From the NCBI GenBank assembly GCA_964016885.1, contig OZ024745.1:128154001-128218000 (forward strand): a stretch of 64,000 bases of DNA, in the 5' to 3' direction. The translations under genes and the position numbers were made by a program. This DNA is from Eledone cirrhosa (lineage: Eukaryota). This document shows, one piece after another, positions 1-64,000 of the stretch. The notes beneath the pieces are model-generated. The model saw nothing but the letters and a program-made list of their open reading frames with translations. It made no database searches and had not been told where the DNA came from. The stretch's first letter is position 1, and each line of letters opens with the position of its first letter.

Positions 1-310
1 GATATTTACCAAAAAGAAGAACTAGTCAACATCATTGGATACCATCAGGGTTGCAGGTGTTATATCAGAGTTTTCCTTCTCCTAGAATTCTGCCTTGACA
101 AAGGCTAAGGGGTCATCTCTCCCGGTGATTTTGTCAGTTGGTGCTACTGGTAACAAGTATCCCAGTACAATCTGTCTCGTGGTGGAGTCGTTGGCGACTA
201 AACTGGCAACCCCACCAAGGTTTCTTGGTGAGGAGGGTGACTTTGGACATCCTGCAGGACTAAAAACAAAACCTGTAAAAGGGCAAAGGAGCTCTTAAGA
301 GTCAATGGCC
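1..310. mobile_element. Rearranged copy of the ~600-bp non-autonomous RTE-type element (internal inversion)
   Basis: 1-133 is the reverse complement of 45411-45543. 134-310 matches about 45230-45405 in forward orientation. Confidence 0.85.
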
Positions 311-905
311 ATATATATATATATATACATACATACACATACATACATACATACATGCATACATGCAAATATACGTATATACATACATACATACTTACAT
401 ACATATGGTACATAGTCATATAAATATATGTAGATACATTCGTGTATCATACTCGTTTGTAAGGTTCATAAAATAGAGATAAGAGATATCAGAGGAATCA
501 CAGATATATGTTAATGACCCTATCAGATTATCGTGTGGACAACCGATATGATTGTAACATGGCGTCTCTCCATTACTTCTTTGCAAACAGGCAAAACAAA
601 ATGTCAACATTAGTCTACACTACTTACAATTTCCTTTGACAACACCTCGAAAATTATTTCTCACAATCACGCATTCGCTCACGTTTATAAACACAAATGG
701 ACGCTACGCGCTCATTTACGTATACATAGGGTGTGCTATTGATGGTAGCGAATGTATGTATATAACGAATATATATGTACACACACGCGCAGATGCTCAC
801 GTACAAAGACACACACACAGATACACAGATGCACTCATACATATATAATATATATATATATATATATACATATATTACATATATACATATATATATGCAT
901 GTATG

Positions 906-1054
<149 letters not shown>

Positions 1055-1086
1055 TATATTATATTATATTGTTATTATTATTATAT

Positions 1087-1293
1087 GGCGGTGGATTGGC
1101 AGTATCGGTAGAGAGTCGGACACCATGCTTTTCAGCATAGAGTTACGTCCCTTTGTGGTCTGAGTTCAAATCCCGCCGAGGTTAACTTTGCTTTTCATCT
1201 TTACGGGGTCGATAAAATAAAGTACCAGTAATGTACTGGGTAATTTCTGGCCTTGTGCCAAAAAATAGAAGCAATTATTATTATTATTATTAT
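1087..1293 (+). mobile_element. tRNA-derived SINE (family 1)
   Basis: A-box-like ttggcagtatcgg, B-box gagttcaaatcc, conserved body ggggtcgataaaataaagtaccagt and (TTA)n tail. More than 15 related copies in the window. Confidence 0.9.
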
Positions 1294-1411
1294 TACTTTC
1301 AAAGTAAAGGGTGTCATGAATGATACACAATCAAACATATGTCTTGTCTCTAAAAACAGCTCAAGATAGAATTCAGAGAATAAAATCGAGCCTTAATCAT
1401 TATAAGAAAGA

Positions 1412-1769
1412 GATTGAAATATATTCATACACAGTTAAGTGTACATTAAGACATATCAACACATAGAACTAGAGACAATCTACACTGAAAGTAAGACTAC
1501 ATAATTCGTTGAGTATCTTATTAAATCTAATAAAAAATTTAAATCAAAATACCTGAAAACGATCAAATATATTTCCCTCATATGTATTCTCCACAAAATC
1601 AGAATACATTTCACCAAATAACGGCGAGATTGGATATTTATTAGATTTAAGAAGATACTCAAATAATTATGTAGTCTTACTTTCAACGTAGATTGTCTCT
1701 AGTTCTATCTAGTTCTATGTTTTTATATATCTTAGTGCACACTTATCTGTGTATGAATATATTTCAATC
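1412..1769. repeat. Imperfect inverted repeat (arms ~1412-1535 and ~1637-1769)
   Basis: gattgaaatatattcatacacag... pairs with ...ctgtgtatgaatatatttcaatc. The minus strand of the spacer reads GAAA-UGUAUUCU...AGAAUACA-UA, like the 3' half of an HHR. Confidence 0.8.
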
Positions 1770-1803
1770 ACTTCCTTATAAATATATATATAGAGAGAGA
1801 AAG

Positions 1804-1836
<33 letters not shown>

Positions 1837-1839
<3 letters not shown>

Positions 1840-2007
1840 CGGAAGAAATGTGGTAAGGAACCAGGTGGACCATAACGCACCAAAGTACTCAATACTTAGA
1901 GTAGTAGAGTGGGTAATAGGAACGAGTAGGACCCCGACGGCTGAGCTCAAGCCGTTTCGACGGCTAATTCTGGACTATATATATATATATATATATATAT
2001 AGTCCAG

Positions 2008-2011
<4 letters not shown>
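1837..2011. mobile_element. Dispersed (TA)n-associated hairpin-ended repeat (family C)
   Basis: gtggtaaggaaccag.tggaccataacgcacc...gagctcaagccgtttcgacggcta recurs at about 13935-14120, 22940-23122, 38412-38617 and 52752-52914, and as a degenerate copy at 61705-61762. Confidence 0.8.
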
Positions 2012-2067
<56 letters not shown>

Positions 2068-2415
2068 TCATATATATATATATATATATATATTATTATT
2101 ATTATTTCTACACTTGGCGGTGAATTGGCAGTATCGGCATTTGGACCCAGGACGTAAAGGACCATAACTCTGCAAAAATGCTGTCCGATCCTCTACCGAT
2201 GCTGCCAGTCCACCACCGTATGGGAACAAAGAATCAGTGTTACATCATATACATATTTAATTACATATTACATATGTTTCACTGTCGATCAGCTCGAGAA
2301 ACGATCTATTATTGATCGATCTGACACTGGAATCGGAAGCTCCACGGATATGTATAAAGATGTAGACTCGCGTCTGTTTTTATAATAAACAATTAAATAA
2401 ATAATCACACACACA

Positions 2416-2474
<59 letters not shown>

Positions 2475-2581
2475 TATTTTCCGTTGTGTTGTAATATAAA
2501 TATTACACACAGTAGATTGACAGCTCACGTAGAGTTTGCTCGACGGTTCCAGTTGTAGTTCCAAAAGTAATCCGGAGAAAA

Positions 2582-2794
2582 ATAGAAAGATTTGAATGGA
2601 TACAGTTTAGTTGAAAGGAATTTATTGACACGTGTTTCTATAACAGTTACATAACCTGAATAAATAATAACATTGAAATATTGAATGTCTGCATAACTAA
2701 AACTTTGTAGATAGAGCCGTTTTCAGGTTATGTAACTGTTATAGAAACCCGTGTCAATAAATTCCTTTCAACTAAACTGTATCCATTCAAATCT

Positions 2795-2799
<5 letters not shown>
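2582..2799. repeat. Inverted repeat, ~78-bp arms
   Basis: tagaaagatttgaatggatacag...acctgaa versus ttcaggt...ctgtatccattcaaatctttcta. The arms contain GAAA-CACGUG-UC (palindromic HHR-like stem III) but no CUGANGA. Confidence 0.85.
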
Positions 2800-2833
<34 letters not shown>

Positions 2834-2854
2834 TATATATATTTATATATATAG

Positions 2855-3049
2855 TAATAATTGTTTCTACTTTGGGCACAAGGCCAGCAATTATCCCAGT
2901 GCATTACGGGTACTTTATTTTATCGACTCCGTAAGGATGAAAGCCAAAGTTAACCACGGCGGGATTTGAACTCAGTCCGTAAAGGGACGTAACTCTGTCC
3001 TGCAAAGTATGGCGTCGGACCCTCTAACGATACTGCCAATCCACCGCCC
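2855..3049 (-). mobile_element. tRNA-derived SINE (family 1)
   Basis: Reverse complement of the 1087-1293 consensus. Confidence 0.9.
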
Positions 3050-3159
3050 ATATATATATAGTAATAATAATAAATGTGAAGACTAAAATCCAAAGCGGGA
3101 TCGATAAGGTTAAAAATATATGAAATATATAAGAACCCTAGAGCAAATATATATATATA

Positions 3160-3305
3160 TAGTTATGTAATAAACAACATAAGATAATTATTTCATTTAC
3201 TCCAGTACATTTTATTCGTTCTGACGACTGAAGACATATAAATATCTGTCTGGTAAAACCACTGGTAAATGAAATGATTATCTTATGTTGTTCATTACAT
3301 AACTA
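3160..3305 (+). repeat. Inverted repeat enclosing a degenerate hammerhead (same family as 39610-39670)
   Basis: Arms tagttatgtaataaacaacataagataa / ttatcttatgttgttcattacataacta. Inside: uucguu-CUGACGA...AAAA-CCACUGG-UA-aaugaa, with GAAA mutated. Confidence 0.6.
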
Positions 3306-3334
3306 CAAAGCTCTGTAGCCTACATAGAGCACTC

Positions 3335-3367
3335 TATTTCCATTTACCTTTACTTCGGAAATACTTC

Positions 3368-3455
<88 letters not shown>

Positions 3456-3494
3456 ATAAATGAAGTATTTCCGAAGTAAAGGTAAATGGAAATA
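3335..3494. repeat. ~37-bp inverted repeat bracketing a (TA)n(TG)n tract
   Basis: tatttccatttacctttacttcggaaatacttcatt / aatgaagtatttccgaagtaaaggtaaatggaaata. Confidence 0.9.
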
Positions 3495-4095
3495 TACACA
3501 CAAAATGGTATATATATATATATATAGTGACGAAACATAAGTCAATATTCAGTTATACATATATATGTATATGTATGTGGATATGTATGCGTTTGTGTGT
3601 ATAAATAATTTGTATTTGGGATGATAATTTTGTTATGAGTATATATTTATTTGACCATTTTAGCTACTTTTATCTTATGTACGTTTGCTAGTATGTGTGT
3701 GTGCACGCGCATGTGTGTGTGTACGTGCGTGTGTGTGTTGGAGTGTGTGTGTGTGTGTGTGTTGAAGTGTGTGTGTATGTATATATGTATGTGCACATTT
3801 GATTGTACTTTTATTTGTATACCTTGTCAACCACGTTTCTACTCCCCCGTCATTTTGTGAGTATATATATGTGTGTGTGTGTGTATGTGTGTGTGTGTAT
3901 ATATATATACATATATATGTGTGTGTGTATATGTGTGTGTGTGTATATATATGTGTGTGTGTATGTGTGTGTGTGTATGTGTGTGTGTATATGTGTGTGT
4001 GTTTGTGTGTGTGTGTATGTCTGTGTGTGTGTGTGTGTATATATGTGTGTGTGTGTGTGTGTGTATGTGTGTGTGTATATATGTGTGTGTGTGTG

Positions 4096-4146
<51 letters not shown>

Positions 4147-4147
4147 G

Positions 4148-4184
<37 letters not shown>

Positions 4185-5479
4185 ATTTATATATATATAT
4201 GTGTGTGTGTGTGTTAGATATTTATCGCTGGAGCTATTGTCTGTGCCGAAGCCTCTTCTGATCGTATCACTTGAGATAAAAGACATTCCACTCATTGCTA
4301 TCCCGTCTTTTCTCATATCTATGACTACGTTTACTAACGAGGCTTTCTTGGGTTATTTAACGAACATATCACTGTTATTCACATTTCAAGTAATCACGCC
4401 AAGCCTTCTCGCTGGCTCACGCTTACACTTATCATTGTTTCTGCTGAGCAAGATCGCTTTTAACTGAATGGTAGGCAATATATATTTGGGTAAACAGTAC
4501 TTGTATGTTAAGTACAATTTCTTTTGAAAAATGCAGACAGCGAAAAAGAATATTTTGTATTTTGGACCTCTTGTTGCGCTTTAGATTTTAATATTAGATT
4601 CTACTCCATATACAATACGATTCTTTAACTGTAAAATATGCAACACATTTGTGTTTTAGTTCCATTAAATATTACCAAATTGCCCGGTTAGAATATTTGA
4701 GACGAAGAGGAGCATGTGTTATTTAACCTATAGGTCATTCATGGTCGAGCAAAAGCCTATGATTAAAAGCACTCCAGCTGTGACCATCTCAATTTTTTGC
4801 AGATTTATGTGTATCCAAGACTACCTTTTAAGGCAGTAAGGATCTGATTTGGTGTAGATTTGATTAACAACGAAGAGGCTCCCCTCATGGTCCCACAATT
4901 CTCATTGATGGTAGTGATGGACTCCTAGCTGGAGTTATTCAGAATAAGTGGGGAACATGGCTATTATTTTTCACTAAGCGGAAATGGGGTAGGCTGCACC
5001 ATCTGTCATGTGTTTGCCTTAATATATCTATTTGTCTATCAGTATAAATATTTCCGTTTTAAAGATACCTTTGGGTATATTTTTGTCACTTATAACTAGC
5101 TATGATGAATAGCTTCTAACCTTTTGCTTTATACCTGCATTAACATCCAGCTCATATATATATCTATTTGCTTGAAAACTGAGTTTTTCTATTAATGGGA
5201 GTATGAAAAGACCGTATATATTTGCATGACTTTAACGATACAGCTTAGAAAGCTTCACGAGAAAAACATCCTTCAAATAAGACTGGTTATCTAAAGCGTG
5301 TGCGCAAATGTGTCTGTGTGTGTGCGTTTGCGTGTATGTGTGTGCGCGTGAGTATATGCGTGTGTGAGTGCGTGTATAATCGTGTGTGTGTCTGTGTGTA
5401 TGTGTGTATGTGTGCATGTGTGCGTTTGCGTGTATGTGTGTGCGCGTGAGTATATGCGTGTGTGAATGTGTGTATAATC

Positions 5480-5515
<36 letters not shown>

Positions 5516-5746
5516 GCATGTGTGCATGTGTGCGTTAGCGTGTGTATGAGTGTGTGCACGAGAGTGTGTGTGTGTGTGTATGTGTGAGTGTTTGTGTGTG
5601 TGTGTGCACGTATATGTTTCATAGTAATTTGTTTACTTTATCCAGATAACCGGAAACGATGCTGGGTGCTTCCGGTAGTTAACCTCGAACACGATGGGGG
5701 GAATAGAATATATTTTGGAAAAATATCGTGATATTTCTCCCAATAT

Positions 5747-6590
5747 ACATACACATGGGCTGAACTTATAGTGATAGACACATACACATGGGCTGAACTT
5801 ATAGTGATAGACACATACCCATGGGCTGAACTTATAGTGATAGACACATACACATGGGCTGAACTTATAGTGATAGACACATACACATGGGCTGAACTTA
5901 TAGTGATAGACACATACCCATGGCCTGAACTTATAGTGATAGACACATACACATGGGCTGAACTTATAGTGATAGACACATACACATGGGCTGAACTTAT
6001 AGTGATAGACACATACACATGGGCTGAACTTATAGTGATAGACACATACACATGGGCTGAACTTATAGTGATAGACACATACCCATGGGCTGAACTTATA
6101 GTGATAGACACATACCCATGGGCTGAACTTATAGTGATAGACACATACACATGGGCTGAACTTATAGTGATAGACACATACACATGGGCTGAACTTATAG
6201 TGATAGACACATACACATGGGCTGAACTTATAGTGATAGACACATACACATGGGCTGAACTTATAGTGATAGACACATACACATGGCCTGAACTTATAGT
6301 GATAGACACATACCCATGGGCTGAACTTATAGTGATAGACACATACACATGGCCTGAACTTATAGTGATAGACACCTACCCATGGGCTGAACTTATAGTG
6401 ATAGACACATACACATGGGCTGAACTTATAGTGATAGACACATACACATGGGCTGAACTTATAGTGATAGACACATACCCATGGGCTGAACTTATAGTGA
6501 TAGACACATACCCATGGGCTGAACTTATAGTGATAGACACATACACATGGGCTGAACTTATAGTGATAGACACATACACATGGGCTGAAC
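5747..6590. repeat. 33-bp minisatellite, ~25.5 copies
   Basis: Unit acatacacatgggctgaacttatagtgatagac with a few recurring variants (acc/aca, ggc/gcc). No spacers between units. Confidence 0.97.
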
Positions 6591-6640
6591 CAGCCTCCTC
6601 ACTTTCTCTATTGATGATCATAAGCTATATATTTGTTACT

Positions 6641-6995
6641 CCTTCTTCTTCTTCTTCTTCTTCTTCTTCTTCTTCTTCTTCTTCTTCTTCTTCTTCTTCT
6701 TCTTCTTCTTCTTCTTCTTCTTCTTCTTCTTCTTCTTCTTCTTCTTCTTCTTCTTCTTCTTCTTCTTCATGGGTGGGTCGTTGAGTCCTCAAACACTCAT
6801 TCCAGCAGGTCCAGTCAGAAGCAACCGTCTCCCACGGATCTGGTTGGATCCCCAAACGAGACCAGCCCAGCTCATGGATGATATCCAACTATCTTGCTCG
6901 GGGTTTACCCCTGGGTCTCCTGTTGGTTGGTTTTGCTTCTAACATCTGCCCAGCGATTCTTTTCTGAGACATTCTAACCACATATTCATAGTATT
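6641..6995 (-). mobile_element. RTE-clade LINE 3' end with (GAA)n tail
   Basis: Minus-strand translation ...RIAGQMLEAKPTNRRPRGKPRAR*LDIIHELGW... is an RTE-type C-terminus, followed by a long (GAA)n. Relatives at about 48065 and 55345. Confidence 0.8.
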
Positions 6996-7552
6996 GGACC
7001 TTTGATCTATTAATTACTTATTGTTTATTTAATTAATTGATTGTTTATCTAAATTCCATTTATTCAGAATGTTCTAGATAAAATCTAATGGCCGCCTGCA
7101 TTGATTCCACTATTTATGTCATCTCTTTCTCTATATATTCCATGTGAATATAATGAACGAATCTTTCACCGATTTCTTCTCGTATAGTATAAACTTAAAT
7201 GTTATAAATACCTTTGTGAAAATCGGTAGCGTGATGTACGAAATACTTTGCGTTATTTAGTTACGTCCTTTTATGTTCCGGATTTAAATTATTTTGAATG
7301 TGCGTTTAGCCATTTACTGAATCTATATAATTACCTGTTCCCTTCCCCAGAATTACGAACTTATGGCTAAGTTAGAAATCAATATATAATTAAAAGCCAT
7401 GGGTAGGAAAGCCGTCACGTACTCCTCTCACAAAGTTTCAAGCCATGTGCCCATACAAGGATTCGATGTTACATATTTTTATCATTGACAGATGTCCTTA
7501 AATGTAGGGTGCTGGCAAAGTATCTTTGATTAAATCTACCATATTACTTGAA

Positions 7553-7790
7553 TGGGAAGGCACTGGACTTAATGGATAGAACGCTGGGCTCACGATTTTA
7601 ACCTCATGTGTTCGATGCTCGGATATGGTGGTCCGTTCTGTCCACTCAGTTGGCAAAAAATGAGTTGCATCAGTAGTTCAAGATATTATACTATTCCCAC
7701 ATAGAGAACTACGTAGAGGGTGCAGCCATCGTCGAAAATGGCGGAGGTCCAACAACAACCTGACAGGCATTCATTTATGACAACAAAATG
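7553..7790 (+). mobile_element. Degenerate tRNA-derived SINE (family 2)
   Basis: gaaggcactggacttaatggatag head and ccactcagttggcaaaaaatgagt body resemble 44497-44830. Confidence 0.55.
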
Positions 7791-7819
7791 AGAAAAGACA
7801 GACATTGCAGAATTTTCAC

Positions 7820-7960
7820 TCATAGGGCTACCTCCCTACTCACCACCATAGGCGCTGAGCTGGCCAGCCGTAGGTGTGAGTCCCGTGAGTTGGAGTGGCT
7901 TTTCCAGCGCGTCTCCCTTGGCTTCCTCTGGGGAAACGCCTTCTCCATTCTGACCACCGG
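7820..7960 (+). pseudogene. C-terminal remnant of a CRE-like (REL-type) non-LTR retrotransposon ORF
   Basis: ...LLTTIGAELASRRCESRELEWLFQRVSLGFLWGNAFSIL resembles the QRxSxAxxRGNAxSIL terminus of CRE-like elements. Confidence 0.55.
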
Positions 7961-8424
7961 GGCTGTGTGTGCGTGGGGGGGGGGGGGCATTGCGTATCAT
8001 TCCATATTTAATTATGGTCAGTATGTGTATGTTTATGTTTTACAAAGGAGCAGGTAGTTTCCTTTCTTTGTTTGCTTATTTAAGTAATAAAACTAGCAAA
8101 ATGGTAATAAAAAAATAAAAAAAACTAATAACAAAGTATATTTTGCGATGCTCTAAATCTTCAATCAATTTAAAGGTCTTCATTAATCGATATTATCAAC
8201 ACTAACCTACTCAGGTGGTTGTCATTGGTTGTTATTTCTTTCATTTTCAGTATATATATATTTTGTTGAGGCGCGTGGCTAAATGGTTAGAGAATTGGAT
8301 TCTCAATCGATAGTTAGTATTAGCAATTGGAAAGACCGATGGGAACATTGTTTCCTCGGTCCGATTTGAAGAAAAGTCGATCGACTGTCAATTTAAATAA
8401 GGTTAACTATATGTAATTTTTTAA

Positions 8425-8592
<168 letters not shown>

Positions 8593-8607
8593 ATATATAT
8601 ATGTATA

Positions 8608-9287
8608 CTAGCTAAAGTACCCGTCCTTTGGACGGTTCAAGTAGCTTTTGATGTAGCTCATTAAACTAAACAAAGTAAATTTGAATACATAGAAGAAAAA
8701 CGTACTTTATGTAAACATGAAAACCTTAGGCACTATTCCAGCGAAATAATTAATATGTGAGCTCGGTGTCTTTTTTTACAACAGTAAAAGCGCATCATGA
8801 AATAGAGAAGTGAAGTGAATAATAGACAGTATTATGTACAAAGCATAATATTGTAAAAGTTATGACATCACTTTATGTATGAACATCAAGCTTTGAAACG
8901 ATAAATTATACAATGTCAAATCTATAACTTAACTTAGTAATCTGTTAGAAATTGTTGGTTGTGAAATATACAAAATGATATTGTTAGTTTCAAAGAAGCG
9001 TACATTTTGTTTCAAGTACAAAGAGTAAATTAAAATCCGAATGAGCCGAATTACGAAAGATAACTCTTGTCTTACTTAATCACGAAAATTCACACAAATA
9101 ACCGAAACTTTTTTAATGTTTCCAAAGGCCCCAATATCGATATTTGAAAGCCTTTGTAGATTTGTGCAAGGAGAAGCTCTGTAAAAAAATTTCAAAGAAA
9201 TCGCATGAATGGTTTAGAATATATGAGCCCTCATTAAAAATTGTCCACACACACATACAGAAAACTTCATCTTTATATATATACAGA
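8608..9287 (-). mobile_element. Non-autonomous Helitron, apparently complete (680 bp)
   Basis: Minus strand starts A|TCtgtatatatataaag and ends with hairpin ccgtcc-aaa-ggacgg, then gtactttag-CTAG|T. Inserted between A and T with no TSD. Confidence 0.8.
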
Positions 9288-9814
9288 TATGTATGTGTGT
9301 GTGTATGTTAGATTGGATATTTAAAGTACCGTAGTACTTAAAACATTCAAACATTAATGTGTACTCAATAAGCGTATGTAGAATGTACATTTTCCTTAAC
9401 GTGTGACTGTTTTGTTTGTGTATTATTAAATATATTCGTGGTGTGTGTAGGTTGAATGAAAGTTAGAGAAAGAAAAGGGTGAGATAATTGCTTTTCTATA
9501 TAGTGATTTGATAGCTATATCTCTAAGTGTTTCTGAAACATTTCTACCCCTTACACATAGAATGTCTGGTTTCTGAGTTATATTTTAGGCTGTATTGTCA
9601 ATATTGTCATCGCTGTTGTGTTACTTGTTCTTCTTTTTGCCATGTCTAGTCTTATTAATTCAATTATTTTACGATTGATTACATTATGGCGACTGATGCT
9701 ATTGATTTCTATTCATGCCTACTATATCGCTTCAGGGGATTAATTATGTATTCAGTACTAATCGAATGTATCAATATTATTCCTTTTCATAAGACCATGT
9801 GCTCTAGTCTCGTT

Positions 9815-9901
<87 letters not shown>

Positions 9902-9902
9902 T

Positions 9903-9933
<31 letters not shown>

Positions 9934-9962
9934 ATGTGTGTATGTGTGTATTTATACATATG

Positions 9963-10458
9963 TATATAATAATGTATGTAGAAATAAACACAGTAAATTG
10001 TGTGTCTAAAATTACGAGGGTTGAAATACCAAATTGGTTTGATAAATTTAACCTGAAGCAAACGTATAATATACAAGGTGAGCTTATAAGTTGGGTGTAT
10101 TAAGGCTATTATTTCTAGCATATCCACTCCCACCACTTCTAACTTCCAACGCACGAGGTGAGATATTCATTCGTGTGGCTTGTAGTTGCTTGTAGTTGTA
10201 TGTGTTTGTTCCATTTGATCTTATCTCTTGCTGAGGAAAGCCTACGGATTATCTGTTACAAACACAATTTTCAGGGCGAAACAGATTAAATCTCTAATCT
10301 GTCCGAGGAATGAAATAGTTATTGAGACGGTCTGTATATATATATTATATATCTTACGTTTGCTTCAGGTTAAATTTATCAAACCAATGTGGTATTTCAA
10401 CCCTCGTAACTTTAGACACACAATTTACTGTGTTTATTTCTACATATATTATTATATA
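9963..10458. repeat. Inverted repeat (arms 9963-10066 and 10355-10458)
   Basis: ~104-bp arms with few mismatches. The spacer contains an HHR-like motif. Confidence 0.9.
10226..10308 (+). ncRNA. Hammerhead ribozyme-like motif (type I, imperfect stem II)
   Basis: ucuug-CUGAGGA-aagccu...agggc-GAAA-CAGAUUA(aaucuc)UAAUCUG-UC^cgagg. Stem III is a perfect 7 bp. Confidence 0.55.
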
Positions 10459-10568
10459 ATGCTCAGTATTTATATTTGAGCTTGTTAATTGCAGGGTATT
10501 AATATGAGTTAGTAACCCAGTATTTTATTTGTACATATGTATATATATATATATGCATACACACACAT

Positions 10569-10621
<53 letters not shown>

Positions 10622-10682
10622 GGAAAAATTTGAACAGGGACAAAACAGAGAGGCAGTACAACGAATGTTTATTAATTTCACG

Positions 10683-10776
<94 letters not shown>

Positions 10777-10788
10777 ATATATATATGT

Positions 10789-10840
<52 letters not shown>

Positions 10841-11464
10841 ATTTGCTTACCCTTAATATAGTGATCTGCTGTAAAGGTGTTCATTTTAAGTTACGTTTGT
10901 TCTAAATATCAACACTCTGCAAGAGGCTGTTTTGTGTAAAACTACCATTTTTTATTTAATCTTCAAATATTTCCTTTAAAATGATCAAGTTGATAGGGTA
11001 TCAGACTACAATCAATAGAGTTGATGGCGTGGGTCTCAATACTGGCATTCTGCCATGCCTGTCACCAAAAACACTCATGGTTTTAATGGCCAAAATTAAA
11101 ATATTTGTGAAAATTCTTCATAAGAACTATAGCAAAGAGAATCATTTTTCATTTTTTTTTTAGTCAGATTTCGTAGTGTTGAATGTATGAAAGATAAAGG
11201 CTTCTTGGATAACATACTGGTCTATTATATGTAACCTTTCCCTCAGAAGAAATTGAAGGTGACATTGCAAAGTCAGATATACATTCTCATGAAATCTACA
11301 GTATTGTTGTCTAATATTTTTTTTTAGTATTTTTAATAGTACAAAGAACAACTTTATCATACGTAAGCGCGATGACGGGTGTGCTCATGACCAAGCAGCA
11401 GCAACAACAACAACATTTATGCTTTGTTTATCTTCTAGTAGTGAACAATTAATTTTCGCAATCA

Positions 11465-11772
11465 AAGAGTTACGGCCCTTTACGTTCTGCGTTCAAATCC
11501 TGTCGAAGTTAGCTCTGCCTTTCATTCATAGGTGGTCGATAAATAAAGAACCAGTCATGTACTGGGGTCGATTTAATCGACTTTCCTGTCACATAAAATT
11601 ACTGGGCTTGTGCCTAAATCAGAAATCAATATTATTATTATTATTATTACTATTATTATTATTATTATAAAAGGTGGTGGATTGCCGGTATCGGTAGAGC
11701 GATTTAATCGACTTTCCTATCCTCATAATTGCTGGCCTTGTGCCAAAAGTAGAAACAATTATTATTATTATT
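11465..11772 (+). mobile_element. Two adjacent partial family-1 SINEs
   Basis: gagttacggccctttacg...gtcgataaataaagaaccag...ttgtgcc and (TTA)n, then a second internally deleted copy. Confidence 0.8.
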
Positions 11773-13050
11773 CATGTTTTCTTCATAATTTCTGTTCTTA
11801 TGATAATGTATGACATAATGCTGGTATAAGATATTAAATGGGGTGTTTAACAAAACAGTAGCTAAGATTGGAAAGTTTCTCTTTTGGTGGTGTTTTTTTT
11901 CTTTTTCATATATTTTTCTGAAATTTTGTAATTAAGCTTGGAATTTTTCAAACAAATACACCATCGTTTTCCTCTCTTAATTGTTTATCTGTTTTGATTA
12001 ATAAACAGCCATCGTATTATTTCTGTGATTTCTTTCTACTTTTTATAATGACAAATCTCTGTACTCACTGACTGAATCATGATCATGTCGGAAACATTAT
12101 AGAATGTAACATAACTTACATAAAACTAAGATAAGTTATCTACATAATTGTAAAGTGTACTACACGCATTGTCAACATTGGCATCTCTGAGTGTAAATAA
12201 TTTGATTTGATTCAACTCATTTGTGTATTTTCTATAAGACAATTGTTTACCTAATAGCAATCTGGCAAACAGGATATAGAAATAGAGGCGCAACTAGGTC
12301 CAACGGTTCACGTTGTCAATCTACTTCCCTTCTGCAAAATCTTCTTGACGATACCAAGCATCGGACATGACATGGCATTTACCCCTGGAACCTTTCAAGG
12401 GAAAACATTGGATTGTGTTTGTAAACGGCCCTACACTAAACTTCTATCAACTATGTAAGAATATGTTGCATTTCAAATCCATGATTTTCGTCCTGATTAC
12501 ATTACATAAATCCCGCCGAGGTTAACTTTGCTTTTCATCCTTACGGGGTCGATAAAATAAAGTACCAGTAATGTACTGGGATAATTGCTGGCCTTGTGCC
12601 AAAAGTAGAAACAATTATTCTACACAGTAAATAGTAACTAAATTTCCGTCAAATCGTCCTCTATCATCATAAATAAAGCCACAACACATCCGGCAATGTA
12701 GACTCTAATATACAAAAATAACAGCTTGAAATCCTTTGATCATAGATCTACTTGGTTAGGCCCAGCATAGCTACAAGGATACGTTAATATAACTGTGTAT
12801 TGTTCATCCTTAAGTTTGGTTTGATCGAGCCTATATATGAGGTCTGATAGTATACAGTTATATAACTGCTATAGATCAGACAATATGTCAATATGATCAA
12901 CCCTCCGAAACGATCGTAAAACAATGATATAAATAGGTAAAATACCTCGACTTTGTTGTTGTTATTTTCATTGTTAAATTAATACTTAATATATATATAT
13001 ATATATATACGATATTAAATAAATGGAAAGTATATTTATAAAACCATATT

Positions 13051-13116
13051 TATTTCATTATATATATTTCAGGGATATCATATTAAAAATATGGTATGCC
13101 TTCATCAGACAAAATA
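13051..13116 (-). ncRNA. Minimal type-I hammerhead ribozyme, family A
   Basis: Exact reverse complement of 13720-13785. Confidence 0.75.
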
Positions 13117-13207
13117 CAATATAAACAGTCTTATAAATAGATAGATTTGACATACCTTACACTTCAACTTCCATTTAAAAAGTTGATTTTTTTTTCTCTC
13201 TCTCTCT

Positions 13208-13262
<55 letters not shown>

Positions 13263-13719
13263 CCCTCTGTTTTTTCTCTCTCTATCTATCTCTCTCTGTT
13301 TTTTCTTTACATGAATTTCTTCTCTCTATCTATCTCTCTATATCTATCTCTCTCGGTTTTTCGTTGCATGCATTTCTTCTTTTTCTTCGTTTTCTTTCTT
13401 TCTTTCTTTTCTTTTTTTCTCTATAACTGTCCCCACACTTCAACTTCCATTTAAAAAGTTGATTTGGTAGTGAAAAATGTTAGGGACAGTTATAGAGAAA
13501 AAAAGAAAAGAAAGAAAGAAAGAAAACGAAGAAAAAGAAGAAATGCATGCAACGAAAAACCGAGAGAGATAGATAGAGAGAGAAAAAACAGAGGGAGATA
13601 GATAGAGAGAGAGAGAGAGAGAGAAAAGAGAGAGAGAAAGAAAAAAAAATCAACTTTTTAAATGGAAGTTGAAGTGTAAGGTATGTCAAATCTATCTATT
13701 TATAAGACTGTTTATATTG

Positions 13720-13785
13720 TATTTTGTCTGATGAAGGCATACCATATTTTTAATATGATATCCCTGAAATATATATAATGAAATA
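13720..13785 (+). ncRNA. Minimal type-I hammerhead ribozyme, family A
   Basis: uauuuugu-CUGAUGA-agg..cauauu(uuu)aauaug..ccu-GAAA-UAUAUA-UA^augaaaua. Stem I is 8 bp and stem III is palindromic. Confidence 0.75.
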
Positions 13786-13934
13786 AATATGGTTTTATAA
13801 ATATACTTTCCATTTATTTAATATCGTAAATATACTCCAAATACTTGTTGAGTGCTTTTATATCAGTTATAAATATTTACTCGTTGTAACCCAACAATTT
13901 AAATAAAACTTTGCATATATATATATATATGAAC

Positions 13935-14036
13935 ATGTTTGATCCCGACCGCAGAGCTCAAGCCGTTTCGACGGCTATTTCTGGACTCAGAAATAGCCGT
14001 CGAATCGGCTTGAGCTCTGCCGTTGGGGTCAAACAT
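13935..14036. repeat. Family-C fold-back palindrome
   Basis: ...agccgtttcgacggctatttctg-gact-cagaaatagccgtcgaatcggct..., symmetric about ~13985. Confidence 0.9.
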
Positions 14037-14147
14037 TTTCCTATTACCCACTCTACTACCCTAAGTATTGAGTACTTTGGTGCGTTATGGTCCATCTGAT
14101 TCCTTACCCTACCTCCTTCGTTATATATATATATGTATATATATATG

Positions 14148-14179
<32 letters not shown>

Positions 14180-14864
14180 AATATAAATACAAATATAAAT
14201 ACAAATATATATATAAACATATCAAATAAGTATGTTTTGAAAGAGTGGGGATGTCACAGGGGGACAATATCAGTAAGAACATTACAATGGCTTATGTAGG
14301 AGACGCAGCCCCGTAGTGTAGGACAAAATGGATTAATGTATTTGAGGATTTTGGTGAAATGAAAAACAAATTCAACTCCACCGAGATTTGGTCACAAATA
14401 ATAGGGGGGTGGAATAAGCGTTGGGGGCGGCTGGGTGGAGGGAGGGCAATTTTTCTAGGTTGTCTCCGTAGTTTACATATTCAGACCCCAACCCATACTA
14501 TTTGTTTTATAACGTAGGGATTTTAAGTTATACACCTTTTGTCAAGTATAATTATGTTTAATGCCTGAAGAAAATTAATTATCGCAGGAATGTTACCATT
14601 TAAAATAAAATTTCGCCGGCTATAGATTAGCAAAATTTAATAAGCGGGGGGGGGGGGGGGGAGACGATGTCGAATTACATGAACGTACAGGTGTTCACGT
14701 ATATTATCAAACCGATCGGTCATTAACGATTATTCGAGAGCCGAGAGTAGCTGCTGGACAGAAAGAAAACAAGTAAAACTACAGCCTGAAGAAATTAGGA
14801 CAGGTTTGATTCAACGGAAACAAAAACAGTAGATTTCGTGCATCTTCTCATTCTGAAACACCAA

Positions 14865-15010
14865 TAATGGTTTCTTATATAGGCACAAGTCCAGCAATTT
14901 GAGGGGAGGGGAAAGTCGATTAAATCGACCTCAGTGCGTGACTGCTACCATATTTTATCGACCCCGTAAGATCATAAAGGGCCGTAACTCTATGCTGCCA
15001 AACGACCGCC
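14865..15010 (-). mobile_element. Internally deleted family-1 SINE
   Basis: aggcacaagtccagcaattt...tttatcgaccccgtaag...aaagggccgtaactcta. Confidence 0.75.
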
Positions 15011-15127
15011 TTTAAAACACCGATAATCATAACCGCACATACCTTACTTGAGATGGACAGATCTCACTTATTTCGACCCACGGTTCCTGAAAATATAATT
15101 TGTGATTTTATTAATTGATGCATTGAG

Positions 15128-15346
15128 GGCGGTGGATTGGCAGTATCGGTAGAGGGTCGGACGCTAAGCTTTGCAGGATGGAGTTACGGCCCTTTACGAT
15201 CTGAGTTCAAATCCCGCCGAGGTTAACTTTGCCTTTCATTTTTACGGGGTCGATAAAATAAAGCACCAGTAACGTACTGGGTCAATTTAATTGACTTTCC
15301 CCTCTCCTGAATTTACTGGCCTTCTGCCTATAATAGAAATCATTCA
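15128..15346 (+). mobile_element. Full-length family-1 SINE with TSD
   Basis: A and B boxes present. Flanked by direct repeats attgatgcatt. Confidence 0.9.
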
Positions 15347-16024
15347 TTGATGCATTAATTTACGTTTGTCTCTCTACCTCTACCGCTTTTGCTATTACAA
15401 CGCACCAATACCAGTAATATATTGACTTTCGTTGCTATCACCATAACTTATAAACAAAAGATTTGGTTTTATGCCAAGACAAAAAGAAATTACTTATTAC
15501 TCTTAATAACGAAAATTTCCTCTGCATATTGCCCACAAAACCAAAGAACGAAAAATAAAAATCAGAAAAGAAAATTAGAAATATATTATAAGAAAAACAA
15601 CACATAAAACATTAAAGAAATCTCGTTACTACAGCACAATATGGCCGCCATCATAGCGTGGGTTCATTAAGTACACTTCTGTCATATCGTGTCGGGTGCT
15701 TCTGTGAAGTGGATGATGGGTTCAACTGACGACAGCGTTGCTATGATAAACAAAATACCTCAACAGATATAATTTATGTGTGTACATAGACGCACCACAC
15801 TCACATACAGATGCATAGACATGTATTAGTTTATGTTTGCATGCATCTGTGTGTGCACACACATGCACGCACACACATGCACACACACACGCACGCACAT
15901 ATATATATATATATATATATACTTATATACATATATATATATACATATATATATATATACATATATATATATACATATATATACATATATATACATATAT
16001 ACATACATATATACATATATATAC

Positions 16025-16097
<73 letters not shown>

Positions 16098-17374
16098 CAT
16101 ATAAGTATACATATATATATATATATACATATACATATAAGTATACATATATATATATATATATATAATAGAGATTGATGTATTATCTGGCAGTGGTAAA
16201 TGGCATCTACACCACCAACAACAACATTACTAAAACCACCATTAACCGTATGTTTCCATGTAGATATTCCCTTGCTATCAACACTATCCACCACCAACTT
16301 CCTTCAGAATGCTTATAGGAATGGAAATATATGGGTGTAAGTGTGAGGGAAGGAAATCATATAGGTGTGTATTGGTGCGCTGCATTTCTCTATATCATTA
16401 ATATAATGTACCTATCCTCAAAACTGTATCTAACAAAGAATTCAATCAGCTTGACGCTTGAAGTTAGCGCTAGATGCTGCTTTGAGAATATGTTTATGTA
16501 TTTTTTAGAAAGCTTCATCCTTTCAGCTCTGGTCGTGTTAGAGGATTACAAATGTCTGCACTTGATATCTCCAGGCAACACACTTTAATATGCATACATC
16601 ACAAATAAAAAGATCATTATAGAATGCAGCATTGCAGAAACAAATATAATTTTAAAGCCTTGGTTCCTATTTCATACCTTTCAATATATCTCCAGCGGGT
16701 CGTCTCACGTTTGACGGAGAAGTATTGTTTCGCATAGGGCATACCAAATTGTGGTTTTTAAATACATGAGAGTATCGCCTTTACTGCCAGGGCCCGATAT
16801 TTTCTGTTCTTCCACTTCTTTCGTCCTTTCTCTCCCATTCCAATCATTTCTCTTCCCCCTTCTACTTGCTGCTCCTGCTGTCACTTCTGTTTCATGGCAG
16901 TTCATACCCCTAAAAGCTGTTGATGTTATTTCTAGCAGCAGCCTGATATCCATAGGATACACTTTACTTCGCTCTCTGACCAGTCTTCCTACTTATCCGA
17001 TCTGTTTATCACACACACACATCACACCAGTACAAAGATTTTATTATTTCTGCTGCACGATCCAGCATTTTCAAAATGTGCAAAAAAAAAACTTTGCTCG
17101 TTTGAGAGCTGATGAGGGTGAAGATATGTGTGTGTGAACATGTTTTGTATATCGCCTTTCTTTATTTCCTTCTTCCAATGAAATCTATGCACCAACACAC
17201 TTCTTCTTGTACTCCTCCTCTCTCAATCTTTTCTATATTTCATCTGCCTGTCACCCACCATGTGGATTGTTTCTCAGTCGACCCTCTGTCCTCTGAGGTA
17301 TTTTAGCTCATCACTATCATTGGCAGCATTTGGCTTTTTAACAGCTCTTCTAGCGTTATATATATAAAATATAT

Positions 17375-17732
17375 CTCGGACGGGTAAAATTCCCGAGATC
17401 CATGGACGAGTTCTCTCCAACGGTCTGTGTCCCTCATTATCGCTGCCATGTCCTGCGTCTCCAACAGACCAGTGTCTGTCCTTAGGGCATCAACATACGT
17501 TAACCTCGGTCTTCCTCTTCCAGTATGTCCATGCAGGAGCTCCCACAGGATCACTGAGTGCAGTGTCAACTCTGGATGTTGGTGAGCATGTCCAGCTAAC
17601 CTCAGTCTCCTCTGTGTCACTTTTGAGCTGACTTTTGGGAGGCTCTCGTACAGCTCTGAGTTCTTCATCCTCAGTGTATACTGATTAATGTTCAGCGCCA
17701 TCCTCAGCATTCTCGTGTAGCAACCATCCACT
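17375..17732 (-). mobile_element. RTE-clade LINE 3' coding fragment
   Basis: DGCYTRMLRMALNI...RRLRLAGH...LWE...GRGRPRLTYVD.L..DTG...MRDTDRWR matches the C-terminal region of RTE-type ORFs. Confidence 0.88.
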
Positions 17733-17929
17733 ATATGTATGTGTGCGTGGGTATCTCTCTGTGTGTGAGTCTCTCTCTCTCTCTGTCTATGTATATGTGT
17801 GTGCGTGTGTGTGTTTGCGTGTGCGTTTGTGCTTGATACATGTGTATCCCAAAGCAAATAACCATATTAATAGACTATCACTATAAAGTTTAATTAAGAA
17901 AATCGGGTAAGTTAGCCCTGAGTATATGT

Positions 17930-18008
<79 letters not shown>

Positions 18009-18047
18009 TATGTATGTATGTACATATATATGTATGTACATATGTAT

Positions 18048-18345
18048 GTGTGAAGGACCCTAGCCTTTGTCAAGGCATTATTCTAGGAGAAGGAAACTCA
18101 GGAACCTGGGATACCTCCGAAATAAAACCTGCGGCTCAGTAGTTACCGATGATGTTGATCTTTTCTTCTTTTCGGGTTATAGCTACTGTCGCTCAGAGAG
18201 TGGGATTGGCTCAGTGCACAGTCTTTCCTCACTTTAAAAAATATCTTCACGCAGGGGCATTGCACGATAGAATTAATTAACAATTATTAATAATGGTATA
18301 TAGTGCAATGGCCATAGTCGATAACGAGGGGGAAGCCATCATCAT
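18048..18345 (+). mobile_element. Short non-autonomous RTE-type derivative
   Basis: RTE 5'UTR-like ctaggagaaggaaactc motif. Highly similar copy at 52421-52717. Confidence 0.7.
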
Positions 18346-18803
18346 GTGTGTGTGTATATTTGTGTATATATGTATGTATGTATATATATATGTGTATGCA
18401 TTATGTATGCATGTGTGTATGCAGATGTTTGTGATTGTGTGTATGTTTACATCTATGTATGTGATTTCATACAGAAGGTAAATGAAGTAAGTCTTTACCT
18501 AGTAGTGGGCAAATCATGACAGATTTGATTCATTAATACACATACAGGCTTACATACACGTATTCATACATAAATACATATGTACATACAAACATACTAC
18601 ATACATACACACAAACATGCATACATATACATACACACAAATATGTACACATATATACATACATAAATACATACATATGTACATATATATATATATATAT
18701 ACACAAATACTATATCAAGCATTAAATATATCATTGTAATTTTTTTTTCTAGAGCTATTTTCCGTTATCTTTCATACACACACACAGACTCACAGACCCC
18801 ACC

Positions 18804-18900
<97 letters not shown>

Positions 18901-19068
18901 TATATATATATTGGAATAAATGCTCTGAAATAGCGATATATATGTGAATATAGACATAGAATATTCGAAAATATTCTGTATGTTTATAATAAACATTTTG
19001 AAGACCTAATCGCTATAGAATAGAATACGTCACGTATTACAATTAGATTCTCGATAAAAGCAAGGGAA

Positions 19069-19111
19069 GTAATCTACGCGTTTCATTCTTGTTAGAAATC
19101 ATCAGGACTAC
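19069..19111 (-). ncRNA. Minimal type-I hammerhead ribozyme (310-bp unit, copy 1)
   Basis: Reverse complement of 19791-19833. Confidence 0.85.
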
Positions 19112-19378
19112 ATATCCAGTGCTTTTATCGAGAATGACACAGCTAGAGACTTATAGAATACTTAGCTGTGTACAGGAACTGGTTTGAAAGAGCGGTTGCC
19201 GGTCCGGCAGAAATTAGAAATTGGAATAAATGCTCTGAAATAGCGATATATATGTGAATATAGACATAGAATATTCGAAAATATTCTGTATGTTTATAAT
19301 AAACATTTTGAAGACCTAATCGCTATAGAATAGAATACGTCACGTATTACAATTAGATTCTCGATAAAAGCAAGGGAA

Positions 19379-19421
19379 GTAATCTACGCGTTTCATTCTT
19401 GTTAGAAATCATCAGGACTAC
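19379..19421 (-). ncRNA. Minimal type-I hammerhead ribozyme (310-bp unit, copy 2)
   Basis: Reverse complement of 19791-19833. Confidence 0.85.
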
Positions 19422-19790
19422 ATATCCAGTGCTTTTATCGAGAATGACACAGCTAGAGACTTATAGAATACTTAGCTGTGTACAGGAACTGGTTTGAAAG
19501 AGCGGTTGCCGGTCCGGCAGAAATTAGAATGCTTTTATCGAGAATCTAATTGTAATACGTGACGTATTCTATTCTATAGCGATTAGGTCTTCAAAATGTT
19601 TATTATAAACATACAGAATATTTTCGAATATTCTATGTCTATATTCACATATATATCGCTATTTCAGAGCATTTATTCCAATTTCTAATTTCTGCCGGAC
19701 CGGCAACCGCTCTTTCAAACCAGTTCCTGTACACAGCTAAGTATTCTATAAGTCTCTAGCTGTGTCATTCTCGATAAAAGCACTGGATAT

Positions 19791-19833
19791 GTAGTCCTGA
19801 TGATTTCTAACAAGAATGAAACGCGTAGATTAC
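19791..19833 (+). ncRNA. Minimal type-I hammerhead ribozyme (310-bp unit, copy 3)
   Basis: guaguc-CUGAUGA-uuucu(aaca)agaau-GAAA-CGCG-UA^gauuac. Stem I is extended by the perfect 16-bp pair auucucgauaaaagca/ugcuuuuaucgagaau. Confidence 0.88.
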
Positions 19834-20100
19834 TTCCCTTGCTTTTATCGAGAATCTAATTGTAATACGTGACGTATTCTATTCTATAGCGATTAGGTCT
19901 TCAAAATGTTTATTATAAACATACAGAATATTTTCGAATATTCTATGTCTATATTCACATATATATCGCTATTTCAGAGCATTTATTCCAATTTCTAATT
20001 TCTGCCGGACCGGCAACCGCTCTTTCAAACCAGTTCCTGTACACAGCTAAGTATTCTATAAGTCTCTAGCTGTGTCATTCTCGATAAAAGCACTGGATAT

Positions 20101-20143
20101 GTAGTCCTGATGATTTCTAACAAGAATGAAACGTGTAGATTAC
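20101..20143 (+). ncRNA. Minimal type-I hammerhead ribozyme (310-bp unit, copy 4, CGUG variant)
   Basis: Same as copy 3 except that stem III is CGUG. Confidence 0.8.
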
Positions 20144-20305
20144 TTCCCTTGCTTTTATCGAGAATCTAATTGTAATACGTGACGTATTCTATTCTATAGC
20201 GATTAGGTCTTCAAAATGTTTATTATAAACATACAGAATATTTTCGAATATTCTATGTCTATATTCATATATATATATATTTATATATATATACATATAT
20301 ATATA

Positions 20306-20378
<73 letters not shown>

Positions 20379-20737
20379 TCTATTTTCTCCTAGTTTATTT
20401 TACACCTAATTCTGTTTAGTTGACTGTATCTGGGCGATTACGCTGTCGAAATATTCGATAAATATTCCGTTGCGGCCGATGCGCAGCCCTAGTTTCGGTT
20501 ATTTGTTGGAGATTTCTTCAGAGAAGCCTCATTCTTATAGCCTGGTCTATTCGATTTTTTATATAGTTAATTATGGTAATTGGGTGAGGAAATGGTATAT
20601 ATTTTATCTTGTGATTCTATAGACATGTTTTATGATATATGTATATATATGTATATATATATTTATTTATTTATATATATATGAATATATGTATATATAT
20701 ATGTATGTATATATATATTTATATATATATATATGTA

Positions 20738-20821
<84 letters not shown>

Positions 20822-20887
20822 TGTATATATATAAATTTATTTATTTATTTATATATATATATGAATATATGTATATATATATACGTG

Positions 20888-20960
<73 letters not shown>

Positions 20961-20970
<10 letters not shown>

Positions 20971-21268
20971 GCTTTAGGGGGGGTCATGTTGCCAATAAGA
21001 AACACACGCACCAGTTGGTTTCACTTCAATTTATTATAAATTAAGTTTATAAATTCAGGAATTTCCCCAGTCACTGAAGAGGTCACAGAATTTGTGACGA
21101 AAGAACTTTGACAATATATGAACAATCGTCTGGTTGTGGAACCAACCAGGCAACCGGAAATTTATAAATTCCTAAATTTATTAATTTAATTTATAATAAA
21201 TTGAAGTGAAATCAACTGGTGCGTGTGTTTCTTATTGGCAACATGACCCTCCCAAAGCATAACAATAT
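20961..21268. repeat. Inverted repeat (~100-bp arms) enclosing a hammerhead
   Basis: ggtcatgttgccaataagaaacacacgcaccagttg / caactggtgcgtgtgtttcttattggcaacatgacc. Confidence 0.9.
21070..21112 (+). ncRNA. Hammerhead ribozyme-like motif
   Basis: guca-CUGAAGA-g-gucaca(gaauu)ugugac-GAAA-GAAC-UU^ugac. One extra G, and the stem III palindrome is imperfect. Confidence 0.6.
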
Positions 21269-21322
21269 CGGTTTCAACACACGTTTTCAGATAAAGAATC
21301 TTGCTAAACAAATTCAGAAACG

Positions 21323-21417
<95 letters not shown>

Positions 21418-22318
21418 TATACATATATATACATATATATATATAGGAATGTGAAAAAAGAAAGATTGGGAATTTAACTACTCATCATTGGCCACTTTAA
21501 CTAGGTCAATTTTCATGCGTTAATGGAGTAAGTAAATCCTATTCTAGGTGTTTTGTTCTGTAATCAATTCATCTTTTCTTGTACATATATGTAAATAGAT
21601 CTGTCAATAAAGCTAGATATATAGGTAAATAACAATCCTTTTATTTTTTTCATTTCCATTCATTTTTTTTTTTATTGTATATTCCAATCATCTCGTAAAA
21701 TAGCTATCTACATTTCTCATCATTACTTTCTATAATATCAACAAACTGTATCTAATTGCCCATCACAGAGGCAATAATTTTATATCAATTTTAGAATATT
21801 ACGAGCTACATATTTTCTGTATATATTTTAATATATCTTTCTTATTATTCTATTCTGTGTTTGTTACTTTAATGACATTCATTTGTCTTTAAGTGTTTTC
21901 AAATGGACTACATAATATATGCTGTAGCCGTGACATAGTTAAATTCTTCTACTCAAACGTAAACAAAAGCACTTTGGAATAACTGTTATATATTTCAAGA
22001 ATCATGTGCATTATTTCAATTGTGTTTTGGTCAGAGTATTCACTTAATTTTCACCGATAATACTACTGTAATAATTTTTTTTCATATAACTATTATTTAT
22101 TTTATTTGTTATATACTTAGAAAAATTAATAAAAATTTATGTTTTTATAAAAATAAACTAAATATAAATGGTGACTAAGCTAGTTATATGTAAACTAACT
22201 AACAATGTGGATAAGTACTTGTAAATTTGATAAGAAATTTCAAATGAAGTCATAATTTAAATAGCTGGTCAAGTTTTAGAAAAGTACATCTATTTAGAAA
22301 GAATAGCATATAGATTCA

Positions 22319-22375
<57 letters not shown>

Positions 22376-22480
22376 CACATACATATGTAGATAAATCTAC
22401 CAAAAGTTTACGGTAGTGTCCAAGTATTGTTTTTCCATTGTGATATGGATAATGGACAGAATATATGTATATATATATAT

Positions 22481-22703
<223 letters not shown>

Positions 22704-22704
22704 C

Positions 22705-22887
22705 AGAAGCTTTCGCCGTGTTTTTGACTGAAGAAATTTTAACCTGATAGTGGGGTTTAGAACCCTCTAAGAAATGGAAAAATATGAGCATTGACGTCAA
22801 TACTCATCTTTTTCCATTTCTTAGAGGATTCCTAAACGCCACTTTCAGGTTAAAATTTCTTTAGTAAAAAATACGGCGAAGGCTTCT
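22705..22887. repeat. ~183-bp imperfect palindrome (MITE-like or fold-back)
   Basis: Symmetric about ttgacgtcaa (22791-22800), with no spacer. Confidence 0.9.
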
Positions 22888-22939
22888 ATTTCTAATTTCG
22901 AATTCGCTCTCAGTTTTAAAAAAATTACTTGATATATAT

Positions 22940-23122
22940 ATAACGAAGTAAGTGTGGTAAGGAACCAGATGGACCATAAAGCACCAGAGTACTCAATACT
23001 TAGGGTAGTAGAGTGGGTAATAGGAAAAGGTTTTAACCCCGACGACAGAGCTCAAGCCGTTTCGACGGCTATTTCAGAAATAGCCGTCGAAACGGCTTGA
23101 GCTCTGCCGTCCGGGTTAAAAC
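22940..23122. mobile_element. Family-C copy ending in a fold-back palindrome (23030-23122)
   Basis: gccgtttcgacggctatttc-a-gaaatagccgtcgaaacggc. Confidence 0.85.
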
Positions 23123-23632
23123 ATATACATATATATATACGTGTGTGTGCTTGTGTGTGTGTGTATTTGTGTGTGTATATAAATATATATATATATATAT
23201 AAGTAGAAGAGATATTTAATTTGTTGGAAATCCAACAAATATAGATGTTTATAACTGATTCAGAGCACTCGACAAGTTTCTGGAGTAAGTATTCAATGCT
23301 ATTAATGTAATAAGATAAAAATACTTACAACCATAAGTCTTCATATAATATATATACAATATTATAACTCATAATATTGGTAACAAATTTTTCCCCAAAA
23401 TTAACGTTATTCCTCTCTCTTTCTCTTTCTCTTCCTTCCCTATCATAAATATTTAAATTTTCCATAGCGTCTAAAATAACGTTTTTTCTGCCCTTTAATA
23501 TAAACCTCATTTGCATACTTATATTAATAATTTTAAATATCTGTTTTCTCTCTTCCCTTCACTTTCCAGGGATAACTTGAACCGTTAAGGTATTTTACCC
23601 TTGGTCATGTCAAATATTTATAAAACATTTTG

Positions 23633-23694
23633 TATTTTATCTGATGATAGCGTACCAACATTTTTGGTACCCTTGAAATATATATAATAGAATA
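23633..23694 (+). ncRNA. Minimal type-I hammerhead ribozyme, family A
   Basis: uauuuuau-CUGAUGA-uagc guacca(acauuuu)ugguac ccuu-GAAA-UAUAUA-UA^auagaaua. Confidence 0.75.
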
Positions 23695-24152
23695 AATATG
23701 GTTTTATAAATATAGTTTCCATTTATTTAATATCATTGTATATGTATATATATTTATATATATATATGTGTCTTTGTGTGTGTGTATCAGATTATTATGA
23801 ACAAATGTACTTAGATAATGCTTATTACTATATCCAGTTCCACTTACTCTAATATTTATTCTATATATCAAATGATACATCAGCACGTCACATCTTTCCA
23901 TATCTCTCTTCGTTTACAATTTTAATCTAATTCAAAATAATCCAATTTGTTTCAAGTATTTTTGATTGACTCATTGATGGATAAAAGCTGTGATTTAGTT
24001 AAGGAATTGCATGTATAGAACAATTTGGCTGGGGGTAAATACATTTGTTCATAATAATCTGATACACACACACAAACACACACATATATATAAATATATA
24101 TACATATACAATGATATTAAATAAATGGAAACTATAGTTATAAAACCATATT

Positions 24153-24214
24153 TATTCTATTATATATATTTCAAGGGTACCAAAAATGTTGGTACGCTAT
24201 CATCAGATAAAATA
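24153..24214 (-). ncRNA. Minimal type-I hammerhead ribozyme, family A
   Basis: Reverse complement of 23633-23694. Confidence 0.75.
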
Positions 24215-24320
24215 CAAAATGTTTTATAAATATTTGACATGACCAAGGATAAAATACCTTAATATATAATAGAATAAATATGGTTTCATAAATATAGTTT
24301 CCATTTATTTAATATCATTG

Positions 24321-24399
<79 letters not shown>

Positions 24400-25686
24400 T
24401 TGTGTGTGTGTATCAGATTATTATGAACAAATGTACTTAGATAATGCTTATTACTATATCCAGTTCCACTTACTCTAATATTTATTCTATATATCAAATG
24501 ATACATCAGCACGTCACATCTTTCCATATCTCTCTTCATTTACAATTTTAATCTAATTCAAAATAATCCAATTTGTTTCAAGTATTTTTGATTGACTCAT
24601 TGATGGATAAAAGCTGTGATTTAGTTAAGGAATTGCATGTATAGAACAATTTAGCTGGGGGGGTAAATAGCACAGCGGAGCCTTCTGCATAATAAATAAA
24701 CTTATGTAGGGTCTCTTATATCTAATATATTAGGTTATAAAAATTCGATTATTCTTTATAGTTTTTAGACAAAATCTCTACAGGTGTTTAAAATCTAAAA
24801 GCTACAACTTAAGGTGAAAACTGAATCTTTTGTGAACAAAGATAATGCAGATAAAAATATCTTGTATTTGAAGCAAACTTGTGAAATCGACGAACATGCT
24901 TCGACAATATTAAACATTTTCCGCAAAGCATAATCTACTTAGTTGACTTAGAAGTGACAATTATATTTATGAATAGATTGATTGCCGTGTCACCAGTTCT
25001 AAATATTTGCAGTAAAACGAAAGTATCTTAGGAAAGTATCCTACGTACAAAACTTGTACACGGTACAGCCTCATAAATGTCAAGTAATGAGTGGAAAATC
25101 TTCAATGCAGTGACTTGACAAAATCTTTCTTTGTGGCTATTTATAATCTAAAAACAAATCAGGGAATGACAAGCTGGTGTAATATGTTTTCAACATTATA
25201 ACAATGTCCCAGGCAGTTTTAGCCCTGCTGAGATTTATCTGCCTTTGCTAGGGATGAGAGAAACTCAATGTTGATTGTCTCTTAGTATCTATATACTGTT
25301 GACATCCCTTTGAAGCAAGTTTCTAAATTGCCATTTTAGATCATATTAGGCAGTGGTCCATCCAATAATCATTGATTCCACTCAAGGTGTGATATTGTGT
25401 GGTACATGTGTTTGTACATGTGTTTGTGATTTGTTAGGTACATATCTTGGTGATTTCTTCATCCCTGTGTACATGCGAACCATTGAAGTAGCAGAGTGGT
25501 TAGAACGTCGAGTAGAATGCTTTCTGGTATGTGATCCGGCTACCTACGCTCTGAATTCAAATTTCACCTTTCGTCAAAGGTCAACTTTGCCTTTCGTCAT
25601 TTTGAGGTTGACAAGGAAAAAAAAAACATGCCAGACCAGTATTGGGGTTGATTCGATCTTTATGTCTCTTATTCAGTTCTTATCAA

Positions 25687-25759
<73 letters not shown>

Positions 25760-27288
25760 TCTCTCTCTCTCCTCACTCTCTCTCTCTCACATGCCTCTCT
25801 CTCCCCCTCATCTCACTCCCTATTTTTTTTCTCTCTCTCATTGTCTGAAAGAAATTTGCTGTGGTAAGGCCGGGAGAGAGATGATCTCCGCCAAGTTTAA
25901 CATACCAAAGAAACACCATGTGTGATTCCGGCAACCCTACAACTCTACCAAGATTTATATGTTCACACACAAGAGTCTACCGAAATGTGAGAATCTACCG
26001 AAATTGTACATATTGTTGAGAGTTTAACACATACTGTTACAATAACTTGAAACAACTGAATGGAGCAATAATTAAATTAAGATCACATTAGTTGCGTGTC
26101 CTAATTCATTGCAGGTGTCTCATTGTGTTATTTGTCAGGAACCGTGACAATACCTCAGCTTACGCACCGAATTTTCTAGGATAGTTACTCGTAAAATGTA
26201 AAAGGATTAAATTTACTACAATGGTTTTCATTAGAGAAAAGCTGACAGCACAAAGGAAACAGACCTACTTCCGATTGGATTTGCTACCTCGGTCAGTAAT
26301 GGAAAGGGAATGACAGAAAAGATGACAAAAGACAAATGGTATTAGAATGACAAATGAATACCAACATGTTATTGTTCTAGATGTGAGATAATTTTTTGTT
26401 GCTGCTGTTTAATCATAGATCAACCTTGATCGAGTAAAACTATGATCAAATCACTTCAACCCTGATCATTCATTTTTCTTTTGTCATTTAGGAATTTATT
26501 ATCGAAGCTAAGTGTTTCTTATTTCAGTCGGAAAGAAATTGTTTGATGAGTATTTTGGTTGCTATTTTTAACAGATATAGGTATGATGAAAAACATTACT
26601 CGGTGGCTCGTTGTTCTTGTTATTGTGATGTTGATATTATTAGATATAGTTGAGTAAGAACGTTATACTTCACTACATGAAAAGAGCGACTTCAAAGAAG
26701 ATACAAACGTTGATATGCCTTGCTTCCTTGCATTTTTGTTGAGACATAGCTAAGGCATATCATCAGTCTTTATTGTTTTAATAATCAAAGAAGAAATGTT
26801 TCGTGTATTTTAAATTTCGTTTTATATGATAGAAAAAAAATGAAAATTTTTAATGTATTCTGAAATATTTATCTAATAGAAAATTCACCCTAATGAAGAA
26901 ATGAAAATTTAAGATAATTTTGACTTCTTATTTTAATTAAAAGTTAACAGTGCCATATTAGTGTGATCTTAACTATTGATAACTTCGATTCTGTAAAATG
27001 TTTTTTTGTTCTGGAAAAATGTTGAAATCTTAGACATGACCTTTGAATATTTATGCTTTATTGCACTTTTAAAATCACTCCTGAACCAATGCTTTCTGAG
27101 TATAACATTTTACCGAGTAGTGATGGTGCTCATAAACTGACTTGGCTTTGTGTATTTCTTAAATAAATTCTAAATAAGCTAATTGCAACATTTACATAGT
27201 TTTCACCAGGGAAATTCCTTCAAGTTGGTGGATTTTGCTTGGTATAGATTAGATCAACATTATTAATTATTAAATATAGTTAATTAAA

Positions 27289-27487
27289 GGGTGGTGGATT
27301 GGCAGTATTGGTGAAGGGTCGGACGCCATGCATTGCAGCATAGGGTTGCGCCCCTTTATGATCTGAGTTCAAATCCCGCCGAGGTTGACTTTGCCTTTCA
27401 TCCTTACAAGGTCGATAAAATAAAGTACCAGCAATACACTGGGATAATTACTGGCCTTGTGCTAAAAGTAGAAACAATTATTAATTA
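27289..27487 (+). mobile_element. Family-1 SINE
   Basis: Full head (A and B boxes), body and TTA tail. Confidence 0.9.
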
Positions 27488-27861
27488 TAGTGTCGTATAA
27501 TTCAGGGACCTAATAAACAAGTAACATATTATTAAAAAAAAATTTGACAGGTATAACTGGTTGTCTTAAGCATTCGGAATAAAATCTAATTTGATCAGCT
27601 TGCGATATTCAGCTGAAATAATTCCATTGTTTTAGAGAAGGTAATGGTAAATCATTCTATTCAAGAACAAACTTTCATTACGGCCTAACGGTATGGGATA
27701 TTATTTTATCCCAGTTATATATGTATATATAAGGAAAGACCAGAGTGATACTGCAATCCATAATGTGATGATAAACTTTTTTTCTTAACATAGTCTCAAT
27801 TAAAATGAGCAACATACAGCCACATCTCCTTGCGATTCTTGTATTAATAAATGGTTTGTAA

Positions 27862-28235
27862 CAGATTTTCCCGTGATGTGATCAGTCTGATGCGCTATTG
27901 ATCAGGTGTCAGAAGGCGTGGCACCCACCGCACAGAGACCATCGCCATGCCAAGATCATTGTGCAGAATATTCTCAACTCTCTTATGGGTTATGGATATT
28001 TGATTTATAGTCAATCGCCTGTCATCCATCACCATATATTGAACACAATCAATGTTTTCCTAGGTGCTGGCAGTTACAGGACTACCAGGTTTGGTCCTCT
28101 TCAAGACTCTCCCATCCCCTCCTTAATTCAGCTGTCCACTTTTACACTGTTGATAAAGTTGTAGCAACCATGTCAGCATGAATGCCCTTGGGAACTAAAC
28201 CCTTTTTCGGCAGGCAATTGATAACACCATTGTCC
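27862..28235 (-). pseudogene. Mariner (Tc1/mariner) transposase N-terminal remnant
   Basis: Minus strand: KGLVPKGIHADMV..TV*KWTAELRRGWESLEED..DDRRLTINQI..VENILHNDLGM...RWVPRLLTPDQ, which includes a WVPHEL-type motif. Contains stops and frameshifts. Confidence 0.88.
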
Positions 28236-29914
28236 CTTGTTCAAGAGAAGTCACTACTAGTTACTTGCAAAATCTTCTTTGAATAGTCAGATATTAGTTT
28301 ACCTGGAAAAAAAACAATGTATTTATTAATAGGAAGAGTTCAACTTAACGCAAGTAAGATTTCACATCTCTAGCCTTATTCCTTCACAGTTAATCTATGA
28401 ACGTTTCAGCTCACCTCGTATAACGATGAGATAGGATTTTAAAGGGATTTAACTACTATTTATTGCAGATCCAGTGTTAGTATTTAGGTACTTTCTGTCG
28501 TATTTATGGGCGTAATGGACGCTTCGGGTTTTGTTTGTTCATGGAAATGTATATAGGTAATAAAACCATTAGCAAATACAAACGAGATTTGCAACGTCGT
28601 TCTAACGCAAATACCCAGGTGAAAATAAATAATAGTCTGGAAGATTTGAAATCACGTATTTAAAAAATTGAGACAAAATCTAAACAAAATGCTTAGTTTA
28701 ATCATTACGTATATGTATTATACATATATAATATAACGACAAAAAAAAAGAAAATATAAATCATCGTTTAATCATTTATACAACCTTTCTTTCCATAGAA
28801 AAATTTTAATCGGAAACGTAAATACTTAAAGCAAAATTGTATTAGACACTTCACTGAAGATCCTTTCTAGATTTTACTACGAGTGATCTTCTAAAATGGC
28901 TGTTAGCCACGATATTCAGAAGCAATCAATGTATATTATATGTAGTTATGTCACTGGCTTACTAGTTCCACAAGTTGTCTTATGAAGATAAAAACTAATC
29001 CTTCTTCCGAGCTATCGGCGTACATTTCCTTAATGTTTCGAAATGCTAAAAATAACGGATAAAACCTACCTCAAACATCTCCTAACACATTAGATGAGGA
29101 TGGTCATATTGTATAATACAAACCAACATATGTTAAATCTGAATAAAAACGAGATGACGACGACTGGCATGATTTCATCACAGGTCACACGTTATAGCTG
29201 ACCTCGGGTTAAACAACAACAACTGATCGTTTTCCTGTTAACTTCTTTGTGAAACCGGAAATGTTTGGGGAGCAAAGCGTCGTTCTTCATCCCTTTCCTG
29301 TTTTGGTATTCTTTTATCTCATTCTAGTATGAATCACCATTCTAATGGCCATCATTTTAAGTCTGTGTTTGATCGTAGCTCTATTCAGTAGAGAATGAGC
29401 TGATGTTAAGATATTCGTTGTTCACTTACTCGAAATATAACTTTTAGAAATTGTTTATATTTATATTTTTACTGTTGGTCAATCAATGATAAACATTGCC
29501 AGCTAAATTATTTATAAAAATATAAAAATATATTGAAACGAAAACCAAACCGAAGAGTGAGTGGGTTTACTATTTTAGGCAATATTAGGACAACATGACA
29601 CTCCCCAAATAAAACAATATCTGTTTCAACACAATATTTCATATCAAAAACCTTACAAAACAAATACATCGCCACTAATAAACTTCAACTTAAATTTATT
29701 CTATTTTTGCATAAAGATTTATGAGTTAGACCAAGATCTCAATTCATAAGATTTTAAAAGACGACAAAATCCACGCTAGTCATTGTCTGGCACTATTATA
29801 TCTTCCCAAGAATGAGGAAATATAAAGTTGAGCTAGGCAGGATTTTATGTAAAAGATGTAACTCAATATCTCAAAACATTCTGTCTATCAATCCAGCCTT
29901 TTATCGCTCATATT

Positions 29915-30365
29915 AAATACTTTCTAATTTAGTCAGAAACCAGTAATTTTGTGGTGAAGAGAGAAAATCTATTACATCGAACGACCTCGTACTTAACTAC
30001 TATTTATTCTATCGACCTCGGAAGGATGATAGGGAAAGTTGACTTCGGCGGGAATTGAGCTCAGAAGGTTATGACTCGGAACTAATATTGGTTTCTTATA
30101 TAGGCACAAGGCCAGTTATTTTGGGGGAGGGGAAAGTCGATTAATTCGACCCCAGTGCGTGACTGGTACTTTATTTTATCGACCCCGTGAGGATGAAAGG
30201 CAAAGTTAACCTCAGCGGGATTTGAACTCAGATCATAAAGGGCCGTAGCTCTTTGCTGCAAAGCATGGCGTCCGACTCTCTACCGATACTGCCAATCCAC
30301 CGCCCTCATGTCCCGGAACTAATATTGCTAATCCTTTATCCAACGCTCTAACCACTCTACCGCCC
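29915..30365 (-). mobile_element. Nested SINEs: young family-1 SINE (~30090-30305) inside an older SINE
   Basis: The inner copy is flanked by the direct repeat cggaactaatattg (30077 and ~30315). The outer copy continues on both sides. Confidence 0.8.
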
Positions 30366-31401
30366 TTATTGCCCATATTAACATCTAAATTGTTTCAACA
30401 AGTGATGTTGTTGGTGTTGTTTTGTTGTTGTTTTTTAACACTAGTTCAGCCCTGGTTTAGCTGAAGTATTATGATCCAAAGCATTTCATTCTTGATTAAC
30501 TCTATGTTGTTTAATGTAACATTTCCTTTAATGAGTGTACGGGGTGTGATCTTAGGAAGGCATTTTTTAAATATCTCTAACAAGCACTTGGCTCACGATT
30601 TGTCATATTTTTGGCTGCATTTGTGAAAGGATCTTTTTACAGTTAAGATATGGATTATCTTATTCAATATTAATGAACTTCTGATATTCCTTTACTAGAG
30701 CGGATATTCATTTCCGGTTTCTGTAGTATGAAGCAGATGGACCAAATCTCCACTTCAGTATATTTGCATACATTATCACTAGTAAGTGTTTCGATCAGGC
30801 TAGAAAGTGAGAATGATGCATAAGCAACAAAACCATTCTAACCCACTCAAAGGTTTATAATACTCGGATATGTAATACAAACGTCTTCATTTCTTGCTTT
30901 CTGCGATGATTCTAGATAGAGAACGGACAAAAATAATATTTTGTTCAGAACTCCCATTGTGGTGAGACAGGCACACATATATACACAAACAAGTGCAACA
31001 CATTAGTGAAAATAGCGGATTTTTCTAAATAATTTCGTCATCGCAATCCTTCTAGATTCTCTTTAGATGTTGTTGATGATGATGATGATGATGATGATAT
31101 GTTGTTGATAGTGTTTAACCTGAGGGGAGTCATCTGCCACTGAGGTTGCACTGACCGGTAGCCCAGTTCTTGAATAACTCCTTTGTATTTTGTCGTAACT
31201 GATTAATTAATCTTTTGTGTGAATCACAATTGATGACGTCACGACATGTCTTGCGTCATGAGCTGATGACGTAAGCATGTCAGCCAGAAAAATACGTATT
31301 TTGCAACATTAAAGAATATTGAGAAACCGGCCTTCTTTTTTCATTGAAGCATAAACATACACACAAACATATACATAAACATACACACAAACACACTCAC
31401 G

Positions 31402-31445
<44 letters not shown>

Positions 31446-31458
31446 CGCACACACACAT

Positions 31459-31505
<47 letters not shown>

Positions 31506-31529
31506 GCAGCATAAGTTGGCTCAACTTAT

Positions 31530-32067
<538 letters not shown>

Positions 32068-33104
32068 TATGTATCTATTGCTTTCTTTTCTCTTTCTATG
32101 ACCTTTATCTTCCCCCTCTATCTCGCTCTATCCGTAAATTACTCTTTCCGTATCTATGCATCTATCTATCTATCTATCTTTACCTGTTGCTCTTTATGTT
32201 ACTCTTTTCCAGGCTATTTTCTCTCTTTTTCATTTTCTCTTTAATGTCTTAAATTTACGTAAACGAAAGCCATATATAACATTTTCCGAGGGAGAATATA
32301 AATATTTGCCCATCCCTTCCCCCCTAGTAGTTCACGTAATGTCTTTTGTTTGAAATTTAAAAACATTACTGATGTGATGTAAGCTACAATAGTGCGAGAA
32401 ATAAATTGGCAACCGTTTGACAAGATTTCTTTTTGTTTAAAATGCTTTTTAAAAAAAGCAGAATGCAATAAACCGGTTAAATCACATGTTATGCATTAGA
32501 ATGGCATTTCACGTATATACAAACAAAGTGAATTGGCAAAATACACGTAATTTCGGTTTTGTTAATTCTGTGAGAATCCGGTCTTTTTCAAGGTTGTTAG
32601 GTAGGTATTTAGTTTGACAAGTATTTTCAGAAATAACTATATATATATACAAAAATAAACCTGCATTTTGAATAAAAGATCTCATACATCTTATAATTAA
32701 TTGGTTATATCGGGTCATAAACGTAGATAGCTGACACTAGAGTACCTGAACACACTTTCGAGAAGACGGAAGTTTCTAGTTTGTATTCAGTGTTGTGACT
32801 GCGGTTTAGCGACTGCTAACTATTAAATCTTAACAGCTGAATCTACCGACCAGTAAACGACCCCGTTGTAAGTCATAAGAATATGTAATGAGTATGTAAT
32901 TAACTGCCATTTCTGATTTAAAGTTTGTGTGTGCTTGGACCAAGCAATGAGAATTAGAAATCATTACAGTATGCTTCATATAAGTTGCTTTATGCCTCAA
33001 AATTCAAATAAATAAACGGTGGAAAATTATCCAAATAATTCTATCATGTGATGGGTTTAAGAGGTCATATCCTCCTTCTAAAATCTCTATCAAACCGGGA
33101 GGCC

Positions 33105-33356
33105 CTCATGCCGGTGCTTATCCCGGCTTCATGGCGTGAAGCGACTGAGAATACAAGATGCCTGCCCTGGACAAGACGCCAGTCCATCGCAGGGTTAAAC
33201 CCCCAGCTATTGCTGGTACTCATTTTCAACTGAGTATATTGCAGCAACATGAGAAGAAGCGTTTTGCTCAAGAACACAACACGCAGCCCTTCCCGGGAAT
33301 CAAACCTACAACATTATGATCGTAAGTCCAACACCCTTATCACTAGGTCACCTGCC
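33105..33356 (-). mobile_element. tRNA-derived SINE with CORE-like ttgtgttcttgagcaa segment (family 2 or related)
   Basis: Reverse tRNA-like head and ttgctcaagaacacaac. The 3' part is shared with 60120-60340 and 63900-64000. Confidence 0.75.
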
Positions 33357-34950
33357 TCTTTAGCATATTTTAATGTAGAAGTTTAACAGTTCATATCCGA
33401 TTGCTATATATCTGGTGCATTTTGTTTGATTAATTTATCAGGAATCAGTCATTTCAGCCATTTTGGAAATATAAAACCATGGATATTAGAGTTCACAAAA
33501 TTTCCCCCATTTACAAAGTTAATAATATTCGGAAAGTCATAATATATTTGCACAGCAACTCCAATGGTAGAAACAAAATACATAGAAAGTTTAGAGCCGA
33601 TACATTACCGGGAAGTATAAATCACCTTGGGTTTTCTTATATATGTAAATTATCAGTTAAGATTTAAGTATATATATATATACTATATTAAAATTTATAT
33701 CCATGAACCCATTAATGTGGGGGCAAATATATTACAAACAATAGAGAGTTAAAACGTTTACACCAGAATACGATCCTTAGTTTCACCAGTCAACTTGAAG
33801 GGTTACACCTACTCCAGCCTACATTGTTTATATTGTGCAAAAATTTCGGTTAACTCATCTTACTGGAGTAATCTTCTATGCACGTTGTCTAAAGATTTGA
33901 AATCGCCCTAGAAAGAATTTTGTCTTTTAGATTATTGATGTTTTTCAGCTCATACATTACATATCTTAAACCCCTACTTGTATTTTGTTTGCAAAACAAT
34001 TTCTCAGTGTATTTCCTCCTCTCAACCAAACTGTTCATATAATCATAGTAATCAACTACTTAATTCTATATATCGATCGTTGTTCCACACAATAGAATAT
34101 TCTTCACTGAGGCGGCTTAATAAGAACGAAATGTTTCCATTGTTTTCTCTAGTTAGCTTTAATGGTCAGATCTACTCCAATCTACATTGTTTAAATTATC
34201 TAAATATTTTGATTAACTGATTTTATGGGAGTTGTCATTTGGTCTTTAGTCAAGATTTTAAACTCCCCAGAAAGAATTCTGATCACTGACTTGCATCTTC
34301 TTACTAGATCAAAGTTTCTCAGCTTACAGTAATGGTAAAACACCCACATCAAACACCCATATCATAATTTACAAATAGGTTATGAAGACATTTTCAGAGT
34401 GACGTGTCAAACATCTGCACTTTTCAAACGCACACTAACTCTATTTCATCCTTTTCTCTAATGAATATAGATGATTTAATATATTTGGTAATAATTTGAA
34501 AGTTACATTATATATATGAACATATGATGAAGTAGGAATCAAAACCATAAGTATATATCAATATTAACGCATTCATGTTGTAAGTCTTCTTGAACTTTCC
34601 AAACGTAAAATTCTTAAATTTTTCTTTAATCTTCAAGTAATTTTTCTAAAGAAGACAAAACAACATTTAGATAGTTAATGAATTAATGGAATCATCTTCA
34701 TGTTTTGAAGAAACTCATAAAATACAGTTATTTTACATTAGGTACAGCAAAGTCAATATTTTAATCATTTTTTTTTTTTTGCTATCTCTAACCTAAAAGG
34801 TAAAGCGGCGAATTAGTAGAGCTGTTATGGCGTCGATATAAACCCCTCTGTATTTATGCTGATCATTACGCTTTGAGTTCATATCATGCTGAGTTCAACT
34901 ATGCCCTTCATTCTTTTACGGTCGATAACTAGAACATCAATTCTGAACTC

Positions 34951-34986
<36 letters not shown>

Positions 34987-36033
34987 CGCACACTCATTCT
35001 CACTCTTTCTCTCTTTCTGGAAGAAATCACCTGTGTTTAGGCCACGAATCTTCTTCTTCTTAAAAGCCATGCATCTTTCATACATGGAATTCTATTGTTA
35101 TAACAATATATCATATATATTATCTACTCTTCAATTCTTTTATGCAAATTTAATTATTCTCGGTCGGGTGGAAGTTGCAGATTTTCAAGTTTGTTCAAGT
35201 GAGGGAAGATATTATGGGTAATTTCTGAAGGCTTGTCAGGCAGAAAAGAAAAAAAACGCGCTGGTTTAATATAATGCATAAAGAAATCTTTTGAGCAGCG
35301 GATGTAGAAAGCATTTGAATAAGAAGGGGGCGGAAACATCCCACTATTAACTGAAATTGTTGTGGTTAGAGCTCACACGCTGACACACACTCACACACAC
35401 ACACTCACTCACACACACACACACACACACACGCGCGCACACACACACACGCACACACACACACACACACACAGATTCACACAAGAACTAAAAATTGCTT
35501 TTACTTTTTAAAATAAATTACATTGTGTATATTTAATGAAAGTTAATAAAAATTAAAATGTATTTATCGAAACTGTCAGTAATAACTATTGAAATTCAAT
35601 AAAGTGAAGTTAACTATATATATATAACTACAATAATGTCTCAGATATATATATTGTGTTGAATTACTTCCATTATCTTTACAATTAGTAAATAAGTACT
35701 ACCTCTAAGGGTGTATTAAATCTAAAAACAACACACAAGGGAAATATTTAGAATAAGACCAACGAAATTATTCAAAAAATATAAAGGAGGCAGATAAGAG
35801 TGGATATGATATTTTAGCTAAATTTGGAAGCAACAGATATTGTTTCGATCTTATTAGACCTCCTTTGTGAAGCATTCTACTGTGTTGTAAAGAGTTAAAT
35901 GTGATAAATATATAGAGAAATTTAGATGTAGCAACGTTGATTATGTGTATTAACAATGGTGTTGACGGAAACTGTGATATGAGTAAGCTTTCCAAACTAC
36001 ACATAAGGGATGTAGAATCTCATATAGATAATA

Positions 36034-36215
36034 TAATTGTTTCTACTTTTGGCACAAGGCCAGCAATTAACCAGTGCATTACTGGTACTTTATTTTATCG
36101 ACTCCGTAAGGATGAAAGGCAAAGTTAACCTCGGCGGGATTTGAACACAGAATGGCAAGGGCCGTAACTCTATGCGTCAAAGAATGGCGTCCGACCCTCT
36201 ACCGATACTGCCAAT
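36034..36215 (-). mobile_element. Family-1 SINE with TSD
   Basis: Flanked by direct repeats tcatatagataatataa. Confidence 0.9.
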
Positions 36216-36327
36216 TTCATATAGATAATATAAGGGCATTTGGTATCTAAAAGGAACCATCAAAGATGGTAACTCAAATCCACCAATTGCAATATTCAAT
36301 AATATATATAATGCTGTGTGAGTTTAG

Positions 36328-36930
36328 ATAATGGTTTCTTATATAGGCACAAGGCCAACACTTTCTTGGTGGGAGGAGAAATCGACTCCAGTGTATTACT
36401 GGTAGTTTATTTTATCCTCCCCATAAGGATGATAGGCAAAGCTAACCTTGGCGGAATTAATAATAATAATTGTTTCTACTTTAGGCACAAGGCCAGCAAT
36501 TTGAAGTGGGTGGTTGATTAAATCGACCCCAGTGCATTACTGGTAGTTTATTTTATCGATTTTATCGATTTTATCGATTTTAAGGATAAAAGGCAAAGCT
36601 AACCTCGGTGGGATTAATAATAATGATGATATCTACTATAGGTAAAAAGCCAGTAATTTTAGGGGGCAGGGGTCTGTCTAGTTTAGATTATTACGCAATG
36701 GTGTCATAGACCCTACATATAGTAAATGATTCTGATTTAGGCACAAAACCAACAGGGGAAAGTCGACAAATCGACTCCAATGCATTACTGGTACTTTATT
36801 TTATCGACCTCGTAAGGATGAAAGGCAAAGCTAACCTTGCCGGGATTTGAACTCAGAACGTAAAGGGCCGTAACTCGATGTCACGAAGCAGGGTGTCCGA
36901 CACTCTACCGATACTGCCAATCCATCGCCC
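36328..36930 (-). mobile_element. Head-to-tail stack of family-1 SINE 3' fragments plus one full copy
   Basis: aggcacaaggcca...ttattttatc...aggcaaagctaacct modules repeated four times. Confidence 0.8.
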
Positions 36931-36944
36931 TCTACTCAGATACA

Positions 36945-37227
36945 CAGTTGTCCTAAGGTATCCGATGGGGTTATGTTCCTAGAGCACCCACGAAGAGCAA
37001 AATACCGCGAATATTGGACATGGTCCATAAAAATGCCTATAAACATCAGAACATAACGAAAAAATTGTTCGGCAAATACGGTATTAATAATAATTATTAT
37101 TAATAATTTACCGTTAAAAAGCCTGACAAAATATATGTATATTGCCATGAAAATAGCATTTAAAAAATCGCGGAAGTTATTTACGATTCCGCGTATAACC
37201 GGGACCGCGAATGACGGCGGTACACTG
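36945..37227. mobile_element. Tigger/MER2-like (pogo) MITE
   Basis: Starts cagttgtcctaaggtatccg..ggggttatgttcc (MER2-like) and ends ggcggtacactg|ta. TIRs are degenerate. Confidence 0.6.
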
Positions 37228-37463
37228 TATATAGCGGAAGAGTAGAGATGCAAGAGAAAAAAAATAAGGATGAAAGAGAGAAGGCGTGACAGTAAGAGAA
37301 TGGGGGAGGTGTGAAAGAGTAAGTACGTCAGAGAGGATTGACACAGAAGGGTATATATTAGATATAAGCATTCATTATATACAAACGAACGTTCAATGTG
37401 AATCCAGAATATTTTCCTTCCTGTACTGAAAATACTAGATATATAATTTAACATGTCCTAGAT

Positions 37464-37518
<55 letters not shown>

Positions 37519-37553
37519 CCCTCACTCTCTCTCACTCTCTCTCTCTCTCTCTC

Positions 37554-37629
<76 letters not shown>

Positions 37630-37775
37630 TAGAAGTTATATTTAATTTGTTGGAAGTCCGACTAACATAAATGTTTATAACTGATTTAGAGCACTCAACT
37701 AGTAACTGGAGTACATATTCAATGATATTAAATAAATTATTAAATAAATGGAAACTTTATTTATAAAACAATATT

Positions 37776-37840
37776 TATTTTATTATATATATTTCAAGGG
37801 CAACCAAAGCAACATTGGTACGCTTTCATCAGATAAATTA
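37776..37840 (-). ncRNA. Minimal type-I hammerhead ribozyme, family A
   Basis: Minus strand: uaauuuau-CUGAUGA-aagcguaccaa..uugguugcccuu-GAAA-UAUAUA-UA^auaaaaua. Confidence 0.72.
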
Positions 37841-37916
37841 CAAAGTTTGTCTTATAAATAGAGACGTACCCATGAAAATCATACCTTATCGGTTGCAAAT
37901 TAACTGGGTAGTGAAT

Positions 37917-37967
<51 letters not shown>

Positions 37968-38069
37968 GTTATATTTAATTTGTTGGCATAATATCCAGGA
38001 AGCTCCAACCGTTACGGTTGCATTTTTTCAGGGTATGTCAATATTTATTTATAAAACTAATCTGTAATG

Positions 38070-38135
38070 TATTTTATCTGATGAAAGCGCACCAAAATCT
38101 GCCTTGGTGGCCCTTGAAATATGTATAATAAAATA
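38070..38135 (+). ncRNA. Minimal type-I hammerhead ribozyme, family A
   Basis: uauuuuau-CUGAUGA-aagcgcaccaa..uugguggcccuu-GAAA-UAUGUA-UA^auaaaaua. Confidence 0.72.
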
Positions 38136-38173
38136 AATATGGTTTTATAAATATAGTTTCCATTTGCTAATAT

Positions 38174-38231
<58 letters not shown>

Positions 38232-38366
38232 TTAAAACAATGAAATAAAAAATTAAGTCAATAGAGATATACTTCACTGCTTTACGATCGTTTCTAGATG
38301 GTGATAATACATTGTATCTATACTCAGTTATTGATCTATGTAAGTTTTACATGTATATGTATTTTA

Positions 38367-38411
<45 letters not shown>

Positions 38412-38412
<1 letters not shown>

Positions 38413-38617
38413 TATAAAGCAAATAAAGTGTGGTAAGAAACCAGGTGGACCATAACGCACCGGAGTACTCGATACTTAGGGTAGTGTGGGTAATAGGAAA
38501 AGAATCAGGACCCCGACGGCTGAGCTCCGGCCGTTTCGACAGCTAGATTCGAACAGTTCGAATCTAGTTGTCGAAACGGCCGGAGCTCACCCGTCGGGGT
38601 CCTGACTCTTTTCCTAT
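38412..38617. mobile_element. Family-C copy ending in a fold-back palindrome (38493-38617)
   Basis: ggccgtttcgacagctagattcgaac-a-gttcgaatctagttgtcgaaacggcc. Confidence 0.85.
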
Positions 38618-39426
38618 AATATAAAAAGGAACGATTGACTTTCGTCAAATCGGACCGAGGGAACAATGTTTCCGTTGGTCTTTCCAATTGCTAATACTAT
38701 CTATCGGTCGCAACTCCAGGTAGAAGGAGCAACGTAAAATAAAGTGTCTTGCTCAAGGACATAACGCATCACCTGGTCCAGGAATCGAACTCACAGCCTT
38801 ACGATTGCGAATCCAATTCTCTTACCACTCCGGCACACGCCTTCACTCCTATAATATATATATATATATATATATATGTTAAGTATTTTCGTAGAAAAGG
38901 TAAAGGAAAGAAGAGTGCTCTATGTATTGTGCAGAGCTACCTAATAACACAATATAATTATTCCATTACCAGAGGTTTCATAGGTTCCTCAACCGGGGAT
39001 ATGCGTTATGTCGTTGAGCGAGACACTTTAGTTAGTATTAGCAATTGGAAAGACCAATGGAAACATTGCTTCCTTGGTCAGGTTTGACGAGCTCCACCTC
39101 AATCGCTAGGCGGAAGAGGTCTGGGATCTTATCGATCATGTCGTATCTTATATACGTGTCCCGGGTTCAATCAGGGCTAACCACAGTAAGTAAGGTACTC
39201 AATACATTAGTAGAGTGTAAATATCAATTTTAATATCGAAAAGCTTCTAGAGGACTAGAACTGTTTCATAAATCAAGAAGTTCTCGTCCTGTACAAGCCA
39301 TTTCTATATTATACTTGGTATATTTATATATGTATATATAGTAATAATAATAAATTTGAAGACTAAAATCCAAAGAGGGCTCGATAAGGATGAATATATA
39401 TCAAATATATAAGAACCGTAGAGCAA

Positions 39427-39563
39427 ATATTTATTAAAATAACAGATTAAAGTTTAAGCAAAGAATCGCTGCTTTCACCCTTAACGGGATCTTCTGAAGA
39501 TCCTGTTAAGGGTGAAAGCAGCGATTCTTTGCTTAAACTTTAATCTGTTATTTTAATAAATAT
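39427..39563. repeat. 137-bp near-perfect palindrome centred on a hammerhead core (family G)
   Basis: Centre at 39495 (tcttc-t-gaaga). Each arm reads C(U/A)GAAGA-uccy(guuaa)gggu-GAAA-GCAG(cgauucu)UUGC-UU^aaacu. Confidence 0.9.
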
Positions 39564-39609
39564 ATATATATATATATTTAGTTATGTAATAAACAACATA
39601 AGATAATTA

Positions 39610-39670
39610 TTTCATTTACCAGTGGTTTCTTGAAAGCAAACAAAATTTGCGTTCAATCATCAGAATGAAA
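39610..39670 (-). ncRNA. Type-I hammerhead ribozyme
   Basis: Minus strand: uuucauu-CUGAUGA-uugaa c gcaaa(uuuug)uuugc u uucaa-GAAA-CCACUGG-UA^aaugaaa. Stem I is a perfect 7 bp. Confidence 0.82.
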
Positions 39671-39720
39671 AAATCCTGGTGTATTTATTGACAATGGATT
39701 TTAAAAACAAAAATATAATC

Positions 39721-39802
<82 letters not shown>

Positions 39803-39809
39803 AGTGTGT

Positions 39810-39874
<65 letters not shown>

Positions 39875-39969
39875 GCGTGTGTGTGTTTGCGGTTGTTTAT
39901 GTAAATTTGATGGTAACTATTCAATTATGGATCCTTTGGTGAGTATTTGTTAGTAGAGGTCAGGTGTAA

Positions 39970-40003
<34 letters not shown>

Positions 40004-40669
40004 TTTCTTAATTTTCCCTTGTTGGTGTTAAGTGCATTTTTCCTCCGTGTTCTCAATTCTTTTCCAAAGGTATGTACGTCAAACTGAGTGGTTGGTAGCA
40101 ATGTCAGTAAAAATCGGGCTCTTCAACTATTTCAACTGGGAGAGTATAGCCAGAGAAATATATATATATATAGAGAGAGAGAGAAAAGGTGAAGTTGCAA
40201 ATAGCACGGAAAATATATTTAAATGTCTATTTTTCTTTCATCCTTTCTTTAATTCATCAAAGGGACATTATTGAAAAGATAACATTATTGAAAGGTTAAC
40301 GTTGCCTTTCATCCTTATAGGGTCGATAAAATAAAGTACCAGTAATACACTGGGATAATTGCTCGCCTTGTGCCAAAAGAAGAAACAATTATTGAAAGAA
40401 TGAGAAGGACAATTCTTTTTTAAAAAAAAGGTTTTATGATGTATATAAAGTATAAAAGGTATTACCGGTTTCGATGTATTATTAAAATTTATCTTATCAA
40501 ATGTTGAGTATTGAAATAAAAAATTAAAAAGAAATAATAGACCCCGTAAGGATGAAAGGCAAAATTAACCTCGGTAGGATTTTTAACTCAGACCGTATAA
40601 GGCCATAACTCTATGCCGCAAAACATATTGTCCGACGCTCTACAGATACTGCCAATACTGTGTTTATGC

Positions 40670-41907
40670 TTCTGTATGTAAATGTGAACGTGTGTGTATA
40701 TCTGTGTATGTGTGTGTGCGTGTCTGTGTGTATATGTGTGAATGTGTGTGTGTGCGTATATGTGCCTGTGTGCGAATGTGTGTATGTGTATGTGTGTATT
40801 TGAGTGTGTAATTACGTGTGTGCATATGTGTGTGTGTGAATGTGTTTCCGTGTATGTGCGTGTGCGTGTATGTGCGTGTGTGTGTCTGTCTATTTATATA
40901 TATGCATGCATGTGTGTGTACGTGAATTTGTGTATGTGCGTGTATGTGCGTGAATGTGCGTATGTGCTTGTGTGTGTGTGTACGTCTCTGTGTGTATAAG
41001 TGTGCATTGGTATGTGTATATGTGAATGTGTGTGTTCGCGTGCGTGTCTGTGTGTATATGTGTACATGCATGTGTGTGTATGTAAATGTGTGTGTGAGTG
41101 TATGTGCATGTGTGCGTATATGTATGTGTACGTGGATGTGTGTGTTTGTGTGTGTAAGTGTGTGTTTGTGCGTGTATGTGCCTGTGTGTGTGTCTGTGTG
41201 TATATGTATGCATGCATGTGTGTGTATGTGAATGTGTGTATGTGAGTTTATCTTCGTATGTGCTTGTGTGTGTGTGTGTATGTTGTGTATATGTAATTGC
41301 GTGTGTGCGTATGTGTGTGTGTGTGCGTGTATTTGTGTGTACGCATGTGTGTATGTATATGTGTGTGTGCGTGTCTGTGTGTATATGTATCCATGCTTGT
41401 ATGTGTTTGTGTGTGTAATTGAATGTGGACGTATGTGTGTGTGAATGTGTGTGTGCGTGTATGTGTGTGTACGCATGTGTGTGTATATGTGCGTGTGCGT
41501 GCGTATATGTGTGTTTGAGGATGTGTGTGTTTGTGTGTGTAATTGCGTGTGTGCGTGTATGTGTGTGTACGCATGTGTGTGTGTATATGTGCGTGTGCGT
41601 GCGTATATGTGTGTATGAAGATGTGTGTGTGTCTGTGTGTGTAATTGCGTATGTGCGTGTGTGTGTATGCGTGTGTGTGTGCGTGTATGTGTGTGTACGC
41701 ATGTGTGTGTGTATATGTGCATGTGCGTGCGTATATGTGTGTATGAAGAGGTGTGTGTTTGTGTGTGTGTGTATGTGCGTGTGTGTGTGTGCGTGTATGT
41801 GTGTGTATGAAGATGTGTGTGTTTGTGTGTGTGTGTATGTGCGTGTGTGTGTGTGTGTGTGTGTTTGTGTGTGTTTGTGTGTGTGTGTGTGTGTATGTGT
41901 GTGTGCG
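40670..41907. repeat. Long degenerate (GT)-rich cryptic satellite
   Basis: Interrupted (TG)n with recurring tgtgcgtg, gtaattgcg and gtacgcatg sub-motifs. Confidence 0.9.
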
Positions 41908-42107
41908 CCCTATTATGTAAGGCGATCATTATAATGAGCTTTAACCTAAAGTATTAGATCGATATGGTAGTCATGATCAACTAAACCCATTGAAGATGGA
42001 GCCAAAGTAACTCCATTCCGAATGTCTGAAAAATTAATGATAGCAGAAGTGTGCTTTGCATACACACACATGCATTATGGTGGAATATTGGTTATGGATT
42101 TATTTAC

Positions 42108-42140
<33 letters not shown>

Positions 42141-42235
42141 TGTATGTATGTATGTATGTATGTATGTATGTATGTATGTATGTATGTATGTTTGTATGTA
42201 TGTATGGATGGATGGATGGATGGATATGCTGATGG

Positions 42236-42268
<33 letters not shown>

Positions 42269-42327
42269 TGTATGTATGTATGTATGTATATGTATGGATA
42301 TATTGATGTGTGTATGTATGTATATAT

Positions 42328-42582
42328 GTTTTCTCTTTCTCTTAATTTCGAGTATATTTTTGACCGGCCACCTTCCCGGTGGCAAGGTTGTAAAATAAAA
42401 GAAATAGACATCCCTTGAATCGCAAGAATGTTTTGCAAATTTTGAAGGTGACAGCTATCGCAGCCATTTGTAGACTATGAATTAGGGAGCGGCGCTCTTT
42501 GTCCGCAAATCCAAGTTCAGTTATACATTCATCCAAGCGGGTTGGTATATAACCCGTAGCTCCAATAATGATGGGTAAGAAG
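42328..42582 (-). mobile_element. R4/Dong-like REL non-LTR retrotransposon 3' end (subfamily 1)
   Basis: PIIIGATGYIPT.LD.CITELGF..KER..LIHSLQM..I..TFKICKTFLRFKG plus 3'UTR, embedded in (CATA)n. Confidence 0.8.
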
Positions 42583-42675
42583 TTATGTATGTATGGCTGT
42601 ATGTCTGGATGTATGAATGGATGTATGTATGTTTGTATATATGTATGTATATTTGTATGTATATATGTATGTATG

Positions 42676-43498
42676 TTCTTCTGGTTTTATAATTTCACAA
42701 AGTTTTACCAATAGAGAGAGAGTCGGTTTCTAACATAGACACAAGACTGACTCTCATTGGAATTTACACATCAACTAGGTAGATATGTATGTATGCATGC
42801 ATGTGAAGATATGGATGTTATTGTATCTGTGGATGTGGATGTTTTGAGTTGTATGTGTGCATGTGTATATGCTTTGTATCGGTACATGTGTATATGCACT
42901 TATTAGATGCAAAATTTTTGGAATGTTTTACATATTTTTACTGTTCCATTAATGGATTGTACTTGTAATTTCCTAACTAGTTGTGTTCTTTCTGTTCCTG
43001 TGAAGCCCCACTTCTCAAGATTTGTATTGAGGCAGTTACTAACATATCCCAGTGCCCCAATAATCACAGGCATAAATCTGAAGGTGTAATCAGGGTGGAG
43101 TATCTGCAGATTTCTCATCAGTTCTGCATAAATATTCTCCTTTTCACTAATATTTGATATTATATTGTCATTGCTGGGCAGCTAATTTCCACTACTGTGC
43201 ATGCTTTCTTCTCCCTGTCCCATATCATAATATCTGGTTTGTTATGCCTGCATTTTATTGGGGTTTTTACTGGAACATTCCACCAGTACTCTTTCATATT
43301 ATATACATGGATGTCTTCCACACTGTTGTAGCTTTTAATGTGTTTATTATCGGGGCTATCTTTTTTACGAACTGCATTGTACAGGGATTTGCCACTACAT
43401 CATGCCTCATAGGTAGATAGTACCGCGATGACATCTTTGGACAGCTTCTGATGACATGGGTGATATCCTCGATGTTAGTTCTGCAGAGTCTGCACTTG
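42676..43498 (-). mobile_element. R4/Dong-like REL non-LTR retrotransposon 3' fragment (subfamily 2)
   Basis: KCRLC...EDITHVIRSC (CCHC), RHD, EYWWN, KPDIMIWD...VEISCP, KENIY, PVIIGALG: a zinc knuckle plus PD-(D/E) endonuclease. Confidence 0.88.
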
Positions 43499-43528
43499 TG
43501 TATGCATGTATATATGTATGTATGTATG

Positions 43529-44134
43529 TCAGGTCACCAGTTGGTGCTACTGGTAACATGTATCCCAGTACAATCTGTCTCATGGTCGGGACGTTGGCGA
43601 CTAAACTGGCAACCCCACCAAAGTTTCTTGGTGAGGAGGGTGACTTTGGACATCCTGCAGGACTAAAATCAAAACCTGTCAAAGGGCAAAGGAGCTCTTA
43701 AGAGTCAATGCCCATCCAAAATCACCGGGAGAGATGACCCCTTAGCCTTTGTCAAGGCAGAATTCTAGAAGGAAAACTCTGATATAACACCTGCAACCCT
43801 GATGGTATCCAATGATGTTGACTTGTTCTTCTTTTTGGTAACTATCATCTTGGTTAAGAGAGTGGGACTGGCTTTGTGCTGTGCCTTTGATCACTATAAA
43901 AGCTTCACGGCACAGGCATTGCTTTATATCTGGAGATCTCTCTGCACTTGTCGTCACATGGTACCATGGGCCCAGCACTATGTGTCAATAATTGTCACAA
44001 AGTGTAGTGTTTGTACCAGAGTTTTCAAGTCGCTGGCTGGACTTAAAAGTCACACTCGTTCAGCGCATTGGTAGGGGTTCTCCTACATGGACATAAAGTA
44101 GTGGCCGTACTCGAAAACGAGTTGGCAGCCACCA
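43529..44134 (+). mobile_element. ~600-bp non-autonomous RTE-type element
   Basis: RTE-like 5'UTR (ctagaaggaaaactctgat) joined to a 3' end encoding KCSVCTRVFKSLAGLKSHTRSAH (terminal C2H2). (TGTA)n on both sides. Confidence 0.8.
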
Positions 44135-44496
44135 TGTATGTATGTGTGTATGTATGTATGGATGGATGGATGGATATATTGATGTATACGAGGTGTATGT
44201 ATGTATATATGTATGGATGGATGTATTTATGTATATATATATCTATGTTTTGATATATTGATGTATACGAGATGTATGTATGTATGCATGTAGGTATGTA
44301 CATATATGTAGGGATGTATATATGTATGTATGTATATATGTACATATATGTATGTATATATGTAAATATGTATGTATATATGTATGTATGTATGCATGTA
44401 TGTACGTACGTATGTGTATATGTATGCATGTATGGATGAATGTATGTATGTGTATATGTATGTATATATGTATGTATGTTTGTATGTATGTATTGT

Positions 44497-44832
44497 GAAG
44501 GCGCATGGCTTAGTTGTTATACCATTGGCCTTGCAATTGGGAGGTTGTGAGTTCGATTCTCGGACCGGGTGATGCGTTGTGTCCTTGAGCAAGACACTTC
44601 ATTTCACGTTGCTCCAGTTTACTCAGCTGTAGTAATGAGTTGCGACGTCTCTGGTGTCAAGCTGTATCGGCCATAGTTTTTCCCTTGGACAACATCGGGG
44701 CGTGGAGAGATGAGGCTGGTATGCATGGGTGACTGCTGGTCTTCCTCAGACACGCTTTCCCAGACTTGTGCCTCGGCGGGAAACATTCTATGTACAAAAA
44801 CCATGGTCATTAGTGGCCGAAGGGGGTCTTCT
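44497..44832 (+). mobile_element. tRNA-derived SINE with CORE-like domain (family 2)
   Basis: A box tggcttagttg, B box gagttcgattc, then ttgtgtccttgagcaagacacttcattt. Partial copy at 38720-38845 (-). Confidence 0.85.
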
Positions 44833-45221
44833 CTATGTATGTATCAAATGGCGGAAGAACTAATGTAAGCCAACGGCCAGCCAATAAAGTATTTTAGTTG
44901 GCAGCGAAGTGAGACACACCTCTAGGGGTGGTCACTCAGATATAAAACCTGCGATTTTGTTTGCAACCAAAAAGCTTCAGGTTCAGGCATCGCTTGCTAC
45001 GTGAGATCTTTTGCGTCGCATGTCGTGGTTTACCGTAGGCAAGTCCTTAGCAAGACTAAAAAGCCACATCAGTGCTGCTCAAGCAATAGCATTATTCGAA
45101 ATCGAGTTGCAGCCTTCATCATTTATGTATGTACGTATGTACGTACTTACGTACGTATGTATGTATGTATGTATGTATGTATGTATGTATGTATGTATGT
45201 ATGTATGTATGTATGTATATG

Positions 45222-45830
45222 TCAGGTCACCAGTTGATGCTACTGGTAACATGTATCCCAGTACAACCTGTCCCATGGTCGGGTCGTTGGCGACTAAACT
45301 GGCAACCCCACCAAGGTTTCTTGGTGAGGAGGGTGACTTTGGACATCCTGCAGGACTAAAAACAAAACCTGTCAAAAGGGCAAAGGAGCTCTTAAGAGTC
45401 AATGCCCATCCAAAATCACCGGGAGAGATGACCCCTTAGCCTTTGTCAAGGCAGAATTCTAGGAGAAGGAAAACTCTGATATAACACCTGCAACCCTGAT
45501 GGTATCCAATGATGTTGACTTGTTCTTCTTTTTGGTAAATATCATCTTGGTCAAGAGAGTAGGACTGGCTTTGTGCAGTGCCTTTGCTCACTATAAAAGC
45601 TTCACGGCACAGGCATTGCTTTATATCTGGAGATCTCTCTGTACTTGTCGTCACATGGTACCATGGGCCCAGCACCATGCGTCAATAATTGTTACAAGTG
45701 TAGTGTTTGTACCAGAGTTTTCAAGTCGCTGGCTGAACTAAAAAGTCACACTCGTTCAGCGCATCGGTAGGGGTTCTCCTACATGGATATAAAGTAGTGG
45801 CCGTACTCGAAAACGAGTTGGCAGCCACCA
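45222..45830 (+). mobile_element. ~600-bp non-autonomous RTE-type element (second full copy)
   Basis: Highly similar to 43529-44134, with the same termini and (TGTA)n flanks. Confidence 0.85.
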
Positions 45831-46106
45831 TGTATGTATATATGTAGGCATGTCTCTATGTATGGGATTGGCCTCGTGCAAAGCCTTCCCTCACTTAAGA
45901 AAGTTTCAAGCACAGGCATCGTTTGATATGTGACATTTCCTGTTACGCGTGGTATTGTTGATTGTAGGTAATTCCCTAGCTGGACTAAAAAGCCACATCC
46001 GTGAGGCTCATGCTTAAGCATCAAGCGATGGCATTACTCGAAATCAAGTTGCAACCATCATGCATGTATTTACATATGTATGTATTTATTTATGTATGTA
46101 TATATG

Positions 46107-46140
<34 letters not shown>

Positions 46141-46154
46141 TGTATGTATGTATG

Positions 46155-46400
46155 TTATCTCTTTCTCTTAATTTCGAGTATATTTTTTTGACCGGCCACC
46201 TTCTTGGTGGCAAGATTGTAAAAGAAAAGAAATTGTCATCCCTTGAATCGCATATATATACATATATGCGATAGCTGGCACCTTCAAAATTTGCAAAACA
46301 TTCTTGCGATTCAAGGGATGACAATTTCTTTTCTTTTACAACCTTGCCACCAGGAAGGTGGCCGGTCAAAGATATCCTCGAATTTAAGAGAAAGAGAAAA
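46155..46400. mobile_element. Two oppositely oriented REL-element 3' ends (46155-46250 minus, 46268-46400 plus)
   Basis: Both match the 48830-48959 3'UTR and both run out into (CATA)n. Confidence 0.8.
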
Positions 46401-46579
46401 CATATATACATACATACATCAATATATCCATACATATATACATACATACATCCATACATATATCCATACATATATACATACATTAACATATCCATCCATC
46501 CATACATACATACATCCATGTATGTATGTATGTATGTATGTATGTATGTATGTATGTATGTATGTATGTATGTATGTAT

Positions 46580-47135
46580 GATTCTCTTTCTCTTAATTTC
46601 TAGTACCCGCCACCTTCCTGGTGGCAAGGTTGTAAAAGAAAATAATTTGTCATCCCTTAAATTGCAAGAATGTTTTTCAAATTTTAAAGGTGACAGCTGT
46701 CGTAGCCATTTGTAGACTATGAATTAGATAGCTGCGCTCTTTGTCCACAAATCCAAGTTCAGTCATACTTTGGTCCAAGCAGGTTGGTATATAACCTGTA
46801 GCTCCAATGAATGGTATGAAACTGAATGTGTATCTTGGATCTGCAAACTCCTCATCAATGGTCCGTAGATGTCCTCCTTTTCTTCTATTTTTCTTACAAC
46901 GTTGACATAAAGTGGGCAGTTGATCTCTACAACAGAGCATGTTTTCAATATGTGGACCCAAACAACAATATCAGGCCAGTTATGCTTTAATTTGGTGACA
47001 GTTTTTATTTTAAGGATCCACCAGTATTCTTTTGTGCCATCTATCTCAACATATTCTTCCTCATTTGTTTTTAATTTTGTTTTCCTAAGTGCGTTCCAGA
47101 TGGTTCTAGCTATCACATCGTGTCTCATAGGTAAG
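46580..47135 (-). mobile_element. R4/Dong-like REL element 3' fragment (subfamily 1)
   Basis: YLPMRHDVIARTIW...EYWW...KHNWPDIVVW...VVEINCP...EKEDIYGPLMRSLQI, frameshifted. Confidence 0.88.
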
Positions 47136-47719
47136 TATGTATGTATTAACTATCATATCTGCAGCCAGTGGTTTCATGAGATAATACCTGCAGAGCTGCA
47201 GGTTATAGTTCCTTTTCATATCATTTTCCTTTCTTTTGTATACACATTCTCCCTAAACTATGGCTAACAGTCATAATTGGCACTTCTGCAGACATTGTTA
47301 GATCATGAAACAAGTGGTTGCAGATGTCGTATCGTGTATACAAATAATAATATATAAATATTAGCTGTGTTTGCATATATGGAGTGATATTTCTTCTTGT
47401 TGACTAATGAGGCTACAAATGGGTTTTTAGCTTTAAAAGGAAGAAAAACTTTGGAAAGCATGACCCCAGAGCTCATTAAGCTATACCAACAGTGACGAAA
47501 GGCAAGGATTGAATTTCTGAAAAACCCATCATCGGACACTCATGCAGAAAAGTACTAATTAAATTCATAAAACATGTTATGAATAAACAGAAAGTAGAGG
47601 AGCTGGAAAGGAAGGTGGGAAGATTAGAACAGGATTGGTAGAAGCATAACAGTCATAATATATTCAGAACCATTAGAGGGGAATCCTAAAAATACATTGT
47701 TTGCTATGGAAGATTGGCA

Positions 47720-48065
47720 TAGGAAGAAACACATCTTGAAAGGAGAGGTCTTAAGCCTATGGAACAAACCCTATCAAAGACATCTGTACACCTCGTTTAC
47801 GTATGACACTTTGCTTTAGATACCTTTCCAGAGCATCAGGAACCGAATGAACATGAACAAGAGATAAACAGAGAGGAAGTAGCTGAAATAGTTGAGGACA
47901 CGTGTTTCACCCAAAGAGAATTGTTGGTAAGTTTTTGGCAATTGCAGGTTGTTGTTTGAGTTGGGGCTTGCAGGATTGCTGCTTTTTTATGGTATAACCT
48001 CCGATATGTTAAGTGATATCTAAACAGCAGTAGCTAAACTAAATAGTGTTTGGCTTGAAGATCTT
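47720..48065 (+). repeat. ~345-bp segment duplicated at 54989-55335
   Basis: Near-identical sequence taggaagaaa.acatcttgaaagg...tttggcttgaagatctt. The first half resembles a LINE ORF2 linker (..EVLSLW..EQEINREEV). Confidence 0.9.
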
Positions 48066-48635
48066 CTTCTTCTTCTTCTTATGAAGAAAAATCTGGTCTC
48101 GCTTTGGATGGATCCCCAAGCGAGACCAGCCATGCTCAAAGATGTTATCCAATAATTTTTCTCGGGGGTCTGCCCTTGGGTCTCACGCCTGTTGGTTTTG
48201 CCTGTAAAGTCTGTCCAGCGATCCTTTCCTGAGACATCTACCTACAAGCCCATAGTATCTCTCAATTCAGAGAAGTAGACGTTCTATCTGGAATGACTCT
48301 CTCATCACATAGCTAAGCACTCAATCGAGAAATCTTACTCCAAGTACCCTTCGGGTTCATCCAATTTCGGCCGCGATCGTATTCTTTCGGTCATTATGCA
48401 AGATTCATGAGAATAAGTAAGGGTTAGCAGGAATACCGAATTGAAGATAGCGAGTTTGGCTTTTATGCCTATCTCCCTTCTTCTGATTACTGAATACTAA
48501 AGCTGGCGCATTACTGCACTAGCTCCTGCCAATATATGTCATCAGTAACCCTGCAAAAAGCTTGGCTTCCCGTAGCAGCGTGAAATACGAATGCATAAAT
48601 GGTTAACTACTCATTTCCCAGCAATCTGCAACATA
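48065..48635 (-). mobile_element. RTE-clade LINE 3' fragment
   Basis: Minus strand SAVMRQL*YSVIRRREIGIKAKLAIFNSVFLLTLTYSHES... and a (GAA)n tail. 48533-48635 also occurs inverted at 50141-50242. Confidence 0.8.
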
Positions 48636-48666
<31 letters not shown>

Positions 48667-48719
48667 CATACATACATACATACATACATACATACATACA
48701 TACATACATACATACATAC

Positions 48720-48959
48720 ATTGGAGCTACGGGTTATATACCAACCCGCTTGGACCAATGTATAACTGAACTTGGATTGGCGGACAAAGAACGCAGCTCC
48801 CTAATTCATAGTCTACAAATGGCTGCGATAGCTGGCACCTTCAAAATTTGCAAAACATTCTTGCGATTCAAGGGATGACAATTTCTTTTCTTTTACAGTC
48901 TTGCCACCAGGAAGGTGGCCGGTCAAAAAATATACTCGAAATTAAGAGAAAGAGATAAC
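48720..48959 (+). mobile_element. R4/Dong-like REL element 3' end in (CATA)n
   Basis: IGATGYIPTRLDQCITELGLADKERSSLIHSLQMAAIAGTFKICKTFLRFKG* plus 3'UTR. Confidence 0.85.
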
Positions 48960-49276
48960 ATACACACACATACATACAGATATACACACATACATATACA
49001 GACACTTACATACATACATACATACATACACATACATAGATACATACGTACACACATACATACGTATACAGACACTTACATACATACACATTGGTCCAGA
49101 TTTGAAATCATATAAGTTCATATGCCTAAATATAAAAGCACGCATACAAACAAGTAAATACACACTTCCAGAGGCTTATAAAAATACTGGTCAACAATGG
49201 TACGCTGTCTTAGATGAATAGAGGCACAAAAACACCGGCATGTATGCGTACATGTGCATACATCTAGTATAAATAC

Positions 49277-49307
<31 letters not shown>

Positions 49308-49354
49308 CATACATACATACATACATACATACATACATACATACGTATATAACC

Positions 49355-49575
49355 ACATGCATACATACATAGTTATACAGACACATGCATACATACATAT
49401 ATACGTACTTACATACATAGTTATACAGACACATGCATATATACATACATAGTTATACAGACACATGCATATATACATACATAGTTATATAGACACATAC
49501 ATAGTTATACAGATACATGCATACATACATAGTTATACAGACACATGCATACATAGTTATACAGACACATGCATA
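49355..49575. repeat. Minisatellite derived from (CATA)n
   Basis: About 8 copies of acatagttatacagacacatgcat with variable cata spacers. Confidence 0.85.
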
Positions 49576-49712
49576 CGTACATAAAAACCTAAACACATGC
49601 GAACATAGAAACAGAGAGAGAGAAAGAAAGAGTGAGAGAGAGAGAGAGAGAGAGAGAAAAAGTAAGAGTGGGAGAGAGAGAGTGAGAGAGTGAGAGAGAG
49701 AGAGACAGAGAC

Positions 49713-49775
<63 letters not shown>

Positions 49776-50238
49776 TAGACATACACAAATATACACACAT
49801 CTAGATAAAAACAATTTAAAAAGAACCAGATGGAAAACTTAGGGCGAGGATGGAAGAGGGACCAGTGACACTGGGGGGGAAAGAAAAATTAACAAATAAC
49901 AAAATACAAAAGAAAATACACACAAGAAGAAAATAAAACAATAAGAAGGACAACAACAACAACAACAACGATGACGACAATAAAAACAATAACTAAGACA
50001 ACAAAAATGGCTACTAAATATGAACTTCCCTTTACTTCTCACTAAGCACGCCCCAATAGCCGGCCAACACCAACCCACCCCATGACATCGCACCGTTAAC
50101 TCGTCTCTCGGAACGTTGTCTGTTTAGATTTCTCTTATAATCTGTTGCAGATTGCTGGGAAATGGATAGTTAACCATTTTTACATTCGTACATCACGCTG
50201 CTAAGGGAAGCCAAGCTTTTTGCAGGGTTACTGATGAC

Positions 50239-50340
<102 letters not shown>

Positions 50341-50466
50341 TTGTATGTATGTATATATATATGTATATATATATATGTATATATATATATGTATATATAT
50401 GTATATATATATATATATATATATGTGTATGTATATATATATGCTACAATATTTTCTATACCTTTC

Positions 50467-50535
<69 letters not shown>

Positions 50536-50550
50536 TGTGTATATATATAT

Positions 50551-50595
<45 letters not shown>

Positions 50596-50651
50596 TGTGT
50601 GTATGTAAGTGTCTGTGTCTGGGTGTTAGTGTGCTTGTGTTTGTGTGTGTT

Positions 50652-50712
<61 letters not shown>

Positions 50713-51149
50713 CACACACACACACACATATAAGTAGTAAATGTATAATCCTGCTAAGCCATTTGGATCAACAGAAGCAAGAGTCCACTAACTCAACTTA
50801 GTAGAATTAGAGCAGTATACAGCATCGCTGTCTTACCGTCTCAAACTGACGCACATACATATCTTTATATATTTATATATACATATATTTATATACCTAC
50901 GATCGTATGTATATAAACGAAGTATATATAAATATACATATAACGTGGATAGAAGACGGATGTGACATAGGCGTAAAACTATACAGGACTCGATAAATAA
51001 TAGCAGAGTGGTATATATATATATTTATTTGAATACCAACCATGTAATCAGCTATAAATATATATATGCATACCCAGATAAATATACATTCGCATGCATT
51101 CCCAAAACATTTACACACAGATAGACATGCACACACATACACGTAAATA

Positions 51150-51464
<315 letters not shown>

Positions 51465-51608
51465 ATTTATATTTACGTGCTGAGGATCCGCTAAGGTGAA
51501 ACAATTTTTCTCGGTATGGTGAACTACCTATTGTGTAACCACTTCTACCTAACTCGTCCCATGGACTGAGTGCTCTACCACTACGGATATTACGTTCCGG
51601 CGTGCTAC

Positions 51609-51649
<41 letters not shown>

Positions 51650-51897
51650 ATCACATATATTTTTATTGTTTGACCCGAATTACTTGGTCGTTTATTTTGG
51701 CAGTGCGGATGATTTGTTTAACCACCATCTCAGTGTGTTTGGCCCTTAACGTATGTTGTAGCTCTGATTCATATGAATCATCGAGCGCTTGCCACACATC
51801 TCGGAAGTTGATTTTCGTTAATTCCTGAGTTGAAATACGATTCTCGCTAATTTATATTTATATATATAGATATATATTTATTAAAATAACATATTAA

Positions 51898-51948
51898 AGT
51901 TTAAGCAAAGAATCGCTGCTTTCACCCTTAACGAGATCGTCTGAAACT
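51898..51948 (-). ncRNA. Hammerhead-like motif, family G (CAGACGA core variant)
   Basis: Minus strand: aguuu-CAGACGA-ucuc(guuaa)gggu-GAAA-GCAG(cgauucu)UUGC-UU^aaacu. Confidence 0.55.
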
Positions 51949-52003
51949 AACAAAGTCAATCTGTAAACGCAGAAGTGGATATATATATGTATGTGTGTAT
52001 GTA

Positions 52004-52116
<113 letters not shown>

Positions 52117-52139
52117 TGTGTATATACATATTTACACAC

Positions 52140-52316
52140 TTTTGGATGGCCGTTGACTCTTATGAGTTCTTCCGCCCTTTGTCAGGTTTTGTATTTTGTC
52201 CTGCAGGGTGTCCAAGTAAACATGGTGGGGTTGCCAGTTTAGTCGCCGACGACCAGACCATGCGACAGGTTGTACTGGGTTACATGCTACCAGTAGCACT
52301 CAAGAGTGACCCGACA
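52140..52316 (-). mobile_element. 5' part of the RTE-type non-autonomous element (diverged)
   Basis: Reverse complement similar to 45222-45415. Confidence 0.75.
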
Positions 52317-52420
52317 TATATATATGTATATGTGTATATACATTGGTGCATGTGTTTGTATATGCGCGGGGACATAGAAATAGTCGGGCTGGACACCCGA
52401 TCGCGCGGTTAAACCACTGG

Positions 52421-52710
52421 GTGTGAAGGACCCCTAGCCTTTGTCAGACAATCTTCTAGGAGAAGGCAACTCAGGAAACTGGGATAACTCCGATATAAAA
52501 CCTGCGGCTCAGTAGTTACCGATGATGTTGATCTCTTCTTCTTTTCGGGTTATAGCTACTGTCGCTCAGAGAGTGGGATTGGCTCAGTGCACAGTCTTTC
52601 CTCACTTTAAAAAATATCTTCACGCACAGGCATTGTATGATAGATGGAATTAATTAATAATTATTAATAATAGTATATCGTGCAATGGCCATACTCGATA
52701 ACGAGGGACA

Positions 52711-52717
<7 letters not shown>
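52421..52717 (+). mobile_element. Short RTE-type derivative (copy of 18048-18345)
   Basis: Direct sequence match. Confidence 0.75.
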
Positions 52718-52754
<37 letters not shown>

Positions 52755-52914
52755 CGAAGGAGGTGTGGTGAGGAACCAGATGGACCATAACGCACCAGAG
52801 TACTCAATACTTATGGTAGTAGAGGGGGTAATAGGAAAATATTTGATCCCGATGGCGGAGCTCAAGCAGTTTCCACGGCTATTTATGGACTAAATAGTCC
52901 AGAAATAACCGTCG

Positions 52915-52965
52915 AGTTTCAGAAGTTCCCGTTAAGGGTGAAAGCAGCGATTCTTTGCTTAAACT
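52915..52965 (+). ncRNA. Hammerhead-like motif, family G (CAGAAGU variant)
   Basis: aguuu-CAGAAGU-uccc(guuaa)gggu-GAAA-GCAG(cgauucu)UUGC-UU^aaacu. Confidence 0.45.
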
Positions 52966-52980
52966 TTAATCTGTTATTTT

Positions 52981-53030
<50 letters not shown>

Positions 53031-53489
53031 AAGATGTATAAATTCATAAGATGGCTGATAGAAAGGTAAAATTTTAGTATTTGCGACTAGTAAGGCCATT
53101 TCTCAACTTATAAGTTCTTTGGTCGAACTTAAACCGTTTCGGTGGAAGAAAGGAATTACCATTACGAAGAGTGTAAAAATATGTCTTCACGAAGAGTAAA
53201 ACTTTATAGTGGAATGTTAAAATTTACTGGTTTTTAATTACTTTCACTATTCCTATCAAAGGGGTAAAAATACGTCAGAGTATATAACAAGGTAAAACGT
53301 TTTAAAATCTTTTCCCAGAACTAACCATTAAATAGCATGCCATTGTTTACTAGTTGTTAGGTGCCAACCGTATTATGCTTTCAATTCAACTGTACAATTC
53401 ATAGATAATCTACTCTAAACTATCTCTACTCAATACAATAACACATCTCTTATAAGTTATATTCTGCACGTTCTGCATTTAATAATATA

Positions 53490-53910
53490 ACGCTTACCAT
53501 TGGTGCGACTTCTGTCTCTACATGATACTCAGTTCTAATAGCGCCAACAAGGTCTGCATACTTAATAATATTTTCCATTTCCTTTTTAACCACATTACGG
53601 TCTTGAGGGACAGCAATATCAATTAGAAGCCATTATATTTTATTTTTTTAGTGTTGTTAGTTTTTTACAACAATATCAGAGCAGTTGTGCTGGACTTTCT
53701 TTGGGGTCTTGATTTCGAGGTCCCAAAATAACTCTAATCCCTCGCCTGATATGCGGTATGATCGTAACACAGACATTGCGTTTCGATGTTGTTTTATTTT
53801 TCACAACTCCCAATAGACTCTCTTTGCTATAAGATCATACTGGATTTTGTAACGTCTATTTTGCTAATTGCTCACATCCACTAGTAATGTGTGCCACAGA
53901 TTAGTCTGCT
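53490..53910 (-). pseudogene. Decayed R4/Dong-like REL endonuclease region
   Basis: Minus strand SVAHITSGCEQLA ... LLIDIAVPQDRNVVKKEMENIIKYADL. Confidence 0.8.
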
Positions 53911-53924
53911 TTATTATAATAACA

Positions 53925-54470
53925 ATAATAACGATTTCTGATATAGGCACAAGGCCAGCAATTTCGGCGGTGTGGAAAGTCGATTAAATCGACCCCAGTG
54001 CATTACTGATTCTTTATCTTATCGACCACGGAAGGATGAAAGCCAAAGCTAATCTCGACGGGATTTGAATTCAGAACGTAAAGGGCCGTAACTCCATGCC
54101 ACAAAGCCTTTTTTCCGACGCTTGACCAATACTGCCAATTCAATAATGATAATTGTTTCTACTTTAGGTACATTACTGGTGCTTTATTTTATCAACCTCG
54201 TAAGGATGAAAGGCAAAGTTAACCTCGACGGGATTTGAACTCAGACCATAATGGAGCGTAACTCTATGCTGTAAAGCATGGCGTCCGACCCTCTGCCGAT
54301 AATGCAAATGCACCGCTTTTATTCAATAATAATATTCAATTCAGTAATAATAATTGTTTATTTTATCGACAATTCAATAATAATTGTTTCTACTTTAGGC
54401 ACAAGGCCAGCAATTACCCAGTGCATTACTGGTACTTTATTTTATCGACCCCGTAAGGACAATAATAATA
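53925..54470 (-). mobile_element. Three tandem family-1 SINE copies or fragments
   Basis: Repeated aggcacaaggccagcaatt / ggatttgaa.tcaga modules. Confidence 0.85.
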
Positions 54471-55344
54471 ATGATAATAATTCCTTATATTGGTACAAGA
54501 ACAAATATTTAAAAAATGAAGTAAAATCTTCTGATGCTCTGCTCCAACACCAACCAATTCTGTCCCTTAACACAAACATGAAGATAATGTGAATAGTGGT
54601 AAGAAACTCTCAGGAGAGCTGGATAGTAAAAGGTCATCAGAGCAGAAACCCCTTTCAAGCGAATGTTTCAGCCCTTAACTTCTACATGTAAACAAACCTC
54701 TGATGCACCTCTCACATCAACACTAATACAATAATGACAAAAATATGAATAGAATATATAGCAAACTTAAGAAAATACATTTTCAAATCTGGATGTCGTA
54801 AACCGGAGTAATGTAAGTAGAAGAAAGAATGCATGAATGAAAGCCAAGGAACAAACAGGAAACCAAAATATGAAGGAAAGGTATAAACCTCGAAAATCCA
54901 AATAACGATGATTAATATAGCTGGTAGAAAACAATATAAATAGAAAAACAATAAAACCATATGACATGTTTCTTTAGTATGTCTTTCGTAGGAAGAAAGA
55001 CATCTTGAAAGGAGAGGTCTTAAGCCTATGGAACAAACCCTATCAAAGACATCTGTACACCTCGTTTACGTATGACACTTTGCTTTAGATACCTTACCAG
55101 AGCATCAGGAACCGAATGAACATGAACAAGAGATAAACAGAGAGGAAGTAGCTGAAATAGTTGAGGACACGTGTTTCACCCAAAGAGAATTGTTGGTAAG
55201 TTTTTGGCAATTGCAGGTTGTTGTTTGAGTTGGGGCTTGCAGGATTGCTGCCTTTTTTATGGTATAACCTCCGATATGTTAAGTGATATCTAAACAGCAG
55301 TAGCTAAACTAAATAGTGTTTGGCTTGAAGATCTTGTGGTATAT

Positions 55345-55667
<323 letters not shown>

Positions 55668-55781
55668 CATATATATACATACATATACATACATATATAT
55701 ATACATACATATATGTATACATACATATATATATACATACATACAAACCTATATATATATATTATATATATATACATACAT

Positions 55782-55848
<67 letters not shown>

Positions 55849-55909
55849 CATACATACATACATACATGTATATATATATATATATATACACACAAATATA
55901 TATATACAT

Positions 55910-56064
<155 letters not shown>

Positions 56065-56201
56065 TATATACAAAGGTTATATTTAATTTGTTGGAATTCA
56101 ACAAACTTAAAAGTTTTATAAATGATATAAAGCATTCAACAGATGGTGGAGTAAATATTCGTTATATTAATAAATGGAAACTATATTTATTAAACCATAA
56201 T

Positions 56202-56267
56202 TATTTTATTATATATATTTCAAGGGTAACCAAGGCAAATTTTGGTGGGCTTTCATCAGATAAAATA
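56202..56267 (-). ncRNA. Minimal type-I hammerhead ribozyme, family A
   Basis: Minus strand: uauuuuau-CUGAUGA-aagcccaccaa..uugguuacccuu-GAAA-UAUAUA-UA^auaaaaua. Confidence 0.72.
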
Positions 56268-56570
56268 CAAAATTTGTTTTATAAATGTTGACCTACCCGC
56301 CGAAGAACAACCTTGACGGTTGGAGGTTCGCTATGAATAAATGTAGGAGTAATTTAAGTATGTTTGTGTAGATAAGTGTACAAACAAAAATGAAGTAAGA
56401 TTGCTTACCAAAGTATTTTTCTCAACATCGGCATAATAATAATATTATGCAACCAACATTATGGAAACTTATATTGTATTGAAACATATATTAAAGAACG
56501 AACTTTTGGTAAAATTCTTCATTTTTCTATATTTCACGCTTAGTATTTTTTTTCTATACATTTTTAAAAT

Positions 56571-56679
<109 letters not shown>

Positions 56680-57872
56680 GATATATATATATATACATAT
56701 ATATGTATATATATACATATATGTATATATACATATATGTGTATATATATATATGTGTGTGTGTATATATATACACATACGTGTGTATATATATGTATAT
56801 ATATATGTGTATATATATGTATATAAATATGTATATATGTATATATATATGTATATATATTCATTTCGAAGAAATAATATTAGTAATATTTTCTATTTCT
56901 TTTAGCTGTTATTTTAAACGAGAATGTGATGCATCTATTTCAGATTTGTTAACACTGAGCTTATCAAATATTTTTCATCTCTGAACACCTTTCGAAAATA
57001 GTTTGACCAAAGTATCTGGTGTCATGTTTTGTCGGTAGCTTGTTACAAGGATGGGTTATCTGTGTGTTAAGAGTTGCATTATATTTTGCTATTTGAATAA
57101 CTTTCTATATATAATCCTCAGTGTACTTACTTTGGCCAACCATTTTTAAGAAATTTACTTCAAGTTTATTTTCTGACAATAAAAATAGATTTATTATTGC
57201 TTGATCTGAAATAAAAGGCCGAAGGGTTGTTTTCATTTTATTTACATTTTATAATTCCTTGCTCAGTCTTAAATTAACCAACAATATATCGAAATGTTCA
57301 ATCATATAGTGTTTATTACATAGAAGGTACAAATATATTCGTTTAAAATTATAGGAGAAATATGAAAATTTGTCGCCAGTTTCAATTCTATATAACATTG
57401 GATATCAGAGTTTGCTATGCATTTAAACCGTATATGACTTCTATTCCTTGTTGACAAGATTCTACGGGAGGTTCACATCGTTCCGTCTATCTTCAAACTT
57501 ATATTTAAGCGCTTTCTTGTGTTGTGTTGAAAAAAAAAGATTATTATATATTTACATAGTTATTAACTTGTACTTGAGGCGGTGTTTACTCGGGGTGGGT
57601 TGAGCCAGCCACATCGAAAGAATTTACGGTTTAAGTTCATTTCAATGAAGTTTATTTGAGCGATTGGTTTCAAAGGCGATGCTCAGCTGCAAGTATATGC
57701 ATTTTAGGACAGTGCAATCCAAGCATTGCATCAGTTATAGCACCGAGCTCTCTCTTTTACACCCAACCCAATTTGTTGGAGAAAGTGCCGAGACGGGGAC
57801 GCATGGGATGGAGGCTGGCCGGCTGAGGTGATAAACACAACCTCTTTGAGTCATTATTATATATTAAATCAG

Positions 57873-58082
57873 GGGGGTGGATTGGCAGTAACGGTAGAAG
57901 GTCGGACGCCATGCTTTGCAGCATAGAGTTACGGCCCTTTATGATCTGAGTATAAGTTCCGCCGAGGTTAACTTTGCCATTTATCCTTACGGGGTGGATA
58001 AAATAAAGTAACAGTTATGCACTGGTACTTTATTTTTCGATGATAATTGCTGGCCTTGTGCCAAAAGTAGAAACAATTATTT
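57873..58082 (+). mobile_element. Family-1 SINE
   Basis: Head, body and tail match 1087-1293. Confidence 0.88.
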
Positions 58083-58211
58083 TATATCATATATTTAAGT
58101 GTTTATTTCTGGGAGTTATGTTTGCATCATCTCAATCAACAAACTTTGGTGTAGGTTAAATTTAGCACTCAGCGTCAGTACCTTCATTGATATGGGATCG
58201 CATCTAACACG

Positions 58212-58410
58212 AGTATCGTTATACGAATAAGTATCGTTATACGAATAAGTATCGTTATACGAATAAGTATCGTTATACGAATAAGTATCGTTATACGAAT
58301 AAGTATCGTTATACGAATAAGTATCGTTATACGAATAAGTATCGTTATACGAATAAGTATCGTTATACGAATAAGTATCGTTATACGAATAAGTATCGTT
58401 ATACGAATAA
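58212..58410. repeat. 18-bp minisatellite, 11 perfect copies
   Basis: Unit agtatcgttatacgaata with an internal dyad tcgt-tat-acga. Confidence 0.97.
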
Positions 58411-58589
58411 ATTTAATGCAGATTTGTGTAATTTCGTGAGTATATTTGTTACGCGATGTGTGGTGTTCAGAAACGACAGCTGGTCGCATATTAATTTTAT
58501 ATTATCGATTTGTATGTATAATTATTCTTGTGAAACAGTCTCATGTTGTCCTGCCAGCTGTTGTTGTTGGTATTACAATTGCATAAGAG

Positions 58590-59710
<1,121 letters not shown>

Positions 59711-60119
59711 AAGCGACAGAAAGAGTGACATGTTTAAAGTATAAGGAAAATCTCATGTTTGATGTCAATACGGCCTTGTGCCTGTCTCTGAAATCAATAT
59801 ATATACATTATGTCTATGTTATGTCGATTTACTGGGACATAAACATTCAATAGCAACACTTATATGTTTGATGCGTTAACCATAATACATAGACACTTCA
59901 CTTTAATGGATATAGCTGTTAGAAAATATATAGATGTTATTATGGCTTGCTTCTATTACTGGTGTTTATCGTAAACTAATTATGTTAGAGATAAGAGTCA
60001 TAAAATACTCCCTTCTCTCGCCAAAGGGGGAGATTCTACGTAATTGCGGAACCTCTGGTAAATGTCTACATGTATAAAGTCTAGTCTAAAGTTTGTCTCG
60101 GGCCCGGATACCCATCAGT

Positions 60120-60340
60120 CCCGTGCTTATCCTGGTTTCCGTGGCCTGAAGTGACTGAGAGTACATGACCCTCGTCTGGACAGGAGACCAGTCCATCGCA
60201 GGTATAAACGGCCAGCTATTACTGGTGCTCATTTTTTTTCAGCTTGGTATACTGCAGCAACGTGAAATGAAGCGTTTTGCTCAAGAACACAACACACAAC
60301 CAACGATATTATGACCATAGGTCCAACACCCTTACCGCCT
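60120..60340 (-). mobile_element. SINE, same family as 33105-33356
   Basis: ggacaggagaccagtccatcgcagg...ttgctcaagaacacaac. Confidence 0.75.
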
Positions 60341-61660
60341 CCACTCTGGTAAATGACAGTGGCATAATAGACTTTACTCTTGCCAACAGAGAAGATTCTA
60401 CATAATTGTGAAACCGCTGGTAAATAGCTGGCATGTTTTTCAATACACATCATGTTGATTTTTAGAAGTAAAACAATGCACATTGGATAATGTAATCCTA
60501 GATTCACTATATCTGGACAAATATATTTGGTGATAAACAGAACACTTTATAATCATATATCTGCTTGTTCCCTTCTGTATCAAAGCAACTCGCTCCAATC
60601 ACACAATCAACAAAGATCACATTACATATATTCCCTTATATACTAGAGCTGAAAATAAATGGTTGGGATGGAGACTGTTGAAAGACCCATGATCATCCTC
60701 TTTGATCGTTCTAAACTTTGTCTCTCACATTCATATTGACATATTAAGAAAGGTCATATTGGAGGACCTGGTACCCATCACCGACGTCTAAGTTACGCTA
60801 TGTAATTTAGAAGGAAGACATTTACTCATAGACGTAACGAAACACCATCTATTTTGAACGCACGACATATGAGCAGTTAGTCCATTGTCATAGCTTATTT
60901 CAACTGTAATATTGAAAGATTTATAGTAGATCAATGTTTTACATTTATAGATTATTCGCGCCAATAAAAGCCCAATTACGAATATAAATACATACACTTA
61001 CGGAGGAAGATCGGAATTGTATATATAGTAAACCAATACGCAGCTTATGTTACTGGTCATTGAGTGTGAAAACAATACGACATGAAACATTCGACACAGA
61101 TCATTAAGATTCTGTAGCCGTCGACCAGGAAATTCTGTAAAATGTTATTTTGCCTGAGCTCTTTCGTAACTAAATGTGATAAAGTTGCATGTAATTGACT
61201 GAGTATTATATGTTAAGAATGCATAATGTTTTTGTAATTGTTAGTGCTTTACACTATGAATAAAAGGGGGGGAGGGGAGCATCTGAGTTCAAATCGTGAG
61301 AAATCCAATGAGACACGCCTGCAAATTTACTGAGATTCACAGTTGAATAAAAAAGAAATGGTTTTTTGAAGCTGAAAAGGACCTTTAAATAATGGTAGAG
61401 TTATACAATTGATTATCACAAATTTGGTAATTCTTGTTCGCTAAACTAAAGTAATTTTGTGCCGATTCAAAGGCGATCGATATTAAATATAAATATGACG
61501 GTTATGTGACGGTTGAAAATAAAATATAACATGATATGCCATTGAGGCATACTGTGAGGCGTCAGAAAGACTAAGAAGATTTTTTTTCACACAAACACAC
61601 ACATATGTGTGTTAGTATTTGTTTGTATATATACACATACACCCAAGACACAAACACATT

Positions 61661-61700
<40 letters not shown>

Positions 61701-61757
61701 ACAATTCAGATCGAGCTGTCGAACCGGCAGGAACTCAGCCGTAGAGGCCGTGACTCT

Positions 61758-61798
<41 letters not shown>

Positions 61799-62025
61799 CG
61801 TTGCCTCACCATTCGTGTTTGTTTACCTGTCTCTCTTTCTCCACCCAATTCTTTTTATCCCAATAACTTATTTTAGTTATTGTTCGCGCTAGCCTGAGGT
61901 ATGGCAAAGAAATACCTATGATGGTTAGTAGACCACTGATGATGGATAGTCCTGGCTTCTATTTCTAATTCTTCATTTCAATTTGTATATCACACTTGCA
62001 ACAGCACAACACGCTATTTTTCATT

Positions 62026-62069
<44 letters not shown>

Positions 62070-62544
62070 TATACATACATATATCTGCATATATATATAT
62101 ATATGAATATATAGTATAAATATAAATATAAATATATACATACATATATATGCATATATATATATATATATATATATAGGGAGAGGGGGGGGGGTGAAAG
62201 AGAAAGAAAGAGAAAGAGAGGTGGAAGAGAATGTAATCAAACAGCTTGGACTCATCAACTCTATTTTCTATCTAAGTGTCTATAATAGACACGTTAATGA
62301 TGAGTGTTCGATAACAGCGACCAAAGAGAAAAGAGAAATATATATTTATTCACTCAGTCATTGATCGAATCATTTATTTATTTGTCTATTTTTGCTCCAT
62401 TCAATATATATATCTTGATTGGTTGCCTCGCACATTTCTATGTGGATATCCTCCTGTTGTTTCTTTTTGCTTTCGGTTCATTCTCTTTGATTATATATTG
62501 GCGAGAAAAACAAAATCAACCATTCACCATATAGCCCGTCTCTG

Positions 62545-62621
<77 letters not shown>

Positions 62622-62660
62622 ATATATACATATACATCGATATATATATATATGTATGTT

Positions 62661-62695
<35 letters not shown>

Positions 62696-62732
62696 GTAAA
62701 TATATATATGTATATATATGTATATATATATG

Positions 62733-62764
<32 letters not shown>

Positions 62765-62766
62765 TA

Positions 62767-62802
<36 letters not shown>

Positions 62803-64000
62803 AAATGCGAACGTTTGCCAAACGGCAACAATAGCTCCAAAGGAAAAAAAAAATGAAGTATAACATTTCTATAAAGGAGTTATCGGTGGTGTCTAATATA
62901 ATAGAGAGGTGATCGAAGTTTTTAGAATGACGGACGAAACAATTAGCAATGTTAAAAAGAAAGAGAAAGAGATAAGAGGAGAAAGAGAGAGATTTGTAAT
63001 ATATATATAGAGAGAGAAAACAAAGAGATAAAGGTGGAACCGGAAGTGTGGAAATATAGAACGTACACACTAATCTATTTCTCATCGTTTATTCGTTTTT
63101 GCTTCCTTTTACGGATTTCATTTATTGGACTGTGGCCATGCTAGAACAAGGCGCTCTAAATCACCCCCGCTACTTATTTCAATCTAGTACTGTGTTTTAT
63201 CTTCGTCACTTTGAGGAATGAACAAGAGTTTTTGTTGTTCTCTGTCATGAAGTGGCGTAAATGGACGTACTATAGAGTAGAATACAGAAATCCACACGCA
63301 CACACATACACATATACACAGTCACACACACGCATACACACACAACACACACATATATATATATATATATAAATTCTTTAATAAACTGGGAGCTGTGTGC
63401 ACGCGTGTATTTGCGTGTGTGTGTCCATGCGTTTGTGTTTGTGTGTGTGTGTGTTTGTGTGTGTGTGTCCATGCGTTTGTGTGTGTGTGTGTGTCCATGC
63501 GTTTGTGTGTTTGTGTGTGTGTGTGTGTGCATGCGTTTGTGTGTGTGTGTGTGCGCGCGTGTGGCGTATAAACACACTACAGTAATTACAAAAGTATGAG
63601 AACACAAATAAGCATGAAAAAATAACATCAGTTCCAAACCGGAACTAGACTGAACCCCTTTGATATCACAATAGTACTCTCCTGAATATAGATTAATAAG
63701 CACAATACCATATTACTGAAATTGACAGAGTAGACACGCTTGGGATCATCTTGGTACCGTTCAATACTAATCCTACTTTGTTTATTTAGCTGCTTCGGAT
63801 ATTTTTCACGAATTACAAGTGGTACTGCTACGTCAGAATGAATATCACTAGTATCAATAATAGTTTTTTAAAAATCTGTTTCAAGCCAGGAAATTCATCA
63901 TGCCTCTGATTATCCGAATTTCCGTGGCGTGAAGCGACAGAGATTACAAGACTTCCCCTGGACAGGACGCCAGTCTATCGCAGGGTTAAAGTCTGTCTCA

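What the first reader, a model, noticed from the sequence alone, without database searches (positions are those of the whole stretch)
18910..20270. 310-bp hammerhead-bearing tandem element: candidate retrozyme / circular-RNA retroelement
Seen: about 4.4 near-identical 310-bp units; the only substitution I spotted is CGCG>CGTG. Each unit has one HHR, guaguc-CUGAUGA-stem II-GAAA-CGCG-UA^gauuac. The unit has no credible protein-coding ORF and is full of hairpins: a 16-bp stem-I extension, acacagcta/tagctgtgt, aatacgtgacgtatt, gaatatt-ttcg-aatattc and tagcgat/atcgcta. The left arm (18910-19529) is exactly 620 bp, or two units, and is circularly permuted relative to the cleavage site. The right arm begins 12 nt downstream of the predicted cleavage site. 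Known: minimal type-I HHRs with a palindromic stem III occur in Penelope-like element pLTRs and in metazoan non-LTR retrozymes, cleave as dimers, and can release monomers that circularise. Inference: this is a young non-autonomous element whose transcript self-processes into 310-nt linear or circular RNAs and is copied by a Penelope-type RT into (TA)n.
Basis: partly seen in the sequence, partly recalled or inferred. Interest (0 to 1): 0.92.

Follow-up and report, generated by a model that had tools for sequence, protein, structure and literature searches.

The report
Penelope-copied ribozyme circle with two arms
This is one of over a thousand copies of a small ribozyme-bearing parasite of Penelope retrotransposons, and its back-to-back arms of repeats suggest that two reverse transcriptases each copied one RNA circle round and round, a long-proposed but untested way for such elements to spread.

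Summary
The repeat is real but is not a plain tandem array. Two 310-bp units lie on the minus strand and 2.4 on the plus strand, back to back inside (TA)n. The genome holds at least about 1,200 such insertions. Ribozyme pairs are divergent in 391 places and convergent in 0. Of 53 elements with both ends readable, 52 end once at unit position about 130 (A) and once at about 165 (B); none has A+A or B+B, and no end at the ribozyme site joins (TA)n. This 35-nt offset is the Penelope (PLE) 'tail', and RT+GIY-YIG PLEs of this genome show the same layout. Locus-private variants are fixed in all units of both arms, while unit-specific variants are not shared (0 of 46). Best reading: a non-LTR retrozyme whose monomeric RNA circle is copied by a PLE dimer priming twice on a cut (TA)n target, with rolling-circle reverse transcription of both arms (about 0.7). 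Fixed variants lean A>G (editing or structure selection). Expression, cleavage, circularity and the exact partner PLE are not shown. Retrozymes are known; this footprint of their mobilisation was not found in eight literature searches.

The parts
18807..18909 (.). Left (TA)n target tract
18910..19529 (-). Left arm: 2.0 units, ribozyme-sense on minus strand; RNA 3' end outward at 18910 = 'B' end (unit position 165); 5' start at unit position 166
18910..18944 (-). 35-nt 'tail' (unit 131-165) by which the B arm outruns the A arm
   Evidence: tail defined in PMC8557442 and PMC11167929
19069..19111 (-). Type I hammerhead motif, copy 1
19379..19421 (-). Type I hammerhead motif, copy 2
19529..19530 (.). 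Inversion junction where the two 5' ends meet; blunt here, 1-8 bp overlap in 52 of 62 insert-free junctions
19530..20267 (+). Right arm: 2.4 units; 5' start at unit position 13; RNA 3' end outward at 20267 = 'A' end (unit position 130)
19767..19855 (+). 16-bp helix (19767-19782 with 19840-19855) enclosing the ribozyme; a 12-bp helix of other sequence sits at the same place in the sister family
19791..19833 (+). Type I hammerhead motif, copy 3: helix I 6 bp, core, helix II 4 bp above a U.U pair, palindromic helix III; predicted cut 19827|19828
20101..20143 (+). Type I hammerhead motif, copy 4, with C>T at 20134 in the palindrome
20268..20378 (.). Right (TA)n target tract

Best explanation
A non-autonomous retrozyme mobilised in trans by an endonuclease-bearing Penelope-like element. 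Inferred cycle: an array is transcribed, dimeric hammerheads release 310-nt monomers, and a host ligase closes them. A PLE RT-endonuclease dimer binds the circle near unit positions 130-165 and cuts both strands of a (TA)n tract. Each target 3' end primes reverse transcription at one of two fixed sites (A or B) on the same circle. Both enzymes run round it several times. The two cDNAs are joined at their far ends by microhomology, giving two divergent multi-unit arms. Shown by sequence: polarity, one A plus one B end, TA target, one template sequence for both arms, random stop points, exact joints at the ribozyme site, same layout in autonomous PLEs. Inferred: transcription, cleavage, ligation, the dimer, and which PLE family acts.
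For: Polarity: 391 divergent against 0 convergent ribozyme pairs at gaps of 20-330. Ends: 52 of 53 elements with both ends readable have one A and one B end, 0 A+A, 0 B+B, 1 odd; in lists not selected for a junction, 61 of 61 divergent neighbour pairs are A+B, with 69 of 191 ends unpaired. Genome-wide 1,191 A ends, 1,220 B ends, 0 cleavage-site ends on TA. 10 of 12 elements taken from the first ribozyme hits have two arms; one of the others runs into an assembly gap. Autonomous RT+GIY-YIG elements show inverted arms in (TA)n with one arm longer, by about 14-66 nt in six families read by eye; L147 has both arms longer than its 4,211-bp unit. In vitro, a PLE predicted to be a dimer cuts and extends both strands and starts at two internal sites that bound the tail (PMC11167929). 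One template: 19 fixed private-variant events apart from the common 295A>G and the diverged L179, 17 seen in both arms, no variant fixed in two or more units of one arm only; about 11.5 expected if source monomers carry today's singleton load. 0 of 46 testable unit-specific variants shared at equal distance from the 3' ends, about 19 expected for one linear multimer with today's load. 651 of 651 joints across the ribozyme site have exact length. Microhomology of 2 bp or more in 38 of 62 insert-free junctions against 18% by chance. Direct flanking repeats in 7 of 53 loci against 0.8% of random pairs. A sister family about 75% identical ends at the homologous A and B positions.
Against: No RNA evidence was obtained. 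The ribozyme has U.U at 10.1/11.1 where G-C is described as highly conserved; in vitro only 1 of 9 Xenopus retrozyme dimers cleaved, and a lizard PLE inserted without ribozyme cleavage, using unprocessed RNA. Seven variants are mosaic within an element, two of them in both arms (L034, L065), so post-insertion exchange or non-monomer templates occur at times. The expected 19 shared variants assume source arrays had today's load; at a quarter load P(0)=0.008. The partner is not pinned: best tail match L130 p=0.006 end-anchored and 0.016 extended among 7 families, L146 p=0.066, and the sister family matched none; blastn found no similarity of the unit to L130, L146 or L147. The window and L074 have inverted, not direct, flank matches. 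Most fetched loci were chosen for having a junction, all from contig C1.
Confidence: 0.7

Rival explanations
1. Same PLE twin initiation, but on a linear, uncleaved multimeric RNA (a read-through of a uniform array, or a concatemer made by RNA-to-RNA copying); the ribozyme is weak or idle.
For: Non-canonical 10.1/11.1 pair; PLE insertion in vitro did not need ribozyme cleavage; exact joints at the ribozyme site fit uncleaved RNA equally well; two variants appear in single units of both arms.
Against: 0 of 46 unit-specific variants shared in register; private variants fixed in up to 24 of 24 units need a one-unit bottleneck; 5' ends show no template end.
Confidence: 0.15
2. Short PLE-type insertions came first and the arrays grew afterwards in DNA by unequal crossover and gene conversion, as proposed for vertebrate retrozymes.
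For: Proposed in bioRxiv 10.64898/2026.07.22.740005; 7 mosaic variants, one pair repeated 7 units apart; the sister and third families are mostly not multimeric among listed hits.
Against: Both inverted arms are multimeric and share private variants; singleton divergence is only 0.04% per base over 680 units; arms of one unit or less would have no tandem seed; the 4.2-kb autonomous element also has both arms above unit length.
Confidence: 0.07
3. The inverted arm arises by fold-back self-priming, a model proposed for Penelope in a rotifer.
For: Proposed from palindromic junctions in PMC3846280 (passages); it would also make the arms share variants.
Against: 5' starts of the two arms are unrelated (within 15 nt in 6 of 87, 8.7 expected at random); 0 of 40 testable variants are mirrored; it does not explain the fixed A+B ends.
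Confidence: 0.03
4. A cleaved linear monomer is copied repeatedly by template jumping, telomerase-like, without ligation.
For: PLE RTs are telomerase relatives; helix I would hold the two RNA ends together.
Against: 651 of 651 joints have exact length with only 6 substitutions nearby; jumping usually leaves indels (own knowledge).
Confidence: 0.04
5. Assembly artefact or DNA-only satellite with a chance ribozyme-like motif.
For: Rfam matches are below threshold; no RNA run was listed.
Against: Over 1,200 dispersed loci with strict polarity and fixed ends; A end joined to TA also in run X2; core and helix II kept with two double changes in the sister family.
Confidence: 0.01

Closest known systems
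Metazoan non-LTR retrozymes (PMC7229834, passages and Discussion read; PMC7761336, passages; bioRxiv 10.64898/2026.07.22.740005, parts 1-3 of 5 read)
   Same: Short low-GC non-coding unit with one type I hammerhead per unit, multimeric copies, self-paired RNA, co-occurrence with PLEs; circular template copied into tandem cDNA is their proposed model.
   Different: They are described as head-to-tail repeats; 'inverted' has 0 hits in PMC7229834 and only a reference hit in the preprint and the review, 'tail' 0 hits in the preprint. Here nearly every sampled insertion has two divergent arms, fixed A and B ends and a (TA)n target. The review says no motif reveals the helper; here the tail does. Circular RNA was shown for those, not here.
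Endonuclease-bearing Penelope-like elements, Neptune-type zinc motif (PMC8557442 and PMC3846280 passages; PMC11167929 parts 1-2 of 4)
   Same: Partial tandem plus inverted 5'-truncated copy, 30-40 bp tail on one end, microsatellite targets, two internal initiation sites, hammerhead in the repeat.
   Different: No ORF; unit 310 bp; up to 19 units per arm, which exposes template identity; the tail is not optional but on exactly one end in 52 of 53; no long sequence homology to a PLE pLTR was found among 50 fetched PLE loci.
Non-autonomous Chlamys elements such as MRC1 (PMC8557442 passage)
   Same: Non-autonomous PLE passengers with multicopy head-to-tail insertions.
   Different: [quoted passage not shown]
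L1 twin priming (recalled, no call)
   Same: Inverted arm, both target ends prime, microhomology at the junction.
   Different: L1 primes first at a poly(A) end and second at a variable internal site; here both sites are fixed and both arms exceed template unit length.

Membership tests
Metazoan non-LTR retrozyme | Tandem units of about 150-450 bp, low GC, no protein coding | tested here: met
   310 bp, 34% GC, longest stop-free frame 59 aa
Metazoan non-LTR retrozyme | One type I hammerhead motif per unit | tested here: met
   Core, helix I 6 bp, helix II 4 bp, palindromic helix III; double hammerhead is the co-fold minimum; Rfam only sub-threshold
Metazoan non-LTR retrozyme | Dispersed, high copy number, no LTR/PBS/PPT layout | tested here: met
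   4,217 exact hits of one variant; about 1,200 or more insertions; ends are A/B sites, not terminal repeats; PBS and PPT were not searched separately
Metazoan non-LTR retrozyme | Self-cleavage of the transcript | not testable with these tools
   Needs an in vitro assay
Metazoan non-LTR retrozyme | Accumulates as linear and circular monomer RNA | tested here: inconclusive
   No RNA holder listed; genomic variant pattern is indirect support
Canonical hammerhead ribozyme | G10.1-C11.1 pair closing helix II | tested here: not met
   U.U in the unit, also in the sister family and in the young PLE family L131/L146; described as highly conserved
PLE-mobilised insertion | Inverted 5'-truncated copy joined head to head | tested here: met
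   391 against 0; 10 of 12 unselected elements
PLE-mobilised insertion | 30-40 bp tail on one end, from two internal initiation sites | tested here: met
   A at 123-139, B at 163-172; 52 of 53
PLE-mobilised insertion | AT-rich or microsatellite target | tested here: met
   118 of 125 readable ends
PLE-mobilised insertion | Homology to the pLTR of an identified autonomous partner | tested here: inconclusive
   Weak tail similarity to L130 only; no blastn match
Autonomous PLE | ORF with RT and GIY-YIG endonuclease | tested here: not met
   No ORF in the unit; such ORFs exist elsewhere in the genome

The most novel reading that the evidence does not exclude
Each insertion records two reverse transcriptases of one PLE dimer copying a single ribozyme RNA circle by double rolling-circle target priming, and A-to-I edits made on that circle are written into every unit of the new array, so RNA editing drives heritable change in this replicon. 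Fixed variants: A>G 9 and T>C 1 of 26 distinct substitutions; singletons: A>G 3 and T>C 14 of 73 (Fisher p=0.0002; p=0.0016 without L179 and site 295). 20A>G occurs on both 295 backgrounds. Selection for structure-neutral G.U pairs is not excluded: 8 of 9 sites pair with U.
Probability: 0.3. Interest if true: 0.87.

Novelty: new variant of a known kind. Interest (0 to 1): 0.73.

Why it matters
Two open questions meet here: which enzyme moves animal retrozymes and from what template, and how Penelope elements make their inverted arms and tail. The papers read give co-occurrence, pLTR homology and a proposed circular template, and an in vitro finding of two start sites. This family supplies over a thousand very young insertions in which the two start sites are used one per arm, on one template sequence, for many rounds. 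It names a 310-nt substrate, two start positions and candidate enzymes, so a direct biochemical test is possible. A processive RT pair that writes multi-kilobase concatemers of an RNA circle into (TA)n would also interest retroelement engineers.

Tried and rejected
DNA search of the own genome returned nothing because common words are skipped; patterns were used instead. Rfam: no match near threshold. Run search: no RNA holder listed. Laying four runs gave contigs only: X1, X3 and X6 each hold one 340-base cyclic contig of the unit at depth 10-15, X2 holds 541; a cyclic contig arises from tandem DNA too, so it says nothing on circular RNA. L099 first looked like a PLE carrying the unit in its pLTR; it is a sister retrozyme inserted in TA beside a PLE end. 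Partner search by blastn and a two-sequence profile over fetched PLE loci found no pLTR homology; these are 50 loci of 150 scored and 10,596 candidate GIY-YIG places, and the L128 window probably missed that family's tail. Column-wise pair check of the long helix failed because the alignment shifts the sister by one column; the sister's own strands are a perfect 12-bp complement. The 620-bp arm and 12-nt offset were rejected as chance. Earlier scan findings: none. PMC5785218 is not held; only its title was seen. The host was not determined; the closest named relatives of the L130 protein are bivalve proteins at 53-65%; that the microsatellite load resembles octopod genomes is recalled and untested.

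Full report
Observation. Mapping shows two arms in opposite orientation: 18910-19529 holds 2.0 units on the minus strand and 19530-20267 holds 2.4 units on the plus strand, each running outward into (TA)n. The units are identical except C>T at 20134. There are four hammerhead motifs; Rfam gives all four only sub-threshold HH9 matches. No stop-free frame exceeds 59 aa. Unit positions below count from the base after the predicted cut (window 19828 = 1).

The family. An exact 32-mer from the ribozyme has 4,217 hits in the 3.0-Gb genome; it misses the 295G variant, fixed in 49 of 90 sampled elements. Divergent ribozyme pairs number 391 and convergent pairs 0 at gaps of 20-330; 482 further hits at 331-500 overlap those loci in part. 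So RNA-sense 3' ends always point outward. I mapped 90 elements (the window, L031-L042, L058-L097, L148-L183; all but the window from contig C1, most chosen for a junction). Of the 12 taken simply from the first ribozyme hits, 10 have two arms, one runs into an assembly gap and one (L037) is single-armed. Outer ends fall in two clusters, A at 123-139 and B at 163-172. Of 53 two-armed elements with both ends readable, 52 have one A and one B, none A+A or B+B, and one (L179, a diverged copy) fits neither; 34 more had an end cut off by the fetch or a gap. Genome-wide there are 1,191 exact A ends and 1,220 exact B ends on TA, and 0 ends at the ribozyme cut. Among the first listed ends, 61 of 61 divergent neighbours are A+B and 69 of 191 ends had no listed partner. 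118 of 125 readable ends abut TA. 5' starts are flat, 2 of 177 near the cut. Junction overlaps of 2 bp or more occur in 38 of 62 insert-free junctions against 18% by chance; 25 of 87 junctions have inserted bases. Direct flanking repeats were readable in 7 of 53 loci against 0.8% of random pairs; 2 loci, the window among them, had inverted matches instead.

Link to Penelope. An inverted 5'-truncated copy and a 30-40 bp tail on one end are described PLE hallmarks (PMC8557442 passages; PMC3846280 passages). PMC11167929 (parts 1-2 of 4 read) reports that a purified PLE protein, predicted to be a dimer, cuts and extends both strands of AT-rich DNA and starts at two internal sites that bound the tail. 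This genome has many GIY-YIG places (150 scored of 10,596 candidates). Ten frames were scanned: RT and GIY-YIG together in 4, RT only in 2, GIY-YIG only in 4. Four of six C-termini matched a Cys motif before the GIY-YIG core like that described for Neptune and Nematis. Their insertions show inverted arms in (TA)n with one arm longer. L147 has two arms each longer than its 4,211-bp unit. The partner is open. L130 (1,096 stop-free codons; family 93-99% identical) has a 38-nt tail whose two ends align with A and B (p=0.006, then 0.016 with extension, best of 7 families). The L131/L146 family is as young as the retrozyme and shares the U.U pair and a palindromic helix III, but its tail match is p=0.066.

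Template. Over 680 units there are 87 singleton variants (0.04% per base), 7 mosaic variants, and 19 fixed private events apart from 295A>G and L179; 17 of the 19 were seen in both arms, some at low coverage, the strongest at 24 of 24 units. None of 46 testable unit-specific variants is shared in register from the 3' ends, where one linear multimer with today's load would give about 19; a monomer source predicts about 11.5 fixed events. Fold-back is unlikely: 5' starts are unrelated and 0 of 40 variants are mirrored. All 651 joints across the ribozyme site have exact length, against template jumping. A covalently closed monomer fits all of this; a perfectly uniform linear concatemer cannot be excluded.

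Ribozyme. Helix I has 6 bp, helix II 4 bp, and helix III forms only between two copies; the double hammerhead is the co-fold minimum. The usual G10.1-C11.1 pair (PMC4209133 passages) is U.U. A sister family about 75% identical keeps the core, changes helix II with two double changes in three comparable pairs, has its own 12-bp enclosing helix, and ends at the homologous A and B positions. Activity is untested, and published results warn against assuming it.

Variant spectrum. Fixed substitutions lean A>G on the ribozyme strand (9 against 1 T>C, of 26; L179 contributes 12 of the 26 by the list), singletons lean T>C (14 against 3, of 73). The contrast holds without L179 and site 295 (p=0.0016). 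Strand asymmetry supports an RNA step. A-to-I editing would explain it, and 20A>G sits on both 295 backgrounds, but 8 of 9 sites pair with U, so selection for tolerated G.U pairs fits too. Positions inside the search patterns were constrained by selection of loci.

Novelty. Non-LTR retrozymes, their circular RNAs and the guess that PLEs move them are published (PMC7229834; PMC7761336; PMC4209133; preprint 10.64898/2026.07.22.740005, which favours later local amplification). Eight searches listed no paper describing retrozyme insertions with two divergent multimeric arms, paired A and B ends or a shared template; the library lacks most subscription journals and supplements were not read. Verdict: a new variant of a known kind, whose interest is that it turns two proposed mechanisms into precise tests. 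Interest 0.73; best explanation 0.7.

Noticed in passing
L146 (G000:C4:322583800-322590600), L147, L131, L135, L140: A very young PLE family (unit 4,211 bp, copies 99.6-99.96% identical) has two overlapping frames of 476 and 775 codons instead of the single ORF described for PLEs. The overlap is in the -1 frame with two in-frame slippery heptamers, the first kept in all five loci checked; no strong downstream hairpin. Possible programmed frameshift.
   Followed up: partly
L143:4131-4325, L137:7506-7704, L133, L061, L066: A third non-autonomous family with nearly the same helix II as the unit: 8,362 exact hits, short inverted arms in (TA)n with a tail of about 65 nt, no tandem spacing among the first 100 listed hits; forward and reverse counts are unequal, 5,124 against 3,238.
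   Followed up: partly
L099:2439-2871, L184, L185: Sister retrozyme family, period about 320, about 75% identical to the unit, 65 exact hits of its ribozyme, same A and B ends, mostly short arms.
   Followed up: yes
L179:523-1520: Diverged subfamily copy, 12 substitutions and one insertion fixed against the unit; its left end is not on TA.
   Followed up: partly
L074: Both flanks read outward as the same 60 or more bases, the end of the L144-type PLE, so the element sits between two converging PLE ends.
   Followed up: no
L034-L035 (G000:C1:43583262-43593778): Two independent insertions 1.1 kb apart, one with a 308-bp unit in all 22 copies; two variants recur 7 units apart in its long arm.
   Followed up: partly
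runs X1, X3, X6: Three runs under three other organism labels each hold the unit as one 340-base cyclic contig, 100% identical, depth 10-15, without flanks or variants. Trace host DNA is the simplest reading; the kind of library is not on record.
   Followed up: no
window 5747-6590 and 58212-58410: Unrelated near-perfect minisatellites, 33 bp x 25.6 and 18 bp x 11.1.
   Followed up: no
window 20965-21200: Start of another repeat also seen in L143:4480-4890 as an inverted-repeat element in TA.
   Followed up: no
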